From positions 111,149 to 175,148 of IMG/VR virus record IMGVR_UViG_3300038856_000064: a stretch of DNA of 64,000 nt; one strand, given 5' to 3'. How positions within the stretch are numbered: position 1 is the first letter of the stretch; the number at the start of each line of letters is the position of its first letter. Origin of the DNA: a virus. The notes beneath the pieces were generated by a model. That model searched no databases and was not told the origin of the DNA. It worked only from the letters and a program-made list of their open reading frames with translations. The translations under genes and the position numbers were made by a program. Below, one piece after another: positions 1 to 64,000 of the stretch.

Positions 1-3000
1 TCTACTGGTTCGTCAAGGAAGCGGTCAAACTTATCTAATGGAAGCTCTAGCCTAATGCTGCTAAATGCATCAGCAACTCGCTCCTGAGATTTAATAATGC
101 GATCTTGAGCTTTTGCGCTAGCTTCTGCCCCCACATCCTTTCTTATCAGTTCGCCAATACGCTTTAGAATTTCTGGAGTAGCCTGACCGATACCCTGCGT
201 ACCGACATTTTGTCTTTTAGTTGCAAAACTACTAGCCTGATCGACAAGAGACTGAAGTTCACCTCTTCCGGCGCTGCTAACAATATTTTCTCCTGAGCCA
301 CCCTGCAAGATAGTTTTACCAGTAAGAACATCAGCTAGTGTTTCCCTAACAATTTTTTGAGCTTCTTCGCCACCTTGCCCCAGGGCTATCGCAGAAACTG
401 CTTCCTTAAATTTACCAGCCTGCTCTTCTGCTGCACGCGCAATCTGACCACCAGCGGGAATCAATACATCTAATCCCTCGATAAATCCCTCTACGTCCCT
501 ACTAAGCGTTTGCTCTGCCTTCTTAATGGCGTCAGCAGTCAATGGCTTGTTACGAACCCTGGATATCTCTTCATCAAAAATTTGACGAACCTGATCCGTA
601 GAAGTTCCGAATGACTCTGCTAGGGATAGGGTTTCTCTTTCCAACTCACGTAATGTAGTTTCGCCAATCTCATTAAGGATTGGTGAACTCTTTAGTAATA
701 GATCAGATGCTGATAAGTCTAGTTGCTCTCCAGTGCGTGCCTCAAGCGTCTTACTCAATGCTTGAAAAATTCTAGCATTTTGTTCTGCGGCAGATGCAGA
801 TCTATCAAAGCTAGCTCGCAAACCTTGCTGGGCACTTTGTCTTGAGCCCTGAATCTTTTCTTTTCTTGCCTGTGCCCCACCTGGATCAAATAAATCCTGA
901 AGACGTCCCTCTTCTAGCTTAAGTTCAAAATTCTTGAAAGACTTGAGGTTACGCAATGACTCATCTAATTTTTGAGCTACCGCACTCGTAATCTCTCCAT
1001 TCTCTGTTTGAACAATGCCAAGCTCTATATAACGACGACGTAATTCGTCAGTTTGATTACCTGCATCACTGAATGTCCTAACTAGTCCAGGGATAGCCCC
1101 GGCTAGGGCACCAACCCCAGCACCTATTGCTGTACCTACGCCAGGTATGAATGATCCAAGCAATGCTCCTGTGCCGGCGCCACCCAATGCTCCACCACCT
1201 ATATCAGCAGCAGCACCTAATCCTGTACTTCCCCCTTTATTAAGACCATTACTAAGGCTTTGTAACGCTCCACCAGCAACAGAGGCAGCTAGCCCAACAA
1301 ATGTAATATGTCGAGATGCAAATTGTAATGCCTTACTGGCACCATTAGTAACAGAGCCAAAACGCCCCACAGCCTTGGTCGGTTCCTGAATGGCTCTACC
1401 AGTTGCTATAATATCTATCCCCTGGCTAGTCATATTGCCACGAGCGCGATTTGCTACACCTTCCTGGCCTGCTGCCGAGCCTAAATATGCCGCGGCTCGA
1501 GCCTTCGCCATGCGCTCAGCCTGCTTTGCAGCAAAGAGCGCAGATGCTGACAACCCCTTCATTTGGTTATTAGCTTCGGCAGTTAGCATTGCAGTTCTCT
1601 GCATGGCCGTATTCATTCTACCCTCGACAGTCTGAGCTACCATCTTACCTTGAGCGTCAATCTTCCCCATCCCTACGGCAGCCTTATCCTGGCTATGAAT
1701 AAAGAAACTAATCGCCCTCTTGATACCTATAAACATAGGAATCAAAACTTTTGCAGCAAGACCAACAGCTAGGAATCCAGTGAATGTAGATGCTGCTCCC
1801 CCCAACGCTCTATCGAGTTGGGCAATAGATGTTGCAACCGCCTCGACCCCTTTTAGAGCACCAATAAACATTTCACCTAGGACACCTTCTGAAGTAGTCC
1901 TAACTAGTTGCTGGAATGCGATCTGCAATCTAGCAATAACATTAGCCAACTTAGACTGTTCTGCACGCTGCTTACGGGTTGCGTCACCCGTTGCTTCGAT
2001 TAACTGGTTCGTAACATCTTGGGTCCTTCCGAAGTCTTGTAGGGCGGCACGGAAAATTTCAACCTGACGAATACCAGCAGCCTTGACCGCAACATCAGCC
2101 TGCTCAGACTCTGTGAGTGTCTGAAACGCTACAGCAGTATCCTGTAATACATCAAATAGGTTACGCAAATTACCCTGCGTATCGATAGTCTGGACACCGA
2201 TCGCATTTAGGGCTTTAGTTGCATCAGAAGTCGAACTAGAAATTCTAGATGCTAGGGTCTTTAATGCAGTACCAACAACATCACCACCACGCTGAGTTCT
2301 TTCTTGCAAAACGGAGATTACGGCAGTCGCTTGCTCGATGGTAGCTCCAGTCGCAAAGATAGAAGCTGCTGAGCGCTTAAAAGCCTGTTGAACATCGGTA
2401 GCCTTAGATGCAGTAATATCCTCTGCTTTACCTAATACGTCGAAAAGCTTAGTCGTCGTGACAAGTTCTTTACTTAAACCACGAACATTAGCTTCTACTT
2501 GCTGAATAATCTGAACAAATAACTGGCTTGATTGAGCAGCATCTAGCGTCGTTCCCTGTAGGCCAGTTAACGCTCTATCGGTAAGTTCGACTACAGTTCC
2601 ATAGCCGCGACCAGCCAAACCTGCGCGAGCAAACTCTTGAGCAATATTAATTGTTTGATCTACTGCAACTCCAGTCTTTGATGATAATCCGAATAGATCG
2701 TTTCCGACCATTTGTAGCGTCTTATCACTTGTTTGGAGGATCTTGTTTAATTCAATTAGAGAATCATTAAAGTCAATAACAAATTTGACAGCAGCTTGTA
2801 CTGCATTCACGACAGTATTAATAGCAATTGCTACACCACGGAAGGCTGCGGCCTTTCGCCCTACCTCAAATGTTAGATCCTCTAGGTCCTTCATTTTTAG
2901 GTTGGCCTTCTCCGTACTGCTAGTTACCTCTTTTATGCCACGAGATAATCGATCAACACCGCCACCACCCGCATCAAATCCGCCAAATCCAGCACCACTA

Positions 3001-3551
3001 CGCGCAGTTGGAGGAACTCGTCCACCACCACCGGCACCAATGTCTGCAACATTAACAGTACGTGAGCCGGCTGGAAATGGAAGATTGCCCTTTGCCTTAC
3101 CAACAGAACCGCTTTGACCTAAGCTCCCCATCGTTTTTACAAGAGAACGCAAACCACTATTGACCTGCTTCGTCAACTCGTGCATCCTCTGTAGTGAACC
3201 CGCAGACTTGCTAGCCGCTTGACGCTGCGCCTTAAACGGGTCTGTCTTTGTACCACCAGCTACATTTGTCTGAATATCTAGTTTGGTTTTCTGAACAGCA
3301 TTTTGCACAGCTCTACGGATCTTAGACTCTACACCCCTGAGGCTATTCTGATTTACCTCTAGCTTAAGCTTATTGAGCTTAATGTTATTAAGCTTGGTCT
3401 TAACTTTCTTCGCAGCTTCGCCAGCATCAGACACTAATTTCTTTAATGCCGATGTATCTACTTTAAATTTTAAAGTCCCAGCATCAAGATTTCCCTTAAC
3501 CTCGACACCAGTAATCTTTAATTTTGATTCAATATCAAACTGGTCAGCCAA
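1..3551 (-). CDS. Tail tape measure protein (runs off the window start)
   Basis: Not in the ORF track. TTG start at 3551 with GGAG RBS (MADQFDIESK...). Ala/Gln-rich helical sequence with TP901-type core motifs AVISVLQERTQRGGDVVGTALKTLASRISS and AGIRQVEIFRAALQDF. Lies downstream of the tail tube and chaperone genes. Confidence 0.88.
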   Translation of the reverse strand, partial: MADQFDIESKLKITGVEVKGNLDAGTLKFKVDTSALKKLVSDAGEAAKKVKTKLNNIKLNKLKLEVNQNSLRGVESKIRRAVQNAVQKTKLDIQTNVAGGTKTDPFKAQRQAASKSAGSLQRMHELTKQVNSGLRSLVKTMGSLGQSGSVGKAKGNLPFPAGSRTVNVADIGAGGGGRVPPTARSGAGFGGFDAGGGGVDRLSRGIKEVTSSTEKANLKMKDLEDLTFEVGRKAAAFRGVAIAINTVVNAVQAAVKFVIDFNDSLIELNKILQTSDKTLQMVGNDLFGLSSKTGVAVDQTINIAQEFARAGLAGRGYGTVVELTDRALTGLQGTTLDAAQSSQLFVQIIQQVEANVRGLSKELVTTTKLFDVLGKAEDITASKATDVQQAFKRSAASIFATGATIEQATAVISVLQERTQRGGDVVGTALKTLASRISSSTSDATKALNAIGVQTIDTQGNLRNLFDVLQDTAVAFQTLTESEQADVAVKAAGIRQVEIFRAALQDFGRTQDVTNQLIEATGDATRKQRAEQSKLANVIARLQIAFQQLVRTTSEGVLGEMFIGALKGVEAVATSIAQLDRALGGAASTFTGFLAVGLAAKVLIPMFIGIKRAISFFIHSQDKAAVGMGKIDAQGKMVAQTVEGRMNTAMQRTAMLTAEANNQMKGLSASALFAAKQAERMAKARAAAYLGSAAGQEGVANRARGNMTSQGIDIIATGRAIQEPTKAVGRFGSVTNGASKALQFASRHITFVGLAASVAGGALQSLSNGLNKGGSTGLGAAADIGGGALGGAGTGALLGSFIPGVGTAIGAGVGALAGAIPGLVRTFSDAGNQTDELRRRYIELGIVQTENGEITSAVAQKLDESLRNLKSFKNFELKLEEGRLQDLFDPGGAQARKEKIQGSRQSAQQGLRASFDRSASAAEQNARIFQALSKTLEARTGEQLDLSASDLLLKSSPILNEIGETTLRELERETLSLAESFGTSTDQVRQIFDEEISRVRNKPLTADAIKKAEQTLSRDVEGFIEGLDVLIPAGGQIARAAEEQAGKFKEAVSAIALGQGGEEAQKIVRETLADVLTGKTILQGGSGENIVSSAGRGELQSLVDQASSFATKRQNVGTQGIGQATPEILKRIGELIRKDVGAEASAKAQDRIIKSQERVADAFSSIRLELPLDKFDRFLDEPV

Positions 3552-3571
3552 CTGCTACTCCAATAAATTAA

Positions 3572-4285
3572 TTAATTAGCAAGCTTCTTACGGGTTGTTT
3601 TCTTTCTAGTTGTCTTTTTTTTCGCTGTTCTCTTCTTAGTAACTCTGGGTTTAGTTTTAGCCTTAGGCTTCTCTGCATCTGCTAAGATCTGCTTCTCTAC
3701 GCCACGAACATATCCAACTTCCGGAAGGCTGGTAAGCGATTCCTGAAAAGTTGCACTTGATAATTCAAAGAGCTTTTCCCTAGCAGCTAGCACAACAGGC
3801 TCTTCTGCACGATCAATAAAGTCATGATAGTCCTTGAACACCTTTTTATTAGTGTCAGCATAAACTGTAGCATATGCTATATATGCATCACGACGAATAC
3901 TGTCAGCTAGCATCTCGCAAGAATTAGATAATACAGCCGCCTTTGCCTCGATCAACTTAAGACAATCGCTACGTAGAACACCCATCTCTTGTGCGATAGC
4001 CAACCCCTCTTCGTGGGTATTCGACTTCTCTAGTTTGATTTGTAGATCTACAATTTGGCGCTGAACTACACCTAGAGTTTCTTCATCTTCCTTGGTCCAA
4101 ATGCCCAATTCCGACATCTCACGCTCTAACGTGGCCTTCGGAAGAATTCCTCGTTTCATTAATTGAATATAAGCAATATGATATTCTGTGTCGCATTTCC
4201 GCTCTATCTCTACATTTTCAACCAATAATTTAAACTTAGCTGTCTTGCCATCAACTATTGACTCAAATTCCATTCCATCACTCAT
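3572..4285 (-). CDS. Putative tail assembly chaperone with Lys/Arg/Thr-rich C-terminal tail
   Basis: Immediately upstream of the tape measure gene; similar to the N-terminal half of 4823..6128. Confidence 0.5.
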   Translation of the reverse strand: MSDGMEFESIVDGKTAKFKLLVENVEIERKCDTEYHIAYIQLMKRGILPKATLEREMSELGIWTKEDEETLGVVQRQIVDLQIKLEKSNTHEEGLAIAQEMGVLRSDCLKLIEAKAAVLSNSCEMLADSIRRDAYIAYATVYADTNKKVFKDYHDFIDRAEEPVVLAAREKLFELSSATFQESLTSLPEVGYVRGVEKQILADAEKPKAKTKPRVTKKRTAKKKTTRKKTTRKKLAN

Positions 4286-4814
4286 TTCCTAACCCCTCAA
4301 GATATATTTCGCATACAACATCCCGCCATTCACGATAGTCTCCATGGGCAATTTTAACACCAGCAATCTGGGCTAGGTCCAAAAATGGCAGCAAGGAATC
4401 AACAATATCGTCTAAACCGGCACAGGTATATACTTTCTTATACACTATTCCAGCACCAACACTGTTACGGATTTTATTCAGAAGATTAAAATCACCAAAT
4501 ATGCGGAATACTGGTATCACATCATCCTCCTCGATAACATCCACCTCAGCATCTCCTAATGCCTTGATAATATCTCGGCTAAATGATACTTTTCCAGGAG
4601 GAGAATCAGCAACTAGCTGAGTTAATGAGCGAGTAGTATCCCCGGCGGCGTTAAGAATCTCGCTACGGGCAATTTTTAGATCCGCGCCCGTCAAAACGAC
4701 CTCCTCCTCGTCTTTTAGATCTCCCAAGTCGCACTGAATCGTATGCTCAATACACGCCAAGATACGAACAGCCATTCCACGCAATCTTTTTTGGATTACC
4801 TTATCAAACTCCAT
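4278..4814 (-). CDS. Hypothetical tail-region protein
   Basis: 178-aa ORF with GGAG RBS, coupled to its neighbours. Confidence 0.6.
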   Translation of the reverse strand: MEFDKVIQKRLRGMAVRILACIEHTIQCDLGDLKDEEEVVLTGADLKIARSEILNAAGDTTRSLTQLVADSPPGKVSFSRDIIKALGDAEVDVIEEDDVIPVFRIFGDFNLLNKIRNSVGAGIVYKKVYTCAGLDDIVDSLLPFLDLAQIAGVKIAHGDYREWRDVVCEIYLEGLGNE

Positions 4815-4822
4815 TTTATCTC

Positions 4823-6128
4823 CTAACTGGGTCTAGCCCTACCTTTTTTATCTTTCGTAAATTCACCTGGTCCGTAATACTTCGTATCTAGACCTAGCGC
4901 ACTACGGGCCTTATCACCACGCAAGCGCTGCTCCTCCATACCATCTACCCCAACACTCGCAAGATGTTTCTGTTCACTTGCAAGCAATTTGCGTACTCTA
5001 TCTGGATTAGTGGATTGTATTTCCTCTACCTTCTCACTCTTTGTTTTTTCATCATAATAGAGGAATACTCCATAAGAACAACTAGGTGGATGAATATGTC
5101 CACGTTTATCATGACCGCGAGACTCTGCCTCTTCTAGGATGCCGCATGTGCATTCCTGACAATATTCGCCCATAACATTAAAGCCCACCTCGTTGGCGCC
5201 AGATTTTTTATCAAGCCTATTGAGCTTCTTATCAAACTCTGACTTCTTTCTCTCTTGCTCGCGCTTCTTATGCTGTTCCTCTAGCCAACGGTCGAACAAC
5301 TTGTCATCTTCGATAACGTCATCAGATGGTGCCTCCATAGACTCAAAAGCGGAGTCATACACTTGGGACCAATATACTAATCTGAACTGATCCAATGTTA
5401 AGTCAAACATCTCTCGATCAAATAATGTCCTGACGCCGCGATTCTTTTTGGATGCCATCCACTTACATCGCCAAAATCCAGAACGCGCGATACGGCGAAT
5501 TGATGCCTCATCTGCAATAGATTCATTATAGTAAGTGCGCAGTAATCTGACCACTAACCCCGTATCTTGCTCTCTATTCAGATCATCTAGAGTATTCCAT
5601 ACCTGATTCATTTCTGGAAAAGATAACGTCGCACATTTTAGAAAGTAATTGCCACGTTCGCATTCAGCGGCATATTCTACGCTCGGCAATTCTATATGCT
5701 CAGTATATATCTTTTCTAGTAGTCCGATAGACTCAGAAATATGGAATGCTTTTGTGTTTAGTTTCTTAAACCTTGAGGTGGGCCTTAGTCGCTTTTTCCT
5801 ACCCTTACTATCAAGCATTTTCGTTTTTTCTTCTAACGACCGCTCCTCAGTAATAACAATAAGCTCTTTACGTAATGACTCTAGGTCGCTATCATAATGA
5901 ACTCGCCACATGCCTGCATGAATAGCATGCTTTTTAAGTTCATCACGGGTCATAAGGGTTGAGGTATCCATAAAGTGCTTATGGATATAATTACCAATAT
6001 TCTTTTCTTCTAATGTAAGTGGACGAAAAACAAATGTTTTCATCTCTCCATTATTATCCTTAACCTCTATTATTCTGCGACCCCAGGTCACTGCATCTAG
6101 AAGCTCCCCAATATCCTGCTCTTTCATA
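4823..6128 (-). CDS. Putative tail assembly chaperone (likely start MKEQDIG at 6128)
   Basis: Between tail tube and tape measure; GAGG RBS before ATG 6128; the longer track start overlaps a terminator. Confidence 0.5.
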
Positions 6129-6162
6129 ACAATCCTCTCTATCCAATCCAACCCCAAAGGGT

Positions 6163-6193
6163 AAAGGCCCACCCCTCCTACAGGGGTGAGCCC
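6163..6193 (-). terminator. Intrinsic terminator after tail tube gene
   Basis: GGGCTCACCCCT-loop-AGGGGTGGGCC followed by TTT on the minus strand. Confidence 0.7.
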
Positions 6194-6206
6194 AAACTAT
6201 CATTCA

Positions 6207-7586
6207 TTAGCTATCGTCAAAACTATTTGGGAATGGCGCGGCGCCGATATTGAATCGATCACTTCCATTCTCAAACACTAGCGTTCTGTGGTTCGGTTGG
6301 AACCTATCATGACTAATTGTTAGTGAGTTAAACGAACTAAAGTTGTAGGTGACTGTCATGTTGTCGCCACCAGCCTCACCACCACCAACATCGATAGTCG
6401 TTAGAACATTCGAGTCACCAACATCTACTTGGAGACCGTCACAGGTACGAACGATAATTGTGTTATTGGCAGTTTGGTTAGGACCACAATCAACTTCAGA
6501 TGTCGCATCGACTAGGTCACCCTGAGATGTGACAACTTCAATCGCAGTTGTAACTTCTACAGGAAAGGTTACATACTTGGTGAATGGACGCAGCGAGCCT
6601 AGCTCGAAAATGTCATCACGACCAATGTCTGCGGTTACTGTTACTGATTGTAGGTGCTCAACTACACCACTCGTATTTGAAGTTACGACTAGTTGGGTCA
6701 AGGCGTTGCCAGCAGAGTCTACTGCGCCAGAAACACCAACTGCGGCGTATCCCTTTTCGATTAGCTGCTCAACACTGACACCAGAACCGAGCGGCGAAGT
6801 GATACCAGGGATGTCAGACGGAAGAACCGAACGACGGATATCTACTTCCTCACGACGCTGGACACCAGAACCGACGATAAGCACGCCGAAGCCTGCTTCA
6901 CCACCAGCTAGTTCCTGAACGCCACCCAATGGCTCGTGACCGAATACACCAGACGGAACACCCTCAGGGGTCTCACTATCAGGTGGAGTCAATGCCGGTG
7001 GATAGGTATTAACGGCTTCACCAGGAACACTGGCGTCAAAGTTTGCCCACTTCTTATCGTTACCGACAAGAGTAATGGATTCGTTTACTGCACCATCGAC
7101 AGGGAAGGTGTAAGCAACGGTTGATAGATACATACCCGACAAAAGCACTGCCGAAAGTGGCGAAGCGGTATTTGCACGGAATTGTGTATCTGAATAAATG
7201 TTAAGAATAATATCACTGCGATGGAACGCAGTCTTTCCAACTAGATCCGTAAACGTGGGATCAGTCAGCATGAACCACAATGGCTTAGTACCGTCGATAA
7301 TCTTCTCGACAGTTACCTCAACATCCGGCTGACGCTCCGAGTACTCGTAAAGCTCAACCTGACCAAGCTGGAAAACCGTTTCACGGTTAAAGTTAGTCGA
7401 CATAGCGACTGACTGTACACCGCGTGGGACTTCCCAAAGGCCAGCTACTTCATCTACCGAAGCGGCAGAAAATAGACCGGATGCATATTCGCGCGCGTTA
7501 AGTGGTGCCACGCTGTTAGTTGGACCCGCAGCATTATCCTTGATCGCCACCTGCTCAAGGGCGTAAAAAGTTCTGCGATTTGGCAT
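6207..7586 (-). CDS. Major tail (tube) protein
   Basis: 459 aa, beta-rich and acidic, with an internal duplication (VQSV..R..VFQLG / LQSV..R..IFELG); strong AGGAGG RBS, own late promoter and terminator; synteny. Confidence 0.7.
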   Translation of the reverse strand: MPNRRTFYALEQVAIKDNAAGPTNSVAPLNAREYASGLFSAASVDEVAGLWEVPRGVQSVAMSTNFNRETVFQLGQVELYEYSERQPDVEVTVEKIIDGTKPLWFMLTDPTFTDLVGKTAFHRSDIILNIYSDTQFRANTASPLSAVLLSGMYLSTVAYTFPVDGAVNESITLVGNDKKWANFDASVPGEAVNTYPPALTPPDSETPEGVPSGVFGHEPLGGVQELAGGEAGFGVLIVGSGVQRREEVDIRRSVLPSDIPGITSPLGSGVSVEQLIEKGYAAVGVSGAVDSAGNALTQLVVTSNTSGVVEHLQSVTVTADIGRDDIFELGSLRPFTKYVTFPVEVTTAIEVVTSQGDLVDATSEVDCGPNQTANNTIIVRTCDGLQVDVGDSNVLTTIDVGGGEAGGDNMTVTYNFSSFNSLTISHDRFQPNHRTLVFENGSDRFNIGAAPFPNSFDDS

Positions 7587-7647
7587 TAGTTACCTCCTAA
7601 TTTGCGTGTCTGATCAGATGCATCTTGAGCACTTAAGCTCAGCTTAA

Positions 7648-7803
7648 TTATACACTAAACACCCTAAAGCAATGTCGCCTACTGATATTAAATTGCTTGG
7701 CAATAACGTCTACAGCCACCCCTTCTTGATTTAGTTGCTTAATTTGGATAATATCATCTAGAGATAATTTTCTTACACATTGCAATTTTGTAAATATACC
7801 CAA
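7648..7803 (-). CDS. Small HTH protein, probably a homing-endonuclease remnant
   Basis: TTG-started 51-aa frame ...KLSLDDIIQIKQLNQEGVAVDVIAKQFNISRRHCFRV; an overlapping frame begins MIGYIYKI (GIY-YIG-like start). Confidence 0.4.
   Translation of the reverse strand: MGIFTKLQCVRKLSLDDIIQIKQLNQEGVAVDVIAKQFNISRRHCFRVFSV
7649..7658 (-). promoter_or_regulatory. Putative late promoter TTAGTGTAT (tail tube)
   Basis: Same motif precedes genes starting at 12236, 17219, 20369 and 29459. Confidence 0.6.
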
Positions 7804-7806
7804 TCA

Positions 7807-8865
7807 TCATGACTCGTAATTCACTCCATCAACGCCCTCTAGACCTATATCAAGCCCAAATGGGGTAGTGGGCATAATGGCATGTATCTGAACAGATAAG
7901 CGCACCACAGCCCTCTCAAAGACGTCCTGCTGAGTCGTAGCATCTGAAAAAAAGGAATCTAAGTCTACTAGCTCAGTTTCCTGAATAAAACCTCTAAACG
8001 CCACTGGATTTATTCCAGAAAAGGCTGGACCTGGCAATGGCTGATTTAAAGCTAATGAGCTATAAGGAACATAATCTGGACTTAGCTCATTCTTCAAGCC
8101 AGACAATGGAAATGGCGCTATATTATAATTAATGACCGGAAAGCTTTTTCTAGCCTGTAGAGACACTAAATCTATTAGATTATCTCTTGTGCTTTCGTCT
8201 AATGCCCAGATCTCGCATTTTAATTCATCTGTTAAAACTAAAGACCTATCACCTAGTTGATAGTTAGAGTGTGTTCGCCTAACATTCTCAGTAAATATAA
8301 TGGGAAGTGGTATAACCCTAGTTGATCCAGATGGATAGATTAGTTGTCCGGCAGTAAATGGATTACTCTTATACTGAGCCTCAAGCGCACCCTCTCTCAA
8401 CTGATTGTTAAATTGACGCAGATTCAGAATCTGAACATTTTTATATGAAAACTCTCCATGAACGGTTGTATCCAGTGGTAATGGACTATCAAAAATAATA
8501 CGTCCATTTATATAGTCAATGCTATGTGGATAAACTGCATCGTTCTCTAAGCGAAAGGCGCCGTCAATATAAACACCGCTAGCACGAAACGCAGTTGGCC
8601 AATGCCTAAGAATAACGGAGGGATTGAGTGCTGGCGGATTCTGGTATATCCAGTTACGAAATAGAGATTGCCATACCTGACCAGGCTGATAACCACCTTC
8701 TGCTAATATCTCTTGCGCCGTATCCGGTACCAAAAGACTCATGTCGCTACCATCATAAAATTGCGTACCACTTGTAACTATATCATAACAACCATCACGA
8801 AGCAATTCGGCATCTAGAAACTCACGCCAACTGTGCTTGAGCAAAAATCTCGGTTTAAAAAACAT
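7807..8865 (-). CDS. Putative tail completion/terminator protein
   Basis: 352 aa directly upstream of the tail tube; C-terminal EIWA..ESTRDNLID pattern resembles tail-terminator folds. Confidence 0.45.
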   Translation of the reverse strand: MFFKPRFLLKHSWREFLDAELLRDGCYDIVTSGTQFYDGSDMSLLVPDTAQEILAEGGYQPGQVWQSLFRNWIYQNPPALNPSVILRHWPTAFRASGVYIDGAFRLENDAVYPHSIDYINGRIIFDSPLPLDTTVHGEFSYKNVQILNLRQFNNQLREGALEAQYKSNPFTAGQLIYPSGSTRVIPLPIIFTENVRRTHSNYQLGDRSLVLTDELKCEIWALDESTRDNLIDLVSLQARKSFPVINYNIAPFPLSGLKNELSPDYVPYSSLALNQPLPGPAFSGINPVAFRGFIQETELVDLDSFFSDATTQQDVFERAVVRLSVQIHAIMPTTPFGLDIGLEGVDGVNYES

Positions 8866-8866
8866 A

Positions 8867-9862
8867 CTATCCCCTCAATAATGCCTTGATAGAAGTACTC
8901 ATAACTCGTCGCGTCCAAGTACCAAGATCAAGCTTTTGTTGTAGCCACCACCTATCCCAAAACCCATTAAACTTTGGACTTGGTGCATAGTCCGCAGTGA
9001 CGTTTCCAAATGTTTCTGACGGAGACTTGCCGCTCTTACCTGCGCGGTTACTCATCATAATCGCAGCAAATTCGCCTGCATTACTCCTAGTACGTGAAAT
9101 ACGGATTAATCCTTCAGTAATACTAACCCTACGCAAATTAAGGCCAGTGGACGATTTATTACTAGGGCTACGCTTCAAGGATTGGCGAAGATCTCGCACT
9201 CTTACTAACGCGAACCCAGGAGTACCGCCACTAGCAAAATGAGGACCAGTAACTAGACTTAGCCATGAATAGAACGGTCCCCTTGCTCCACTTTCAAATC
9301 TAGATGGATGAGGAGTTAACTTAAGCAACCTAGTCTGATCAAAATTGAATCTTATCTGTGGACCATCCTTACGAATGATAACATCTACAGTAATTGATTG
9401 TAGTAGGGCTGCCTTAAGATTACGAATCGACTCACTAGGATCAGGCAAACCAATCTCTCCAGCGCCAGCCTTGCTCTTAATAAATTTTGCGAACCCCTCT
9501 TGATCCAGTGGAGTTCCCGGCTTAGCTTGTCCTAAACTACGACCAAGGACTCTAACGCTTGGATTTCCGGCACCCACCAAGCCCGCTATCACAGATTCCA
9601 TAGCTATCTTTAGGTGACGCTCCAGCTCGGCTGCTCGTTCTGAAAATATCTTACGAAGAACAAGTCGTCGTGCCTGACTTTTGATACTACCCTTATCGTT
9701 CGCATCTACCTTAAATGTGAACTGTGCGGATTTGCGCTTGCCTTTAATAGTTGGCGCTACACCAGGCGCACCCTGAAACGCAGCAGCAGTGACGCGCCTA
9801 AGTGACCGTCCCACGCTCTGCATCTCATCATGGAGGGAGATTTCAACCTTATTCTTAGCCAT
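8867..9862 (-). CDS. Putative neck/tail completion protein
   Basis: Basic 331-aa ORF in the head-tail joining block; synteny only. Confidence 0.4.
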   Translation of the reverse strand: MAKNKVEISLHDEMQSVGRSLRRVTAAAFQGAPGVAPTIKGKRKSAQFTFKVDANDKGSIKSQARRLVLRKIFSERAAELERHLKIAMESVIAGLVGAGNPSVRVLGRSLGQAKPGTPLDQEGFAKFIKSKAGAGEIGLPDPSESIRNLKAALLQSITVDVIIRKDGPQIRFNFDQTRLLKLTPHPSRFESGARGPFYSWLSLVTGPHFASGGTPGFALVRVRDLRQSLKRSPSNKSSTGLNLRRVSITEGLIRISRTRSNAGEFAAIMMSNRAGKSGKSPSETFGNVTADYAPSPKFNGFWDRWWLQQKLDLGTWTRRVMSTSIKALLRG

Positions 9863-10394
9863 TTTGAACTTCGTTAATTGCCTTCCATTTGCAAATTATA
9901 TATCTCACGTCGCGGAAACCAATTGGTCGGATTGACTCAAGTACATAGCGTGAACCATCAATAGTCGCAGATTGACATTCTTCTACGTGCGGACGAGCTT
10001 CTAGAACTAATGTTGTGGCGACCTCATCCTTGAGTAATTCGATACCGCCCTTGTCGTCGGAATCCCTCGGGCCATGCTTAATCTGTGCTACGTATGTCGC
10101 GTCACGATGCACAAGCTTTACTGCTGGCGTTCTAGTGGTAGAGATCTGATTCGGAGCCATACGCCCACCACGACGATCAAATGGATTGTAACGAAGCGCC
10201 GGCGTACTTGCTTGTAACCCTGATGAGTCAATCGTCTTTTCTGGAGTTAGGTGTAAAACGATATTTCGCCCTAGTGCGAAGAAAGCGCTATCAAAAATAC
10301 CGTGATAGCAATCCTCAAACTCGTTTTGAATTTCAGAAAACGAACCATCATCAGAAGGTGTACCAAGTGGATTAATATCTCTCTTTTCTACCAT
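9855..10394 (-). CDS. Putative head closure protein
   Basis: C-terminal ATIDGSRYVLESIRPIG..YIICKW beta pattern; synteny. Confidence 0.45.
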   Translation of the reverse strand: MVEKRDINPLGTPSDDGSFSEIQNEFEDCYHGIFDSAFFALGRNIVLHLTPEKTIDSSGLQASTPALRYNPFDRRGGRMAPNQISTTRTPAVKLVHRDATYVAQIKHGPRDSDDKGGIELLKDEVATTLVLEARPHVEECQSATIDGSRYVLESIRPIGFRDVRYIICKWKAINEVQNG

Positions 10395-10404
10395 CGTGGC
10401 CCCC

Positions 10405-10956
10405 TTATCTAATATTAAGTCTAATTCTACACCAACCCGCCGTCGGAATTATAACTGGTTCTGGATTGACGATATATTCTACACCGCCTACCCTCATAGA
10501 TGATGTCGCCCCTTGTGCCCCAGGAACCTTAATAGTCGGATCATTTAGAGAACTGTCAAATGTCCCTATTCTCTTGCTACTCCATGTCGTATTTGCTGTG
10601 ATTAAGCCGGAGGGGGCAAGATATGCTGGCGCGCCGGGGCGGATTGCGTTTGGATCAACATGAGGATGTATCGCGTTTGTAACAACCACACCTAGAATGA
10701 TGTATGGGTAGGATGTAAATGGTGGATAGGCCCTATGCGTATTCCATGGGACTACTGCGCGAGATAAATCGACCTCTTCTTGATCGTGTTGCTGCATACC
10801 AAGAGGAACGGTATTACTATCTGGATTAGGCTCATAGACCGCATATTGGATGCCGCTAAGGGTAGCTAATGACAGGATACCCCCACGCTCGACCTGGAAC
10901 GGGTTTGTGAACTGAACTCTTGTATCAAAGATTTGTTGTTCTGGTCCGATTGCCAT
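10405..10956 (-). CDS. Capsid decoration-like protein, paralog of 14980..15462
   Basis: Shared motifs PAYLAPxG, R(I/V)GxF.S and C-terminal Gx..(I/V)R(L/I). Confidence 0.55.
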   Translation of the reverse strand: MAIGPEQQIFDTRVQFTNPFQVERGGILSLATLSGIQYAVYEPNPDSNTVPLGMQQHDQEEVDLSRAVVPWNTHRAYPPFTSYPYIILGVVVTNAIHPHVDPNAIRPGAPAYLAPSGLITANTTWSSKRIGTFDSSLNDPTIKVPGAQGATSSMRVGGVEYIVNPEPVIIPTAGWCRIRLNIR

Positions 10957-10964
10957 TGACTAAC

Positions 10965-11297
10965 CTAACAGTTGTACTTAATAAACTTGCGTAACTTTCT
11001 ACGACGTGACTCATTTGATCTTCTAGATGTAAAACCGAATGCCTTACATAAGTCACACATTTGATCCCAGGATAGCGAACGAATCTGGGAAAACGTAAAA
11101 GTGATATTTGGAAACTCGCGTCCAGGAAACATCTTCTCTAGCGTGCGCTTAGAATATGGAACCTGAATTAATGTGCCTCTATAAGCCTTATATGTCTCCC
11201 AAGGAACCTTAACTGGATCATAACGCTCAAGATAGCCATAGATCCTTTTCCCATCAATAATCGTTGAGCCATATGGATATGAAAAATGTACGAGCAT
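10965..11297 (-). CDS. Hypothetical basic protein (possible SAP/LEM-like C-terminus)
   Basis: 110-aa ORF coupled to flanking genes. Confidence 0.5.
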   Translation of the reverse strand: MLVHFSYPYGSTIIDGKRIYGYLERYDPVKVPWETYKAYRGTLIQVPYSKRTLEKMFPGREFPNITFTFSQIRSLSWDQMCDLCKAFGFTSRRSNESRRRKLRKFIKYNC

Positions 11298-12236
11298 CTA
11301 GCAAATTCCGTAGCCACCTGTGTTATTGCCATAGCCGCCATAACGAGGTATAGTAACATCGCGTCCGGATGCCCCGGCAAGCCTCCAGCGAAGATCGGAG
11401 ATTGCTTTACTCAATTCCTCACGGATAGCCGTAAGATTGAATTTGGTCATATCTGCACGATGACTAAGGCGACCAACAGCCTTAGAGATGCTAACACCAT
11501 CTGCGTTGGTTGAAGACACTCCGTCGCTAGCAATGCCAACAAGCCCGCTACCAAACGAACCGGCGGTAACTTGATTTAATCTAGCGAGAGCAGTTGACTC
11601 TCCGGTTAATAGAATCTCTTCCATTTGTAGCACTAATATATCTGCATATGGATCAGTGCTTGGGTCGATAGTTCCATTTTCTAAATTAAGAGTTAAAACG
11701 GGGGTAGAGGCTCTTGAGTTAAATGCGATAAGCCAAATATAATAGCTTTGTTCAGATAGTCTCACTAATGCTAGACGACGATTTACTCGACTGATAGCTT
11801 TTTTGAGTGTACGGCGCATAAGACCATCTACAAAAATAAGACCATCGGGATCCCCAACATCGATGCGAACCCTGTCAAATAAACTCTCAACATTATTGTC
11901 TGCTGGACTCTGAAATGATGTGGCTAATGTTGCGTCAGCTACACAGAATAATTCGGTCGACTGCCCACTCGTTGACGTGGTGGTTATATCCCAAACGATA
12001 CTCCAATTCTCGCCTAGTTGATATCCAGCGGGGATGATCGCTCCAGATGCAGTATATACACCAACATCAATCTTGGTCCCAACAGTTTCTGTTACTGCCT
12101 CTATTCCGGCGGGATCAAAAATCCTAAATCTAATATCAGTCGGATCTAATGATGCGCCATTTTGGCCAGCCGTTACATAGATATCTAGCTCTGTCGCGGC
12201 GGTACCAACTGTTAGAATTTTTCCGTCTTGTGACAT
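11298..12236 (-). CDS. Putative head-tail adaptor with N-terminal Ig-like domain
   Basis: FDRVRIDVGD..GLIFVD motif typical of adaptors; GGAGG RBS; late promoter upstream. Confidence 0.55.
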   Translation of the reverse strand: MSQDGKILTVGTAATELDIYVTAGQNGASLDPTDIRFRIFDPAGIEAVTETVGTKIDVGVYTASGAIIPAGYQLGENWSIVWDITTTSTSGQSTELFCVADATLATSFQSPADNNVESLFDRVRIDVGDPDGLIFVDGLMRRTLKKAISRVNRRLALVRLSEQSYYIWLIAFNSRASTPVLTLNLENGTIDPSTDPYADILVLQMEEILLTGESTALARLNQVTAGSFGSGLVGIASDGVSSTNADGVSISKAVGRLSHRADMTKFNLTAIREELSKAISDLRWRLAGASGRDVTIPRYGGYGNNTGGYGIC

Positions 12237-12266
12237 CGAGCCTCCTTGATAAACTGGTTACTAAAT

Positions 12267-12276
12267 AATACACTAA
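12267..12276 (-). promoter_or_regulatory. Putative late promoter TTAGTGTATT
   Basis: Repeated motif ~30 nt upstream of 12236. Confidence 0.6.
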
Positions 12277-13806
12277 TTATCGAATAATAAATTCCCACCT
12301 CTGCTTTGGTGGAACTATAACCTTAATAAGACCCAGAGAATTCGCATAATTTGACTCAGACTGGCCAGCAGGAACTCTACACTTACTTTTGTGATATTCG
12401 TTACCCTCTTGATCGATATAGATATAATCGGACCTCATTTTATTATCAACTAGAATAAAATTACAGGCTTTATAGAGGGTGCCGCCATGATGGCGAGGGT
12501 CGTGCCAACTTACTACCTTACCGCGATAACCTGTCTTCTTTAACCATCTTAAGGACCTGGCAACCATCCATGAGGTCGTATTATTGTATGGGTGCGGCAA
12601 TCTAACTCTGTCAAAAATAGCGCAACGATTGAGACAAACCGACTTTTCATGAGGATTGGCGACACCGCCAAATGTCACGACACCACAAAGTATATCGTTA
12701 TAGTAAAACCCAAGACGATGCTTGTCACGTCCAGACGCCGACTTGAGATAATGTACGCGACGCAGAAAATCGTCTGCTATAACCTTATTTATTTCCCTAA
12801 CCTCAAATCTATAGTTATGCTTTATTCGTAAGCAAAGCTTATCCAATACATCATCCTTGCTGGTCAATATTATGTAGTTGAATTGATTGTCTTTATAGTA
12901 TTGAATTTTCTCGGCAAACTTATCTGGCCGCTTGCGCGACTCACCAAGACCGTCATACTCGACCCATAGATCTTGATTTGGTAAGTAAAAGTCACAAGTC
13001 CATTTACGATCTTCACAAACCCTCTTATGCGGTTCGTAATCAATAAAATTCTGGTACAACAAATCAGCCAATCGCTTCTCTTCTATGGAGTCATAAAATG
13101 TATTATCATTACCTAGTTGCCTTTTATCGACATCGATATTAGCCAACTCAAGTATTTCCTTCCAGCTCTTGTTTGGGAAACGCTTATAATAACACGAATT
13201 ATTAATATTCTGATTAGAAGATAACTCCTCGTGTTTTAAACGACCTAGTAACTCATTGTCTGTTTTCTTAACGCCAGATCGTGATACCTCAAGCCCCGCC
13301 TCCCTCAATGCATTTGGCCAACTACCGAATTTTCTACGTATTGTTTCAGCACTATACAATGTATTCGCCTGTTTATATTTTTCAATAGTTAGTATTCCGT
13401 CACACTCCTTCGATGCACTTATTAGAGCTTCAACTAATTCCTTTTTTGTTGAGCCATATACCCTATTTGGCTTAATCCCAGCAATTTGAAGTCCCTTAAC
13501 CCAACTACCGAAATGCCTTTCTACTGCCGTAAGCTTTACCCCTCCCTCTACCCTAAATAAGTCTGAATTATTGCTACCAGTTTTATCATAGAAGTCTCTA
13601 ATGGCTTGTATTACCTCCTCATCTGTATAATTTTTTCTAGATGTAGGTAACCCTGCCTCTACCACAGCATTATTCCAACTACCAAACTCTTTATTCACTA
13701 TGAAGCGACTATATTTAGTATCAGCTTCATCATATAGCTTTCGAGTAATTTTACCATGCTGACTAAAAACACCTTTAATGTCCGATATTATTTCTTGTTT
13801 ACTCAT
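12277..13806 (-). CDS. Homing-endonuclease-like protein: HNH-associated repeats + PD-(D/E)XK nuclease + Mom-like GNAT domain
   Basis: Repeats ending FGSWxxA/GL..AG (x3, a fourth degenerate); YDSIEE...DFYLP...VEYDG nuclease; HYL...GVVTFG...LNR...SW.VARSL...VSWHDP..HGGTLYKACNF Mom-type motif; AT-rich; inserted after the capsid terminator. Confidence 0.7.
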   Translation of the reverse strand: MSKQEIISDIKGVFSQHGKITRKLYDEADTKYSRFIVNKEFGSWNNAVVEAGLPTSRKNYTDEEVIQAIRDFYDKTGSNNSDLFRVEGGVKLTAVERHFGSWVKGLQIAGIKPNRVYGSTKKELVEALISASKECDGILTIEKYKQANTLYSAETIRRKFGSWPNALREAGLEVSRSGVKKTDNELLGRLKHEELSSNQNINNSCYYKRFPNKSWKEILELANIDVDKRQLGNDNTFYDSIEEKRLADLLYQNFIDYEPHKRVCEDRKWTCDFYLPNQDLWVEYDGLGESRKRPDKFAEKIQYYKDNQFNYIILTSKDDVLDKLCLRIKHNYRFEVREINKVIADDFLRRVHYLKSASGRDKHRLGFYYNDILCGVVTFGGVANPHEKSVCLNRCAIFDRVRLPHPYNNTTSWMVARSLRWLKKTGYRGKVVSWHDPRHHGGTLYKACNFILVDNKMRSDYIYIDQEGNEYHKSKCRVPAGQSESNYANSLGLIKVIVPPKQRWEFIIR

Positions 13807-13811
13807 ACTAA

Positions 13812-13840
13812 TATTATGTGTCTAGAAGTAATAATCGTGC
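13812..13840 (-). promoter_or_regulatory. Promoter-like element GCACGA-N16-CATAAT, leaderless to 13806
   Basis: Near-identical element at 40165-40193 and a related one at 63587-63614. Confidence 0.5.
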
Positions 13841-13863
13841 TCTCTAATTGGCATAGACAGGCT

Positions 13864-13891
13864 AAAAGAAAAGGGCTGGCCTGGCCAGCCC
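13864..13891 (-). terminator. Intrinsic terminator after major capsid gene
   Basis: GGGCTGGC-loop-GCCAGCCC then TTTTCTTTT. Confidence 0.85.
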
Positions 13892-13928
13892 CTAACTTCA
13901 TATAAGCTACCGACTTAGGATATAAATC

Positions 13929-14960
13929 CTAGAAGGCCCCCAAGAGCACCCGGCGGTTGTCAAGACATGCGAAACCATGACGCATCCAGCCAAAGATACC
14001 CATGCGCTGGTATCTGGTGAGTGCATCGTCATCGTATACCTCAAGCTCTTCCTTGATTGGCATGACAAAGGAATCGTCTGCTTCACTAAGGTCAAGACCA
14101 ACACAGAACTGTTCGGTGTTGTTTGGCTTAGTTAGACTGAGAACAGTCTCTAGGAAGGCATCGTATTCTTGGTCCTGACCAAACTCGGTCATTGCGTGCA
14201 TGATGACACCGTAGATTTCTGCAAGACCCTTTTCAGAGCTTGTAAAGATCTCGCGACGAGTAAACTCATCGACACGGCTTGCGTCCCATGCTCGGACGTG
14301 CTCCATTGCTTCTAGAGAAACGTAGAGGTCGGTTAGACGCCCTGCGTTTCCGTTACCACCAGCACCACGAGTCATCGCTGTGTGCATACGGCTTACTAGT
14401 TCCTTGGTGAATTCACCAGGATTTGGCGACGTGGTTAGGGTATTGACAGATCCTGTAAATACCGCAGTGCCACTTGCTCCTACGACCAGACCACGGTCCG
14501 CTGCTGCGGCGAGGATAGTGCGCCAGCCATCAGAGTTGATCTTGCGAACAAAACCAGCCTCAAATACCTGTAGTGCGCGCTTGACTACGTCCCAACGTGC
14601 TTCCTTCATAAATTTGATATCCCAATCAATTGAGTTACCAATCTTGAAGGTAGGAACGTTGATCTCACTTGCTTCTACTCGACGTTCTGGCAGACGACCC
14701 TGCTCAGCTAGAGTATAAGCTGTGTAAGTGTCCTCATCACCCGGACGAACAAAGTCTAGCGGATAACTAGCCGTTGCTCCGTAAGGAATGACCTGTGGAG
14801 TATAGATATCACCCAAGTTGTCAGCATCAAAGATGCCTCGACGTAGGGGTGCAACTAATTCCTGTGCGAACGACTTTCGTGCAGCCTCTGACATGCCCTG
14901 ATCGCGGGAGGCCATCGCACGTAGAAGCGTTAGCATCTGCTCATCTTGCTTCTCATACAT
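13929..14960 (-). CDS. Major capsid protein (HK97 fold)
   Basis: 343 aa after protease/scaffold and decoration genes; E-loop-like AEQGRLPERRV and C-terminal GIFGWMRHGFACLDNRRV; GGAGG RBS; terminator follows. Confidence 0.85.
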   Translation of the reverse strand: MYEKQDEQMLTLLRAMASRDQGMSEAARKSFAQELVAPLRRGIFDADNLGDIYTPQVIPYGATASYPLDFVRPGDEDTYTAYTLAEQGRLPERRVEASEINVPTFKIGNSIDWDIKFMKEARWDVVKRALQVFEAGFVRKINSDGWRTILAAAADRGLVVGASGTAVFTGSVNTLTTSPNPGEFTKELVSRMHTAMTRGAGGNGNAGRLTDLYVSLEAMEHVRAWDASRVDEFTRREIFTSSEKGLAEIYGVIMHAMTEFGQDQEYDAFLETVLSLTKPNNTEQFCVGLDLSEADDSFVMPIKEELEVYDDDALTRYQRMGIFGWMRHGFACLDNRRVLLGAF

Positions 14961-14979
14961 AACTTTTTACCTCCGTTGA

Positions 14980-15462
14980 TTATTGTAGTTCGATTCGAAC
15001 TTTTGCGAAGCCATCGGAATCAACAGCGCTCATAAACTGACCAACACGAGTGTGATCACTTAGTGCTCCGGATGGCGTCAAGTTACCATTACCAATGTTT
15101 CCATTAGGTGCTAGGTAAGCTGGCTGACCCGCAGCAATCGCTACACCACCGTTCGCTACGACCAAATCTGTCTGTAGCTCACCACGGCGAAGTAACGTTA
15201 CAACAGTGCCAATGTCGGCAGTGTCGTACTGAGAACGCTCAAGTTCTTTAGCATAGTTGAACTCTTCACGAGTATTGAGTAGGACGCCCATCGGATAGAT
15301 ACCAGATCCATCACCAGCAGCAATCTGCACGGCTCCTACAACATCCACCTTACCAGCGACACCAGATGCTACAACTAGAGTGCCCGGCTCTGCCGCGCGA
15401 TCTAGGATAAACTGCATCGTGGTTTCGTGACGGTGGCTTAAGCCTCCACTTTTCAATGACAT
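14980..15462 (-). CDS. Capsid decoration/cement protein
   Basis: Small Gly/Ala-rich beta protein between scaffold and capsid genes. Confidence 0.65.
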   Translation of the reverse strand: MSLKSGGLSHRHETTMQFILDRAAEPGTLVVASGVAGKVDVVGAVQIAAGDGSGIYPMGVLLNTREEFNYAKELERSQYDTADIGTVVTLLRRGELQTDLVVANGGVAIAAGQPAYLAPNGNIGNGNLTPSGALSDHTRVGQFMSAVDSDGFAKVRIELQ

Positions 15463-15464
15463 AA

Positions 15465-17219
15465 TTAGTCCTCCTTGCCTTTCTTGTTGTCGAGAAGGCT
15501 GGCCACTAGCTGACCCATTGGCGACTCGCCATTACTTCCCTCGTCAGCGCTTGCGCCAGCAAGGTTCGGCTCATTGACCTCTTCGAACAATGCTTCGAGG
15601 TCCGCACTAGCCGCTAGGCGTGAGCGTGGAACGCGAGGCATGTCAGCGGGAGCGCGACCATTACGTGGGCGGAGAACCGCACCGCGATCATCGATCGAAG
15701 TCTCGCGATCAGAAGGCGAAAGTAGTCCAGCCTCAGCATCTTCTGCTGCCTTAGACTCTTCTTTCTTATCTTTGTCCTTCTTGTTCTTGAGTTCAAGCAT
15801 TTTCTTTGCAAAAAGCTTCTTCTCGTCTAGCCACTCATTATAAAGTTCGTCAGTGGCTTTGGCTAGGCCAGCCTTAACAAACTTGTCGACCTCGTCGTCT
15901 TCGAGACCGAGCAACTCAGCAAAGAGATACTCAATTTCGCGCGTGCGAAGATCCTGCTTAATTGAATTCAGCTCTGCTTTAAGGGCAGTGTTCTCTTCAA
16001 TCAAATTCGTGTCTGCCTCAACATCCTTGTTCTCGACAAGTGCATTGGCCACTGCCTTGCGACTATCCGCAATCCAAGCGATCTTAGCCGCCCAAACTGC
16101 ATCACCGGCACCATCCTTGACATCTAGAGCGCGATCGATACGTGCGATCTCTTCTGGGGTGTCTTGGGTTGCACCTGCATAGGCTGTGTCAACGGCTGCA
16201 CGAATCTGTTCTAGAGCACTCTTAGCTTCAGCAAGCTCATTCTCTAGGGCTACCTTACGGGCTTGTGCGGATTGTAGATCTGCCTCAGTGCGCTTTGCAG
16301 CTTCAGCGCGATCACGCGCCTCTAGTGCTTCAGCAACTCCCTGAGCGATATCATCCTTGCTCGCGGCAGCGCGGTTTAGATCGTTCATGTTAACCTCCGT
16401 GGTTGATTCATTACTAAACAACGTTGTTTGTGTAACGACTTGATCCTGACCCAAGCCATCACTTTTTGCTTCGACTAACTCCACTTCGGCAAGCGGGTCA
16501 AAAGCAAAATGATTGAGAATTAATGAGCGCTTATTTGCTGGACGATCAACAAAGGCTACACCGCCAAAGCTGACTCCAGATAGTGCTCTACCGATACGCA
16601 TACCGCTATATTTGCCAGTACCACCATTAGCTCTAAGGTGTCGCTCCAGGAAAGCGGTTTCTGGCTTGCGGGCAATGCGGTCAAACAACTCTCCAGATTG
16701 GGTGTAAAACCCATAATCGTAGTCGTCAAACCAACATTCCATTGATACGAAAAGATCGCCCTTCTCAATGCGAGAGACGATCTCTTCCGCTGTACTTTTA
16801 ATATGTGGTAGGTGATGCCAAACAACACCTTGAATAACTAATTCTATGGGCTGATCATTAATCTCGTCAGCAGTTAGGGCATTACCATCTAGATCACGAG
16901 CTTCCACGGCATACATAGCACCAAGGATTTTTTCGTCTCTATGCTGCCAATTAATTGGCTTCAAAATCGGAGTAGAAATAGCGCGTTTTAATTCGTCGCG
17001 CAGAAATCCATCGTCATTATCGTTAAGCCCTTCACTTACTAAGACCGCCTCAACGTGCAATAAATCAGCCTGACCTTGTAGCTCATCAACACTTGTCTCT
17101 AGTGTTCGCGAGAGCGTGGATAGTGCAGCGGACGCCTTCTTGTGATTAACTTTAGAAGGTCGTGCCAGCTTTACCTCTCGAAAAGCCAATGCTCGCAATT
17201 TTGGTGTCTTATTTCCCAT
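15465..17219 (-). CDS. Prohead protease fused to coiled-coil scaffold
   Basis: N-terminal NDNDDGF..KPINWQH..VSMEC..FGGVAFVDRPA protease-like motifs; acidic helical C-terminus. Confidence 0.75.
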   Translation of the reverse strand: MGNKTPKLRALAFREVKLARPSKVNHKKASAALSTLSRTLETSVDELQGQADLLHVEAVLVSEGLNDNDDGFLRDELKRAISTPILKPINWQHRDEKILGAMYAVEARDLDGNALTADEINDQPIELVIQGVVWHHLPHIKSTAEEIVSRIEKGDLFVSMECWFDDYDYGFYTQSGELFDRIARKPETAFLERHLRANGGTGKYSGMRIGRALSGVSFGGVAFVDRPANKRSLILNHFAFDPLAEVELVEAKSDGLGQDQVVTQTTLFSNESTTEVNMNDLNRAAASKDDIAQGVAEALEARDRAEAAKRTEADLQSAQARKVALENELAEAKSALEQIRAAVDTAYAGATQDTPEEIARIDRALDVKDGAGDAVWAAKIAWIADSRKAVANALVENKDVEADTNLIEENTALKAELNSIKQDLRTREIEYLFAELLGLEDDEVDKFVKAGLAKATDELYNEWLDEKKLFAKKMLELKNKKDKDKKEESKAAEDAEAGLLSPSDRETSIDDRGAVLRPRNGRAPADMPRVPRSRLAASADLEALFEEVNEPNLAGASADEGSNGESPMGQLVASLLDNKKGKED

Positions 17220-17228
17220 ACGTATGTT

Positions 17229-17238
17229 TATACACTAA
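17229..17238 (-). promoter_or_regulatory. Putative late promoter TTAGTGTATA
   Basis: Repeated motif 10 nt upstream of ATG 17219. Confidence 0.6.
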
Positions 17239-17281
17239 GAGTATAGACTTTATAAGTGAATTACCTTAATCCTCTAAAAAA

Positions 17282-17503
17282 TCACGACTCTTCAGTGATA
17301 TAAGTATTGCGTTCTGGAACACTTATGTTATTAGGATCGCTAGAATCATTGCGAACCTTATCATAACGCCCCTTCGAGCCAGTTGGAAGAACGACATGAG
17401 CAGCAGTCTTTACGCTACCAACACAAAACGTAATTCGGCGGATTCTATTTAGATCCGGATTCGTTTGACCATCAAATGGGCCTGGATTACTTGAAATTGC
17501 CAT
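17282..17503 (-). CDS. Hypothetical protein
   Basis: 73-aa ORF with RBS in the head module. Confidence 0.55.
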   Translation of the reverse strand: MAISSNPGPFDGQTNPDLNRIRRITFCVGSVKTAAHVVLPTGSKGRYDKVRNDSSDPNNISVPERNTYITEES

Positions 17504-17513
17504 CTTTTATCCC

Positions 17514-17831
17514 CTAGTATTTATCGACGTCCTTACGGAGACGCAAAGTTTTCTCGATCTCTATGCCGTCTGATCCAGCCTCTTTAATAGTTATACTGAT
17601 ATTACAGTGTGAATAATCTGGATCATTAGAACACCACATCTCAACACACTTAAAAGATACTGGTTGTCCGTGGACTAAAAGCATAGTTCCCTCTGGCGTA
17701 CCATCGCTCATTATCATGATCGGCGGTTGCTCTGTTTTGGATTGAGTTAATTCAGCACCTAGAATAGAAACTCTGTCTTGTGCCGCTAAGTCTATAGCCG
17801 ACCTTGACTTATTGATATCTATCGGCATCAC
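17514..17831 (-). CDS. Hypothetical protein
   Basis: 105-aa ORF in the head module. Confidence 0.55.
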   Translation of the reverse strand: MMPIDINKSRSAIDLAAQDRVSILGAELTQSKTEQPPIMIMSDGTPEGTMLLVHGQPVSFKCVEMWCSNDPDYSHCNISITIKEAGSDGIEIEKTLRLRKDVDKY

Positions 17832-17953
17832 TTATCCTCGTCTTTCTCAAGCGAGTCTTCTGCACCCTTTACAACACCCAGAAGCTTTCCAAGAAACTTA
17901 ATTGCGATACCAATATACTCTTTGGCTTTGCCCAAAATACTAGCTAGTTTCAT
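17828..17953 (-). CDS. 41-aa amphipathic peptide MKLASILGKAKEYIGIAIKFLGKLLGVVKGAEDSLEKDEDK
   Basis: Not in the track; GGAGG RBS; overlaps the portal stop and the next start. Confidence 0.55.
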   Translation of the reverse strand: MKLASILGKAKEYIGIAIKFLGKLLGVVKGAEDSLEKDEDK

Positions 17954-20369
17954 CACTATCCTCCAAAAGATCGGCATTGATCGCAGCAAATGAATTACAC
18001 ATTAAATCTAGGCGCTCCTCTTTGGTATTAGCCTCGGTCGCCTCAGCTCTATAAAGTGCGACAATCTTCTTGCACTTCTCAGTTGCGAAAACAGAATCAT
18101 CACCCCTCAGTAAATCATACACTAAATCTTCTGTTAATTCAATTGTGGGATCCAGAGCAGCTAGACCATAAATGATAACTTGGTCGAGTTCTTGTTTCTG
18201 TGCCTTGGTAAGTGATCGAGAGTCGCGGATCTCTTGAGCTTTTACAGCTAGAGAAGTAGCTATATCACTTACTGTTTTGGCTGCGTCTTCCGCAAATGCA
18301 CGATATTCCTGGAACTTTTTAATCGCGCCCATCCCTTTCGGCTTAGTATTACGCTTCTTGGTTTGAGGCTTGCCAGTTTTAGCCGGACGCCCCGCAACGC
18401 CAGCAGGCTTAGGTTTAGGTGGCTCAAGGATACCTCGCTTAAATGGTCCTTGTGATACCATAACAGGCGATCGGAACTTATCATCGTCCTTACGGATATC
18501 CTTATTATCTTCTTCCTTGATACCCTTCTCAAATCGCTGACGTTTAAGCTCAACAATAAAGTCAGCATCGAAACGTTCAAGTAGTGACTCGTCAGAGAGA
18601 ATGCCACGATCATATAAGTCCATCAAGAGTTTGCGCTCAGCATTCTCATCACGTAGGTTCATAAGTCCCCACTGGATTGATGGCAAACGCCTGAACTTCA
18701 TTGCATCGGAGATCTTCTTAATCTCAACTCGCAACCAGTCTTCAAGCTTGCAACGAATGGTCTCGAGTTTTTCAAGAAGAAGCTTGATAGACATGAACGA
18801 GTTAGCGTAGCTACCCTTACCATTCATAACCGTCTCAGATACACCTAGAGCAGAATAAATATCCTTGTCGACCTGCTCATACTTCTTGGGATCAAAGATG
18901 TTTCCTAGGTTGGGCTGTAGCATCTGACCTTCGATAAGGTCATCCCAAACAAGGTGGTGAGCCTGAGATCCGCCAGCCAAAGCTGCGGCAACACGCTCTA
19001 GTTGTTCTGGATCAGGAATAAATCCTTCCTTAACATCGCCTAGCTTAATTAAGGTGATGGCATGCTTCATTGTCTCAACGGCAGAAATCTCTGCTTGGCG
19101 CATCAAGCGCTTGAACATCACCTCTTTATTCGCAGGATAGATCTGTGGGGTTGCCCAATCTTCATAATCGGCTTTTGTGATATCCTGGATTACGGATAGT
19201 CGTGAGGGGTCTAATTTTAGCTCTGCTGCATACGGGGACCCTTGACGTGCAGGCTGTAAGTTACCCTTAAAAATCTCTGGAACATTAACCTTTGTAGTGC
19301 TGATGTCGCTGTAATAACGATAGGACATAAAGCGTGATAGTGGCTTCATATCGCGACCACTGAGCATCATTACCCAATAGTGTTCATTAGCAAAACGTGA
19401 TCCACGAGGCTCCATCTGAAGTGGGTTAAGGGAGGTGTATTCCCATGGAATAACCGTAGTATTACTGTTATCCTTTTGGCTATCATCTGGGTTGTTTCGT
19501 GTCCCAGCCTTACCAAGCATTACCTCGCTAACTTGACCTGCCGTTGCATTTTTACGACATGCCTGGCTCAACTCTTTGAACTTAGTAAATTGATCACCTA
19601 CTAGTTCAACAGATATTGTCTTGTCGCGAAGCTTTCTACCACCTTTATCTTCTAGTTGTAGGACAAGTTCGTTGCCAATAAGTTGCGATGCCTGACCACG
19701 CTTCATCGCGGTCTTTTCTGACTGCTTTAATTTAGCTTCCTTGGTCCAGATAAAAACATTTCCAGTATGAAGAAGATCTACCACAAAACGATGCAGGCGA
19801 TCCTTCAACTTAACCTTAGTCATCCAGGCTTGATAAAAATTATGAACGGTTTCATCTTCGTGGACGAGGTCAATACTCTCTACCGAAAAGTCAGCTAGTA
19901 AATGAACAATAGTCTGAACTATGCCCTCGGTCTTGTAAAGCAAGATACATTGAGCGATACGTTGGTGATCTATGTTGTTGCTTCCACCACGACCATAGGT
20001 CCACCCTTCTTTACCATGCCCTCCAAATCCCCCAAACGAACCATAACGGGCTGGATTACTATGTGGGTCCGATGGACTAAATAACCCCTGATTTCCACCT
20101 AGCCCACCAAATCCTCCGGCGAACTCAATCGGTGGAGCAAAAAGATCTCCGCCATACCCATCACCATAAAATCCAAAACCAGCCTTGGCTTGGTTAGATT
20201 GAGTCTGTGTTACCACAACCCTGCGATCAGTATCTGCATAGGCTTTACGATAGATATCCTTTTTATCTGTAAAATTAGCGAGAGGCTCTACGGCTGGAGG
20301 GCCATAAGCCTCAGCCGGATCCTGGCTCACCCCTTTTGATCTAACATCCCCTGGTTCGTGTTTTGGCAT
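17940..20369 (-). CDS. Portal protein
   Basis: 809 aa between terminase and protease; RFVVDLLHTGNVF and helical core; long flexible termini. Confidence 0.78.
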   Translation of the reverse strand: MPKHEPGDVRSKGVSQDPAEAYGPPAVEPLANFTDKKDIYRKAYADTDRRVVVTQTQSNQAKAGFGFYGDGYGGDLFAPPIEFAGGFGGLGGNQGLFSPSDPHSNPARYGSFGGFGGHGKEGWTYGRGGSNNIDHQRIAQCILLYKTEGIVQTIVHLLADFSVESIDLVHEDETVHNFYQAWMTKVKLKDRLHRFVVDLLHTGNVFIWTKEAKLKQSEKTAMKRGQASQLIGNELVLQLEDKGGRKLRDKTISVELVGDQFTKFKELSQACRKNATAGQVSEVMLGKAGTRNNPDDSQKDNSNTTVIPWEYTSLNPLQMEPRGSRFANEHYWVMMLSGRDMKPLSRFMSYRYYSDISTTKVNVPEIFKGNLQPARQGSPYAAELKLDPSRLSVIQDITKADYEDWATPQIYPANKEVMFKRLMRQAEISAVETMKHAITLIKLGDVKEGFIPDPEQLERVAAALAGGSQAHHLVWDDLIEGQMLQPNLGNIFDPKKYEQVDKDIYSALGVSETVMNGKGSYANSFMSIKLLLEKLETIRCKLEDWLRVEIKKISDAMKFRRLPSIQWGLMNLRDENAERKLLMDLYDRGILSDESLLERFDADFIVELKRQRFEKGIKEEDNKDIRKDDDKFRSPVMVSQGPFKRGILEPPKPKPAGVAGRPAKTGKPQTKKRNTKPKGMGAIKKFQEYRAFAEDAAKTVSDIATSLAVKAQEIRDSRSLTKAQKQELDQVIIYGLAALDPTIELTEDLVYDLLRGDDSVFATEKCKKIVALYRAEATEANTKEERLDLMCNSFAAINADLLEDSDETS

Positions 20370-20402
20370 ATCTAATCCTCAATTATATGTATCTCAACCT
20401 AT

Positions 20403-20412
20403 AATACACTAA
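20403..20412 (-). promoter_or_regulatory. Putative late promoter TTAGTGTATT
   Basis: Repeated motif upstream of the portal gene. Confidence 0.6.
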
Positions 20413-20612
20413 TTGATGGGACGTTCTACCTTCCATCCATCAGGATAACGCTCATCCCATTCTCTTTTTAGGCGATCTGATTGTTCTCTTGAGTAGATGA
20501 TGGCTCTTTTAACCGGCTCACTCTCCGGATGTGGCGGCAACTTATTTCTCGCGCACAACAAATAACACTCAAGAATGTATGGATAATTTGGCTCGCTGTC
20601 TGCATTCATCAA
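20409..20612 (-). CDS. Hypothetical protein
   Basis: 67-aa ORF overlapping the terminase stop. Confidence 0.45.
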   Translation of the reverse strand: MMNADSEPNYPYILECYLLCARNKLPPHPESEPVKRAIIYSREQSDRLKREWDERYPDGWKVERPIN

Positions 20613-23600
20613 TAAATAACTCCTCCCTTTCGATTCATGGGGGTGTACCCCATCCCTCGACGCGGGGCATTCTTCAAAATATCTTGTGGTGTCCCACCGT
20701 AGGCTTTACCCCAAGATTTCTCATGTCCGTGTCCCTTAATAACTCTGGCTGCATGTGCGGCAAGTAGTAAGGCACTATAACGATCTCGACGACGGACATC
20801 TAGCCCATCAGGCTGATCACTCAATTTCTGTAATCCAAAACCTTCTGTACCCTTCTCTGTTACCGTCTGGACAATCGTGCATAATTCATTAGTAAGCTCT
20901 TGCATTTCTTTATAGGCACCTAAAGTAATAGGATCTCCATCATCATTTTCCGTACCATAGAGAAGGTTGTTAATATGCTCGACACACGCGATATGTTCAT
21001 TATCCTCATAATCAAATTCGGGCACGTCTAATAGTCTTTTTGCATGCTTTTCCATCACAATATCATCGTCGAGACGTCCAGGAAATATGACATTTTTCAT
21101 AATAAAGTCACGCTTTAAATTATGATTTGCTGGAACAGCCCAGGTATGGAAGTTGACCATTTCAAGGATGCGGCGAGCATTTGGGATTGCCTTATAATCA
21201 TCGCTTGGCTCAATTTCAATAATCGGCTGCTCGCCCTCCCTTAAGTATTTGGCGCTGGCTAACATTTCTTGAACGGTGTCGCCGCCACCACCTTTATCGC
21301 AAGCTATATAAGTAATGTTGGGGAACCTAGCTAATGCATCCTTAATACGATCAATACTCACTTCCCATTTAGACTTATTCCAACTATCACAATAAACCAC
21401 TTGGGCTGTTGTACCCACAAGCTTAAGGATGACTAAGCCGAAATTGTCATTCCAACGAGCAGGGTCGAGTCCCATAACATACTGAAACCCCGGTTCGCCA
21501 AACAGTTCATAATGAAATTCCTCAGGGTTTCCTTTACCTGGAGAGGCTGCATCAATAATAGAACGTGGGAAAAATCCATTAGTGTCTTTGCTAAATTTAC
21601 ATTCATATTCATGTCCAAAAATAACTGGATCCATAATTGCCTTATGGTTTGCTACGATATCACTATCTAAGAACCCCTCGGGCATTGCGTGATATGGTAA
21701 ACTAAATACGGCATACTCGTGCCAAATCTTTTTCCAACGCTCCAGCATCTCATCCGTAACACTTATAGTGCCGTCACGACTCTGGCGACGTAACCCCTCT
21801 TTGATGACCTGGGGATTCCCATTAGACTTAGCAAAAATATTATAAGCCTCGTAACGACGAAAGAAGTGACTAAACTGATAGGTCGCAGTTCCTGATAATA
21901 CTAGTTGGTTACCTCCACCTCGGCGCTCTTCTTCGATCTTGCCTATAATCTCTTCGTTCGCACCAAGCTTGCGTAAACGCGCTATAAACTCTTGGACAAT
22001 GACAGCTTCTGAGGGGTCAGCCTTAACAGAAAGGAACGGACCAATTGCTGTGTCGAATACCTGATCATCAATAGACGCAACTTCATCACAAACCAGAGTA
22101 GTATTATGATTCTTTATACCATTCCCGATAAAAGAATGTGACTCTGGAATTTCAAAATCATAAAGAATATGCTTGCCATCTAGCTTTTCAACACTCCTTA
22201 TAACCTTTTCTGTTTTTTCTTTACAAAACCTAATATCTAAATCTGCCTTTTTGTATACCTCAACAAAACGACTTGGTCGAATGGTATTAATAAACTTCAT
22301 CATCTGCACACCGTTAATACGTAGCATGTATTGCGGATGATCACTTAACTTACTTGACCTACTCGTCCTACTACACATAATACCTAGCTTTAGTAATAGA
22401 ACCTGAACATCCTTTCCTAGTTGCTCACTAGCGGTGTAATAAGAAATTCCTAAATTGTTTTCTCTAGTCTTATCCTTATATAGATAGGCAGTCCCATCTC
22501 CATCAAATAATCCAGTTAGGAATGAAATAACCTCATCTCTTGAACCATTCAAAATCGCAGCAGGAATCTTTTTAAATCGTGCAGTAGAATAACCTAGGCC
22601 GATTTCACTCTCTAGCCATTGACGTTGTTTCAGATTACCAAAATGAATTTCATACGACGGTTTGCTTGTCCACCCCCTAGGGTCTTCTCGTGGCGGACAA
22701 TAATACCTACTAGCTTTGCCAAATTTATCTATTGCAATTTGCTCAACTCTATCACAGAATTCTCCTACAGCATTCTTAACAGAAATTCTATACTTATTAG
22801 AGCAACATCCTTCAGAAATTACAGCCCCAAGCAACCAAGCTAGATCTACTCCAAGTTTTTCTTCACTATTAAACTTACCGCCCAACTCTAGTGGCAAAAA
22901 ATCCTTACTTGGTTGTAGCTTAACAGCATCCTTCCACCCCTTAGTTGTCCACAAACGATGAATATCAGAACATACAACCTCATATCCACATTCTGTTGTT
23001 ATTTTATACGCATCGATAGGACATGTCTTAACGAATTTACTAGGTGCAGCAAACTTACCATTACCATAATGAAGTGTTATATCTTCAGGATTATCGACTA
23101 TGTCTTTAATTCTACGCAAGCCATTATTAGTTTCTACTATAGTTGTTGGCTCTACGCATGCACGCATTCCTCGGACCTTAGAGCCATCTCCTACGGGAAT
23201 TCCGGTGATCTCAGTATTATGCCCAACCTTCAAATAAACCTTATCAGTAGCAAATTTAACACCAAAACTATTACCTGGATGAAACTTGCGGATCGTCTCC
23301 TCAATAATTGGACTACTCTTAATAATCTCATCAATATACTGAAAAGTAAACTTAGCCTGACGAAAACCACCAGAGACGATCACTACCTTTGTCCCTGGAA
23401 CAAGAAGGCATTTCAAAATACAATAAACCGCAAGCATATATGTTTTGCCAGCCCCACGACAAGCTAACACCATAGGAAACTTCTTTGCCCACATCATCTG
23501 AAGCATCACACTTTGGAAAGGTAATAATCGAAGTGGATCGCCGAACTTATTCCGAAATACAAGCTCAACAAATTTAGTCAGACTAATATCGGACACACGA

Positions 23601-23692
23601 TTAACTATATACGGATATTCTTTTTGGTCGTGTATATAGAGACTGTCACGAATTTTAGTTTCGTCAGTAATTATTTTAGTTTGGACAGACAT
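20609..23692 (-). CDS. terL: Terminase large subunit (intein-containing)
   Basis: Q motif LLPFQ, Walker A ACRGAGKT, Walker B LVCDE, motif III SGT, RNase H nuclease MGLDPA..D, DKGGGG, RDRYSA. Confidence 0.95.
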   Translation of the reverse strand: MSVQTKIITDETKIRDSLYIHDQKEYPYIVNRVSDISLTKFVELVFRNKFGDPLRLLPFQSVMLQMMWAKKFPMVLACRGAGKTYMLAVYCILKCLLVPGTKVVIVSGGFRQAKFTFQYIDEIIKSSPIIEETIRKFHPGNSFGVKFATDKVYLKVGHNTEITGIPVGDGSKVRGMRACVEPTTIVETNNGLRRIKDIVDNPEDITLHYGNGKFAAPSKFVKTCPIDAYKITTECGYEVVCSDIHRLWTTKGWKDAVKLQPSKDFLPLELGGKFNSEEKLGVDLAWLLGAVISEGCCSNKYRISVKNAVGEFCDRVEQIAIDKFGKASRYYCPPREDPRGWTSKPSYEIHFGNLKQRQWLESEIGLGYSTARFKKIPAAILNGSRDEVISFLTGLFDGDGTAYLYKDKTRENNLGISYYTASEQLGKDVQVLLLKLGIMCSRTSRSSKLSDHPQYMLRINGVQMMKFINTIRPSRFVEVYKKADLDIRFCKEKTEKVIRSVEKLDGKHILYDFEIPESHSFIGNGIKNHNTTLVCDEVASIDDQVFDTAIGPFLSVKADPSEAVIVQEFIARLRKLGANEEIIGKIEEERRGGGNQLVLSGTATYQFSHFFRRYEAYNIFAKSNGNPQVIKEGLRRQSRDGTISVTDEMLERWKKIWHEYAVFSLPYHAMPEGFLDSDIVANHKAIMDPVIFGHEYECKFSKDTNGFFPRSIIDAASPGKGNPEEFHYELFGEPGFQYVMGLDPARWNDNFGLVILKLVGTTAQVVYCDSWNKSKWEVSIDRIKDALARFPNITYIACDKGGGGDTVQEMLASAKYLREGEQPIIEIEPSDDYKAIPNARRILEMVNFHTWAVPANHNLKRDFIMKNVIFPGRLDDDIVMEKHAKRLLDVPEFDYEDNEHIACVEHINNLLYGTENDDGDPITLGAYKEMQELTNELCTIVQTVTEKGTEGFGLQKLSDQPDGLDVRRRDRYSALLLAAHAARVIKGHGHEKSWGKAYGGTPQDILKNAPRRGMGYTPMNRKGGVIY
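22103..23158 (-). mobile_element. 352-aa intein with LAGLIDADG homing endonuclease in terL
   Basis: RGMRA|CVEPTT...HN|TTLVCDE; block B CSDIHRL; LLGAVISEG and LTGLFDGDG; block F YDFEI. Confidence 0.95.
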
Positions 23693-23723
23693 TGCTAATT
23701 CCTAATTAATATGAAGGAGGCAA

Positions 23724-24032
23724 CTAGAAGATACCATCCTCTTCCTCTTCATCATCCCCAAACGCGCCGCTTAGTGGATTCGCCCCAAAGAATGGATGAA
23801 ACTCCATAATCTCCGATAAGCGCTTTTGAATCCGATACTTTTGAATTTGGTAATAAGCCTGACGAACATGGCGAAGAGCTAATTCATCATCTTGTGCATC
23901 CAAGCAAAACTGGTCATAAAGGCGCTTCATTTGGGCGCGAATCTCTAACTCCTGCTCGGTAAGATCAAAGATCTTGCGCCTGAAATTCTTAACTTTCTGC
24001 GTACTAGGTTTACTCATAGCCGATAACCCCAT
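23724..24032 (-). CDS. Hypothetical coiled-coil protein with acidic tail
   Basis: ORF directly upstream of terL. Confidence 0.5.
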   Translation of the reverse strand: MGLSAMSKPSTQKVKNFRRKIFDLTEQELEIRAQMKRLYDQFCLDAQDDELALRHVRQAYYQIQKYRIQKRLSEIMEFHPFFGANPLSGAFGDDEEEEDGIF

Positions 24033-24285
24033 CCTTTAGTAATATATGTGCAGCATCAGATGTATCAAGTATGCATAAGTCAAGGATATCGGCCATTTCT
24101 TCCGAATCTAATCCTGGTTGGGCGTCCAATAACGATAAAATCTTAGCCTTTATGTTGCTCATCAATAAGTCTTGGCACTCTTGTGAACAGTATGGTCTTC
24201 CAAAATCTTCTGGTAGCCAGACGACATCTAGAATAGAAACTTCGCTACCGCACCCATTGCATTCATAAACTCTATTGCTGTGCAT
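24010..24285 (-). CDS. Zn-finger (CxxC..CxxxC) plus wHTH-like protein
   Basis: CNGC and YCSQEC motifs. Confidence 0.5.
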   Translation of the reverse strand: MHSNRVYECNGCGSEVSILDVVWLPEDFGRPYCSQECQDLLMSNIKAKILSLLDAQPGLDSEEMADILDLCILDTSDAAHILLKDGVIGYE

Positions 24286-24598
24286 CGCACTGTTCCCTCC
24301 ACCCTCTCTCATTCGGATCTATCTCCGCAAATAACGGCACTGTATGTTGTAATTTATCTAAGTCATCTAGATGGATTTTCTCTGGATCATTCAAATGATG
24401 TGCGGCCTGTTGTTTCGCTATCATCTTTATTGAATCTGATATTATTCTTTTTGTTTGAGGGTGCATCCAACCGACAACTAGACGATGTTGTGTTAGTTGG
24501 GTGATATACTCCTGCTGTTTGCGAATAAGCTTATCCTTTTTGTCCACTAAGTGCGCCAAGTCGCGCAGCCAGTCACCAGTAGAAGACTCATTCTCCAT
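24272..24598 (-). CDS. Hypothetical protein
   Basis: 108-aa coupled ORF. Confidence 0.5.
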   Translation of the reverse strand: MENESSTGDWLRDLAHLVDKKDKLIRKQQEYITQLTQHRLVVGWMHPQTKRIISDSIKMIAKQQAAHHLNDPEKIHLDDLDKLQHTVPLFAEIDPNERGWREQCDAQQ

Positions 24599-24949
24599 CC
24601 TTGACCTCTATACATTTTAAAATTTTAATCTTATTACCATGAAATAGCTTCATGTCACAGACTATCTGATCTGGATCCGTTCCCCATACAGGAAGAAAGT
24701 AGGTATTCTCACCCAATAAAAAATAAAGATTATACTGCTTTACTTCTTTTAGTTCTATTTCGTCAAACATTATGATCCCCTGGCTATTTCTCGACCCGTT
24801 CAATTTCAGGATTATACTTTGCAATACGGTTTGTCAGAGCAACTAGTAAGTCACGTTGTTGATCAGAAAGACCTGACTCAGCCCGCATGGCTTCTAATAC
24901 ACCAATATCAGTCAACTCTTTATCCGTTAGACCCTCGAACCATTCTAAA

Positions 24950-25487
24950 TCAAGTTTCATCTTCTAACTCCTTTTGCTGACGCATTAGTCTCTTGCGGCG
25001 CCACTCATATGTTTTAAGCAAAATCTTCTTAGTGATACGCGGGGCATGTTTCTGTCCCGCAAATATAAACTGGAGCTTGTCTGTTTGGGATAGCGATATC
25101 AGCCAACTCTCCACCGCCGCGATACACTGCAACCTCTTATTAGTCCTGCCAATAAACGTCCAATTGCGCGGATCAAGAAACTCGGCATAAGTCTGCTCGA
25201 TAACAACATATCTATATTCGAACGTGCGCATTTTTGCAACACTTCGCATAAATACTTCTCTTTTGAGAATTACATTACTGTAAAGTTCCTTACCTCCGCT
25301 TTTTTTTTTCTACCACTACAAGATCTGGAATTTCTCGTATGGTATAGTCACCGGCATCAACTTTTTCCCTAATGTATGCTTTTATATCTTTATCTCCATT
25401 AGGATTTTCCTCAAATAGAGGCTTCTTTTCACGAGTGTCAATAATGAGTGTTGGCTTGACAGGGAGCGATGATTTTGCTCTTGACAT
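24950..25487 (-). pseudogene. ERCC4/XPF-family nuclease split by a frameshift in an A10 run
   Basis: IIDTREKKP..GDY..VVVEKK in the upstream frame and YVVIE in the downstream frame; removing one A at 25300-25309 gives a continuous 178-aa ORF. Confidence 0.8.
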
Positions 25488-25626
25488 CAATATGCCTCCA
25501 TGTTTTTTGTTGTCGAATTTTACTAATATTACTATGATCAACATTAAATTGATCTGCGATAGTATGATTGTCTAGTCCATCTAGAATCATCTGTTTTATC
25601 TGAATCGAGCCATTAGTCAGAAACAT
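25438..25626 (-). CDS. Stand-alone HTH of the type found at HNH endonuclease C-termini
   Basis: IADQFNVDHSNISKIRQQKTWRHI. Confidence 0.4.
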   Translation of the reverse strand: MFLTNGSIQIKQMILDGLDNHTIADQFNVDHSNISKIRQQKTWRHIDVKSKIIAPCQANTHY

Positions 25627-25873
25627 CTAGAAAGTTAATGAGGTTTTTGTTCCATGTAGTGCGCGGCTCGGGATTTGTAACCCATGGAGTGGGTGTAATA
25701 GGTATAGGCGGAGCATAGTCAATATTCCAGCCCCATATGATCCCCGCGCCAAAACAGCCATGGCATCTTACTCTAAAAGGCTTCTGAGATACAACTACAG
25801 AGCCAACTTGTGCGAGCTTCTTACCTAACTCGCCACGACCCTCGCATATCGGGCATTTGTGTGGTGTATTCAT
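25613..25873 (-). CDS. DnaJ-type Zn-finger small protein
   Basis: CPICEGRG and CHGCFGAG. Confidence 0.6.
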   Translation of the reverse strand: MNTPHKCPICEGRGELGKKLAQVGSVVVSQKPFRVRCHGCFGAGIIWGWNIDYAPPIPITPTPWVTNPEPRTTWNKNLINFLDVSD

Positions 25874-26217
25874 GATCGTTCCGTCTTAGTTCTTACTACT
25901 TCTTCACTAACAAGCTCTCCATCAAAGAACACCCTCTTGTGAAAGAAGGATGGACCTTCACGCGAATCCCATGCTCGCGATAGGTAATTATAACCAGACT
26001 CTGCGTCTGTATGACAACCAGTCATCTCCTCCAACACCTTGCGCGCTTCTTTATATGATTTTCGTTTTGGGTATTTCTTATTGGGGTCCTTATGTATCTT
26101 GATTGGCTTAGATCTTTTTTCAAGTAGGAGGTCAACTAGAATAGCGTTCCTCCTATCTATCTCCTTGCGATTCCAACGAAGCCTAAACCAATTAATTAGA
26201 TTCTTGAACATCATCAT
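25870..26217 (-). CDS. Hypothetical protein
   Basis: 115-aa coupled ORF. Confidence 0.5.
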   Translation of the reverse strand: MMMFKNLINWFRLRWNRKEIDRRNAILVDLLLEKRSKPIKIHKDPNKKYPKRKSYKEARKVLEEMTGCHTDAESGYNYLSRAWDSREGPSFFHKRVFFDGELVSEEVVRTKTERS

Positions 26218-27082
26218 CTCCTGTTTGTTCTAATTGTGGAGGCTTCGCGTTCAGCGGAGCCTCTAGGTATTCATCAAATGCCCCCACGAGCCAAGGGTGG
26301 CGCTGCCCATCTGGACCTACCTCTCCGGCAGCCATCCGGCGAAGTTCTTCGTCGGTGGCCCTATTAATTCGCTTAACGTCATCCACGATAGACTCGCGTC
26401 GTGCTTTTTCAGTTAACTGAAGTTGCAAGTCTAGGAATGTATTACGAGTATCTTTAATTTTGTCTAGGCGCTGCTTACGAGTTAGCTTGAGGTCATTTAG
26501 GAGTTCCATATATTCTTTGTGCCACTGCTCCACTTCTTTTTTGTAACTCTCGCGACCCCCCGCAAAGCGCTTCTTGGCTTTATCCGTATCCGAATCAGTA
26601 AGATGCCCCTCCATCTCCATCATCAGATAATTTTCAGCAGTACTCAAAAGAGCCTGCGCCCTTAAGTACTTAACGTTGCTATAAGAGCAACGAATAAGCA
26701 TCTCATTTTCGGCCTTTGTAAGGGACTCTTCGTCGGCGTCACCCCGCAAATCTTTGTATGTGTTTATGAAGAGTCTCTTCTGGTCATCATCCATCATATG
26801 CATCAACTCATGCGCAGTAAGAGACCCTGACATTTCTGACGGAAGCTGAATCGTAGATGAGGGGCGTCCAGGAATAGATAATGGCGTAGAAGTTGCTTGA
26901 GGGCTGGTCGGCTGAATAGCTTGCCCTGACCTCTCCTCTCTAACAATCTCACCAATGCTACGATACGCAGACTTTACGCCGGGGCGTAACCTCTCTGCAA
27001 TTTCTTTATATGTAAACCCCTCTTTAGAAAGCCGAACAGCCTCTTTCTTTTCGTCCGGTGACCATCTGCGTCTTGCATTCAT
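26192..27082 (-). CDS. HTH + coiled-coil protein, candidate terminase small subunit
   Basis: N-terminal WSPDEKKEAVRLSKEGFTYKEIAERL HTH and helical oligomerisation-like region; upstream of terL. Confidence 0.45.
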   Translation of the reverse strand: MNARRRWSPDEKKEAVRLSKEGFTYKEIAERLRPGVKSAYRSIGEIVREERSGQAIQPTSPQATSTPLSIPGRPSSTIQLPSEMSGSLTAHELMHMMDDDQKRLFINTYKDLRGDADEESLTKAENEMLIRCSYSNVKYLRAQALLSTAENYLMMEMEGHLTDSDTDKAKKRFAGGRESYKKEVEQWHKEYMELLNDLKLTRKQRLDKIKDTRNTFLDLQLQLTEKARRESIVDDVKRINRATDEELRRMAAGEVGPDGQRHPWLVGAFDEYLEAPLNAKPPQLEQTGDDDVQESN

Positions 27083-27084
27083 TA

Positions 27085-27900
27085 TTATATAACCGGATTA
27101 CGATTACGGTCAGTCTCTACACGCTGGATAGTTCCATCGCAAAACTCAAAATTTGTTACAATAACATCGTTCATTATATCATTTGACTGAGTCACCCCTA
27201 CTACGTCTGGGAAGGATTGCATCCAGATATCCTGAAGTGATGCGAAACTTAGACCCACAGTAGGGAAGATACTCTCTATATCTTCGGGGTCACTAGTACG
27301 CTGGGGCTCTTCTCCAACACATACCCTTTGTGATTTGCCACCAATACGATAAACATCCTCATAAATTTTTTCTGGAGGAAACATATCTTTTATAGCTTGC
27401 TTGAATTGCTCCGCAGACAACAACGCCTCCTTGCAAGCGTTTGAAAATGTAATTACACCATCACGAAATCGATTGGCAATATCAAAAACATCTAGAGAGT
27501 TATCAGGTTGGGGTAGCCTTGGGTGTCGCACGAATCTCTCGTCACAACTCCTACAAATGTATTTAAACTCTCCGAATGTATCTCTCGCCACAAATTCACG
27601 ATGCGCGCATCCTGCCGGAGATTCAGGCTCGGGCTTGATCCTTTGTTTTATATCGTCGATATCACCAACTTGGAATATTCCGTTATAATCTATAAAAATT
27701 GGCACTCCACAAATACTACCGATATTATATAGTTCACCAACACCAAGTTTTGCAAGTTCTGCCACGACGTGGCCACGCATTATAACTCTATTAATCGCAT
27801 CAAAAATATCTTGGTTAGTGATAGAAACGCCACCATAGAGATGTTCTGTCTGCGGTGGATTAGCTTTCCAAATAGCCGTCCATATTTGTTTATCACTCAT
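27085..27900 (-). CDS. Hypothetical multidomain protein
   Basis: ORF with CAH..CRSC motif. Confidence 0.5.
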   Translation of the reverse strand: MSDKQIWTAIWKANPPQTEHLYGGVSITNQDIFDAINRVIMRGHVVAELAKLGVGELYNIGSICGVPIFIDYNGIFQVGDIDDIKQRIKPEPESPAGCAHREFVARDTFGEFKYICRSCDERFVRHPRLPQPDNSLDVFDIANRFRDGVITFSNACKEALLSAEQFKQAIKDMFPPEKIYEDVYRIGGKSQRVCVGEEPQRTSDPEDIESIFPTVGLSFASLQDIWMQSFPDVVGVTQSNDIMNDVIVTNFEFCDGTIQRVETDRNRNPVI

Positions 27901-28621
27901 CGCCCTGCTCCTCAATTATCATCCTAACCTGTTTTTGTATAATCCTTCTATAGTGCACGGGGACACTATCTATTTTGCCGCCAACCATTTGATCATAATA
28001 TGGCACTAAAGATTCATCTAGAGAAGATCGGAGGGTGTCGTCCAAGTCGCATACGCCAGTAGTGGACCCGATGCTAAGAGATTCATGAGACGTAAAATCA
28101 GAATTCTCCTGATCATCTAGAAAAGAATTATAGCTTAATGGTGCCGCTATTGCTCTCTTGCGAGCCATCCTGTCTCTGTAAGATACGATGCGATCACAAC
28201 CAACCTCGTCGATCGCACAACCCTTTGTATCTTTTATGTAATGCTCACAGCGTAAGCATGGCGGGTTATTATCCAAGTAAACGCCGCGAAATTTATTGTA
28301 GAGCCCATTATCTACAACGCGCGCGACAAAGTGGAAGACCGACTTACCAAGTTTATCAGGATCGAACTTGTGTTCCAGAGCCTCCCAACACATAACACGG
28401 ATATCCTGTGCGAGGTCTTCTGGGTCAACACCTGGAAAATTATACTTAGTTTTCTTTATGCTGACTATTGTCTCAACTAGGTCCTGCGCATCATTATAGG
28501 CAAGGCCACTAGCTAATGGCTCAGTCTTCGGCTGAGCCACTGTAATCTTCTTCGCTTGTATATTTATGTCCCTTAGTGGAGTTTTCACGAAGAGCCTCTG
28601 CTTCATCCTTGACGTCTGCAT
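27893..28621 (-). CDS. Phage sigma70/ECF-like factor with Cys-rich insertion
   Basis: Region-2-like DPEDLAQDIRVMCWEALEHKFDPDK..FHFVARVVDNGLYNKFR; insertion CLRC..C..C. Confidence 0.65.
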   Translation of the reverse strand: MQTSRMKQRLFVKTPLRDINIQAKKITVAQPKTEPLASGLAYNDAQDLVETIVSIKKTKYNFPGVDPEDLAQDIRVMCWEALEHKFDPDKLGKSVFHFVARVVDNGLYNKFRGVYLDNNPPCLRCEHYIKDTKGCAIDEVGCDRIVSYRDRMARKRAIAAPLSYNSFLDDQENSDFTSHESLSIGSTTGVCDLDDTLRSSLDESLVPYYDQMVGGKIDSVPVHYRRIIQKQVRMIIEEQGDE

Positions 28622-28786
28622 GCGCCTTCGGCTCTATCTCACGAGGCGGCAATGCTGGATTAGGCTGTGCGAAACTGCGATCAGCCGCCTTGCCAGTATC
28701 GGCATTAATGTTGCGGGCTGGTGTCGTACCTCTAGAGACTGTTACGTTGTTCTTTGGCTTCTCGCCATCTTTAAATTGTGTTCCCA

Positions 28787-29218
28787 TTATAGAATCCTTC
28801 TGCTTGCATCCCTAAGAGTTTTCCAATATTTTTCATTATGTTCCGTCAATGCCTTTCTGGCATCCTTACTGTTAGGTATACAGAATTCTTGCGTTGACTC
28901 CTGTAAAATTTGATCGGCCTCTTCTTGAGTCATAATCTCTCCACTTTTGATCTTAACATGAAGAGGTTGGCGAGGATCATCATGCCTCATCTCGTGTCTA
29001 CTCTTAGGAAGTAGGCTATCTACTAAACTTGGAAACCCCTCAGCGAGGGCTTCATATTCTTTATTCCGCTCATATCTTGCAAGGGTACCTTTTAATTCAC
29101 GTCTAACCAGGGGGTTGGATGAAATCTTCCAAGCCGCAACTAGACGAGAAAAGAACATATATATATTTTTAAGTAGTTTCATCTCAACTCCCAGAGTATT
29201 GGGTGGCGGATTCGCCAA
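28787..29218 (-). CDS. Hypothetical protein
   Basis: ORF in the late arm. Confidence 0.45.
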   Translation of the reverse strand: MANPPPNTLGVEMKLLKNIYMFFSRLVAAWKISSNPLVRRELKGTLARYERNKEYEALAEGFPSLVDSLLPKSRHEMRHDDPRQPLHVKIKSGEIMTQEEADQILQESTQEFCIPNSKDARKALTEHNEKYWKTLRDASRRIL

Positions 29219-29459
29219 ACCATTTGCTTACCTGCTCGCGGATTTCATTTAAATCGCCACACAAAATGACTCCTTCCGCCTCCTCCACAGTCTTAGCAGG
29301 ATCTCCGCTCTCTACTGTCTCAGGTTTCAAAAATACTAACTTCAAAAAGACTACGCCCTCTCCCGCGAGAGGCACGAACGCCTGTCCCTTCATATCAGCC
29401 AGGGCTTCTTTTGTACCCTTCAATACTGTTATATTCATAGTTTTACTGTTCCATTCCAT
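29184..29459 (-). CDS. Hypothetical protein, first gene of the minus-strand arm
   Basis: Preceded by TTAGTGTAG motif at ~29463-29471. Confidence 0.5.
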   Translation of the reverse strand: MEWNSKTMNITVLKGTKEALADMKGQAFVPLAGEGVVFLKLVFLKPETVESGDPAKTVEEAEGVILCGDLNEIREQVSKWFGESATQYSGS

Positions 29460-29694
29460 TTCTACACTAAGTCCATATCTATATATTATGGGGAAAATGG
29501 CGAATAGTCCAAGTATTTTTTTATGTTCTTATAAAATGCCGCGTAGTTTAGGTGTTTCGTTTTGTGGGTAGGGAGCGAATGAACTGCTGAAGGATGCCAC
29601 CGCGGTCTCAGAATGAGACGGGGGCTCGAGAAAGTTGAAAAAACCCCACCCCTTTGGCACGTCCTTCGCTCTGCCGCTTTTTTCGACCGCAGAC

Positions 29695-29722
29695 TAAAGC
29701 TTAGGCTATGCTTGTCCGATAA
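29695..29722 (+). promoter_or_regulatory. sigma28 (FliA/SigD)-type promoter TAAA-N16-TCCGATAA
   Basis: Matches the sigma28 consensus; ATG 7 nt downstream (29730). Confidence 0.6.
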
Positions 29723-29729
29723 GGTGGTT

Positions 29730-29822
29730 ATGGAACGCACCGCAAACAGTCGCCTGCTCTTCGCCTTCTGCCTCGGAACCGCTTTCGGTTTCGCGGTGTC
29801 GATGTTCGTTGTCTTCGCATAG
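29730..29822 (+). CDS. 30-aa single-TM peptide (leaderless)
   Basis: MERTANSRLLFAFCLGTAFGFAVSMFVVFA. Confidence 0.5.
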   Translation: MERTANSRLLFAFCLGTAFGFAVSMFVVFA

Positions 29823-29834
29823 GAGCACCTAGAA

Positions 29835-30176
29835 ATGTCGCGCTTCGCAAATCGCAAGATCGTCCGCCACGAAAACGTCCTAGTCCAACGGGACGGATTC
29901 CGCATCATCGCAGCGGGAATCGGGTTCCGCGTAATGAACCGGGGAACCATGGTCGCCGAGACCGATTCGATTCTCGACGCCGAAATGATCCTCGACGCCG
30001 CGCTGGCGCGCAGGAACTCGCGGTTCGTCGCCGCAATCGCGGCGCAACTTGCGCGCGAAGAGACGTCATACGATGACATCGAACGTCAATCGGAATTGCA
30101 GCGAGAGGAATGCGCCGCAATGCGCGCGAACGGACGCAGCGCGATCGGGTTCGATGAGAACGGTGGGGCGATCTAA
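29835..30176 (+). CDS. Hypothetical early protein
   Basis: AGGAG RBS; GC3-rich codons. Confidence 0.65.
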   Translation: MSRFANRKIVRHENVLVQRDGFRIIAAGIGFRVMNRGTMVAETDSILDAEMILDAALARRNSRFVAAIAAQLAREETSYDDIERQSELQREECAAMRANGRSAIGFDENGGAI

Positions 30177-30289
30177 TGGGCAACAAGATCATGGAAGACT
30201 TCGGAGTATGGTTCGCCAAATGCGCAATCATCGGCTCGATTCCGGGCTTGATTGTCTGGACGATCTTCTGGTACTACGGGAACAACTAG
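30176..30289 (+). CDS. 37-aa single-TM peptide
   Basis: MGNKIMEDFGVWFAKCAIIGSIPGLIVWTIFWYYGNN; TAATG coupling. Confidence 0.5.
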   Translation: MGNKIMEDFGVWFAKCAIIGSIPGLIVWTIFWYYGNN

Positions 30290-30290
30290 A

Positions 30291-30488
30291 ATGATCCTGA
30301 TTCCCAAAAAGAGACTGGTGTCGCAAGCTCCGCTCCGATTCGTCGGCACGACAACGGAACCGGCGACGGGAGATACCTTCCCGGTGTTCGTAACTCGCGA
30401 CGGACACTACGTGACACCGGATTCGGGCGAGTTTCTCAAAAACGACTACTGTCCATGCATGTTCGGCGGAAAGTGGGAAAAGGACTAA
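30291..30488 (+). CDS. Hypothetical early protein
   Basis: Starts right after the previous stop. Confidence 0.55.
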   Translation: MILIPKKRLVSQAPLRFVGTTTEPATGDTFPVFVTRDGHYVTPDSGEFLKNDYCPCMFGGKWEKD

Positions 30489-30513
30489 AGTAATCCGGAC
30501 ACCTAGCCGATAA
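30486..30513 (+). promoter_or_regulatory. sigma28-type promoter TAAA-N16-GCCGATAA
   Basis: Perfect -10 octamer; ATG 7 nt downstream (30521). Confidence 0.68.
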
Positions 30514-30520
30514 GGGCAGT

Positions 30521-30964
30521 ATGGCAACGGCAACACAAATCAATCTGACCGAGGCGTTCGACGCGAAGCGCGATGCGTACGCAGTCAGACAAGGCGCGTT
30601 CGTCCTAACAGGCGATGTCGTCCTAATCGGCGATGCGCTCGAAACGTGGCAATTCATCCGCGGTCTAGGCGGTCGGACGTTCCGCGTAGTCTACGTCTGT
30701 AAGGATGGCACGGTCCGAGACTTGATCGGACGACAAGGCGTTCACGACAGCGAACAAGACGGAGCGGTGCAGGGTATCGGTCACGCGATGACAGACCCGA
30801 ACCGTCTCAATCTGAGCTTTTGGACCTACGCTCACGGGAAAAAGGTCAACACCGGATCGGGCAAGGGATACCGCACCTTGCGCGCGGCTGGCATTCTCGC
30901 GATTCGATGCGAAGGTCACGACATTCTGACCCAAGCGGGATACGATGCAATCCGAGGCAACTAG
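30521..30964 (+). CDS. SH3/WYL-like (DUF2693-type) domain protein
   Basis: FRVVYVCKDGTVRDL..YRTL; similar to 36175..36480. Confidence 0.55.
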   Translation: MATATQINLTEAFDAKRDAYAVRQGAFVLTGDVVLIGDALETWQFIRGLGGRTFRVVYVCKDGTVRDLIGRQGVHDSEQDGAVQGIGHAMTDPNRLNLSFWTYAHGKKVNTGSGKGYRTLRAAGILAIRCEGHDILTQAGYDAIRGN

Positions 30965-30965
30965 A

Positions 30966-31181
30966 ATGCGACTGACAAGCTACGGTACAATCAAGGTCCG
31001 AGAGTACGACGTCCGCCACACTAACGGTGGACAGTGGTACGTCTCTCGGGAGGGACGCGACGTAGGCTATGCCGATACGCTAGCCGACGTCGATGCGTTG
31101 ATAGCTCACGACGTGGAACACCCGAGGAACACCGTTAGTACGGTGCGGCAAACCACGGGCGGATGGCGACAAATCGACTAA
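30966..31181 (+). CDS. Hypothetical early protein
   Basis: Coupled ORF. Confidence 0.55.
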   Translation: MRLTSYGTIKVREYDVRHTNGGQWYVSREGRDVGYADTLADVDALIAHDVEHPRNTVSTVRQTTGGWRQID

Positions 31182-31186
31182 AAAGC

Positions 31187-31214
31187 TCAGGCTTCCGGAG
31201 CACCTAGCCGATAA
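31187..31214 (+). promoter_or_regulatory. sigma28-type promoter (GCCGATAA, weaker -35)
   Basis: Shares CACCTAGCCGATAAGG with the 30500 copy. Confidence 0.55.
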
Positions 31215-31237
31215 GGCTAGTAACAGGAGGGAACGCA

Positions 31238-31567
31238 ATGGACAAGGGATACGTCTTCAAGCTCGCGCCGGGAATCTTCGGAATCCTCACGTACCGCCCG
31301 ACGACGGAAACGCTCTGCCGGATCATCGACACCGAAAACGTCTACGTGGCGTGCGCTATGCTCGCGCAAGAGTTCTCGGGAACGTTCGTGCCGGCGGACT
31401 CGGACCAAGTCGCATGGGCGAAGGTCGGCGCCACGTCCTACAGAGTTCTGCGCGACGCTGCCCGATGCTACAACGGTGGATGGTTACACCGATGGTCTGC
31501 CGATACAAGCTGGCAGTGTCCCGATTGCGGAAACTACCAGGACGGATTCCAACCGGATCGGAGGTAA
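31238..31567 (+). CDS. Hypothetical Zn-ribbon protein
   Basis: AGGAGG RBS; C-terminal WQCPDCG. Confidence 0.65.
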   Translation: MDKGYVFKLAPGIFGILTYRPTTETLCRIIDTENVYVACAMLAQEFSGTFVPADSDQVAWAKVGATSYRVLRDAARCYNGGWLHRWSADTSWQCPDCGNYQDGFQPDRR

Positions 31568-31704
31568 TCTAATGGGTCTGTACATGATTACCGTTAGCGT
31601 CGGCTGGATTCTCGGATGTTTCGGCGCTATTTGGTTTCTGTCGCGAGCGTTCGCGGTCGGCGATGACGACTGACACCTAGAGCAAATCCCGAGCCAAACC
31701 CCTA

Positions 31705-31742
31705 GGGGCGGCACAATCCTCCGGTGTCGCCCCTTTTCTTTT
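31705..31742 (+). terminator. Intrinsic terminator
   Basis: GGGGCGGCAC/GTGTCGCCCC + TTTTCTTTT. Confidence 0.85.
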
Positions 31743-31880
31743 CAGGATCGGAAAGAATCTTCGATTCTCCCCGATCCTTTTGTACGCTCGCAGATTGGCA
31801 CAGCCAATCCGCTCGCGCATGCCGCCACATATAGCAAAAGACTTTGACTTCTCATATCGGGATTACCTATAGCCTTTCGT

Positions 31881-31908
31881 TTGACATCTAGAAAGTTTAT
31901 GGTATACT
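31881..31908 (+). promoter_or_regulatory. sigma70-type early promoter TTGACA-N16-TATACT
   Basis: Consensus with extended TG; ATG 5 nt after the -10. Confidence 0.8.
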
Positions 31909-31913
31909 GTCAT

Positions 31914-32276
31914 ATGGACATCATCGAATTCCACGGCATCGGAATCGAATTCACCTACTACGGAGCCGAACGCTACGGAGCCGAACGCGGGCGCCCCACG
32001 TACGCGACCCTCGACGACTACTACGTCTCAAATTGGGACGATTTCGCCGCACATTGGAGTGCAACCCGCTGGTTCGGGCCGACTCTCCAGGCGATGCTCG
32101 ACACCATCGTTGACGAGTTCGCCGATAAGATCGAACAGGAGGCAATCGACTGCTCGCAGGAGCCCGAGCCCGAGTACGACCCGTACGAAGACAGCGACTA
32201 CGACTACGACGATGGTCCGTCATGTACGGGTGGAGACTACTGGCGGAATGACGCTGGTGAGTGGAGACTCGGATAA
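31914..32276 (+). CDS. Acidic hypothetical early protein (leaderless)
   Basis: Asp/Glu/Tyr-rich C-terminus. Confidence 0.65.
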   Translation: MDIIEFHGIGIEFTYYGAERYGAERGRPTYATLDDYYVSNWDDFAAHWSATRWFGPTLQAMLDTIVDEFADKIEQEAIDCSQEPEPEYDPYEDSDYDYDDGPSCTGGDYWRNDAGEWRLG

Positions 32277-32398
32277 TCCGGACATCTAGAGATGCGCGCG
32301 GAACACCGCGCCCTCTCGGGCTTGCGGGCGACATATCGGGCGAATATTTGACTTCTAAAATTGACTACTAGCAGGTTTTGTGATATCCTTTCACTGAA

Positions 32399-32650
32399 AT
32401 GAGCAGAACCAGACGCAAGATTCCCCCGGAATGGTCAGATGCTGAGTGGATCGATGGTTACGATCCCGCTCGCGACCACGACAGTTACGGGCGACATATC
32501 CCGAACTACTTGAAGCGATATATCGGGATCGGATCGGACAACTACGGGTGTGCCTGTTGCTTTCCGGGTCCGAAGTCTCGTAAAGAGAAGATTCGGTCCG
32601 CCAAACGCAAGGAAAAGCGGGAAGCAATGAAACAGATTCTCGACATCTAG
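32399..32650 (+). CDS. Basic hypothetical early protein
   Basis: GCACC motif and Arg/Lys-rich tail. Confidence 0.6.
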   Translation: MSRTRRKIPPEWSDAEWIDGYDPARDHDSYGRHIPNYLKRYIGIGSDNYGCACCFPGPKSRKEKIRSAKRKEKREAMKQILDI

Positions 32651-32673
32651 AAAAGATTGTGATATACTTCAGC

Positions 32674-32877
32674 ATGAACGCCACGAAACAGATCGACTGG
32701 AATGCGGTCGAAAAACGTGCCGCCGAAATGTCGACGCTTTCGCTCCGCTTCGCCCTAGTGGACATCCACGAAACTCTCCCCCATGCCGACGATCTCGATA
32801 GACTGGACGGTGGCAATCGCGGTGGATACTATCGCGATGAGGCTTCGATCTACTGGCGTGAATTGAAAAAACGGTAA
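32674..32877 (+). CDS. Hypothetical early protein (leaderless)
   Basis: TATACT-N5-ATG; ends GYYRDE..Y..ELKKR. Confidence 0.65.
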   Translation: MNATKQIDWNAVEKRAAEMSTLSLRFALVDIHETLPHADDLDRLDGGNRGGYYRDEASIYWRELKKR

Positions 32878-32919
32878 GATTCCATTTGACATCTAGATGG
32901 TCTGAGGTATCATACTTCT

Positions 32920-33099
32920 ATGACGAACGATACACATAACGGCCTGACCTTCAAGCAATGGCTTGCGAAGGTCGACGAGATCCTGACTCGCGAAATCGGA
33001 ATCTCGCATGCAGACATCGCCCGTCACCTAGCAAAAGCAGAGGTACAAGAGCGTTTCGGATACGAAGCCGATGCGATCGACGATTGCGACTTCGACTAG
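32920..33099 (+). CDS. 59-aa hypothetical early protein (leaderless)
   Basis: Not in the track; follows TTGACA promoter at 32886; MTNDTHNGLTFKQWLAKVDEIL... Confidence 0.6.
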   Translation: MTNDTHNGLTFKQWLAKVDEILTREIGISHADIARHLAKAEVQERFGYEADAIDDCDFD

Positions 33100-33127
33100 G
33101 AACATCGGGTAGATAATTCTGCCCACT

Positions 33128-33160
33128 AGCCTCGGGGAGAAGGGACCCCTGGGGCTTTTT
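33128..33160 (+). terminator. Intrinsic terminator
   Basis: AGCCTCGGGG/CCCTGGGGCT + TTTT. Confidence 0.75.
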
Positions 33161-33257
33161 GTGTACAGCGCGACAACTCGCGCTTGCCTCCGACATATCG
33201 CGAAAGTATTTGACTGCTAAATTTGACTTCTGGGGAAGTTTGTGATACACTTAGATA

Positions 33258-33628
33258 TGGAAAAGCTCACAGCGCAAAACGTCGCGGACATCGCCTATCG
33301 CTACTATGCGAATGGTGGAAAATCTGGACACACTCCGGGAGACCGTTCGCCTGATGGGTGCACGTATTTCCGCTCCGATGGCGGTCGGTGTGCGATCGGT
33401 GCGGTACTGGATCACTTGGGGTATACTAAAAAGGATCTGGGCGATCACAATGAGCTGACTACGGTCTCGATGCTTTTCGACGAACTACCCGGTATCCGCG
33501 AAAAATTCAGTTGCGATGTCGAATTTCTGGAAAGTCTCCAGCGAGCGCACGACGGATCAGAACGCGACGATGAAATTCCGGAACGAATCCGCTGGACTTG
33601 TCGCGATCACGGAGTATACTTGAGATAA
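33258..33628 (+). CDS. Conserved phage hypothetical protein (CxY...RCAIG...LQxAHD)
   Basis: Motifs as named; leaderless start. Confidence 0.65.
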
Positions 33629-33676
33629 CTTCAAAGCACCTAGAGGCGGAACTAGGCTAAATCCGCATTTCTTTTA

Positions 33677-33789
33677 GGGGTAGATAGGTTTTTGACATCT
33701 AGAATACGGTTTGGATACCAGCCGCGAAAAGCCCAACGCAAAAACGCGGTTTGTCTAGATGGACCCGAGTTCAATTCTCGGCTACTCCA
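33677..33789 (+). ncRNA. Mini tmRNA-like RNA 1 (tRNA-like domain only, 113 nt)
   Basis: Acceptor GGGGTAG/CTACTCC-A with G3:U wobble; D-loop ATAGGTTTTTGAC; helix CATCTAGA/TCTAGATG; GAC linker; T-arm CCGAG-TTCAATT-CTCGG. Confidence 0.8.
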
Positions 33790-33796
33790 TAAATTC

Positions 33797-33899
33797 GTTA
33801 GAGCGCGACATATTGGAATAGTAAGGTTCGCACAAACTTACTAGGACAATGGTGCGGGGCGGTGTGCGCCGCAAGTAGGTTCGATTCCTACCTCTAACA
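33797..33899 (+). ncRNA. tRNA-like RNA without a canonical anticodon arm (103 nt)
   Basis: 7-bp acceptor GTTAGAG/CTCTAAC-A; T-arm GTAGG-TTCGATT-CCTAC; long internal hairpin. Confidence 0.7.
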
Positions 33900-34014
33900 T
33901 AAATTCGGGAAGTGTTGAAATAACGACTAGTGGTACCAACCGCTATGGTGTAAAGTCTTATAAGGGCTGAGCACACCCGAAACTTCTTACACGTTAGCTG
34001 TCAACACAATTTGA

Positions 34015-34067
34015 GAGCCCTGACCCGAGTAGCTTAGAAATAGGCTTCTGGAGTTAGGGCTTTTTTT
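34015..34067 (+). terminator. Terminator closing the first ncRNA array
   Basis: AGCCCTGAC/GTTAGGGCT + T-tract. Confidence 0.8.
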
Positions 34068-34214
34068 ATCTGATACACCCGAGCCTCTCGGGCATGCTTC
34101 CGACATATCGAGAAAAGGTTTGACTTTCTGACACCTAGATAAGAAGTGAGAGTATACTTTCAACATGACCGAACACAGGAACTCATCGACGAACTGTGGT
34201 GAGTGGAATTCAGC

Positions 34215-34242
34215 TTGACAACTAGAACAACTAGGGTATACT
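34215..34242 (+). promoter_or_regulatory. sigma70-type promoter for the second ncRNA unit
   Basis: TTGACA-N16-TATACT. Confidence 0.75.
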
Positions 34243-34386
34243 TCTCCATGCGAAAGATCAAAGCGCCTACTGGCCGTAGGAAAAGGGCGCGATAACATAA
34301 ATACCTCCTATGCGGCATACCGGGTTTCCGGTACCCCGACGAAAAGAGTAGCCAGATATATCGGGGTTTGATAACTCTGGCAATAA

Positions 34387-34454
34387 GGGAGTGACAGGTT
34401 TAGGCAACTAGTGAATACTATGTTGTAACGTGGGTTCGATTCCCACCACTTCCA
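34387..34454 (+). ncRNA. Mini tmRNA-like RNA 2 (tRNA-like domain only, 68 nt)
   Basis: Acceptor GGGAGTG/CACTTCC-A with G3:U; D-loop ACAGGTTTAG; closed 9-bp helix with GAAT loop; AAC linker; T-arm GTGGG-TTCGATT-CCCAC. Confidence 0.78.
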
Positions 34455-34769
34455 TAAAGCCCTAGGTGGACGCAAGTCGCATACTAGGTTGATACTGCCG
34501 GTTTGGGTTATACCGGAGGAAGGTTCAACCTAGGGTGGTAACCTTGACCGGACCAAGCTAGATGGTCAAAATAACCACTTTTTACCTCAGGTGATACACC
34601 CGATCCTCTCTGCCATGCCGCGCGCATATCGCAACTATATCAGACACCTCCTCCCCTCCTCAAGTATATCGCAACCCTGGAGAAAAGTCAAGTATTATTT
34701 TGAGAACATCTAGGTGCTTTTCCACCCTGCTTTTCTTGCCATCTTCGACAAGTCATGTATACTTAGGGC

Positions 34770-35048
34770 ATGAGCAAGAACAACACGAACATCGGGAAGT
34801 TTCTCACCGATCTGGCAAGCAAGGCATCTCCGCTGAACGCGCAAGCTATCGCGGACTTGCAAGACAAGATGCGCGCAGAGAAGGTAGTGGAATTGGAGCG
34901 CAGGATCCGTCACGTTCTGAAATGCATCAACACCGAAGTCACCGAACTGCGTACCCTCCGCAAGCGTGAGGCGGAGACCAAAAAGCGCATCAAGGATTTG
35001 GAGAAGCTCGCGAACGACATCGTCACCGGAAAGGACATCGACGACTAG
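34770..35048 (+). CDS. Coiled-coil early protein (leaderless)
   Basis: TTGCCA-N16-TATACT promoter; hammerhead directly after the stop. Confidence 0.7.
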   Translation: MSKNNTNIGKFLTDLASKASPLNAQAIADLQDKMRAEKVVELERRIRHVLKCINTEVTELRTLRKREAETKKRIKDLEKLANDIVTGKDIDD

Positions 35049-35050
35049 CC

Positions 35051-35113
35051 TGTTATACTGACGAGATCCGGGCAAAAGGATCGAAACTAGGCATAGCCTA
35101 GTCTATAATGCCT
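35051..35113 (+). ncRNA. Type I hammerhead ribozyme
   Basis: Core CTGACGA (35058-64), stem II GATCC/GGATC, GAAA, stem III CTAGGC/GCCTAG, GTC cleavage site (after 35103), stem I TTATA/TATAA, loop-II pseudoknot GGGCA/TGCCT. Confidence 0.92.
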
Positions 35114-35250
35114 ATAAAATGGGGGTTTGACCAAGTGCTAAGTGCCAAAATGGTTGAATCCCGTGCCAGTGACATTATCGTTCAATAGTGTCCAGTGCAA
35201 AAGCAGACAACTAGAGTCTCGGGTGCCAGTCACCTGAGGCTCTTTCGTTT
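35104..35250 (+). ncRNA. Putative sRNA with five GUGCHA motifs, released by the hammerhead
   Basis: Three hairpins, no ORF, ends in terminator AGAGTCTCGGGTG/CACCTGAGGCTCT-TTCGTTT. Confidence 0.55.
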
Positions 35251-35567
35251 ATACACCGAAACAACTCGCGCTTGCCTGCCAAACATATTTTATATCAGCG
35301 AGACTCGCCCCTCCTAAGTATATCATAAGATAGGGGAATGTCAAGAACAACTAGAATAAATATTAGCACGATACCCTACCGCGCACGTACGCGCGAATAT
35401 CACAAGATCCGCAATTTGTCAAGCTCGTAAGAGATATTTTCTCAGAATGATTTCTAGGTGATTTTGGATCCATTCACTTGCTTTTCGTTCGAACTAGGGT
35501 ATATTGATTGTGGCTAGCGCAACGGAGCGCATAAGCAAACACAAAACCCGAACACGAGGATACAAGA

Positions 35568-36113
35568 ATGGACGAACAGAACATCACCACCGACGACGTC
35601 GAAAACTTCGATGTCACCGAACAGAACGACGACAGGCAACGACGCGAGCGGAGAACGCCAGCTCAGATTATCGCCGATTTGGAAGCCGAGATTGCGGCAC
35701 GAAAGGCCGCTCTGGACGGCAAGATCGATACGAGTACCGAGCACGGTCTCGGCAAGGCTCTGCGGAACGCACGACGCAAGCGCAATACCGCGCTGAAGGC
35801 CGCACAGGTCATCGTCGAAGGAATCCCCGCCAGCGACGGTAAGGGCTGGACTCGCAAACCGATGTCCGAGACGATCAAAAACACCGAAAAGCGCTTGGAG
35901 TCGCAACGCGAGACTCTGAACCGAGCGGAGTACCAGCGCGCCGATCTGCCGACGTGGATCGCTCGCCTGGACTCTCTCCTGGAAGCCCTCGAAAGGGGCG
36001 ACGACGTCGAATTCCCGCGCGATATGCCGCCCCTCGAAAATGAGAAGGACCGCTCTGCCGAGGAGCACGAGGCGGCTTTCTACGCGAAGAGTCAGGAAGG
36101 CGACGACGCCTGA
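35568..36113 (+). CDS. Charged coiled-coil early protein
   Basis: GAGGA RBS, strong codon bias, terminator follows. Confidence 0.75.
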   Translation: MDEQNITTDDVENFDVTEQNDDRQRRERRTPAQIIADLEAEIAARKAALDGKIDTSTEHGLGKALRNARRKRNTALKAAQVIVEGIPASDGKGWTRKPMSETIKNTEKRLESQRETLNRAEYQRADLPTWIARLDSLLEALERGDDVEFPRDMPPLENEKDRSAEEHEAAFYAKSQEGDDA

Positions 36114-36121
36114 TCCCCTGG

Positions 36122-36157
36122 GGGAGTCTCTATAAGGGACTCCCATTCTCTTTTTTT
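36122..36157 (+). terminator. Intrinsic terminator
   Basis: GGGAGTCTCT/AGGGACTCCC + T-tract. Confidence 0.75.
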
Positions 36158-36174
36158 GTGTGGTATACTTAGGT

Positions 36175-36480
36175 ATGCAAACGACAACTAGACAACGGAC
36201 CGTATCGCGAATCGGCTTACACCGCGCGACGCAATTCCTCTGGAATGAAACGCAAGGGCTGATCTTTTCGTGCTACTTTCGCAAGAAGGACGGCACGATG
36301 CGCGAGATGGTCTGCCGACGCGGTGTCAAAAAGCATTTACGCGGCGGATCGCTCCCCTACGACGCAAAGGCAAACAATCTACTGCCAGTGTTCGATATGA
36401 CTCTCGGCGAGTACCGAACGGTAAATCTCGCCACTCTGGTTTCCTTCAATTTCGGTGACGAAACTTTCGTTGTAATGTAG
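36175..36480 (+). CDS. SH3/WYL-like (DUF2693-type) protein
   Basis: FSCYFRKKDGTMREM..VFDM..EYRTVN. Confidence 0.7.
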   Translation: MQTTTRQRTVSRIGLHRATQFLWNETQGLIFSCYFRKKDGTMREMVCRRGVKKHLRGGSLPYDAKANNLLPVFDMTLGEYRTVNLATLVSFNFGDETFVVM

Positions 36481-36512
36481 CGCCCTCATTCTATCATCCG
36501 AGAATGCTGGTG

Positions 36513-36568
36513 TGCCGGAGGCGGTTGTTCTTTCCAGAGATCATCCCCGTCTCCGGCATTTTTTGTTT
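36513..36568 (+). terminator. Intrinsic terminator
   Basis: TGCCGGAGGCGG/CCGTCTCCGGCA + TTTTTT. Confidence 0.8.
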
Positions 36569-36674
36569 GAAACAGCGCGACAACTCGCGCTATGCCTGCC
36601 ACATATCGTCCTATAATGAGACACGTTTTGACCACCTAATTTGACATCTAGATGATTTTGGGGTATACTAAATC

Positions 36675-37016
36675 ATGCAAGATAAGAACAAATGGCATCG
36701 GCGCACTACGGCGTTTATGGGACAAGTCGCAAAGGAACTCGGTATCCCGAGAAACAAACGCACAATCCACTCAAATAAAGGTGGAAATGCGGTAGGTGGC
36801 GAAGTGACGATGAGCGCACCGGAATTCGGTGTATACGTTCACCTAACGTGCCCAGTCAATTCCTACGGTATGGAAGATCGGATCGGAAGCAACTACGTAC
36901 GACGAGCAACGGCAGACGATCCCTACGGTACCGCGATCGACAAACAAAACCATTTTCTCACTACTCAACTAAACCCGACAGAGATAGCTGATTTTTGTAG
37001 AAAGATCGTCACCTAG
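36675..37016 (+). CDS. Conserved hypothetical protein (SNKGGxAVxGEVT motif)
   Basis: TTGACA-N17-TATACT promoter at 36641; leaderless. Confidence 0.7.
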   Translation: MQDKNKWHRRTTAFMGQVAKELGIPRNKRTIHSNKGGNAVGGEVTMSAPEFGVYVHLTCPVNSYGMEDRIGSNYVRRATADDPYGTAIDKQNHFLTTQLNPTEIADFCRKIVT

Positions 37017-37039
37017 ATAATCTTGGGGTATACTTACGC

Positions 37040-37231
37040 ATGACTACCCTTTACACTCTAGTAGAAATTCGTCCGAACGGACACGAAACCGAGCTTTACC
37101 TCGGAACGAAACTGAAGGACGGGACCCGAACCAAGTATACGGTAGATGGTAATATTGCCTACCAGACCCAAAAGAAGTGGGAAGAGGCAAATCCAAACTA
37201 CCGATACGAAGTTAGACTAATGAACATCTAG
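37040..37231 (+). CDS. Hypothetical protein (leaderless)
   Basis: TATACT-N5-ATG. Confidence 0.6.
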   Translation: MTTLYTLVEIRPNGHETELYLGTKLKDGTRTKYTVDGNIAYQTQKKWEEANPNYRYEVRLMNI

Positions 37232-37238
37232 AGGAATC

Positions 37239-37703
37239 ATGACAGAACGCGTACAAGCTGCCAGGAAGATCACGCACGACACTTTGGCCGAATACGATCT
37301 ATACGATCGGGGTTGGCGATTCAAGCTAACCCGCGGCAAGAACACTCTTGGATGGTGCAACTATAAGGATAAGACGATCGGCATTTCGTCTCACCTTATC
37401 GAGAACGGCACGATCGAGGAAATCGCAAACACGATCATTCACGAAATTGCCCACGCCAGAACTCCCGGCGAGAATCACGGATGGAAGTGGCGAGCAGTCG
37501 CTAGGGAAATGGGTCTGAAAAATCCGGGTCCATATACGAAAATCTCTTACGAACTACCGCATAAATACGAACTTAGGTGCGGTGTTCATGGCACTATCGA
37601 AAAGCGCCACCGACGTAGCAAACCCGAAAAACTTGCTAGGATCTATTGCCGAAAGTGTGGATCTGGCAGTGTCGGAACCCTTAGGCTTGTGGAGGTCAAC
37701 TAG
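37239..37703 (+). CDS. SprT-like zinc metalloprotease
   Basis: LGWC, HEIAH, HGWKW, C-terminal Zn ribbon. Confidence 0.9.
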   Translation: MTERVQAARKITHDTLAEYDLYDRGWRFKLTRGKNTLGWCNYKDKTIGISSHLIENGTIEEIANTIIHEIAHARTPGENHGWKWRAVAREMGLKNPGPYTKISYELPHKYELRCGVHGTIEKRHRRSKPEKLARIYCRKCGSGSVGTLRLVEVN

Positions 37704-37988
37704 ATGGATATCGACGACATTTTTCCCCCTGAAGATCAATGGAAGCGCGAAGCAGACTTCCGGCACCATATCGAGCAGAAAAATCAAATGGACGATTTAC
37801 TCTGCGGCGCTATTGATCCGATCAAGGTCGGTGACCGAGTTATGTATCGAGAGGATACAAGTCTAGGTGCCGGTACAATCATTCACATTGCCCTATCGAG
37901 ATACCCTTATAGGGTACGATGGGATGACGATAGTTACGTGGATATTGTAGACTGGTACTACGGAGACCAACTAATCAAAGCTACGTAA
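37704..37988 (+). CDS. SH3-like hypothetical protein
   Basis: KVGDRV...YRVRWDD. Confidence 0.55.
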   Translation: MDIDDIFPPEDQWKREADFRHHIEQKNQMDDLLCGAIDPIKVGDRVMYREDTSLGAGTIIHIALSRYPYRVRWDDDSYVDIVDWYYGDQLIKAT

Positions 37989-38176
37989 TGAATAGGCGCG
38001 AGACACCGCGCCTACTCTGCCTTGCCGCCCACATATCGCCATATATAGCGAAGCCTGCCCCTCCCTTCTATTATACCACGGGGAATCAGAAAAGCAACTA
38101 GAAAATAAGGAAATCTAAGGTCGGGATTCCTAGGTGCTTCACTTGCCATTCTCAGCATCGTGCGGTATACTTCGAC

Positions 38177-38347
38177 ATGAGCAAAAAGCATTTCGAGGCA
38201 ATCGCTAAGCTGGTGCGCGAAGCCGATTACTTGACTGACGACCAACAACGTATTCTTGCTAATCAGCTCTCTTACGTGCTGGAAAATAGCAATATGTTGT
38301 TTGATCCGGAGCGTTTTATCGAGGCAGCGACGACTAAGGACAACTAG
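38177..38347 (+). CDS. 56-aa conserved phage protein (MSKKHFEAIA...FDPERFIEA)
   Basis: Not in the track; TTGCCA-N17-TATACT promoter; leaderless. Confidence 0.7.
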   Translation: MSKKHFEAIAKLVREADYLTDDQQRILANQLSYVLENSNMLFDPERFIEAATTKDN

Positions 38348-39111
38348 TGAGTAAACCTGACCTGACGTATATCTCTAAGGGAAACTCTAAGACTGAGTGT
38401 TTCTCTTTTGATTTACCCGCAATCGAAACCTGTCCAGGACGAACGCAAGAATGCTCTAAGGATTGTTATGCCGCTAGCCTTATGCGGATTTATCCGCAAT
38501 TGCAGAAGCGGTACCAGGACAACTACAACATTACGTTTCACCCCTCTTTCGTGCGCTATATGGTGGATAACATTCCACCTAATTGCCAATTCCGTATCCA
38601 TGTAAGCGGAGACTTTTTCCACGCTGATTACGTTCGTAAATGGATCGAGATTTGCCGCGCACGTCCCGATGTCACGTTTTACGCTTACACGCGGTCGTGG
38701 CGCATTCCGGCTATATGGGATAAAATCCAAGAGCTTCACGCGCTTCCCAACGTCAACGTAAACCTATCTGTAGATAACGAAACCGGACCGCCGAACCAGC
38801 GAGTCTATAAGAATTTTCACGCCGCAAGTCAAATGCGGTGGTGCTATCTGACTAAAACGGATAGTGTTCCCGAGTGGATCAACGAAGACGATATCGTGTT
38901 CCGCTCGAATCATAACGGGCAACCTGGCAATCACAAGTGGAAGCGCAAGAAAGCTATCAAGCAAGGGCTCGACCCTAATGAAGTAGCGCCGCTCGTAAAA
39001 CGTCTAGGTGGTCAAGTTTGCCCATTGGAACAGGGACAAGACGTCCCTAACTTTTCGTGTGCTAAGTGTCGACTATGTGTCGATAAACCTAAGGTGGTGG
39101 CATTTGTCTAA
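38347..39111 (+). CDS. GP88-like (radical-SAM-related) protein
   Basis: GNSK..FDLPA..TCPG...C...CYA; FRIHVSGDF; FYAYTRS; CAKCRLC. Confidence 0.8.
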   Translation: MSKPDLTYISKGNSKTECFSFDLPAIETCPGRTQECSKDCYAASLMRIYPQLQKRYQDNYNITFHPSFVRYMVDNIPPNCQFRIHVSGDFFHADYVRKWIEICRARPDVTFYAYTRSWRIPAIWDKIQELHALPNVNVNLSVDNETGPPNQRVYKNFHAASQMRWCYLTKTDSVPEWINEDDIVFRSNHNGQPGNHKWKRKKAIKQGLDPNEVAPLVKRLGGQVCPLEQGQDVPNFSCAKCRLCVDKPKVVAFV

Positions 39112-39206
39112 TGTCTCGCCTTTTTTGGATGGTGATACTACCTATGGAATGATGCTGTTGGCATTTATCCTAGGTGTTTTATTTACAACTAGAACAAAAT
39201 GGAGTG

Positions 39207-39667
39207 ATGATGAAAATCGTTGAAGATGATAAAGTAGGTGTTCCGTTCTCGGATATTCCGCCAGGAACCATCTTTGTTTGTGAGGAGGTTTATTACCTCA
39301 AAACTTTTGAAGCCGATCGCGACGTCACCGGATACTATACCAATTCGGTAGGTCTGGAAACTGGCGCTCACGAACATTTTGGCGATGACGTTGTCGTCGA
39401 TAGCGTGCCTATGTCTCTGAAGATTACCCAGGGGGGAACATGAAAATTATTGAAAAAGAAAACGTAGACGTTCCGTTTCTGAATCTGACTCCAGGAACTA
39501 TCTTTCGTTTTGATGATATCTACTACCTAAAGGTCCACGAAATCCACGATCATGTGGGGTCTACTTTCAATGCCATGGTTTTATTCAACGGCACTAGTGA
39601 GTATTTCACCAGCGATATTATCGTCGACAAGGTTCCGGGAACTTTGGAAATTACTCAAGGCATCTAG
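39207..39667 (+). CDS. Two tandem paralogous small proteins (39207..39443 and 39440..39667)
   Basis: Both MKI(V/I)E..VPF..PGTIF..YYLK..(L)KITQG/(L)EITQG. Confidence 0.65.
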
Positions 39668-40295
39668 ATGAAACTCTCACTCAAATTCCTACGCCTCAAT
39701 GACTATACTCATTGCGAAGAAGAAGTAAAAGAAGGAACGATTTACGGTTTCTGGCGCATTGTGGAGCATACCGGCGCGGGATGGTTTCCGTGGCCCGGAA
39801 TTTATGAATCGCGCGAACGTGCGCAAAAGATTCTAGATGCCCATATTTCTCTGAATAAGTAATCTCAAAGGCTGGAACACCCAGCCTACTCTGGCTTGCC
39901 CGCCGCCCATATCGCTACATTATAAGACTCCTACAAACGACCCCTAGAACTATACCACATATAAGGGAGACCCCTGGCGTACTTTCTGAGTACTCTTATA
40001 GTTTTCTTCTAGAGGGTCTTACCTACAGGTGCCGCGCACATTCAACATCGCCTTGTGTTATTTGTTCTAGATGTCTCTCTCAACCTAACTTAAACTTAAA
40101 CTTAGTCAAGCACACTAGCTAAGGCGCTGTGTGCGCTGGCATGTTTCGTTGCGGCTAATACTATTAGTATGTGTCTAGAATTTAAATTCGTGCGTGAAAT
40201 GTCTTGTTTTCTGATCGTGCGTCTCATTTTGAGAAAATGTGGGGAAAATCACGGGAAGTTTGGCTCTAGGTGCATATCTGTGATAGATTACGACC

Positions 40296-40709
40296 ATGAT
40301 TCAAGCTCTCAGAAACGCTAATCCTGTACAGATATGGATCGCGCAGACATTTAATACGACCGTGCCCCTGTCCGATGGCAGAACTATTGTTGTGCGGTTC
40401 GATTTGTCTAGTTGTGATATTTTTTATGACCCACTAGAAAAGATGAGATTAGCAAAGGCTTACAGGGTCGAGGAGTCGGTTGTGGATTTTATTCAGATTG
40501 AGATGAATGAGATTGGCACGGCGGTTTATGATTCGGGCACAGTATCTATTTATATTCTAGATGCTCTGGAGGCAAAAGACTGGAATCGTGCGAATAGTTT
40601 ACTGGGACTGCTTGCTAAGTCTCTAGTTGCAATTGACTTAGACAAATCTCAAATATGGGACAAATGGTTCGACAAAGTATATTCCTACATAAAAGAGAAT
40701 TCGTCATAG
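40296..40709 (+). CDS. Hypothetical protein
   Basis: 137-aa ORF. Confidence 0.55.
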   Translation: MIQALRNANPVQIWIAQTFNTTVPLSDGRTIVVRFDLSSCDIFYDPLEKMRLAKAYRVEESVVDFIQIEMNEIGTAVYDSGTVSIYILDALEAKDWNRANSLLGLLAKSLVAIDLDKSQIWDKWFDKVYSYIKENSS

Positions 40710-41218
40710 TTGGCGATAAATGGGCGAAATGGGGTGGAATTCGTCAGGAGTGGCGATAATTCGTTGGAAACGCGATTCCTTATTATCTCAGGATAAGGCG
40801 TGAGTTAAGTTTAATTGCCCCTCAGCTCCCAAAAACGTTTTCACCCGTTCATGTTTCCCCCCTCTATATTTGTTTCTCTTGTTGTTTCTTTGGTTGTACT
40901 AGTAATACCTAAGACATCTAGAGGATCTAAGTATAGTTGTAGTAAACTTTTATGTCCTTTTTGGTTCTTCCAGATTTATCCCTTTTACGAGGGTATTTAT
41001 CATGCGTTTTGTGGCGTTCGTGGTAGTATGAACTGACGAACAGCCCGCGCGGGAACACCTAAACCACCTAGGATAAAATCCTCAAATTTCTCACCCCATC
41101 CTGTATATCTGGTGTATACTGACTGTAGCTGAAACAGCACAGGTGAACGTAACATGATCGACGCTAAAGAACTCGAAACCGTATTCACTTCTTGTCTTTT
41201 TTATGAGGACAACTAGAG

Positions 41219-44200
41219 ATGAATCCACGCTATATCGCCTACGCTAAGGCTCATGGTAAAACGCCTGATGCTATGCTAGCCCATGATAAAAAAGAATGGC
41301 CCGGTGGCTGTATGACCGGATTTATTCTCTGGATGCGCGAGCAGAAAGGCGCATTTCGTAAGGCATCCCCTGAATCATTCTATATGGTAGGTGGGGCGCT
41401 TACTGAAATTGCAGACCAGGAAGCTTGGGATAACTTTTTACAGAACCAATAACAACTAGAAAATAAGATGTATACTACACTTACAGAACTAATTTCCGCG
41501 CTTCAGAAACTTGCCGCAGAAGGTCACGGTGATCTTCCCGTGTATGCCACTCACGGTGCCTCTGGTGCTTCTGATCCAGTTGGCAGTCCCGATATCCAGA
41601 AAACTACCGGAGCGGAGCTTGGGGAGCTTTGTGAGCTTGACGTCGGCACTCCCTATGTGGATATCTACATCGGCAACTAGATAAAATGGCTTCCGACTTA
41701 CGCTGTCCATACTGTGACGAAAATCTTGGCAAGGATACAGAAAATCCTCGCTTAGCTTACTGTTCAACATGTGGTGAAGGGGATATTAAAAATCCTCGGG
41801 GATATAAAAATGACAACTAGAGATAATAAAATGGATAAGAAGCAACTACTTGAGCGTATCGCCTTACTGTTGGGCGAATACGAGGAGCAGGGTGACGGAA
41901 AGATCGTCGGATGTTATTTTGAGGATGAGAACGATATTATCCACGAATATAGCGGACAATCTTTTATGGCATGGGATCCAGGATTCGGGATCGGGAAGGT
42001 GAATATCAACTCAAGTCGCCCCGAAGAACTCACCGAAGAGGAAGGGGATAAACCAATCCTAAAGAGTCAACATGTGACTATTAAAGCTGGTTCGAACATT
42101 GTCGTAAACGGCAGGCGAATGATTCTCGCGGAGGATCAATCTTTCTACCCTTCTAATTCAGGCGAGGGGATCCGAGTTTTTGCCGAACCGGCGCGATAGC
42201 CTTGAGATATTCATTATTAGGGAGTTAGGGCAACTAGAAATATTAAAATGGTAAATTTTATCGCACAGAATACCGAGGATTTTACGCCTGCTGTAAAGGC
42301 CGTTGTTCAGTTCGTGAAAGAAGAAACTGGCGAATGTCAGTGGATTACTCCAGCCGTTAGTGGTCCCGGAGGATGCGTCTATGAAGGCGTGGAGCCGGAT
42401 TGTTTTATGGTCTACGTGGCAGGTAGAAAGGTTAATATTCTGCTTTCGGAAGATCCAGATCGGGCAATTAAGCAAGTCAGGGGGATTCAATGACTAAGAA
42501 TAGACTAGTTATGACTATGGTGTTGTTATTGGCGTCATATAGTGCGGAACCTACCCCATCAAAATATGATCTTGGACAGTTGGTTTTGCTAAAAACAGGA
42601 GAAATCGGTATAATCGTAGTAGTTAAACCACGCTACAAGTCCTACTGGGTACGAACCGTTATGGCGGGTAGGGTATACATCGAAGAATTTGAAATCGAAA
42701 AGGTAGTAGATAAATGAATGACAAAATACGAGCCCGCTGCGCCGTGCCTGATGCTCCATGGACTAAGTGTTATCTTTGTATGAAACCACTTAAAACCTGC
42801 GAAAGGCCATACGATATGAATGGTGACTATATTTGTCCCGTACATACTGATGGTTCCGAAAACAGTGATGGGTACTGGGTTTGTAATAAGTGTTCTGAAC
42901 AAGATAGTGACAACTAGATGAAAATCTTGGATATATCTCTGAAGGGTGATACGCTCAGGTTTACCGCCGAAATTCGGGGAAGTAAAGTCACCTCATCCGT
43001 AAAAGACGTCGGTGAAGATCTATTGTTTGGCAAGCTTGTCAGGCGTATCCATGTAAATGACGACTTTCATGCTGGCTTGCGTTGGGCGTTTCGTGATGAT
43101 ATTAATGAGTTGCGAATTTTACTTAACGAGAAACTAAACGAGCAAACTAGATGAATATTCTAGATAGATATCGTCCACAATACACACACGATTGTGATGC
43201 CTGTCGCTTTATCTTTCGAGAGGGCGAGATGGATCTCTATTGGTGTAATGGCGCAGGGGGCGGGAGCGTGATCGTCCGGAAGGGCGACGAACCATTTTGT
43301 TACTACAGCGCAGACGTAATGACAGTGCTTATGACTGATGCAGATAGTCCCGTTGTCAAAATTTGTCGAAAAGTTGTTGCATATATCACGAGACATGGTA
43401 TACTAGATATATCAGTAAACAACGAACAACTAGAAGCCTGGGATCTAGCGTTTAAAGACTAATGTTTTTTCTTCGATGTCAAAAATGTAAGGATGCTGCG
43501 TGCGCAACTTTGGTAGTGACCGAGGGGTCAGTTACTAAACACTATTGGGTTTGTGTGCATTGCTGGTATAGTCTTACTCCTAGGGAAAATTGGGGAGATA
43601 TAGAGCTATGATGGTTACTTGGGCAGCAGTAGATATTTCTGATGATGCCATAAAGACGAGTGCGGGAATCGCAAGCTTTATGATCCTTGTCATTAAGGAT
43701 TATGAAATTGTGGCACGCTTTCCGTATATGTCAACACTGGAACACGCTAAGAACGAGGCAAAACGTCTACTAGACTGTTTCGTTGAAGGGCACTCCATTA
43801 TCTTGGGAGCGCATTGGGAGACTGAAAAGGTATAAACTAATGACCACTAACTTTCTAGTTGCTATGACAATCGTGATGATTGTACTTATCGTCTCGTCAC
43901 TACTTAAAGAACCAGACCAATATAATGAGGTAACGATTCGTGGCGTACAACTACATATTGGACTTACCATGATGATGTGGATGAGCCTTTATCATATGCT
44001 GGAACTTATTTCTAATGGATGACGAGCATGACTTTTGTTTTAAAAAGAAAGATGGCACTTATATCGACGTAGTGCAATTCTTTGATAGCACCTGGGGTAT
44101 TCTCGTTGGAGAAAAATGGGTACAGGAAGGACTTAAAACTAGAGAAGAAGCTAGTGCTATCGCATTAGAATTGCTAGGCTTTAAGGACTTGAATAAGCCG

Positions 44201-44299
44201 CCCTATAATTGCGAAGATTGTTTCTGCACCATAATTTGTTCTAATTGTGAAAAATGGCCAAGTATGCCATGCTCGGACATTTGTGACCAGTGCTGCTAA
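41219..44299 (+). CDS. Cluster of ~11 short coupled hypothetical genes (41219, 41468, 41810, 42248, 42490, 42714, 42918, 43151, 43608, 43839, 44015)
   Basis: Head-to-tail plus-strand ORFs with overlapping stop/start; no recognisable enzyme motifs. Confidence 0.55.
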
Positions 44300-44302
44300 G
44301 AT

Positions 44303-44962
44303 ATGTTGTTTACTCCAAAAATAGAAATTATTGGTAATGTAAATGGTAGTTATTCTGTAGATAGGCTATCGGAAGAGACTAGTGTTTATGCAGCCAGCCC
44401 TAATTTTGTTAGGCAGCACTGCGGGCCAATTGCTAATGATATTCTAGATGCCGTAAATCCATCCTACTACACCTTATGTGAAGAGCTGGGGATGCTTCCT
44501 AATATTGATATTAGGGTTCATCGCCTGAATATCGGTGAATATCCAGCTATCCCAGGATGGCACTGTGATGGGGTAAAGCGTGAAACTTATCATGGTCAAC
44601 CTAATCCTGACCAGATTTGTATTCGTGATACTGTATTATGTGTTGTGTCGATGGGGAGTATTTCTAATCCAGAAATTATAACAGAGCAACTAGAAATAGA
44701 TGTTATTAATCAAGGAGATGATTTTAAATTTTGGCAGTATGTAGATAGCAAAATCCCACATAATGTGGGTCGAATCGAAATGCCGGATGGACAGATTACC
44801 ATGATCGGAGAATCAACACTGCATCGCGTTATGCCCGCAAAAGAACGAGGATTTCGCTTATTCTTTCGAATGTCTATGTGGCATAATAATTATGTAGGCG
44901 ATGAAGGTAAGATCGCTAAACAGCAACAAGTCTACTTGCTTCAGGGTGAGAATGGATGGTAA
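44303..44962 (+). CDS. 2OG-Fe(II) oxygenase-like protein
   Basis: PGWHCDG (HxD) ... LHR ... RLFFR. Confidence 0.65.
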   Translation: MLFTPKIEIIGNVNGSYSVDRLSEETSVYAASPNFVRQHCGPIANDILDAVNPSYYTLCEELGMLPNIDIRVHRLNIGEYPAIPGWHCDGVKRETYHGQPNPDQICIRDTVLCVVSMGSISNPEIITEQLEIDVINQGDDFKFWQYVDSKIPHNVGRIEMPDGQITMIGESTLHRVMPAKERGFRLFFRMSMWHNNYVGDEGKIAKQQQVYLLQGENGW

Positions 44963-45417
44963 AGCCTCTAAGGCTCTACACCGATGGATCGTTAAATCCT
45001 GAAACTTTAGTCGCAGGATGGGCTTATCTTTTAGTTCATGGTGGTTGTGTCTTACTCGCAGAGTCGGGAACTTGCCATGGTGATTCTAATCACAGCGAAT
45101 ATATGGCAATTATTCAGGGTCTTCTAGCTGTCCCACCTACTACTAGAGTTCATGTAATCACTGACAGGAATGACGTTGGCGATATGGTGCAGCACCCGCA
45201 CCGTCAGAAATGCCGCTCAGGGCGTCTAGCATCCTATCGTAGGGCCATCTGCAAGATGATCCATCCCAGACACGTCAAGGTTAAGGTAATCGAATCTGGG
45301 GGCAGCCACTGGAGCCGTAGGGCAGATGATCTCGCACGACATGCTTGTGGACTAGTCACTAAGAATCAAAAGAAGAGAATTAGTAAGAAGCGTAACAAGA
45401 AATCTGTTGACAACTAG
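44956..45417 (+). CDS. RNase H-like protein
   Basis: LYTDGS, SNHSEYMAI, VITD, ADDLAR. Confidence 0.85.
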   Translation: MVKPLRLYTDGSLNPETLVAGWAYLLVHGGCVLLAESGTCHGDSNHSEYMAIIQGLLAVPPTTRVHVITDRNDVGDMVQHPHRQKCRSGRLASYRRAICKMIHPRHVKVKVIESGGSHWSRRADDLARHACGLVTKNQKKRISKKRNKKSVDN

Positions 45418-45441
45418 ACTAGATGGGGGTATAATGAAGGC

Positions 45442-45962
45442 ATGAACACAAAGCATATCATTGTGGTCTGGGAACTAATTCCGGAAGAAACCAAGTTTTA
45501 CAATCTCGTAGTTAGTCAAGAAGACGCGCAGTTAATTGAAGCTGCACATAACGACTACGTCAATACCGTAAATGAAACAGGTGCTGCCGAGTGGCTTTCG
45601 GAATATCTGGCGGATAAACAGCCTCTGGATATGGATAATGGTCCGTTTGATCTTACCGGAGAGGTTACGATCGTTCACTCTGGATTTATGATGTGAAATA
45701 CATGAGATATCAAGTATTCGATAATGGAAAGCCCGCAGATTCTAGTGGGCATAAGGTTCATCCATCTTGGAATAATTCAATCTTTCCAACATATCATGAC
45801 GCCGTAAGGTATGTTGTTAAGTGGCTGGGGTGGGATTGGTGCAGTTCAGAAGATGATATCAATTCCTTAGCTATGTGTATCCGGAAGGATATTCATTATG
45901 ACTATAGTGGATATGGTGATGTCATCGAAATCCGTGACATTAAGGAAAATGAAGGGCAATAA
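45442..45962 (+). CDS. Two hypothetical proteins (45442..45696 leaderless; 45693..45962)
   Basis: TTGACA-N17-TATAAT promoter at 45407-45435. Confidence 0.6.
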
Positions 45963-45977
45963 GAAAGAGGTAAAATT

Positions 45978-46358
45978 ATGTTTACAATCAATCAGCTTAG
46001 ACTCGGTGTTTTAATGATTCTTCTCCTAGTTGTAGGAGGGATGTGGGCCTACCCACAATACAACGTTTGGCAGAAGGGCCTATCTGGCCGCGCAAGGCTC
46101 GCAGAGGCCGAGCAGAGCCGCCAGATTGCTATCGAGGAGGCTAAGGCAATTAAGGAGTCGGCACAATTTAAAGCTGACGCTGAAGTCATCCGAGCTAGAG
46201 GTGTTGCTGAGGCTAATAGCATTATTGCTGATGGTCTAGGTGGACCAGATGGTTATCTTCGTTGGTTGTTTATCGAACAATTGGCGGGACGAAATGGTGA
46301 CACGATCTATATCCCGACAGAGGCTGGACTCCCAATTCTTGAGGCACGAAATAAGTAA
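45978..46358 (+). CDS. Membrane-anchored SPFH/band-7-like coiled-coil protein
   Basis: N-terminal TM, PQYNVW, AEV.RARGVAEAN, IYIPTEAGLPILEAR. Confidence 0.7.
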   Translation: MFTINQLRLGVLMILLLVVGGMWAYPQYNVWQKGLSGRARLAEAEQSRQIAIEEAKAIKESAQFKADAEVIRARGVAEANSIIADGLGGPDGYLRWLFIEQLAGRNGDTIYIPTEAGLPILEARNK

Positions 46359-46359
46359 T

Positions 46360-47787
46360 ATGAAAATTGAAGTCACTCTCAAGGATCCTGACGGATTTTA
46401 CCACGCTGTAGATGGTGCTGCAATCGAGGAATCTCTTCGCATTGGCAGTCTAGATGACTCCATCACAGAAGAAATTCAAGACCAAATCAAAGAAAGTAAG
46501 GAATCAGAGATCAACGAATTTCTATCTACCTGGGTAGAATACAACGAATATATTACTATTGTCTTTGATACAGAAACTGATACAGCTACCGTAAAGGTGC
46601 TAAAGGATAACTAAATGGAATTTAGAACACATTTGCTTTGTGAAAGAACTGGCCTTCATCATACTCTTAATTTTGTCATTAATAAGGATAAGGAGATTCT
46701 TGTTCTGAATAATGACAATAAGATCATCGCCAGACTTTCTTGTGATAGTATGAATAATGGAGACTATCCAATCGGAAAAGACTCTTTCTTCTTGATGTTT
46801 GAGCCGGAGGATGAGCCTGCTCTAGATAAGAATATCGCAACGAGCAGTGAGTGACAAATATGTGTGAACAATGTTTTCTCAATCCTCTTTATCTCGGTGA
46901 ATTTTTGCCAGGATTCTATCTAGGTAGGGCACGTCGCGATGGATATGAAGGGAAGAAGGGTGATTGGTTCTTGGTTAGGTGTAATGATCCCGATATTTAC
47001 TGGCGTGAGACACCTAGATTAAAAACGTCTTTTAAATCTGATAGCGAATATTATAATTCGATTACAACTTTTGCTCAAGATTTAAGCGAAAATGCATTAG
47101 ATTTTACATTTTCTCACGAGTTGGTTGAAATAGCGACTGAAACTGGTAGCTATAATAGGTTACGAGATGGCAACTTTGTGTTCCGTCTGTATGATTTATT
47201 GGCTAAATATATCGTTAAGGCCAATCCGGTAGTAGACGAACTAGTTTTTCCAGAATGGGAAAAAGATCATCCAACAGATCATACTATTGGCAAAGAATGA
47301 TATCGACTATTATAATCGTGGGGTTTATAACCCTCTTTGTTGTTCTAGATGTTCTTACTTGTCATCTAGGACTTGAAAATAATTACTACTAGAAAGGAAA
47401 ATAAAATGGACCCAGCAATTCTACATCTTATCGTTCAAAAGACTATTGAGCTTATGGTAGCAAGCACACCTACAGCTCAAGCAATCATCGAAGAAATCCA
47501 TTCTCTAGTTGCCGAACTTCCTGTTGATCCGCCAGAGTGGCCACCCGCAGGACAGACTTGGCCTTCTTATTATGCCTCTTATCAGGCTTATCTCGATTTT
47601 CTAAATGACAATATGTGATATGAGAGACTATACAATTAGTGGAGTAACTGTTACCGCACGTCGTTATCGTACTGCCGTTCGGCGAGTGAGCGGGTATCTA
47701 CGTGGGGAGTTTGATATCACTGGCGCGACGATTCCTGCTAAGGATCGGACTCCGCCTGGCACACCTATGCGCAAGAAGAAATGCTAG
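46360..47787 (+). CDS. Cluster of short hypothetical genes (46360, 46615, 46851, 47406, 47620)
   Basis: Coupled plus-strand ORFs. Confidence 0.5.
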
Positions 47788-48947
47788 GACAAACCCTTTA
47801 CGCGCCCACTAAGACAGGCAATATCAAGACCTGGAAATGTTCTGTAGAGAATTCTGTTACGGGTACAGATACGGAACATCCGGACTATCCTTATGCGCCG
47901 ACCTTTGTCGTGATACAGTCCGCAACCAAGCTAGGTGGAAAAGTTGTCACTCGCAAAGATCTTATTACCGAAGGCAAAAACCTAGGTAAGAAAAACGAGA
48001 CCACTCCTTATCAACAAGCGGTAAGCGAGGCAGAGTCTAGGTGTCGGAAGAAACTTGATAGTGGTTATTCATTAGAGGTCCCCACCGACGTAAGCAAAGC
48101 TGGGTATAATACTTTAGGATTTCCTCAGCCTATGTTGGCTCATAAGATTCAGGATGTCAAAGATTTAAACTTTCCTGCTTGGTTCCAGCCAAAATTAGAT
48201 GGTCATCGTGCTCTTACTACCAAGCAAGATGGCAAAATGATTATGTATTCTAGAAAAGGAAAACTAATCAATACGATGGGGCATATCCTTAGTCATCTAG
48301 AAGATAAGATTGAGGAAGGAATGTTTCTTGATGGTGAACTTTATTGTCACGGTAAACAATTACAAAACATTGGATCACTCATTAAAAAGGAGCAACCTGG
48401 ATCTGAGCTAGTGAGGTATAACGTTTACGACGTAGTACTTGACGCCCCCTATGGAGAGCGTTTTGAAAAATTGCGCCATATTTTAAAGTATAACGGTGAG
48501 GATAATCCGCCCGCTTTTTTAGTTCCAACTACTAAAATTCCAGACATGGAATATGCACAAAAACTTACCAAAGAAGCTATAGAAGACGGCTTCGAGGGTG
48601 GTATTTTACGCACGTCAGGTGGAGGATATCTAGCTGGTTTTCGTAGTAGGGATCTGCTTAAGATTAAGGAGTTCGATGATAGCGAGGCAGAGATTCTGGA
48701 TGTCATCGAGCGCAAAACTTTCACGACAAATGGTGCGTCACTAAAAACTGCCAAGTTTGTTTGCAGACATCTAGAGAATAACGTAGAGTTTAGCTGCACC
48801 GTTTTCGGTACTATGGAGGAGAAAGACGTTATCTTCCGCGATAAGGAAAAATATATCGGAAAGATCCTCACAGTCAAGCACGCGGGGTATACTAAAGCAA
48901 AGAAGCCATTTCATCCCGTCGCATTACGATTAAGGGAGGACATTTAG
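47781..48947 (+). CDS. ATP-dependent DNA ligase
   Basis: PMLA, QPKLDGHR (KxDG), LDGELY, YDV, EGGILR, LLKIK, OB fold. Confidence 0.93.
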   Translation: MLGQTLYAPTKTGNIKTWKCSVENSVTGTDTEHPDYPYAPTFVVIQSATKLGGKVVTRKDLITEGKNLGKKNETTPYQQAVSEAESRCRKKLDSGYSLEVPTDVSKAGYNTLGFPQPMLAHKIQDVKDLNFPAWFQPKLDGHRALTTKQDGKMIMYSRKGKLINTMGHILSHLEDKIEEGMFLDGELYCHGKQLQNIGSLIKKEQPGSELVRYNVYDVVLDAPYGERFEKLRHILKYNGEDNPPAFLVPTTKIPDMEYAQKLTKEAIEDGFEGGILRTSGGGYLAGFRSRDLLKIKEFDDSEAEILDVIERKTFTTNGASLKTAKFVCRHLENNVEFSCTVFGTMEEKDVIFRDKEKYIGKILTVKHAGYTKAKKPFHPVALRLREDI

Positions 48948-49670
48948 ATGACCAAACTAATATTTCACCGTGACAAATACGGCGCGCATATTTACTATCC
49001 TGGCATGAACGAATATGTACCAGATCTCGTTATGCTGAATGGTGAGGAGTTCCGTACAAAATATATATCTATTGTGCCGCCAGTAGAATCTCTTACCTCT
49101 GATTTGTCTGGAGACAAGATCGAGTTTGAAATTATTGATATTGACTACTGTGCTGACGATAGGATGACGCCAATGCGTCACTTCAACACTAAGAGGATTA
49201 ACTATTTTGAAGTTAGTGGGGTTGACGTAGCCAAGAAATTTATACATAGCCTTTGTAAATCCGAAGGACTGGAAGAATCCGTCACCGATCGTCGCAATAC
49301 CTTTGAAGTTAGGGACCGTTGGAGTGAAATCTCAATGAAGATTGAGGGGAAGATATATAACGAAAATATTAATAAGGTGTCACTAAGGGATTTTCAAGGT
49401 CTTAGACAAGAGTGTCAAGAATACATCAATCAGATCGAGTCCGCAATTCGTAAAGATTTTGATATCTGGAAGATTAATGATAAGTCTCCATCGGAACTGA
49501 CCGTAGGCTTTGTGGTTACCGAGCTGAACAAGATTAGGAATCAGGTTAGTCGTATCGACTCTAAGCTAAAGACTAAAGAGGTATACAAAAGAGCCTTAGC
49601 GATGATCGATATCATGATCGAAGAAAGTAGGCTTTTTGCCATGAAAGAGCTTGACAAGGATGGAGACTGA
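48948..49670 (+). CDS. Hypothetical protein
   Basis: 240-aa ORF. Confidence 0.6.
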   Translation: MTKLIFHRDKYGAHIYYPGMNEYVPDLVMLNGEEFRTKYISIVPPVESLTSDLSGDKIEFEIIDIDYCADDRMTPMRHFNTKRINYFEVSGVDVAKKFIHSLCKSEGLEESVTDRRNTFEVRDRWSEISMKIEGKIYNENINKVSLRDFQGLRQECQEYINQIESAIRKDFDIWKINDKSPSELTVGFVVTELNKIRNQVSRIDSKLKTKEVYKRALAMIDIMIEESRLFAMKELDKDGD

Positions 49671-49760
49671 GGTATACTAACAGGGTCGAGGCGACAAGAG
49701 CGTTATGGTTACCTAGAAGAACTCAAAAAGACTTGACAAATACACATCTAGTGGTATACT
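49651..49760 (+). promoter_or_regulatory. Two tandem sigma70-type promoters
   Basis: TTGACA-N16-TATACT at 49651-49678 and 49733-49760. Confidence 0.75.
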
Positions 49761-49797
49761 GGATTAGTCAGAAACAACACAATTACTTAGGAACAAA

Positions 49798-50937
49798 ATG
49801 AGCAACGTAATTACTGCATCAATTGCCGATGTTTTTTCTCGCCCTGCTGACGACAACTACGACTCGATGGATCGTCTGTTGGAAGTGGCAGAGGAGGAGA
49901 TGAATCAATCCCGCGAAGTTGCCACTACTGGTGGTAAGATCAAATTCGCTTTTGAGAATGGTTTTCAGATTGATATCGAAAACGGTAAGCACACCTTGCC
50001 ACTTACCAACTATTCGATGACACAAAGTGCTGCTATGGCAAAGATTCCGACTAATGTGTTGGAGCGTTTGTATCAGCGTGAACGATCTGATCTAGTTGTT
50101 GATAATCTCAACACTCTGTTCGAGAATAACCGAGCAAAGGATAAGTTTGTTCTCGTACGAGATACCTACAACGAGGATGGAACTATTAGCAGTATTGCTC
50201 GCGCTATGAATGGTGGCGACTACTCCCGTCTTTGGGACTATGAAGTTTTTGCAGAGATGCAGGACTTTCTTATCCCGCTAGGGTTCACACCTAACCTGCC
50301 CAAGCTGCGATCCGAGGCTATGCGTAACGGACTCATGCATAACCTAGATACTGGATTGTTTCGGGGAGACCAATGTTCGTTTGGTTTCTTCTTTGTCGAA
50401 CAGGATCTCATCGGAGATAGTAGTAGTCTAGGTGGACTAAAGCCCGGAATGATGGTGTTCAATTCCGAAGTAGGCGCACGTAGCTTTGGTTACCATACCT
50501 TCTACTACCACGAAAAGTCTGGGAACATTATCATCTGGACACCTTCACGACATGGACGGAAGCGTTTTGTGCATCGTGGTAATATTCAGAAGGCATTTAG
50601 GGAGTATGTCGCGACTCTAGAAGATGTGGCTAATAACTTTCAGGCTCGGTATACTGAAGATCTGGCCACGTTTGAGATGGCAATGACCACTGAGTATGCA
50701 AAGGATAAGGACGCGGCAGTTCAGAAGCTCAATAAGGACTTGAAGATCGCAGCGAGTACGGCACGAGCTATTGTTAGTGCAGCGGGGTTGCCACAAAACA
50801 AGTGTGGAAATGATCTGTCAGTCTGGAACATCGCCCTTGGAATTGCCTGGGAGGCGGGACAAACTGGACGAGCAGAAAGCCTCGTAGATAACACTCTAGT
50901 TGCTACTAAGATGATGAGGTCTATCCTTAAGGTGTGA
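49798..50937 (+). CDS. DUF932-like protein
   Basis: RP.D..Y.S, ARAM...YSRLWD.EV, G..VFNSEVGARS. Confidence 0.65.
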   Translation: MSNVITASIADVFSRPADDNYDSMDRLLEVAEEEMNQSREVATTGGKIKFAFENGFQIDIENGKHTLPLTNYSMTQSAAMAKIPTNVLERLYQRERSDLVVDNLNTLFENNRAKDKFVLVRDTYNEDGTISSIARAMNGGDYSRLWDYEVFAEMQDFLIPLGFTPNLPKLRSEAMRNGLMHNLDTGLFRGDQCSFGFFFVEQDLIGDSSSLGGLKPGMMVFNSEVGARSFGYHTFYYHEKSGNIIIWTPSRHGRKRFVHRGNIQKAFREYVATLEDVANNFQARYTEDLATFEMAMTTEYAKDKDAAVQKLNKDLKIAASTARAIVSAAGLPQNKCGNDLSVWNIALGIAWEAGQTGRAESLVDNTLVATKMMRSILKV

Positions 50938-51206
50938 TATGAAAATCAGCTACGACATTAATGCGTATAATGCAGCTATCTATTACGTTTGGAAAAACAA
51001 TAAGTATCTAGTAAATCATAACTATTCAGACGTAAAGGCGTGCTTGAATAAGCTGTTGTATAGGGGTATTGAAGATAGCGTGACCTATACCTCTACCGCA
51101 GGATTCATGATCGTCTTTAGTTATGGTGACGATTCGACCTTCGCGGACATTTTTGTTGAGCCTGCTTTGGATAAGCCAATTAATATTGTCGAACGATCTA
51201 TCTGAC

Positions 51207-51524
51207 ATGACAACTAAACTAATCTTTCTAGATGATATGAGGAGTCCACCTAGTGAAGAGTGGGAGCTAGCAAGAGATCCATTCAAGGCGTATGAGTCAA
51301 TCCTGAACGCTCACGATGCTGGTCAGGCTATTATAATTAGCCTTGATCATGATCTCGGTGAGAATATCCCCACCGGATATGACCTGCTAAACTGGCTCGA
51401 ACGTGATATCGCTACTCAAGATAATTTTCTGCCAGATATTTCTTTTCGTATTCATTCAGGCAATCCTGTTGGGTGTACTAATATGGAGAGGGCTATTCAG
51501 GCAATCGAGAGGCGATTATTGTGA
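51207..51524 (+). CDS. Cyclic-phosphate-processing receiver (cREC-like) domain protein
   Basis: IFLDDMR, ISLDHDLG, TGYD, IHSGNPVG. Confidence 0.8.
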   Translation: MTTKLIFLDDMRSPPSEEWELARDPFKAYESILNAHDAGQAIIISLDHDLGENIPTGYDLLNWLERDIATQDNFLPDISFRIHSGNPVGCTNMERAIQAIERRLL

Positions 51525-51898
51525 TCGCTAACGGACAACGGGTAAGAGTCTACTTCAATCTCCACAAACAGTGCTTGTCTATTATGGACAAGAAAACCCG
51601 CCGTGTTGTAAGTCATGTAGAGTTCGTGCATCTAGAAAATGTAAGGTTTATCGTGTCTGCTGCCGGCCTGGAGCGTGTCAGACGCGAGCAACGCAAGCAG
51701 GTTATTGCCTTCGCTGAAGGTGACATCACTAATAGTAATGGTGAAAAGTGCAATAGTAATCCGAGCTGGGCGCGTGTATACTTTAATCCATATAAGGTCG
51801 ATACGTTTGTAGTAGGTGACAAGCCTATCTACGAGGCTGATCGAGTATATATTCGAGGTCGTAACATTTACGCTCGTCGCCAACCGTCTCGTGTATAG
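51521..51898 (+). CDS. Conserved phage hypothetical protein
   Basis: VRVYFNLHK..S, VS.AG.ERVRRE.RK.V.AF, YFNPYK. Confidence 0.7.
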   Translation: MIANGQRVRVYFNLHKQCLSIMDKKTRRVVSHVEFVHLENVRFIVSAAGLERVRREQRKQVIAFAEGDITNSNGEKCNSNPSWARVYFNPYKVDTFVVGDKPIYEADRVYIRGRNIYARRQPSRV

Positions 51899-51952
51899 AA
51901 TAATAAAATGATCGATTCGTAAATTTAAAGACTGCTATAATAAAGGAAAACA

Positions 51953-52567
51953 ATGCGTAATCTACTAATGATTTTGTTGGCGACTATGCCATTTCTTTTC
52001 GCTGCCTGTCACAAGCATACCCGTATCGTCGATGAGAGTATCCCAGGAGCAGACGGGCAAGATGGACAGGATGGCCAAAACGGACGAGATGGAATTGACG
52101 GCGCAGATGGACTATCCGGTATCGGCTTTGACTATGTGCGAGGAATGGATGGTGCCAAGGTATGTAATCGCGCTATTATTGTCAACGCCAATCTAGTGCT
52201 TCCATCTAGCATTTTGATGTTTGCACCCGCCGAGGACCCTTATGATCCGGATGGTCTAACCCTAACCTTTGGAACTCAAGACCTGGCCTTTAGGGTTTAT
52301 CTAGGCTTTATGAATAGGGGAGAATACTGCGTGATTGAGAAGGAGCATGGGTATGGCTGGCAAGCAATTGATCAACTGGTATTCTCCCAGGATGGTTTCG
52401 TTGCTATTGTTCCTGAAGAAACACTATCGCTCTTTGAGGATAGTTTTGTTGCTACATTACTAGAGCAGGGTATCCTAGTTGAGTTTGATTCTTGCAAGAC
52501 TCTAGACTATAGCAGGCATTGCCTAAAGATTGGTAGCAAGATTCGTATTAACTTCGGACGAGACTGA
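51953..52567 (+). CDS. Putative lipoprotein with a short collagen-like repeat
   Basis: Signal peptide ending FAAC; (GxD)n repeat. Confidence 0.7.
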   Translation: MRNLLMILLATMPFLFAACHKHTRIVDESIPGADGQDGQDGQNGRDGIDGADGLSGIGFDYVRGMDGAKVCNRAIIVNANLVLPSSILMFAPAEDPYDPDGLTLTFGTQDLAFRVYLGFMNRGEYCVIEKEHGYGWQAIDQLVFSQDGFVAIVPEETLSLFEDSFVATLLEQGILVEFDSCKTLDYSRHCLKIGSKIRINFGRD

Positions 52568-52568
52568 A

Positions 52569-53426
52569 ATGATCAAGACAGAAACAAAAGATGGTGTTTG
52601 CACGCACGTTTTCTTTACCAATACTGATGGTAAGGATTTTGGGATGCCTCGCGAACGCATCATTCACTACGAGACGTATTGTTCCCGCAATGATGAGGGT
52701 GAAGAGGTTTTCTATTCTGACAAGACATATGTAAACTTTATGAATCCTAACGGCAAGAAGGGCAATCTACTACATGCTGTAGTGAATATGCCAGTGCGCA
52801 TGTTCTACGACCAGGTAATTCGACCAGCTTATGAAGGATAAAGACGCCGAATTCATGTATGTGGTTCGTGATATGGTTCAGCGCTTTGCTGATGGAGAAC
52901 ATCACACCATAAGTACATTCGATTTGTTGAGGTCTAAAGATCTGACGATGGAAAAGGTCTACCTTCTTTTGGTCAATCAAAGTGATTACCAAGTTATGGC
53001 CCTCATGTTGAGATTAATGCAGAGAGATGAGTCAATTGCCAATCGTATTTATCGAGTCATTGCGGAAGAGGTGGATAAAATGGATGACGAGGGGCTATTG
53101 CGAAACACATAAAGTACTCGGGCTGATCGCGGCACTATCGAATTTTAATAACTAGAAAAGGAAACAAGAGGTAATATGATATGGTTACAATTAAGTTAGA
53201 AAATCTAAATGATGACGGACTAGATGTCTGTGTTAGTAGCTTAGTGGATAATGACGGTCCATTCACATTGATCGAGTGTGACCCCCTGAGTACAGATAGA
53301 ATTATTCTCTCAGTAAAGAACGTAGGCATCCCCGGTGTCATCGGACCAGGAATTGAGTTTGACGTTTCAGAATTGGTTCGAAATGCCATCAATGAGCAGA
53401 GTAATTCTGATTATTTTCGCACCTAG
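52569..53426 (+). CDS. Three hypothetical proteins (52569, 52831, 53181)
   Basis: Plus-strand ORFs. Confidence 0.5.
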
Positions 53427-53453
53427 GGGCTAGGTGTGTGGTATACTACAAAC

Positions 53454-54833
53454 ATGAACACGATCCCAGACAAGGCCCGCAGAGTCATGGATTTGCTCCA
53501 GAACCGTTACAATTGCGGTGAGGGTGCGAATTCAGTTAAGGCTTTGGTTGTAGGTGGTTTCGTTCGTGACTCACTACTAGGTGTCCAAAGTAAGGATATC
53601 GATATTGAGGTCTACAATATGGACCTAGATACGATTGCCTGGGCTCTACGTAACGAGGGCTTTAAGGTCGATGCTGTCGGTAAGGCTTTCGGCGTGCTCA
53701 AGATTGATAACGAACTGGACATTTCGGTCCCGCGACGCGAAAACAAGGTTGGCGTTGGTCATCGTGGCTTCAATGTCGAACCCGATCCGAATATGAGCGT
53801 CGAGGAGGCGGCTAGTCGCCGAGATTTTACGATCAATTCAATGGCTATGGATCTAGACGGTAATATTATCGACCCACATCATGGGCAAACGGATCTAGAT
53901 GTACGTTGTCTCCGAGCAACGTCTCCTAATACGTTTATTGAAGATCCTCTGCGCGTAATGAGAGGAATGCAATTTGCGTCTCGTTTCAGTATGTGGATTC
54001 ATCCAGATACGGAACATCTTTGTCGTCAAATGGCTCCACAGAAGTCTGAGCTTCCTAAGGAAAGAATCTGGGAAGAGTGGAAGAAGTGGGCTCTTAAGGG
54101 CGTAAAGCCTTCCGACGGACTCATGATTATGTTTTACTCTCATTGGCTCGATCCCGAAATTAAGGTACTGTATAAAACTCCACAAGATCCAGAATACCAT
54201 CCTGAGGGGAATGTATTTATCCATACGTGTCATGTTGTAGATGCTGCTGCTGAAATTGCAGAAAGAGAGCAACTAGAAGATAATGATAGGTTGGTGCTTA
54301 TGTTCGCGGCGCTTTGCCACGACTTCGGCAAGCCGTCCACGACGACGTTTGAGCGTGGCAGGTGGCGCGCTAAGGGGCACTCTCAGGCTGGCGTAGAGCC
54401 GGCACGGGCATTCCTAGAGCGCATTGGTGCGCCTTCTGGGGTCATTCTAGAGGTTCTTCCACTAATCCAGGAGCATCTCGTACATGCAGGGATTGATAAC
54501 CCGTCACCTAGAGCAATCCGGAGGCTAGCTAATCGTATCGCACCATCTAATATCAACGCACTGAGTAGGCTTATCGAAGCAGATCATTCTGGCCGCCCTC
54601 CATTGCCTAAGGGGAATCCTTTTCTGGCATGGGTTAAGAGGGCTAATGAACTTAATGTTTCTAGTAGTAAGCCGCAGGCTATTCTGCTTGGTCGTCATCT
54701 TATCGAGATGGGTATGAAGCCAGGTATCGATATGGGGGTGGTTCTAAAGAGGGCATTCCAGGCGCAACTAGATGGCGACTTTGATAATATTGATAATGCA
54801 AAAGAGTGGGTTAAAAACCAAGGAGAAGCTTAA
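53454..54833 (+). CDS. cca: Class II tRNA nucleotidyltransferase (CCA-adding type) with HD domain
   Basis: VGGFVRD..DIDIEV, RRDFTIN, EDPLR, ERIWEE, QDPEYHPEGNV..H, LCHDFGK; leaderless start. Confidence 0.92.
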   Translation: MNTIPDKARRVMDLLQNRYNCGEGANSVKALVVGGFVRDSLLGVQSKDIDIEVYNMDLDTIAWALRNEGFKVDAVGKAFGVLKIDNELDISVPRRENKVGVGHRGFNVEPDPNMSVEEAASRRDFTINSMAMDLDGNIIDPHHGQTDLDVRCLRATSPNTFIEDPLRVMRGMQFASRFSMWIHPDTEHLCRQMAPQKSELPKERIWEEWKKWALKGVKPSDGLMIMFYSHWLDPEIKVLYKTPQDPEYHPEGNVFIHTCHVVDAAAEIAEREQLEDNDRLVLMFAALCHDFGKPSTTTFERGRWRAKGHSQAGVEPARAFLERIGAPSGVILEVLPLIQEHLVHAGIDNPSPRAIRRLANRIAPSNINALSRLIEADHSGRPPLPKGNPFLAWVKRANELNVSSSKPQAILLGRHLIEMGMKPGIDMGVVLKRAFQAQLDGDFDNIDNAKEWVKNQGEA

Positions 54834-55583
54834 TGAGTAAATTTGTAGTAACAGAGACACTGTTTCAGTATAATGACGAAGGGCACGATATCGCCGAAGA
54901 TGAGGCGGGACTTCCCGTTGCGGTGTTCGAGGATAGGCAGTCCGCCGTCGATTATGCACGCAATCGTACTATTGATAGTTTTCTTTTAGGCTACTATGGT
55001 GAGCAGCTAGAGGGCTTTGGGGCAGAGATTAGTAGTATCTTTAAAGAAATGCCATCATTTGTTTCAATGGATCCTGATGATTTCTTTTTCGGAGAAGAAT
55101 ATTTTGATCTGGATGTGATTATTAATATTAAGAACCGTTCACGAGAACAACTAGAAGAGATTGCTGACTGTTTAGCATTTTCACCATTTAAAATTACGGA
55201 GGTGTATGATGTTTGTAGTAGTTAAGACATCGTTCGAGTATAATGACGAGCATCACTCTGTCACTCAGGATGGCGGTGGTATTCCTGTAGCAATCTTTGA
55301 TAATTTAGCTAATGCTGAATCTAAGGCAAAAGAGCTTACTATCAGTGAATTCCTAAAGGGGTGGGCATCTGAGCTTTGGGGATTTGGAGAAGAGATGTGT
55401 TCTATTTTTAAGAAAAAGCCATCATTTATCGAAATGGAAGAAGATTCTTTTTTAAACATGGCATACTATAATGGTGATTATATGGAAGAAATTTTAGACA
55501 TGAGGTTGTATACTGATGAACAACTAGAAGAGATTGCTAGTTGTCTTGCATTCAAGCCATACGAGGTATATGAGGTAAACTAA
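54833..55583 (+). CDS. Two tandem acidic paralogs (54833..55225 and 55206..55583)
   Basis: Both FVV.(E/K)T.F.YNDE...G.PVA.F...EQLEEIA.CLAF.P. Confidence 0.7.
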
Positions 55584-56001
55584 TGAGTGACTCTAATTCT
55601 ACAAGCGGGCGACTGGGGCTTTTCGGTATTCTATTTATCGTTTTTCTAGTGCTCAAACTCGCCGAAGTTGGCAGTGTGGCCACCTGGAGTTGGTGGTGGG
55701 TAACTGCGCCGCTTTGGATTCCGCCAGCCATAGTTGTTGCAGTGTTTGTACTCATCGGCGCATTTGCCGTCTTTGCAGTAGCCGTAGGTGCGCTGTTTAA
55801 GTATCTGAAGAGGTAATGATGGACGAAAATACTCCAAAACTTACTCTTACAAAGGGCATGTTCCTTCTTTTCTTAGGACTTAAGTTAGCTCAAGTTGGTA
55901 TGGTTGCTGACTGGAGTTGGTGGTGGGTTACCTCTCCTATGTGGATTACTTTTCTTGTTCTTGTTATTAAAGGTATAATAGAAAATAATGACCGCTGGTG
56001 A
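55583..56001 (+). CDS. Two tandem small membrane paralogs (55583..55816 and 55816..56001)
   Basis: LKLA.VG.VA.WSWWWVT.P.WI. Confidence 0.75.
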
Positions 56002-56806
56002 CTCTTTAGGTGATCGAATTAAGCGGTATGAAGCGCAAGAAACATACGAGCGTTTCCTGCCTAATACACCCATAGTTGCGCGAATTGATGGACGATGTTT
56101 CGGCAGGTTCACAAAAAGAATGCATCGCCCATTTGATGAGAGGTTCAGTGTGATAATGCGAAATGTCACAGCGCGCTTAGTAAAAGAAACGGGGGCATGT
56201 ATCGGCTATACTCAAAGCGATGAGATTAGTTTGTGTTGGTATAATCCTACACCGGGCTCTGATATCTTTTTTGGTGGACGTAAATTTAAGATGGTAGGGC
56301 AACTAGCGGCTCTAGCGACAGCTTATTTTCATATTGAATGTTCGATGTCAGGACTAGGAGCTAGAGTCCAGGAACAGGCGCCAACATTCGATGCCCGTGT
56401 TTTTGCTGTGCCAAACCTTATGGAGGGCGTTAATGCTATCTTGTGGAGGCAGCGCGACTGTCTAAAAAATTCGACATCGATGATTGCGAGAGCATTCTTT
56501 TCTCATAAAGAACTCCTAAACAAGAATCAATGTGATATGATTGAGATGTTGTCAAGCAAGAGTGTCTCTCTAGATGACTATCCATGGCAATATCGTGAAG
56601 GAACATTTATCCAAAAGAAAGTCGTAAGGCGTAGACTTACAGAGATAGAGTTAGCCGCGATTCCTAAGTATCGTCGTTCGCAAAATGACGAGGAAGTTTG
56701 TCGCTCGCAGTATGTCGAGATACAGATCCCACTATTGTCTAAGTTGTCAAACTCCATAGATGTTATTTTCTTTGGAGCAAATCCATTACCAAAAGAGGAA
56801 GTATAA
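55988..56806 (+). CDS. Thg1-like 3'-5' nucleotidyltransferase (tRNA-His guanylyltransferase family)
   Basis: ARIDGRCF..FT...PFD, YTQSDEIS, FGGRKFK, FDAR, WRQRD..KNS. Confidence 0.92.
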   Translation: MTAGDSLGDRIKRYEAQETYERFLPNTPIVARIDGRCFGRFTKRMHRPFDERFSVIMRNVTARLVKETGACIGYTQSDEISLCWYNPTPGSDIFFGGRKFKMVGQLAALATAYFHIECSMSGLGARVQEQAPTFDARVFAVPNLMEGVNAILWRQRDCLKNSTSMIARAFFSHKELLNKNQCDMIEMLSSKSVSLDDYPWQYREGTFIQKKVVRRRLTEIELAAIPKYRRSQNDEEVCRSQYVEIQIPLLSKLSNSIDVIFFGANPLPKEEV

Positions 56807-57817
56807 TGAGTAAGCTAGATGAATTGATTGAGTCTTATGGTGAAGATTATGCCGCTCGGCGCGCCAAGGCAAAAAAGAATGTTGTTGAAGTATTCGACGC
56901 TATCTTTGAGGAAATTCCAGACCTGAAGTTTATTAGGATGATAGGCTATACCCCAGGGTTCAATGATGGAGATCCCTGCACTCATGAAATGCTGGCTATG
57001 GTCGATGGCTATGGTTCTCGCGATTTGCTTGAAGGACTTGCGGATCAGTATTATGATGAGGATGAAGTAGACTACGAAGCTATGCTTGAAGACCATCCCG
57101 AACTTAAGGACATGGTTTACATCAAGGGATTTTCCGAGCGTAAATGGAATGACGAGACTAATAAGGTAGAAGACGTAGCCCTTAATGAATTCCAAACTCT
57201 TTGTATGAAAGCGCATAAGTTGCTTTACGCCATCAATGATGACCTAGAAATTGTTTACGGGACTGATTGGCAAATTACTTTGACACGAACTGATAGTAGT
57301 TATACTATCGATGTAGATCATTACAGTTGTGGATATTGAAATGGAACGAATTAACAAACTACTAGAGGCTCGTCGCGATAATCGAGATAACAAAGAAATT
57401 CGTCGTGCCGCACAGAACACAGTTAACGAAGTCGTCAGCGCTGTCTTTACTGACTTGCCTGACGTGAATATTCTAGGTGCGCAGGGTTATACCCCACACT
57501 TTAATGATGGAGATATCTGTGAGTGGAGGTTTGAAGCTAGTATCGATTGGGTAGGGGTCGATGATCTTTATTACTCGCCTATTTCTTCTGATAGCGTTCA
57601 ATATAGCGAACTATTTACTCGTGAAATTCCCCATTGGACCGAGTATAAGTCAATTCCTGAGTATGACAATCTCCTAACTGCGCAGGCATTGTTCATCACA
57701 CTAAGTAAAGAATTTGAGATTCTAGATGAGTCTAACGGAACCTGGTGGCTTTTTATCCGCGACCCCAATGAGGAAAACGGCTTTCGTATCGAAAGTGGAA
57801 CCTTCGACCATGACTGA
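56806..57817 (+). CDS. Two tandem paralogs (56806..57339 and 57329..57817)
   Basis: Shared GYTPxFNDGDxC. Confidence 0.7.
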
Positions 57818-58412
57818 ACACATCTTTAATCCATCGCGCCCGGCGCTTGGAGAGAGACTAAAGCAGCCCGGCATTTCTCAGATTGAGCATGTGCCATGCT
57901 TTAAATATGCCGATTATGATTATGTCTATGATCGGTGCGATAATGATTATGTTCGCCATGTGTTAGACAATATCCCTATTTACGGTGAGCATAAACGAGT
58001 ATTGATTGATGTAAAGGTTCACGATCTAAAGCGTGGCGAAGTTCCATGTGTGCCTGGTTGGCATCTAGATGGATCTATCAACCCCCAAAACTTACCCAAG
58101 AGGCCAGAAACGTTCACGCTATTCGTTACCGGATTGTGTGCCCGCACTGAATTCATCGATCAGTCGCTAAAAATAAATGTGGAAGATTCTTGGAATTTTG
58201 CCACCATGAACAGGAAATGTGCTAGAATGATTCCAGAGAGCGTGGACGTCTGGACGCTGCCTAGTTGCCAGTTCGCCACCTACGGCGACCATTATTTTCA
58301 TCGAGGTCCAGTGGCGCGACGTGACGAACGACGCCTACTAGTAAGAACTACAGAAACTGACATCATTCGGCCTAAAAATTCGATTTACACACCACATACT
58401 CACGTTAAATAA
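57810..58412 (+). CDS. 2OG-Fe(II) oxygenase-like protein, paralog of 44303..44962
   Basis: IDVKVHDL..PCVPGWHLDG...FHRG...RLLVR. Confidence 0.65.
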   Translation: MTEHIFNPSRPALGERLKQPGISQIEHVPCFKYADYDYVYDRCDNDYVRHVLDNIPIYGEHKRVLIDVKVHDLKRGEVPCVPGWHLDGSINPQNLPKRPETFTLFVTGLCARTEFIDQSLKINVEDSWNFATMNRKCARMIPESVDVWTLPSCQFATYGDHYFHRGPVARRDERRLLVRTTETDIIRPKNSIYTPHTHVK

Positions 58413-58420
58413 GGTATACT

Positions 58421-58561
58421 ATGTCACTTAAACAAAAGCCAAACAAGCACCTAAAGACAAAGAGCAACAAGAAAACGGGAACAGCGGGTTCTCGCGCTAA
58501 GCGTCGAAACAAGCACGGTGCTAACAAGAGTAAGATCAAGCGTTCTAGCAAGAAGAAGTGA
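58421..58561 (+). CDS. 46-aa highly basic peptide
   Basis: Not in the track; MSLKQKPNKHLKTKSNKKTGTAGSRAKRRNKHGANKSKIKRSSKKK. Confidence 0.55.
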   Translation: MSLKQKPNKHLKTKSNKKTGTAGSRAKRRNKHGANKSKIKRSSKKK

Positions 58562-58562
58562 T

Positions 58563-59900
58563 ATGTCAGAACAACTAGAAGAAAAAGTTCCATCAAAACT
58601 GATTGATGTTCTTGAGCATGCAGCGCTGAATGGCTTCAATGTAATCCTGACCGGAAGGCATGGATCTGGAAAAACGTCCATTATCAAGGAGTTGTTCGAT
58701 AGACTAGGATGGGTGTGGAAGTACTTCTCTGCCTCGACTATCGACACCTGGGTTGATTTTGTCGGCATTCCCAAGGAAGTAAATGGTGTCCTAGAACTCA
58801 TCCGTCCAGCCAATCTAGACTTCGAGAATGTAGAAGCCATTGTTTTGGATGAGTATAATCGTTCGCCAAAAAAGGTGCGTAATGCAACGATGGAGTTGAT
58901 TCAGTTTGGCTCCATTAATGGCAAGAAGTTTCCTAAACTTAAGGTCGTTTTTGTAGCAGTTAATCCAGACGATGACGATGACTTTAGTTATGACGTTGAA
59001 AAGCTGGATGCAGCTCAACTTGATCGCTTTCATCTAATTGTTCCTGTTCCAAGCAACCCTTGTCATTACTACTTCAAACGTGAGCATGGCAATGTCGGGG
59101 CACTTGCGGTTAAGTGGTGGCAGGGTCAGACCGAAGAGGTTAAGACCCTAATTAGCCCTCGACGCCTAGAGGCAGGCGTTAAGGTATATGCTGCTGGCGG
59201 TGATCCACAATATGTATTTGATCCCACGAAGGTTAATATCGCGGAGTTCTGTGACTACTTGGATAAGCCAGATCCAATTGAACTACTAGATGGAATGTGC
59301 GATAAACCTGAACAAGAAAAGAGGGATTTTCTTAGGGATCCGAATACCTACAAGCACGTCAAGCGAGATCTACTTGGTAAGGAGCGTTACCTAAAGGCTT
59401 TTGCTCATCTCTTGCCGCAGGCAGAGCTAATGACTGAGCTTCAGAATACTCGTGGCAATTGTGTTATCGGTCACGTATGTTCTAATCTTGATCGATTCCG
59501 GGAGCTTATCCCCATTGTATTGAGAAACCAATCTAACTACAGCGCGCGTGTTGTTGACGCGATGAAGTTGTATCAAGATACGGATGGCAACGAAGCGGAT
59601 ATTAGTCGTCTCGGGCGCACTGTTATGATTCAGGGCATTGAGCATAAGATGAGCAGTCTAGTGTTTTGCTTTACCGGGACGATCAGTAGTTTTAGTCGAG
59701 CGCGAGCCCAAGAACAGGTAGAATACTATGGTGCGAAGACCACTAATGTAGTAACTCACGAAACAACACATCTAGTTGCTGGCAAGAATCCTGGTAGGAA
59801 GGCAGAAATGGCAAAGAATAAGAATGTGCCAATCTTGACAGAGTCGGACTTTTATGGTATCCTAGGACAACTAGAGGTTCCCGCTAACACTACCGCGTAA
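58563..59900 (+). CDS. MoxR-like AAA+ ATPase with C-terminal BRCT domain
   Basis: GRHGSGKT, IVLDEYNR, AVNP, LDAAQLDRF; C-terminal FCFTGT..R..A...GAK...VT..TTHLVAG..PG.K...A..VPILTE. Confidence 0.88.
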   Translation: MSEQLEEKVPSKLIDVLEHAALNGFNVILTGRHGSGKTSIIKELFDRLGWVWKYFSASTIDTWVDFVGIPKEVNGVLELIRPANLDFENVEAIVLDEYNRSPKKVRNATMELIQFGSINGKKFPKLKVVFVAVNPDDDDDFSYDVEKLDAAQLDRFHLIVPVPSNPCHYYFKREHGNVGALAVKWWQGQTEEVKTLISPRRLEAGVKVYAAGGDPQYVFDPTKVNIAEFCDYLDKPDPIELLDGMCDKPEQEKRDFLRDPNTYKHVKRDLLGKERYLKAFAHLLPQAELMTELQNTRGNCVIGHVCSNLDRFRELIPIVLRNQSNYSARVVDAMKLYQDTDGNEADISRLGRTVMIQGIEHKMSSLVFCFTGTISSFSRARAQEQVEYYGAKTTNVVTHETTHLVAGKNPGRKAEMAKNKNVPILTESDFYGILGQLEVPANTTA

Positions 59901-59905
59901 CAATT

Positions 59906-61210
59906 ATGAAAAGTGAATACCTTGAGGTTGTGCAGTCACTGCGCAGACATCACGCTCTCTTTGCGCAATTTTGGACCGTTGGTAATATTGTAGAGACTCG
60001 CCATCCGAAGATGCCAACAGCGGCAATTGCCTTTGATAAGAAAACGGGTGCTGGTGTTCAATTCCTTATCAACCCCGACTTTTGGGCCACTCTGAATAGT
60101 CACGACAAGGCGTTCGTGATTGCCCATGAGATCATGCACGTATACCTTGACCATGGTCGCAGGTCGCTAGGTCTTGATGGAACTAAAGCCAACATCGCAC
60201 AGGATGTCGTCATTAATCATTATCTAGTTGATTTCTTTGATTTTGATCGTAGCAAGTTGTCGTTCGCCGACAGATATTGTTGGATCGATACCGTTTTTCC
60301 TGATCGTAAAGACATTGAACCTAATCGTTGTTTTGAATACTATTATGACAAACTTCCAGAGGACAATACGGGTGGTGGAGGTGATGAATCGGGTGAGGGT
60401 GTGGGGTATGGTAACGGTAGCGATCCTGTTACTGTCGACGTCCATGATTTTATGGGCGACGTAGACGAAGATCTTCTAGATGAAATTCAGAAGGCGGCAG
60501 AAGACCTTATGGATCGAATCACCCCAGAGGAAGTCGAGAAGTTCGAGGAGATTATCAGCACCAATAAGGAAGAGTCCAAGAAAGCCCAACAACAAAAGGC
60601 TGGCACTATGGCTGGGGTTTTGAAGAAGCGTATCAGCCTCGGTAGAGTTCAGAAGAAGCCAAAGTGGGAGACTGTTATCGCTAAGGAAGTGGGTCGTCTA
60701 GGTGGTCGTTATAAGGATATGGACATCGAGCTATGGACTCGACCTAATCGTAGGCTTGCAGGAATGGGCGGCGACCTAATTCTCCCAGCAACCGTGAATG
60801 AGACGATTTCTGTCCGAGACAGGGTCGACGTCTGGTTCTTTCAGGATACTTCTGGATCTTGTGTTGACTATGCGGAGCGATTCTTTAAGGCTGCGGCGTC
60901 TATTCCCGAGGATCGCTTTAAGATTAGGATGTTCTGTTTTGATACTAAGGTATACGAAACCAGCTTAAGTAGCGGCAAGCTCTACGGTTTTGGAGGAACA
61001 TCATTTCAACCGATCGAAAACTATATTCAAAAGCTGGTCAAAGAGGAAGAATGTAAGTACCCACAAGCGGTATTTATTATCACCGATGGATATGGCAGTA
61101 GTGTAAACCCCGAATTTGCTAATAAGTGGCACTGGTTCTTGACACAGGGTGGAGCTACCCACCATATTCCCGCCGACTCACATACCTACAAGCTGGAGGA
61201 TTATGAGTGA
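59906..61210 (+). CDS. Metallopeptidase-like (HExxH) + VWA domain protein (DUF2201 type)
   Basis: PTAA, HEIMH, NIAQD..IN; DTSGS, FDT, GGTSF, IITDG. Confidence 0.88.
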   Translation: MKSEYLEVVQSLRRHHALFAQFWTVGNIVETRHPKMPTAAIAFDKKTGAGVQFLINPDFWATLNSHDKAFVIAHEIMHVYLDHGRRSLGLDGTKANIAQDVVINHYLVDFFDFDRSKLSFADRYCWIDTVFPDRKDIEPNRCFEYYYDKLPEDNTGGGGDESGEGVGYGNGSDPVTVDVHDFMGDVDEDLLDEIQKAAEDLMDRITPEEVEKFEEIISTNKEESKKAQQQKAGTMAGVLKKRISLGRVQKKPKWETVIAKEVGRLGGRYKDMDIELWTRPNRRLAGMGGDLILPATVNETISVRDRVDVWFFQDTSGSCVDYAERFFKAAASIPEDRFKIRMFCFDTKVYETSLSSGKLYGFGGTSFQPIENYIQKLVKEEECKYPQAVFIITDGYGSSVNPEFANKWHWFLTQGGATHHIPADSHTYKLEDYE

Positions 61211-61667
61211 TCGGATTTTGTTCCAGCTAAATCTCGCCAAAATGAGAGCGCCGTTTAACGATCCAATCTTCGATGACTTCAAGGATCAACTAGAGGAACT
61301 ACACATCTTGGCAGAGACGCATCCTGGATTCGTGTGGCGCTACAAGGGCGAGGATGATGTCGATGGCTATATCAAGCCATATCCGAATGCACCACTGATT
61401 ATGGCTAACCTATCAGCCTGGGTGGACTATCAGTCGTTGTTTTCATATACCTTTTCCGGTAGGCATCTAGAAATTATGAAGAGTAAAAGGAAGTGGTTTT
61501 CTAGGTTGACGTCGCCCCATAACGTGATATACTATGGTGAGCGAAATGACCTGGCTAAGCCGGGTGTGGAGTTGTTAAATACTGCAAAGCGGCGTTTGAA
61601 TTATCTTCGTGTGTATGGAGATACGCCGATTGCGTTTGGTTTTGGATCAGGTATAGAGGCATCATGA
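61203..61667 (+). CDS. DUF3291-like protein
   Basis: QLNLA...LAETHPGFVWR...NLSAW...H.EIMK...WF...RL..LR..GDTP.AF. Confidence 0.75.
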   Translation: MSDRILFQLNLAKMRAPFNDPIFDDFKDQLEELHILAETHPGFVWRYKGEDDVDGYIKPYPNAPLIMANLSAWVDYQSLFSYTFSGRHLEIMKSKRKWFSRLTSPHNVIYYGERNDLAKPGVELLNTAKRRLNYLRVYGDTPIAFGFGSGIEAS

Positions 61668-62023
61668 CCTGCGCAGAATGTAACGGCACCGGACAGATTG
61701 TGCTCTTTACGAGCGTAACGAAGTGTGGGTGTAAAGAAAGATATTATAGTCTGGTCCATTCTCGTCATAAGGATGAATCGACTCACCATGATGAGTTCAA
61801 ACCATTTATAGATGACGTTCTGAATGAGCTACTAGATGTATTTGTCATGAAGATTTCTAATGATTTTCGAGTTTATACAGATCCAGATATCATTCGAATC
61901 GAATCTGTTCATAAAGATCATTGGGCTTATTTTTTAACCCTTTCGTATTTCGACATTGTGATAGATCGTAACGACGACGGCTGTATCCTTATCATTAAGA
62001 AAAAGATCGATGACGATTCCTAA
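61664..62023 (+). CDS. Hypothetical Zn-finger protein
   Basis: CAECNGTG..C.C. Confidence 0.55.
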   Translation: MTCAECNGTGQIVLFTSVTKCGCKERYYSLVHSRHKDESTHHDEFKPFIDDVLNELLDVFVMKISNDFRVYTDPDIIRIESVHKDHWAYFLTLSYFDIVIDRNDDGCILIIKKKIDDDS

Positions 62024-62402
62024 TCGCTACTATAAGTTTGCCCGCGCGGCACTTGAGCTTGCTGGTGCTCTTGATAACGGTATGACCCACCAACTCTGCT
62101 CCCTAGTAGTCAGTAAGAATCAGGTACTTTCCGTAGGTTACAACTCACGTAAAACCCACACCATGATGAGTGACAGTAAGATGAACATGATTCATGCAGA
62201 GTGCGACGCCCTACTGCGATGTGCCTCGCCAAAGGGCGTAGACGTCGTTGTGGCGCGCGCTAAGCCGTCTGGGCTGCCGGGACTAGCCAAGCCATGCGAG
62301 GTCTGTGAGGGGATCTTGAGGCGTTCTGGAGTGCGACGTGTGATCTACACCACGAATTGTGATTCGGTCGATGATATGCAACTAGAGGAAATGAGATTGT
62401 GA
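62010..62402 (+). CDS. Cytidine/dCMP deaminase-family protein
   Basis: VGYN, HAE, AKPCEVC. Confidence 0.85.
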   Translation: MTIPNRYYKFARAALELAGALDNGMTHQLCSLVVSKNQVLSVGYNSRKTHTMMSDSKMNMIHAECDALLRCASPKGVDVVVARAKPSGLPGLAKPCEVCEGILRRSGVRRVIYTTNCDSVDDMQLEEMRL

Positions 62403-62978
62403 CAACTAGAGAAGAAGGTTATGTTGGTCCTATAGATTGGACTTACGATTTTAAATCTCATGGATGGGGCCAAAAAGGTTCAGTTAATCCAGACTGCATC
62501 GACAGACAGATTGAGTGGCTGAAGAAATTGGATGCCACTAGTAACAATCAATGGTCTGCCTCAACCTACACAGGGTGGCCTAGAATTTGGCATAAGGTCA
62601 TTAGTGTGGGAATGTATATTGGGTGGCCATATTGGCGCCCGATTCCGAGTGTACTTTTGCAGGGTCCCCTGGGGCCAGAGTGGCATTCTTTTCTTAGCTT
62701 AACGGGGGTTAGCGATGGTAAAACTAGTTTCACTGGATGATGATAATTTTGTATCTGAGTTCGAGGATTTTAAAGAAGAGTGTTGCGCCGCTGATGTACA
62801 CAATCACCCCGAAATATTCGGCAAAATTCATCGAGCATACGAGATTTTTGATATGAGCGATAGATATACATTAGATGCAGTTATCGGTGGACTAATCGGA
62901 AATATGGCTTATTATCGACAGATGATGGACGGCACTCATGATGAGCTAAGCACACACGAGGAAAAAGATGGGAACTAG
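62399..62978 (+). CDS. Two hypothetical proteins (62399..62740 and 62715..62978)
   Basis: Coupled ORFs. Confidence 0.5.
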
Positions 62979-63567
62979 AAACTTAACCTGTATCATTAAG
63001 GATGGCCTTTTTCGCGTAGCTCAATATGGGCAGTGGGATGGATATCCTTCCGGTGCGGGGGCATATATTCTGAATTTTTTAAATAATCAGGATAATATTC
63101 AGTTGCTTGAAAATGCATTAGAGCGTGTTAAATTCTATGCGGATGGTGAACTTGAGCAAAAGTTAGATAAGGCTGGTATGAATTGCGGAATTGTTGTCGG
63201 CTCTGAACAAGAACGAGAATACCAGAAACAATTCTTTTGGACTGATCGCGACCTGAGATATAAGATTCTAGATGCTCTGATTAATCGAGATGATCCGATT
63301 ATCATGCTTGATAATCAACTTGATTTTGCTGGAGATAGCCTTTTTTGTGAATGGGCCTATGTTATTGATCTAGACCAGATGACCCTAGGGATTTATAAGG
63401 GATTCAATGAAGACCCTAAGGCAGACAATGGAGTATTCTCTGGAATAGTACCAACTGATGATGAAGGTAGGTATCAAACGGTAGCATTAGTTAAAAATTA
63501 CCCACTAGATGACCTGCCGAATCCCGAAACGTTTGTCGAGGAATGCGACCCACCTGAGGGAGATTAA
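62968..63567 (+). CDS. Conserved phage hypothetical protein
   Basis: MGTR..AQYGQWDGYP..G, CEWAYVIDLD. Confidence 0.7.
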   Translation: MGTRNLTCIIKDGLFRVAQYGQWDGYPSGAGAYILNFLNNQDNIQLLENALERVKFYADGELEQKLDKAGMNCGIVVGSEQEREYQKQFFWTDRDLRYKILDALINRDDPIIMLDNQLDFAGDSLFCEWAYVIDLDQMTLGIYKGFNEDPKADNGVFSGIVPTDDEGRYQTVALVKNYPLDDLPNPETFVEECDPPEGD

Positions 63568-64000
63568 AAAATATTCAACTTTTCCTGGACGAAATCCTCT
63601 AGTTGCCACATAATATAATAAGAAAGGCGCCCGTCTTTCATCTTTTGCTTACCACAGCACCTAGGAGGTTTTGAATATGCATCAACAAAATATCTATCAG
63701 CAAGTGGTTACGCAATACCGACTGGAGGTGATCAGGTATCTCTTCGACTAATGTCGTCGTAGGGGTATGGATCACTAAGTGGGCATACCCCACCTTTAAA
63801 ACAGGGTGGGACTGGATCTAGGATTCTATGGATGATAGTGGATTATTAACGCGAATGGCGATGGATGACTCTAGAGTATCATCTAGGTCTCGATGGTCTT
63901 ATATGTCAAAATATAGCTTTAAAAGATGGATAGTTCAGCCTGTGCGAAACACTTCAATAACTCCGGCTTTCACTCGCGACGTACAAGATACACCTAGATA

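Follow-up and report, generated by a model that had tools for sequence, protein, structure and literature searches.

A tag-less mini-tmRNA, an anticodon-less tRNA-shaped RNA and a structured trailer in a candidate early RNA operon of a tailed phage

Are tRNA-shaped modules that lie in tandem in a phage genome, with no anticodon among them, cut from one precursor, and what would their products be? The question is raised by an island of a 175,148-bp IMG/VR virus record, the estimated completeness of which is 82%. The window, meaning the whole stretch of DNA analysed, is the last 64 kb of this record. The genome carries portal, terminase and ligase genes and is that of a tailed phage; GenBank phages include no close relative of it, and the island found no match among them by blastn. 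Plus-strand genes start near 30 kb of the window, and the interval from 30 to 38 kb is an early region, dense in sigma-70-type promoters (22, where 6.6 are expected). An earlier note, made from the letters of the sequence, had described here an array of tRNA mimics joined by a repeated spacer. Direct reading of the sequence located every element that it named, and the structural description, anticodon-less tRNA look-alikes within one promoter-to-terminator unit, is right. The features are listed below in window coordinates.

33223..33251, + strand: promoter-like TTGACT-N17-TACACT with TG, likely the main start of the array unit
33257..33628, + strand: leaderless ORF of 123 aa, catalogued with a GTG start as 33242..33628; matches PHROG 572 (function unknown) weakly
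33593..33620, + strand: promoter-like TGGACT-N16-TATACT of the earlier note, 9/12 matches
33677..33789, + strand: mini-tmRNA 1, a tmRNA tRNA-like domain (TLD) with a P2-like helix and two small hairpins; discriminator A, no encoded CCA
33790..33796, + strand: spacer 1, TAAATTC; together with the A before it, AUAAAUUC, a fit to RN|WUU
33797..33899, + strand: mimic 2, an anticodon-less tRNA-shaped RNA of 103 nt with 7-bp acceptor, canonical T-arm and discriminator A
33900..33906, + strand: spacer 2, identical to spacer 1
33904..34007, + strand: structured tail (element 4), its outer closing helix ambiguous (33904-33981 or 33912-34007)
34013..34067, + strand: intrinsic terminator: long hairpin with a run of seven U behind it
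34215..34242, + strand: strong promoter TTGACA-N16-TATACT of a paralogous second unit, with a 15-codon leaderless frame at 34248-34295
34387..34454, + strand: mini-tmRNA 2, 68 nt, with G3:U70 (42 bits, Rfam)
53436..54833, + strand: phage CCA-adding enzyme, with PolyA_pol head, RNA-binding and HD domains

The array most likely makes up the 3' part of an ORF-RNA co-transcript, an arrangement comparable to that of the phages G002 and G005 described below. Transcription would probably start at the 33223 promoter, run through the leaderless ORF and end at the 34067 terminator, and a minor start at 33593 is possible. An ATG is found 5 nt past the -10 hexamer of the 33223 promoter, and eight early promoters have this same spacing, a sign of leaderless mRNAs. 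The ORF found no homolog in a protein search of viral contigs and of the related phages. The start of the unit had been placed at 33593-33620; the motif is there, but it is weak (9 of 12 positions), lacks the TTGACA+tCTAGA signature typical of the strong early promoters of this phage, and is a less likely start than 33223. It looks like a decayed or diverged copy of the 34215 promoter, with which it has GAGTATACTT and a leader motif in common. No terminator separates the ORF from the RNAs, the 48-nt gap between the stop codon and mini-tmRNA 1 is unstructured (z = 0.15), and neither promoter-like nor terminator-like sites occur from 33628 to 34013. The terminator itself folds with an MFE of -29 kcal/mol (z = -5.8). 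Two minus-strand ORFs run across the array (33782..33976 and 33987..34298); they match no family and overlap promoters and the terminator.

The first RNA, mini-tmRNA 1, belongs to a known class, the tag-less mini-tmRNAs. It scores 52.2 bits with the Rfam tmRNA model RF00023, the gathering score of which is 47, and carries G3:U70, a TLD-type D-loop analogue and the sequence GGAC ahead of the T-arm. It has no standard tag, and ARAGORN makes no standard tmRNA call. A frame of 6–7 codons, with stop UAG in a strand of P2, is kept in three of three orthologs, a conservation that the pairing constraints of the RNA explain equally well. Tag-less mini-tmRNAs have been published for one phage only, DS6A. 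A DS6A-like TLD-only molecule strongly inhibits tmRNA, perhaps by titration of SmpB (PMC4131195; PMC11915505). A search for a phage SmpB found none, so that the partner here would be the SmpB of the host. The 3' end of the TLD is uninformative about which host this is, the pattern being present in many phyla.

Orthologs of mini-tmRNA 1 were found in two related phages retrieved by a portal search, G002 (176 kb, complete, 63% identity) and G003 (an 82-kb fragment, 73%). Each has one mini-tmRNA of 117 nt with encoded CCA (72 and 68 bits, respectively). Alignment of the three orthologs reveals compensatory changes in the acceptor and T-stem, and an invariant G3:U70. In G002 the RNA begins one base past the stop codon of a small ORF; in G003 it has its own strong promoter, a terminator directly after it, and no ORF. 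A clade-specific TLD pattern matched only G002, G003, ordinary tRNAs and one coding sequence. Neither mimic 2 nor element 4 was detected in G002 or G003, either by a single-sequence CM or by a structure-agnostic scan of the first 30–40 kb. The CM of mimic 2 (R1), built from one sequence, had no match in G001-G004, and its matches elsewhere were at the level of the scaffold only. The absence of both modules from relatives suggests that they are young, and novel to this lineage.

Mimic 2 had been described as having a perfect acceptor and a T-arm, with a long hairpin and a 4-nt-loop stem in the D and anticodon positions, and this is what the sequence holds. The acceptor GUUAGAG/CUCUAAC pairs at 7 of 7 positions. 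The adjoining T-arm, GUAGG-UUCGAUU-CCUAC, features a T-stem with 5 of 5 pairs and an intact loop consensus, i.e., the tRNA combination of a 7-bp acceptor with a 5-bp T-stem and UUCRANY loop. The D and anticodon positions are taken by a long hairpin, followed by a 5-bp stem (GCGGU/GCCGC) closing a loop of 4 nt; there is no anticodon arm with a 7-nt loop. The fold has an MFE of -37.1 kcal/mol (z = -3.3). Pair 3:70 is U3-A70, which gives no alanine identity, and the G3:U70 of tmRNA TLDs is absent. Whether 33797-33899 scores as an ordinary or intron-containing tRNA, which the earlier note had set against its own reading, was checked. ARAGORN, run at default settings with and without introns, reported no tRNA. 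A 211-nt Rfam search (E<=10) returned no tRNA (RF00005, threshold 29 bits), tRNA-Sec or Y-RNA, and nothing of tmRNA beyond the T-arm, 17 nt of which matched the tmRNA model with 8.5 bits.

The acceptor-plus-T-arm signature of mimic 2 is beyond chance. The whole genome and 20 Markov-shuffled genomes were scanned for a T-arm with, immediately behind it, a strand that pairs at 7 of 7 positions with a segment 45–230 nt upstream. The 175-kb genome has 16 matches, mimic 2 included, and all are on the + strand; the shuffles average 0.05. The exact 3' pattern of mimic 2 has no match in viral contigs, and its combination of T-arm and acceptor has none in 185,579 prokaryote genomes, where no cellular tRNA was found to carry it.

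A source for mimic 2 is suggested by the make-up of the island, which consists of two diverged copies of one unit. Each copy includes a promoter (with GAGTATACTT in common), a leader (TCAAAGC.CCTA..GGC), a tRNA-shaped RNA, a structured tail, a terminator and a 40-nt motif. Global alignment of the two units scores 131, against 63 +/- 8 for shuffled sequences. In the alignment mini-tmRNA 2 is found opposite mimic 2, not mini-tmRNA 1, and over the final 29 nt the two RNAs share 83% identity. The most economical history would be duplication of a mini-tmRNA and subsequent remodelling of one copy; mimic 2 most likely derives from a duplicated mini-tmRNA or tRNA, and an internal stretch of it may be the relic of a tmRNA 5' half. 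Other short repeats and complementarities in the island, such as the 9-mer GACCCGAGT and 7 nt complementary between mimic 2 and element 4, are at the level expected by chance in 1.1 kb.

The spacer reported to recur does so: TAAATTC stands behind both mini-tmRNA 1 and mimic 2, and the string A+TAAATTC+G is read after the discriminator of each (33789-33797 and 33899-33907, respectively). Eleven junction bases, C/A-TAAATTC-G, are identical at the two places, and the adjoining stems mostly differ (D1 is only 64% identical). Identity of the junctions despite differing stems indicates that the spacer is under constraint, and argues against a recent copy. Within AUAAAUUC, AA|AUU matches RN|WUU, the core motif of RNase E, and has the decisive U at position +2; that the host possesses this enzyme is assumed. 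The paper on the motif also confirms that RNase E cuts near the 3' ends of tRNAs and releases the 3'ETS-leuZ RNA (PMC5222698). The ATAAA reported behind mini-tmRNA 2 is also present: this RNA, the last in its unit, has the trailer AUAAAG, without UU. The stack of acceptor and T-arm is kept by all modules of the array, and it is this stack that RNase P recognises.

A fourth structured element had been placed at 33904-33981. This segment is folded (MFE -26.8 kcal/mol, z = -3.4), and two hairpins of element 4 are robust: one has a 7-bp stem closed by an ACCA loop, the other a bipartite stem ending in a triloop. Its outer helix, in contrast, depends on context, as GUGUUGA/UCAACAC supplants UUCGGG/CCCGAA when more of the flanking sequence is folded, and the borders of the element are therefore uncertain. 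No Rfam family matches element 4, and no homolog was found. The region 33900-34067 has the layout of a 3'ETS trailer: it follows the last tRNA-shaped gene, has an RNase E-type motif at its 5' border and extends to the terminator.

About 16 canonical tRNAs are encoded at 1.3-19 kb of the record. CCA is encoded neither in any of these 16 nor in the three mimics, and the trailers are AU-rich. A CCA-adding enzyme would therefore be needed, and the phage has one. That the array is a single processed precursor, as the earlier note proposed, is plausible in view of the 7-nt spacers, the lack of promoters and terminators between modules, the fit to the RNase E motif, and the pairing of unencoded CCA with a phage CCA enzyme.

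A similar layout was met in G005, a complete 72.8-kb phage found with a loose pattern for short TLD RNAs, the portal of which is 20% identical to that of this phage. The order there is a strong promoter, a 70-codon ORF, a mini-tmRNA (79 bits), a 162-nt RNA, a 76-nt cloverleaf and a weak terminator. One nt separates the mini-tmRNA from the 162-nt RNA, and one nt the latter from the cloverleaf. The 162-nt RNA has the acceptor GUUCGAG/CUCGAAC, one compensated pair apart from that of mimic 2, discriminator A, an identical 17-nt T-arm, and a long branched domain in place of the anticodon arm. The cloverleaf (35 bits with Rfam tRNA) features the anticodon arm CCC-GUGA-GGG, a 3-bp stem with a GUGA loop. 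All three RNAs of G005 encode CCA, and no CCA enzyme was found in G005. The plan of ORF, mini-tmRNA, anticodon-less tRNA-shaped RNAs and terminator arose or persisted in two unrelated phages.

The likeness of mimic 2 to the 162-nt RNA is limited to acceptor and T-arm, as the cores are unalignable. Since the same scaffold is found in ordinary phage tRNAs (L045 Met, L052 Arg, L053 Ser), analogy is claimed with G005, homology not being proven. In other phages (L030, L031) mini-tmRNAs are located ~2-10 nt from ordinary tRNAs. RNAs of 87–159 nt with a GUUNGAG acceptor, discriminator A and unrelated cores mark at least 6 other viral or metagenome contigs (L034, L044, L046, L048, L050, L051), and several of the long RNAs in L044, L046, L048, L050 and L051 have a D-arm like that of tRNA-Leu.

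Taken together, the layout suggests, with moderate confidence, that the array is an early co-transcribed non-coding RNA operon, cut by tRNA-type processing into products that act in trans. The transcript would hold three modules, with the same AU-rich stretch of 7 nt at both junctions. Cleavage by RNase P is expected at the G that opens each tRNA-shaped module, and the action of RNase E, or else of RNase Z or exonucleases, within or beside the AUAAAUUC spacer; the 3' ends would be finished by the phage CCA-adding enzyme. The first product would be the tag-less mini-tmRNA, which may take alanine, bind host SmpB, and disturb or redirect ribosome rescue. The second would be the 103-nt anticodon-less RNA, keeping the acceptor/T-arm half seen by processing enzymes, the CCA enzyme and elbow-binding proteins. 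The third would be a 3'-trailer RNA reaching to the terminator, comparable to a 3'ETS-derived small RNA.

For mimic 2 and the tail RNA, trans-acting products that would share this maturation route are preferred to cis-acting processing signals, and the latter to debris. In the cis reading, which is rather unlikely but carries some weight, the tRNA-shaped modules would be processing or stability signals, directing RNase P/RNase Z cuts by which the mRNA of the upstream ORF would get its 3' end and the tail RNA would be freed. The anticodon arm is dispensable for recognition by both enzymes, and the tRNA punctuation of mitochondrial transcripts offers a comparison. A small ORF directly precedes the mini-tmRNA in the same transcription unit in this phage (G000), G002 and G005, and plant t-elements are a documented precedent (PMC1920247). 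One tRNA-like element would suffice for such a role, however, and here three stand in a row; the mini-tmRNA of G003, with its own promoter and terminator and no ORF, must be a product there; and G3:U70, invariant among the orthologs, is unneeded for cleavage. It is unlikely, again, that mimic 2 and element 4 are decaying leftovers without function from a mini-tmRNA unit that was duplicated locally. Their absence from the closest relatives, the nature of the two units as diverged duplicates, the lack of family matches, and the fact that ARAGORN takes an internal stretch of mimic 2 for a tmRNA 5' half would all be expected of such remains. Decay should bring mismatches, yet the acceptor (7/7), T-stem (5/5) and T-loop of mimic 2 are intact; its trailer is identical to that of mini-tmRNA 1, and the unrelated phage G005 has the same arrangement in intact form.

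The role proposed in the earlier note, that of decoys which, once excised, would soak up host enzymes attacking or sensing tRNAs, appears improbable for the array. PrrC, RloC and VapC-type nucleases recognise the anticodon loop, and since this loop is missing, a role as decoy for anticodon nucleases is unlikely. Some toxins target the acceptor/CCA end, which is retained, and a decoy for toxins of this kind is possible. The RNAs lie in the early region amid strong promoters, and phages are known to turn fragments of tRNA and tmRNA against host nucleases (AcrIIIA1, PMC11662646). Stoichiometric decoys block enzymes poorly, however, and no defence or anti-defence gene was recognised beside the array. 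Still harder to sustain, and in effect rejected, is a two-piece permuted tmRNA in which the 3' half would come from mini-tmRNA 1 and the 5' half from an internal part of mimic 2, and whose tag of 23 codons would extend into the terminator. ARAGORN calls such a molecule (tmRNA* 33700-34128), and there is a weak match to RF04321, which at 17.9 bits (E = 0.54) is far from the cut-off of 47 bits. The program states 'Tag not identified' for this call, and the tag that would be proposed falls in the terminator hairpin. The pairing of the two halves includes an A.C mismatch, with A3-U70 in place of G3:U70, and mini-tmRNA 1 forms a whole TLD in one piece and is conserved in relatives that lack any downstream partner.

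Within the preferred reading of trans-acting products a broader, tentative suggestion may be made, though it is an unlikely one. The acceptor/T-arm half could be a natural phage scaffold, through which host RNase P, RNase Z or RNase E and a CCA enzyme excise, finish and stabilise RNAs with a freely replaceable core, and the array could be a multi-part RNA takeover module. The RNAs of 87–159 nt found in at least six contigs, with the same acceptor and unrelated cores, would fit this suggestion. If so, the mini-tmRNA would act on ribosome rescue, and the other RNAs would bind host factors of the acceptor end or elbow, or be charged without decoding. Were the products real, they would represent an RNA-only route by which a phage reaches the tRNA and ribosome-rescue machinery of the host early in infection, and a natural counterpart to the engineered tRNA scaffold. 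No published description of a mini-tmRNA joined with anticodon-less tRNA-shaped RNAs in a processed operon was found in the literature.

Parts of the array resemble several known systems. In the tRNA cluster of phage T4, the stable RNAs species 1 and 2 (rnaC, rnaD), which are not tRNAs and have no known function, are co-transcribed and co-processed with tRNA-shaped neighbours. The resemblance would be that of non-tRNA stable RNAs processed beside tRNA-shaped ones; rnaC and rnaD reside among real tRNAs, unlike the RNAs of the array. YrlA and the bacterial Y RNAs, which occur in phages too, join a tRNA-like elbow to a non-tRNA stem, as mimic 2 does. The ends of YrlA make the Ro-binding stem, with the tRNA-like module lying inside, whereas the ends of mimic 2 make the acceptor stem, and mimic 2 has no Rfam match to the family. 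With the 3'ETS-type trailer RNAs the array shares spacers that are short, AU-rich and compatible with the RNase E motif, and a structured trailer, extending to the terminator, that could persist as a small RNA. In contrast to 3'ETS systems, no decoding tRNA is found among the modules, and processing is read from the sequence rather than mapped.

The t-elements of plant mitochondria (Forner et al. 2007, PMC1920247) are non-decoding tRNA-like folds that adjoin mRNA ends, and the folds of the array, similarly, adjoin an ORF and have predicted RNase P/RNase Z cut sites. T-elements are solitary cis signals; the folds of the array are in tandem, and one has aminoacylation identity. The closest precedent for mini-tmRNA 1 and mini-tmRNA 2 is the TLD-only (CDS-less) tmRNA of mycobacteriophage DS6A (Hudson, Lau and Williams 2014, PMC4131195; PMC11915505), likewise a phage-encoded TLD that has alanine identity and lacks a recognisable tag frame. 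The present phage differs from DS6A in having two copies, the first with a P2 helix and two hairpins, in leaving CCA unencoded, and in placing the mini-tmRNA in one unit with further anticodon-less RNAs.

A short frame of 6–7 codons lies inside mini-tmRNA 1 and ends at a UAG in the P2 strand. Read from the alignment, the frame and its UAG end are kept in all three mini-tmRNA orthologs, those of the two closest relatives (L016, L017) included, and the encoded peptides are AKTRFV, TKTGLV, and QKTRLA. The frame may encode an unusually short tag, or it may be a mere by-product of RNA pairing. It is listed here with other features of the window.

33722-33757, 6–7 codon frame in mini-tmRNA 1
34071-34110 and 34592-34631, two copies of a 40-nt motif, one 3' of the terminator of each RNA unit
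34166-34219, tiny frame of 17 codons, upstream of mini-tmRNA 2
34248-34295, tiny frame of 15 codons, very basic, upstream of mini-tmRNA 2
34455-34592, structured element 3' of mini-tmRNA 2 (MFE -48.8 kcal/mol, z = -2.6)
35058-35085, hammerhead-like core (CUGACGAG, stem, CGAAAC)
31881, 32640, 32886, 33223, 34215, 34736, 36641 and 37006, starts of strong early promoters

The structured element downstream of mini-tmRNA 2 terminates in a U-run, and by position is the counterpart of element 4, the structured tail of the first array. The two copies of the 40-nt motif are 80% identical. The motif also adjoins the mini-tmRNA in both close relatives (G002 and G003), and in one of them (G003) a promoter located on the far side points into it.

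Strong early promoters of the window share a signature, TTGACA followed by tCTAGA. At each one listed an ATG is found just 5–6 nt downstream of the -10 hexamer, and this spacing suggests that early genes of the phage are transcribed as leaderless mRNAs. Both tiny frames similarly begin 5–6 nt downstream of -10 hexamers. The hammerhead-like core lies shortly past the stop codon of the 34770..35048 frame; a scan of the whole window detected no Rfam match to it at or above the gathering score.

Further tRNA-like RNAs reside elsewhere in the phage record (G000), outside the window, and in other viral contigs.

G000 157-289, 311-440, 11530-11657 and 14103-14243 (L056), long tRNA-shaped genes, 124–141 nt
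L046 3249-3345, tRNA-like RNA, 97 nt, G3:U70, odd core
L046 3486-3632, anticodon-less RNA, 147 nt, GUUGGAG-type
L029 81-199, phage mini-tmRNA
L029 478-550, tRNA-sized gene, 73 nt, G3:U70

The long genes lie within the tRNA region of the phage. Among them are a tRNA(CAU) whose D-loop is enlarged by an insert of ~55 nt (Rfam tRNA, 43.9 bits) and one gene that carries G3:U70 and an encoded ACCA. Two inserts have in common the hairpin GCAG-AGUNAA-CUGC. In L046 the G3:U70 RNA is found 140 nt upstream of the GUUGGAG-type RNA, and the locus may represent a third case of an alanine-type mimic paired with this acceptor/T-arm scaffold. The two L029 genes, parts of one array, feature identical acceptor stems (GGGCCUG/CAGGUCC), and the shorter is probably a tRNA-Ala gene. 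Standard two-piece (permuted) tmRNA genes, with tags ending in ALAA, were matched by the short-TLD pattern search on three viral contigs (L032, L033, L035).

Follow-up and report, generated by a model that had tools for sequence, protein, structure and literature searches.

A conserved early phage module of a small protein gene, a hammerhead ribozyme and an RNA with GUGC boxes

Introduction

What does a hammerhead ribozyme do when it stands directly behind a small early phage gene and directly ahead of a repeat-bearing stretch that ends in a terminator? A role in the processing of polycistronic transcripts has been proposed for bacterial and phage hammerheads (PMC3088659, PMC6765202), and the purpose of the thousands now known from bacteria and phages is still open (PMC6765202). 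We evaluated this question at a locus in a 64-kb window (by which we mean the whole stretch of DNA analysed), the terminal part of a 175,148-bp uncultured virus record, for which a sequence-only reading had proposed that the ribozyme frees a sponge-like small RNA from an early mRNA.

An early cassette in an island of RNA mimics

The structural genes of this phage lie on the minus strand up to ~30.5 kb of the window, and from there onward the plus strand carries an early region of raised G+C that is organized in short cassettes. Early promoters are near-consensus and host-type (TTGACA-N16/17-TATACT, window 31900-38180), and in that same interval the ATG of nine early genes, including the one that we call ORF92, sits 5-6 nt past the TATACT. 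Given this spacing in nine cases, the early mRNAs are probably leaderless or nearly so, and the ORF92 mRNA, judged by its own promoter-to-ATG distance, would be leaderless or close to it. Across the whole genome, a Shine-Dalgarno-like motif precedes about half of the longer ORFs. Cassettes are divided by a ~40-nt repeat (family D1), and the module considered here occupies the cassette at 34592-35288, with the following boundaries, promoter and gene:

34592..34631, plus strand: upstream copy of the inter-cassette repeat D1, bounding the module
34736..34763, plus strand: sigma-70-type early promoter, TTGCCA-N16-TATACT, 6 nt ahead of the ORF92 ATG
34770..35048, plus strand: ORF92, 92 aa, predicted single long helix, of an unannotated family of ~90-aa proteins
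35249..35288, plus strand: downstream copy of D1, which also stands behind the module in relatives L155 and L161

The neighbourhood is an island of tmRNA and tRNA mimics that resemble host-directed RNAs. Two leaderless micro-ORFs lie there behind consensus promoters (34165-34218, 17 codons; 34248-34295, 15 codons, the latter ahead of mini-tmRNA 2), and the codon usage of both is unlike that of coding sequence. Strong minus-strand promoters are present in the inter-cassette spacers (35344-35317 and 34691-34663, as well as in relatives L022, L023 and L028), where they point back through the D1 repeat at the terminator of the preceding cassette; the one at 35344 would yield an RNA antisense to the 3' end of the GUGC-box RNA described below. 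Elsewhere on the minus strand of the window, a large terminase ORF of 1027 aa (20609-23692) also matches helicase and HNH endonuclease families, these extra matches suggesting an inserted element, and a 509-aa ORF (12277-13806) has Mom-like and HNH/homing endonuclease matches.

A type I hammerhead directly behind ORF92

The sequence-only reading had placed a complete type I hammerhead 2 nt past the stop codon of ORF92 (TAG, 35046-35048), and both its full core and its three stems can be read from the sequence, together with a GUC site that ends at C35103, after which cleavage is predicted.

35048..35051, plus strand: GCCU, the 5' strand of a pseudoknot with GGGC of loop II (35070-35073), whose position and pairing covary in 10 relatives
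35051..35110, plus strand: type I hammerhead ribozyme, predicted cut C35103/U35104, from sequence reading, descriptor and leave-one-out model

Stem I pairs 35051-35057 with 35104-35110 (7 bp, the outer two G.U), stem II pairs 35065-35069 with 35078-35082 (5 bp) beneath an 8-nt loop II (GGGCAAAA, 35070-35077), and stem III pairs 35086-35092 with 35096-35102 (7 bp); the core strands are CUGACGA at 35058-35064 and GAA at 35083-35085. All consensus positions are present, namely C3 U4 G5 A6 N7 G8 A9, G12 A13 A14, the A15.1-U16.1 pair (A35086-U35102) and a non-G at position 17. A strict descriptor matched this site alone on both strands of the 175,148-bp genome, and 150 dinucleotide-preserving shuffles of the genome gave 0.04 relaxed matches per genome, the best of them with 15 stem pairs against 19 in the phage. 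The hammerhead fold has a predicted energy of -16.1 kcal/mol against a local optimum of -19.0, and stems II and III appear in the optimal fold of the minimal hammerhead segment.

Rfam returned no hammerhead at gathering threshold in the window (RF03152 reached 20.2 of 56.3 bits, and RF00163 had no match at E<=10), the hammerhead of relative L161 reached 24.3 of 34 bits, and every hammerhead match obtained at gathering and E-value thresholds from the window and the loci of 15 relatives fell below threshold. Such a score is a failure against a curated model, not against the chemistry that defines the class. The comparative evidence comes from 11 loci, in which the core is retained and the stems differ by compensatory substitutions: positions 2-4 of stem II change pair type (2-4 types each, all canonical) and positions 2-8 of stem III vary while keeping at least 90% canonical pairs. 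A model built from nine relatives with this phage left out (R1) gave one match in the window, at 35045-35111, with 44.8 bits and an E-value of 1.3e-7. The covariation and the leave-one-out match show that the hammerhead is real and under selection, and we infer self-cleavage at 35103/35104 in vivo; hammerhead cleavage yields a 2',3'-cyclic phosphate and a 5'-OH (PMC8782182).

A loop-II pseudoknot had likewise been proposed. Its existence held and it covaries, with its partner placed by the comparative data 5' of stem I (GCC(U), 35048-35051) rather than at the alternative 3' partner UGCCU (35109-35113), which the single sequence of this phage also allows. Wherever loop II is long, which is the case in 10 members, its 5' part pairs with the nucleotides that directly precede stem I, over 4-7 bp and each time with a different sequence (mean 5.4 bp versus 3.5 bp for shuffled loops), and in this phage itself the pairing is only 3-4 bp. 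Pseudoknots of this type, between loop II and the flank of stem I, have been described for about 40% of hammerheads (PMC3088659). The paired arms (5' arm/loop II) include:

This phage: GCCU/GGGC
L155 and L157: CGCCC/GGGCG
L159: AGUCC/GGACU
L160: AGCCC/GGGCU
L165: CUUCG/CGAAG
L173: AGUCG/CGACU
L174: CGUCG/CGACG

The hammerheads of the last two (L173:724-804 and L174:535-620) have an A opposite an A at 10.1/11.1 (CUGAUGA-A...A-GAAAC) and keep the pseudoknot.

A conserved RNA with GUGC boxes lies downstream of the predicted cut

Cleavage at the predicted site would release the following RNA and its elements:

35104..35250, plus strand: 3' cleavage product, a structured RNA of 147 nt with a presumed 5'-OH, from fold and homology to relatives, ending at the intrinsic terminator
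35122..35162, plus strand: hairpin P1, 12 bp, GGGG...CCC, whose loop holds double box 1, GUGCUAAGUGCCA (35135-35147)
35163..35173, plus strand: double box 2, GUGCCAGUGAC, directly past P1 and aligning with GUGCYU-N-RYGCCRAAUC of relatives
35171..35192, plus strand: hairpin 2, 8 bp, z-score -2.95, flanked by GUGC at 35163 and GUGC at 35195
35213..35250, plus strand: intrinsic terminator, z-score -4.85, a 13-bp stem (35213-35243) and a U tract

The three hairpins that had been read from the sequence, the last of them a terminator, appear in the fold as two hairpins and a strong terminator, and the z-score of the product is -1.9 when the terminator is left out and -4.3 when it is included. All five of the GTGC(C/T/A)A motifs that had been counted are in place (35135, 35142, 35163, 35195, 35223), the last opening a third GUGCCAGUCAC box in the loop region of the terminator (35223-35233). 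No other 150-nt window of the genome holds more than three of these motifs, and five copies of some 6-mer, which is the post-hoc-corrected comparison, are reached by 0.7% of shuffles and, among real windows of the genome, by 2%. The count in this phage alone is only modestly unusual, and it is conservation that makes the motif convincing.

The sequence-only reading had staked its sponge on repeats conserved in relatives and had suggested looking for homologous small RNAs; both were found, in that the 3' products of relatives lie behind their ORF92 homologs and GUGC boxes recur in them. The first ~70 nt of these products align among this phage, L155, L161, L164, L157, L159 and L160 (52% mean column identity) and share a plan of an AU-rich tail, a GGG...CCC hairpin, a double box in its loop and a second box past the hairpin. 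The GGG/CCC pairs at the base of P1 are present in all 7 aligned sequences, and the inner stem differs from phage to phage; RNAalifold supports the base of P1 alone, the rest of the hairpin aligning too poorly for formal covariation. Among the double boxes in the hairpin loop are:

L155: GUGCCAUCGUGCCAA
L161: GUGCCUUGGUGCCAA
L164: GUGCCUUGUGCCAA

No 4-mer is more over-represented than GUGC in the first 100 nt of nine relatives' 3' products (20 seen versus 4.7 expected), and all nine are independent of the discovery of the motif. Relatives carry 1-4 copies, usually as one or two double boxes with half-sites 6-8 nt apart, and a double box is present in 8 of 10 products, usually in or just past the GGG...CCC hairpin; L165 and L173 have a single GUGC within their first 100 nt, and the sole box of L174 is at +125. 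A sequence-only model built from six relatives, again with this phage left out (R2), gave one match in the window (35105-35166), a weak one at 15 bits and an E-value of 0.0011. The search of the window and the 15 relatives' loci at gathering and E-value thresholds returned no Rfam family for the 3' RNA. These comparisons support a released RNA that is itself conserved and that belongs to a family without an Rfam match. The boxes may instead be structural, with two tetramers pairing through tandem G.U; such GUGC:GUGC self-pairing fits several boxes, but neither box 2 of this phage nor the hairpin tips of L157 and L159.

One earlier claim did not survive, namely that the product contains no ORF: an ATG at 35108, 4 nt past the cut, opens 26 codons to a TAG at 35188. 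This frame is not conserved: relatives keep neither a start codon close to the cut nor a common frame, from which we take the 3' RNA to be non-coding.

Further conserved elements were seen downstream. Past their GUGC boxes, L157 (2470-2550), L159 (540-600) and L160 (2460-2500) share CGGAGCA, a variable hairpin and UGUCCA(G/A)UA(A/C)AG, an element with no Rfam match, and L173 and L174 share a conserved block farther downstream, ACACGCGCGGGC(C/U)UUCAACCCG(A/C)AGUGAAAAUGAGAG.

The ORF92 family and its linkage to the ribozyme and the RNA

A word-indexed protein search had returned ORF92 alone and made it look like an orphan, which a full HMMER search overturned with 55 homologs of ~90 residues at 30-52% identity. 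Neither Pfam nor PHROGs had a family for ORF92, and 30 family members gave only coiled-coil noise in these libraries. The predicted structure of ORF92 is a helix over residues 21-86 (pLDDT 82), and long helices of this kind often associate in pairs. Counted from the sequence, the net charge of the protein is slightly positive.

We looked up 11 of the 55 homologs and could read the downstream sequence of 10, the contig of L154 ending 17 nt past its homolog. Nine of these ten have a type I hammerhead behind the gene, and all three parts (ORF92 gene, hammerhead and GUGC-box RNA), which together define the module in this analysis, occur in this phage and on ten other phage-like contigs. The hammerhead loci are those of L155, L156 (truncated where its contig stops), L157/158, L159, L160, L161, L164, L165, L173 and L174. 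L173 has one extra ORF between the homolog and the hammerhead, and in L162/L163 a terminator takes the hammerhead's place.

L161 has the gene order of this phage (mini-tmRNA, ORF92 homolog, hammerhead, GUGC-box RNA, tRNA, D1-type repeat), and past the repeat it carries homologs of the ORFs at 35568-36113 and 36175-36480. Its GUGC-box RNA runs directly into a tRNA with anticodon CAU (L161:2324-2494), an arrangement in which RNase P would set the 3' end of the RNA and the hammerhead its 5' end. Five other relatives (L157, L159, L160, L164, L165) have a 3' product that continues as the 5' leader of the next gene. The genes 3' of the RNA are unrelated between relatives, and the upstream ORF92 is constant.

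The module is missing from relatives identified by their portal (G001-G004) or through the downstream gene (L028-L031), which retain the mini-tmRNA. Between the mini-tmRNA and the homolog of 35568, the slot that corresponds to window 34592-35288 is filled by the ORF92 module in this phage and L161, is empty in G002, G003, L029 and L031, and in L028 (240-1240) holds another leaderless gene, of 183 aa, in the same promoter and start context (GTATACTTAGGGCATG). When viral contigs were scanned for patterns of the hammerhead including loop II, of the box pairs or of the conserved second box, the outcome was either nothing or chance matches in coding DNA; in genome contigs, a scan for an 11-mer pair gave tandem repeats only and a search for related loci gave nothing. 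One set of such contigs (L040, L052 and L065, from the Planctomycetota MAG BC3.89) carries a 76-nt tandem repeat with GTGCCAGTCAC that is unrelated to the GUGC-box RNA.

What the module may do

To bring these observations together, the reading that we prefer, at a probability of roughly one half, is a conserved early module that yields both the ORF92 mRNA and a freed, protein-binding RNA with GUGC boxes. That the RNA is self-processed, conserved and non-coding is well supported; we infer its end chemistry and its binding of a protein. A single transcript from the host-type promoter would start at or next to the ORF92 ATG and end at the terminator (35213-35250). Just past the stop codon, the pseudoknotted type I hammerhead would fold and cut after C35103, parting an ORF92 mRNA that ends in the ribozyme with a 2',3'-cyclic phosphate from the 147-nt non-coding RNA with its 5'-OH. 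The purpose of the ribozyme would then be to co-produce this RNA with ORF92 while releasing it from a translated mRNA, and the GUGC boxes would be sites for a protein. We favour a protein-binding RNA because half-sites at the observed spacing, twice per RNA, would suit a dimeric or tandem-domain RNA-binding protein. The partner could be ORF92 itself, in a ribonucleoprotein, or a host factor for which the RNA is a decoy; the constant linkage of the 3' RNA to a single small protein gene makes ORF92 an equally plausible candidate. To our knowledge, no protein has been described that recognises pairs of GUGC.

The phage also encodes enzymes that could act on such ends. Outside the window, adjoining genes for RNA end healing and sealing (L032:457-3291, G000:C1:19797-22631) encode a calcineurin-like (metallo)phosphoesterase of 244 aa, an AAA_33 kinase of 154 aa and an Rnl2-type RNA ligase of 357 aa with a PHA02142 OB domain, and no RtcB was found in the phage genome. 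Within the window, 53436-54833 encodes a tRNA nucleotidyltransferase (CCA-adding enzyme) with an HD domain, which together with the mini-tmRNAs and tRNA mimics shows a heavy investment of this phage in RNA ends. The kinase, phosphoesterase and ligase could alter the ends made by the ribozyme, and their action on its products is speculation; the stabilisation by a 5'-OH that had been proposed for the released RNA is conjectural as well.

A more specific version of our preferred reading, which we put forward tentatively and consider less likely than not, is that the GUGC-box RNA and the ORF92-family protein form an undescribed phage ribonucleoprotein or decoy system. It would be carried in islands of tmRNA and tRNA mimics, and its target would be host translation, RNA repair or an RNA-targeting defence. 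In such a system the hammerhead may secure one-to-one co-production, and the phage kinase, phosphoesterase and RNA ligase may act on its ends.

The original proposal, a sponge of the CsrB/RsmZ style in which repeats in the loops titrate a host RNA-binding protein, a toxin or an sRNA, is a reasonable sub-case rather than a finding, and one that we consider unlikely. It draws on the five GUGCHA copies within 147 nt, mostly unpaired in the MFE fold, on the conservation of GUGC in relatives, and on the position of the module inside an island of mimics that look host-directed. However, relatives have few copies, arranged as double boxes instead of many equivalent sites, a layout closer to that of a specific binding site than to a CsrB-type sponge with its many copies; a host-factor sponge would not need the tie to one phage protein gene; and the phage genome contains no complementary target of at least 13 nt.

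Comparable doubt attaches to a role in mRNA metabolism, in which the ribozyme would set a protected 3' end for the ORF92 mRNA and uncouple what lies downstream, with the GUGC-box RNA acting in cis as a leader or UTR element. Such a role is the usual proposal for bacterial hammerheads (PMC6765202), and in the five relatives named above the 3' product extends for 170-300 nt into the gene that follows, without an obvious terminator, an arrangement as a leader that keeps a cis-regulatory role alive. A pattern scan of viral contigs also found three near-identical IMG/VR contigs of an unrelated phage group (L024, L026 and L027) in which a type I hammerhead cuts 7 nt before a GGAGG Shine-Dalgarno and ATG. 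Against it, the RNA of both this phage and L155 stops at a strong terminator that no gene follows, a tRNA comes next in L161, and what stays constant across relatives is the gene upstream of the ribozyme, not the genes downstream.

A riboregulator that base-pairs with host or phage transcripts through the GUGC boxes or the AU-rich 5' tail is improbable. Its unstructured AU-rich 5' tail and terminator 3' end are like those of many trans-acting sRNAs, and the minus-strand promoter at 35344-35317 could supply an antisense partner, but complementarity to other parts of the phage genome reaches 12 nt at most, a length expected by chance, and the conserved elements are short direct repeats instead of a single extended seed.

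Least likely by far is that cleavage makes a near-leaderless mRNA (5'-UAUA-AUG) for a 26-residue peptide (35108-35188), which the 4-nt distance from cut to ATG, the leaderless early genes, a codon-usage score of 0.181 per codon (0.243 +/- 0.135 for true genes) above that of all 26 open frames of the neighbouring non-coding island, and a kinase that could supply the 5' phosphate would favour, but against which 5 of 9 relatives either lack a start codon close to the cut or open no more than 5 codons there (L155 begins AUAUAAAGG), L161 and L165 start 11 nt in with TTG (33 codons) and ATG (18 codons) and share nothing with the frame of this phage, tblastn gave no match, and the codon statistics are weak and post hoc (p about 0.07 with stop-free shuffles, and 0.035). 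Leaderless translation in E. coli needs a 5' phosphate and a terminal AUG (review PMC9031893). We rejected the 26-codon leaderless ORF as a candidate, an ATG at +4 that opens a long frame being present only in this phage.

Relation to known systems

The closest precedent for the ribozyme is the set of pseudoknot-stabilised bacterial and prophage hammerheads (PMC3088659), with which it shares the core, the three-stem junction, the contact between loop II and the flank of stem I, and an intergenic position inside phage polycistronic transcripts. The subfamily described here differs in being tied to one upstream protein family and one downstream RNA family and in scoring below every Rfam hammerhead threshold.

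The 3' RNA resembles the CsrB, RsmZ and CrcZ sponges as a small structured RNA that repeats a short motif and ends in a terminator. Its motif is GUGC(C), whereas theirs is GGA or A-rich, and the many GGA copies in loops that mark the CsrB/RsmZ family are absent from it; its family has 1-5 copies as paired half-sites as opposed to 6-22 equivalent sites, and it would be made by ribozyme cleavage next to a dedicated small protein gene. In type III toxin-antitoxin systems (ToxI, and phage pseudo-ToxI), a protein gene is co-transcribed with a repeat-bearing RNA that binds that protein. The co-transcription of a protein gene with a repeat-bearing RNA is common to both, but here the gene order is reversed, there are no tandem 36-nt repeats, processing would fall to a ribozyme and not to the toxin, and ORF92 has no nuclease domain.

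Theta (HDV-like) ribozymes (PMC10879173) offer a parallel as self-cleaving phage ribozymes that cut out non-coding RNA in islands of tRNAs and ncRNAs; they are of another ribozyme class and accompany tRNAs, whereas the hammerhead here would set the 5' end of a non-tRNA, the 3' RNA of this phage having no tRNA or other Rfam match. RAGATH motifs (PMC11061315) are similar in being conserved, unexplained RNAs just 3' of a protein gene in ribozyme-rich mobile DNA, and RAGATH-18 proved to be the partner RNA of a protein, in the form of the RAGATH-18-derived guide RNAs of IS607 TnpB (PMC11061315). No Rfam RAGATH model matches the 3' RNA, however, and ORF92 is a 90-aa helix rather than a nuclease.

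Implications

The ribozyme itself is of an ordinary, known kind; the fixed three-part module and the RNA with GUGC boxes are in no library that we searched, and this analysis adds one RNA family and one protein family that no library names. With a fixed protein gene upstream and a fixed RNA downstream, the job of a hammerhead becomes directly testable here. Both families reside in the early islands that also contain tRNA mimics and mini-tmRNAs without a tag, a setting that points to a takeover of the host by RNA in large uncultured phages.
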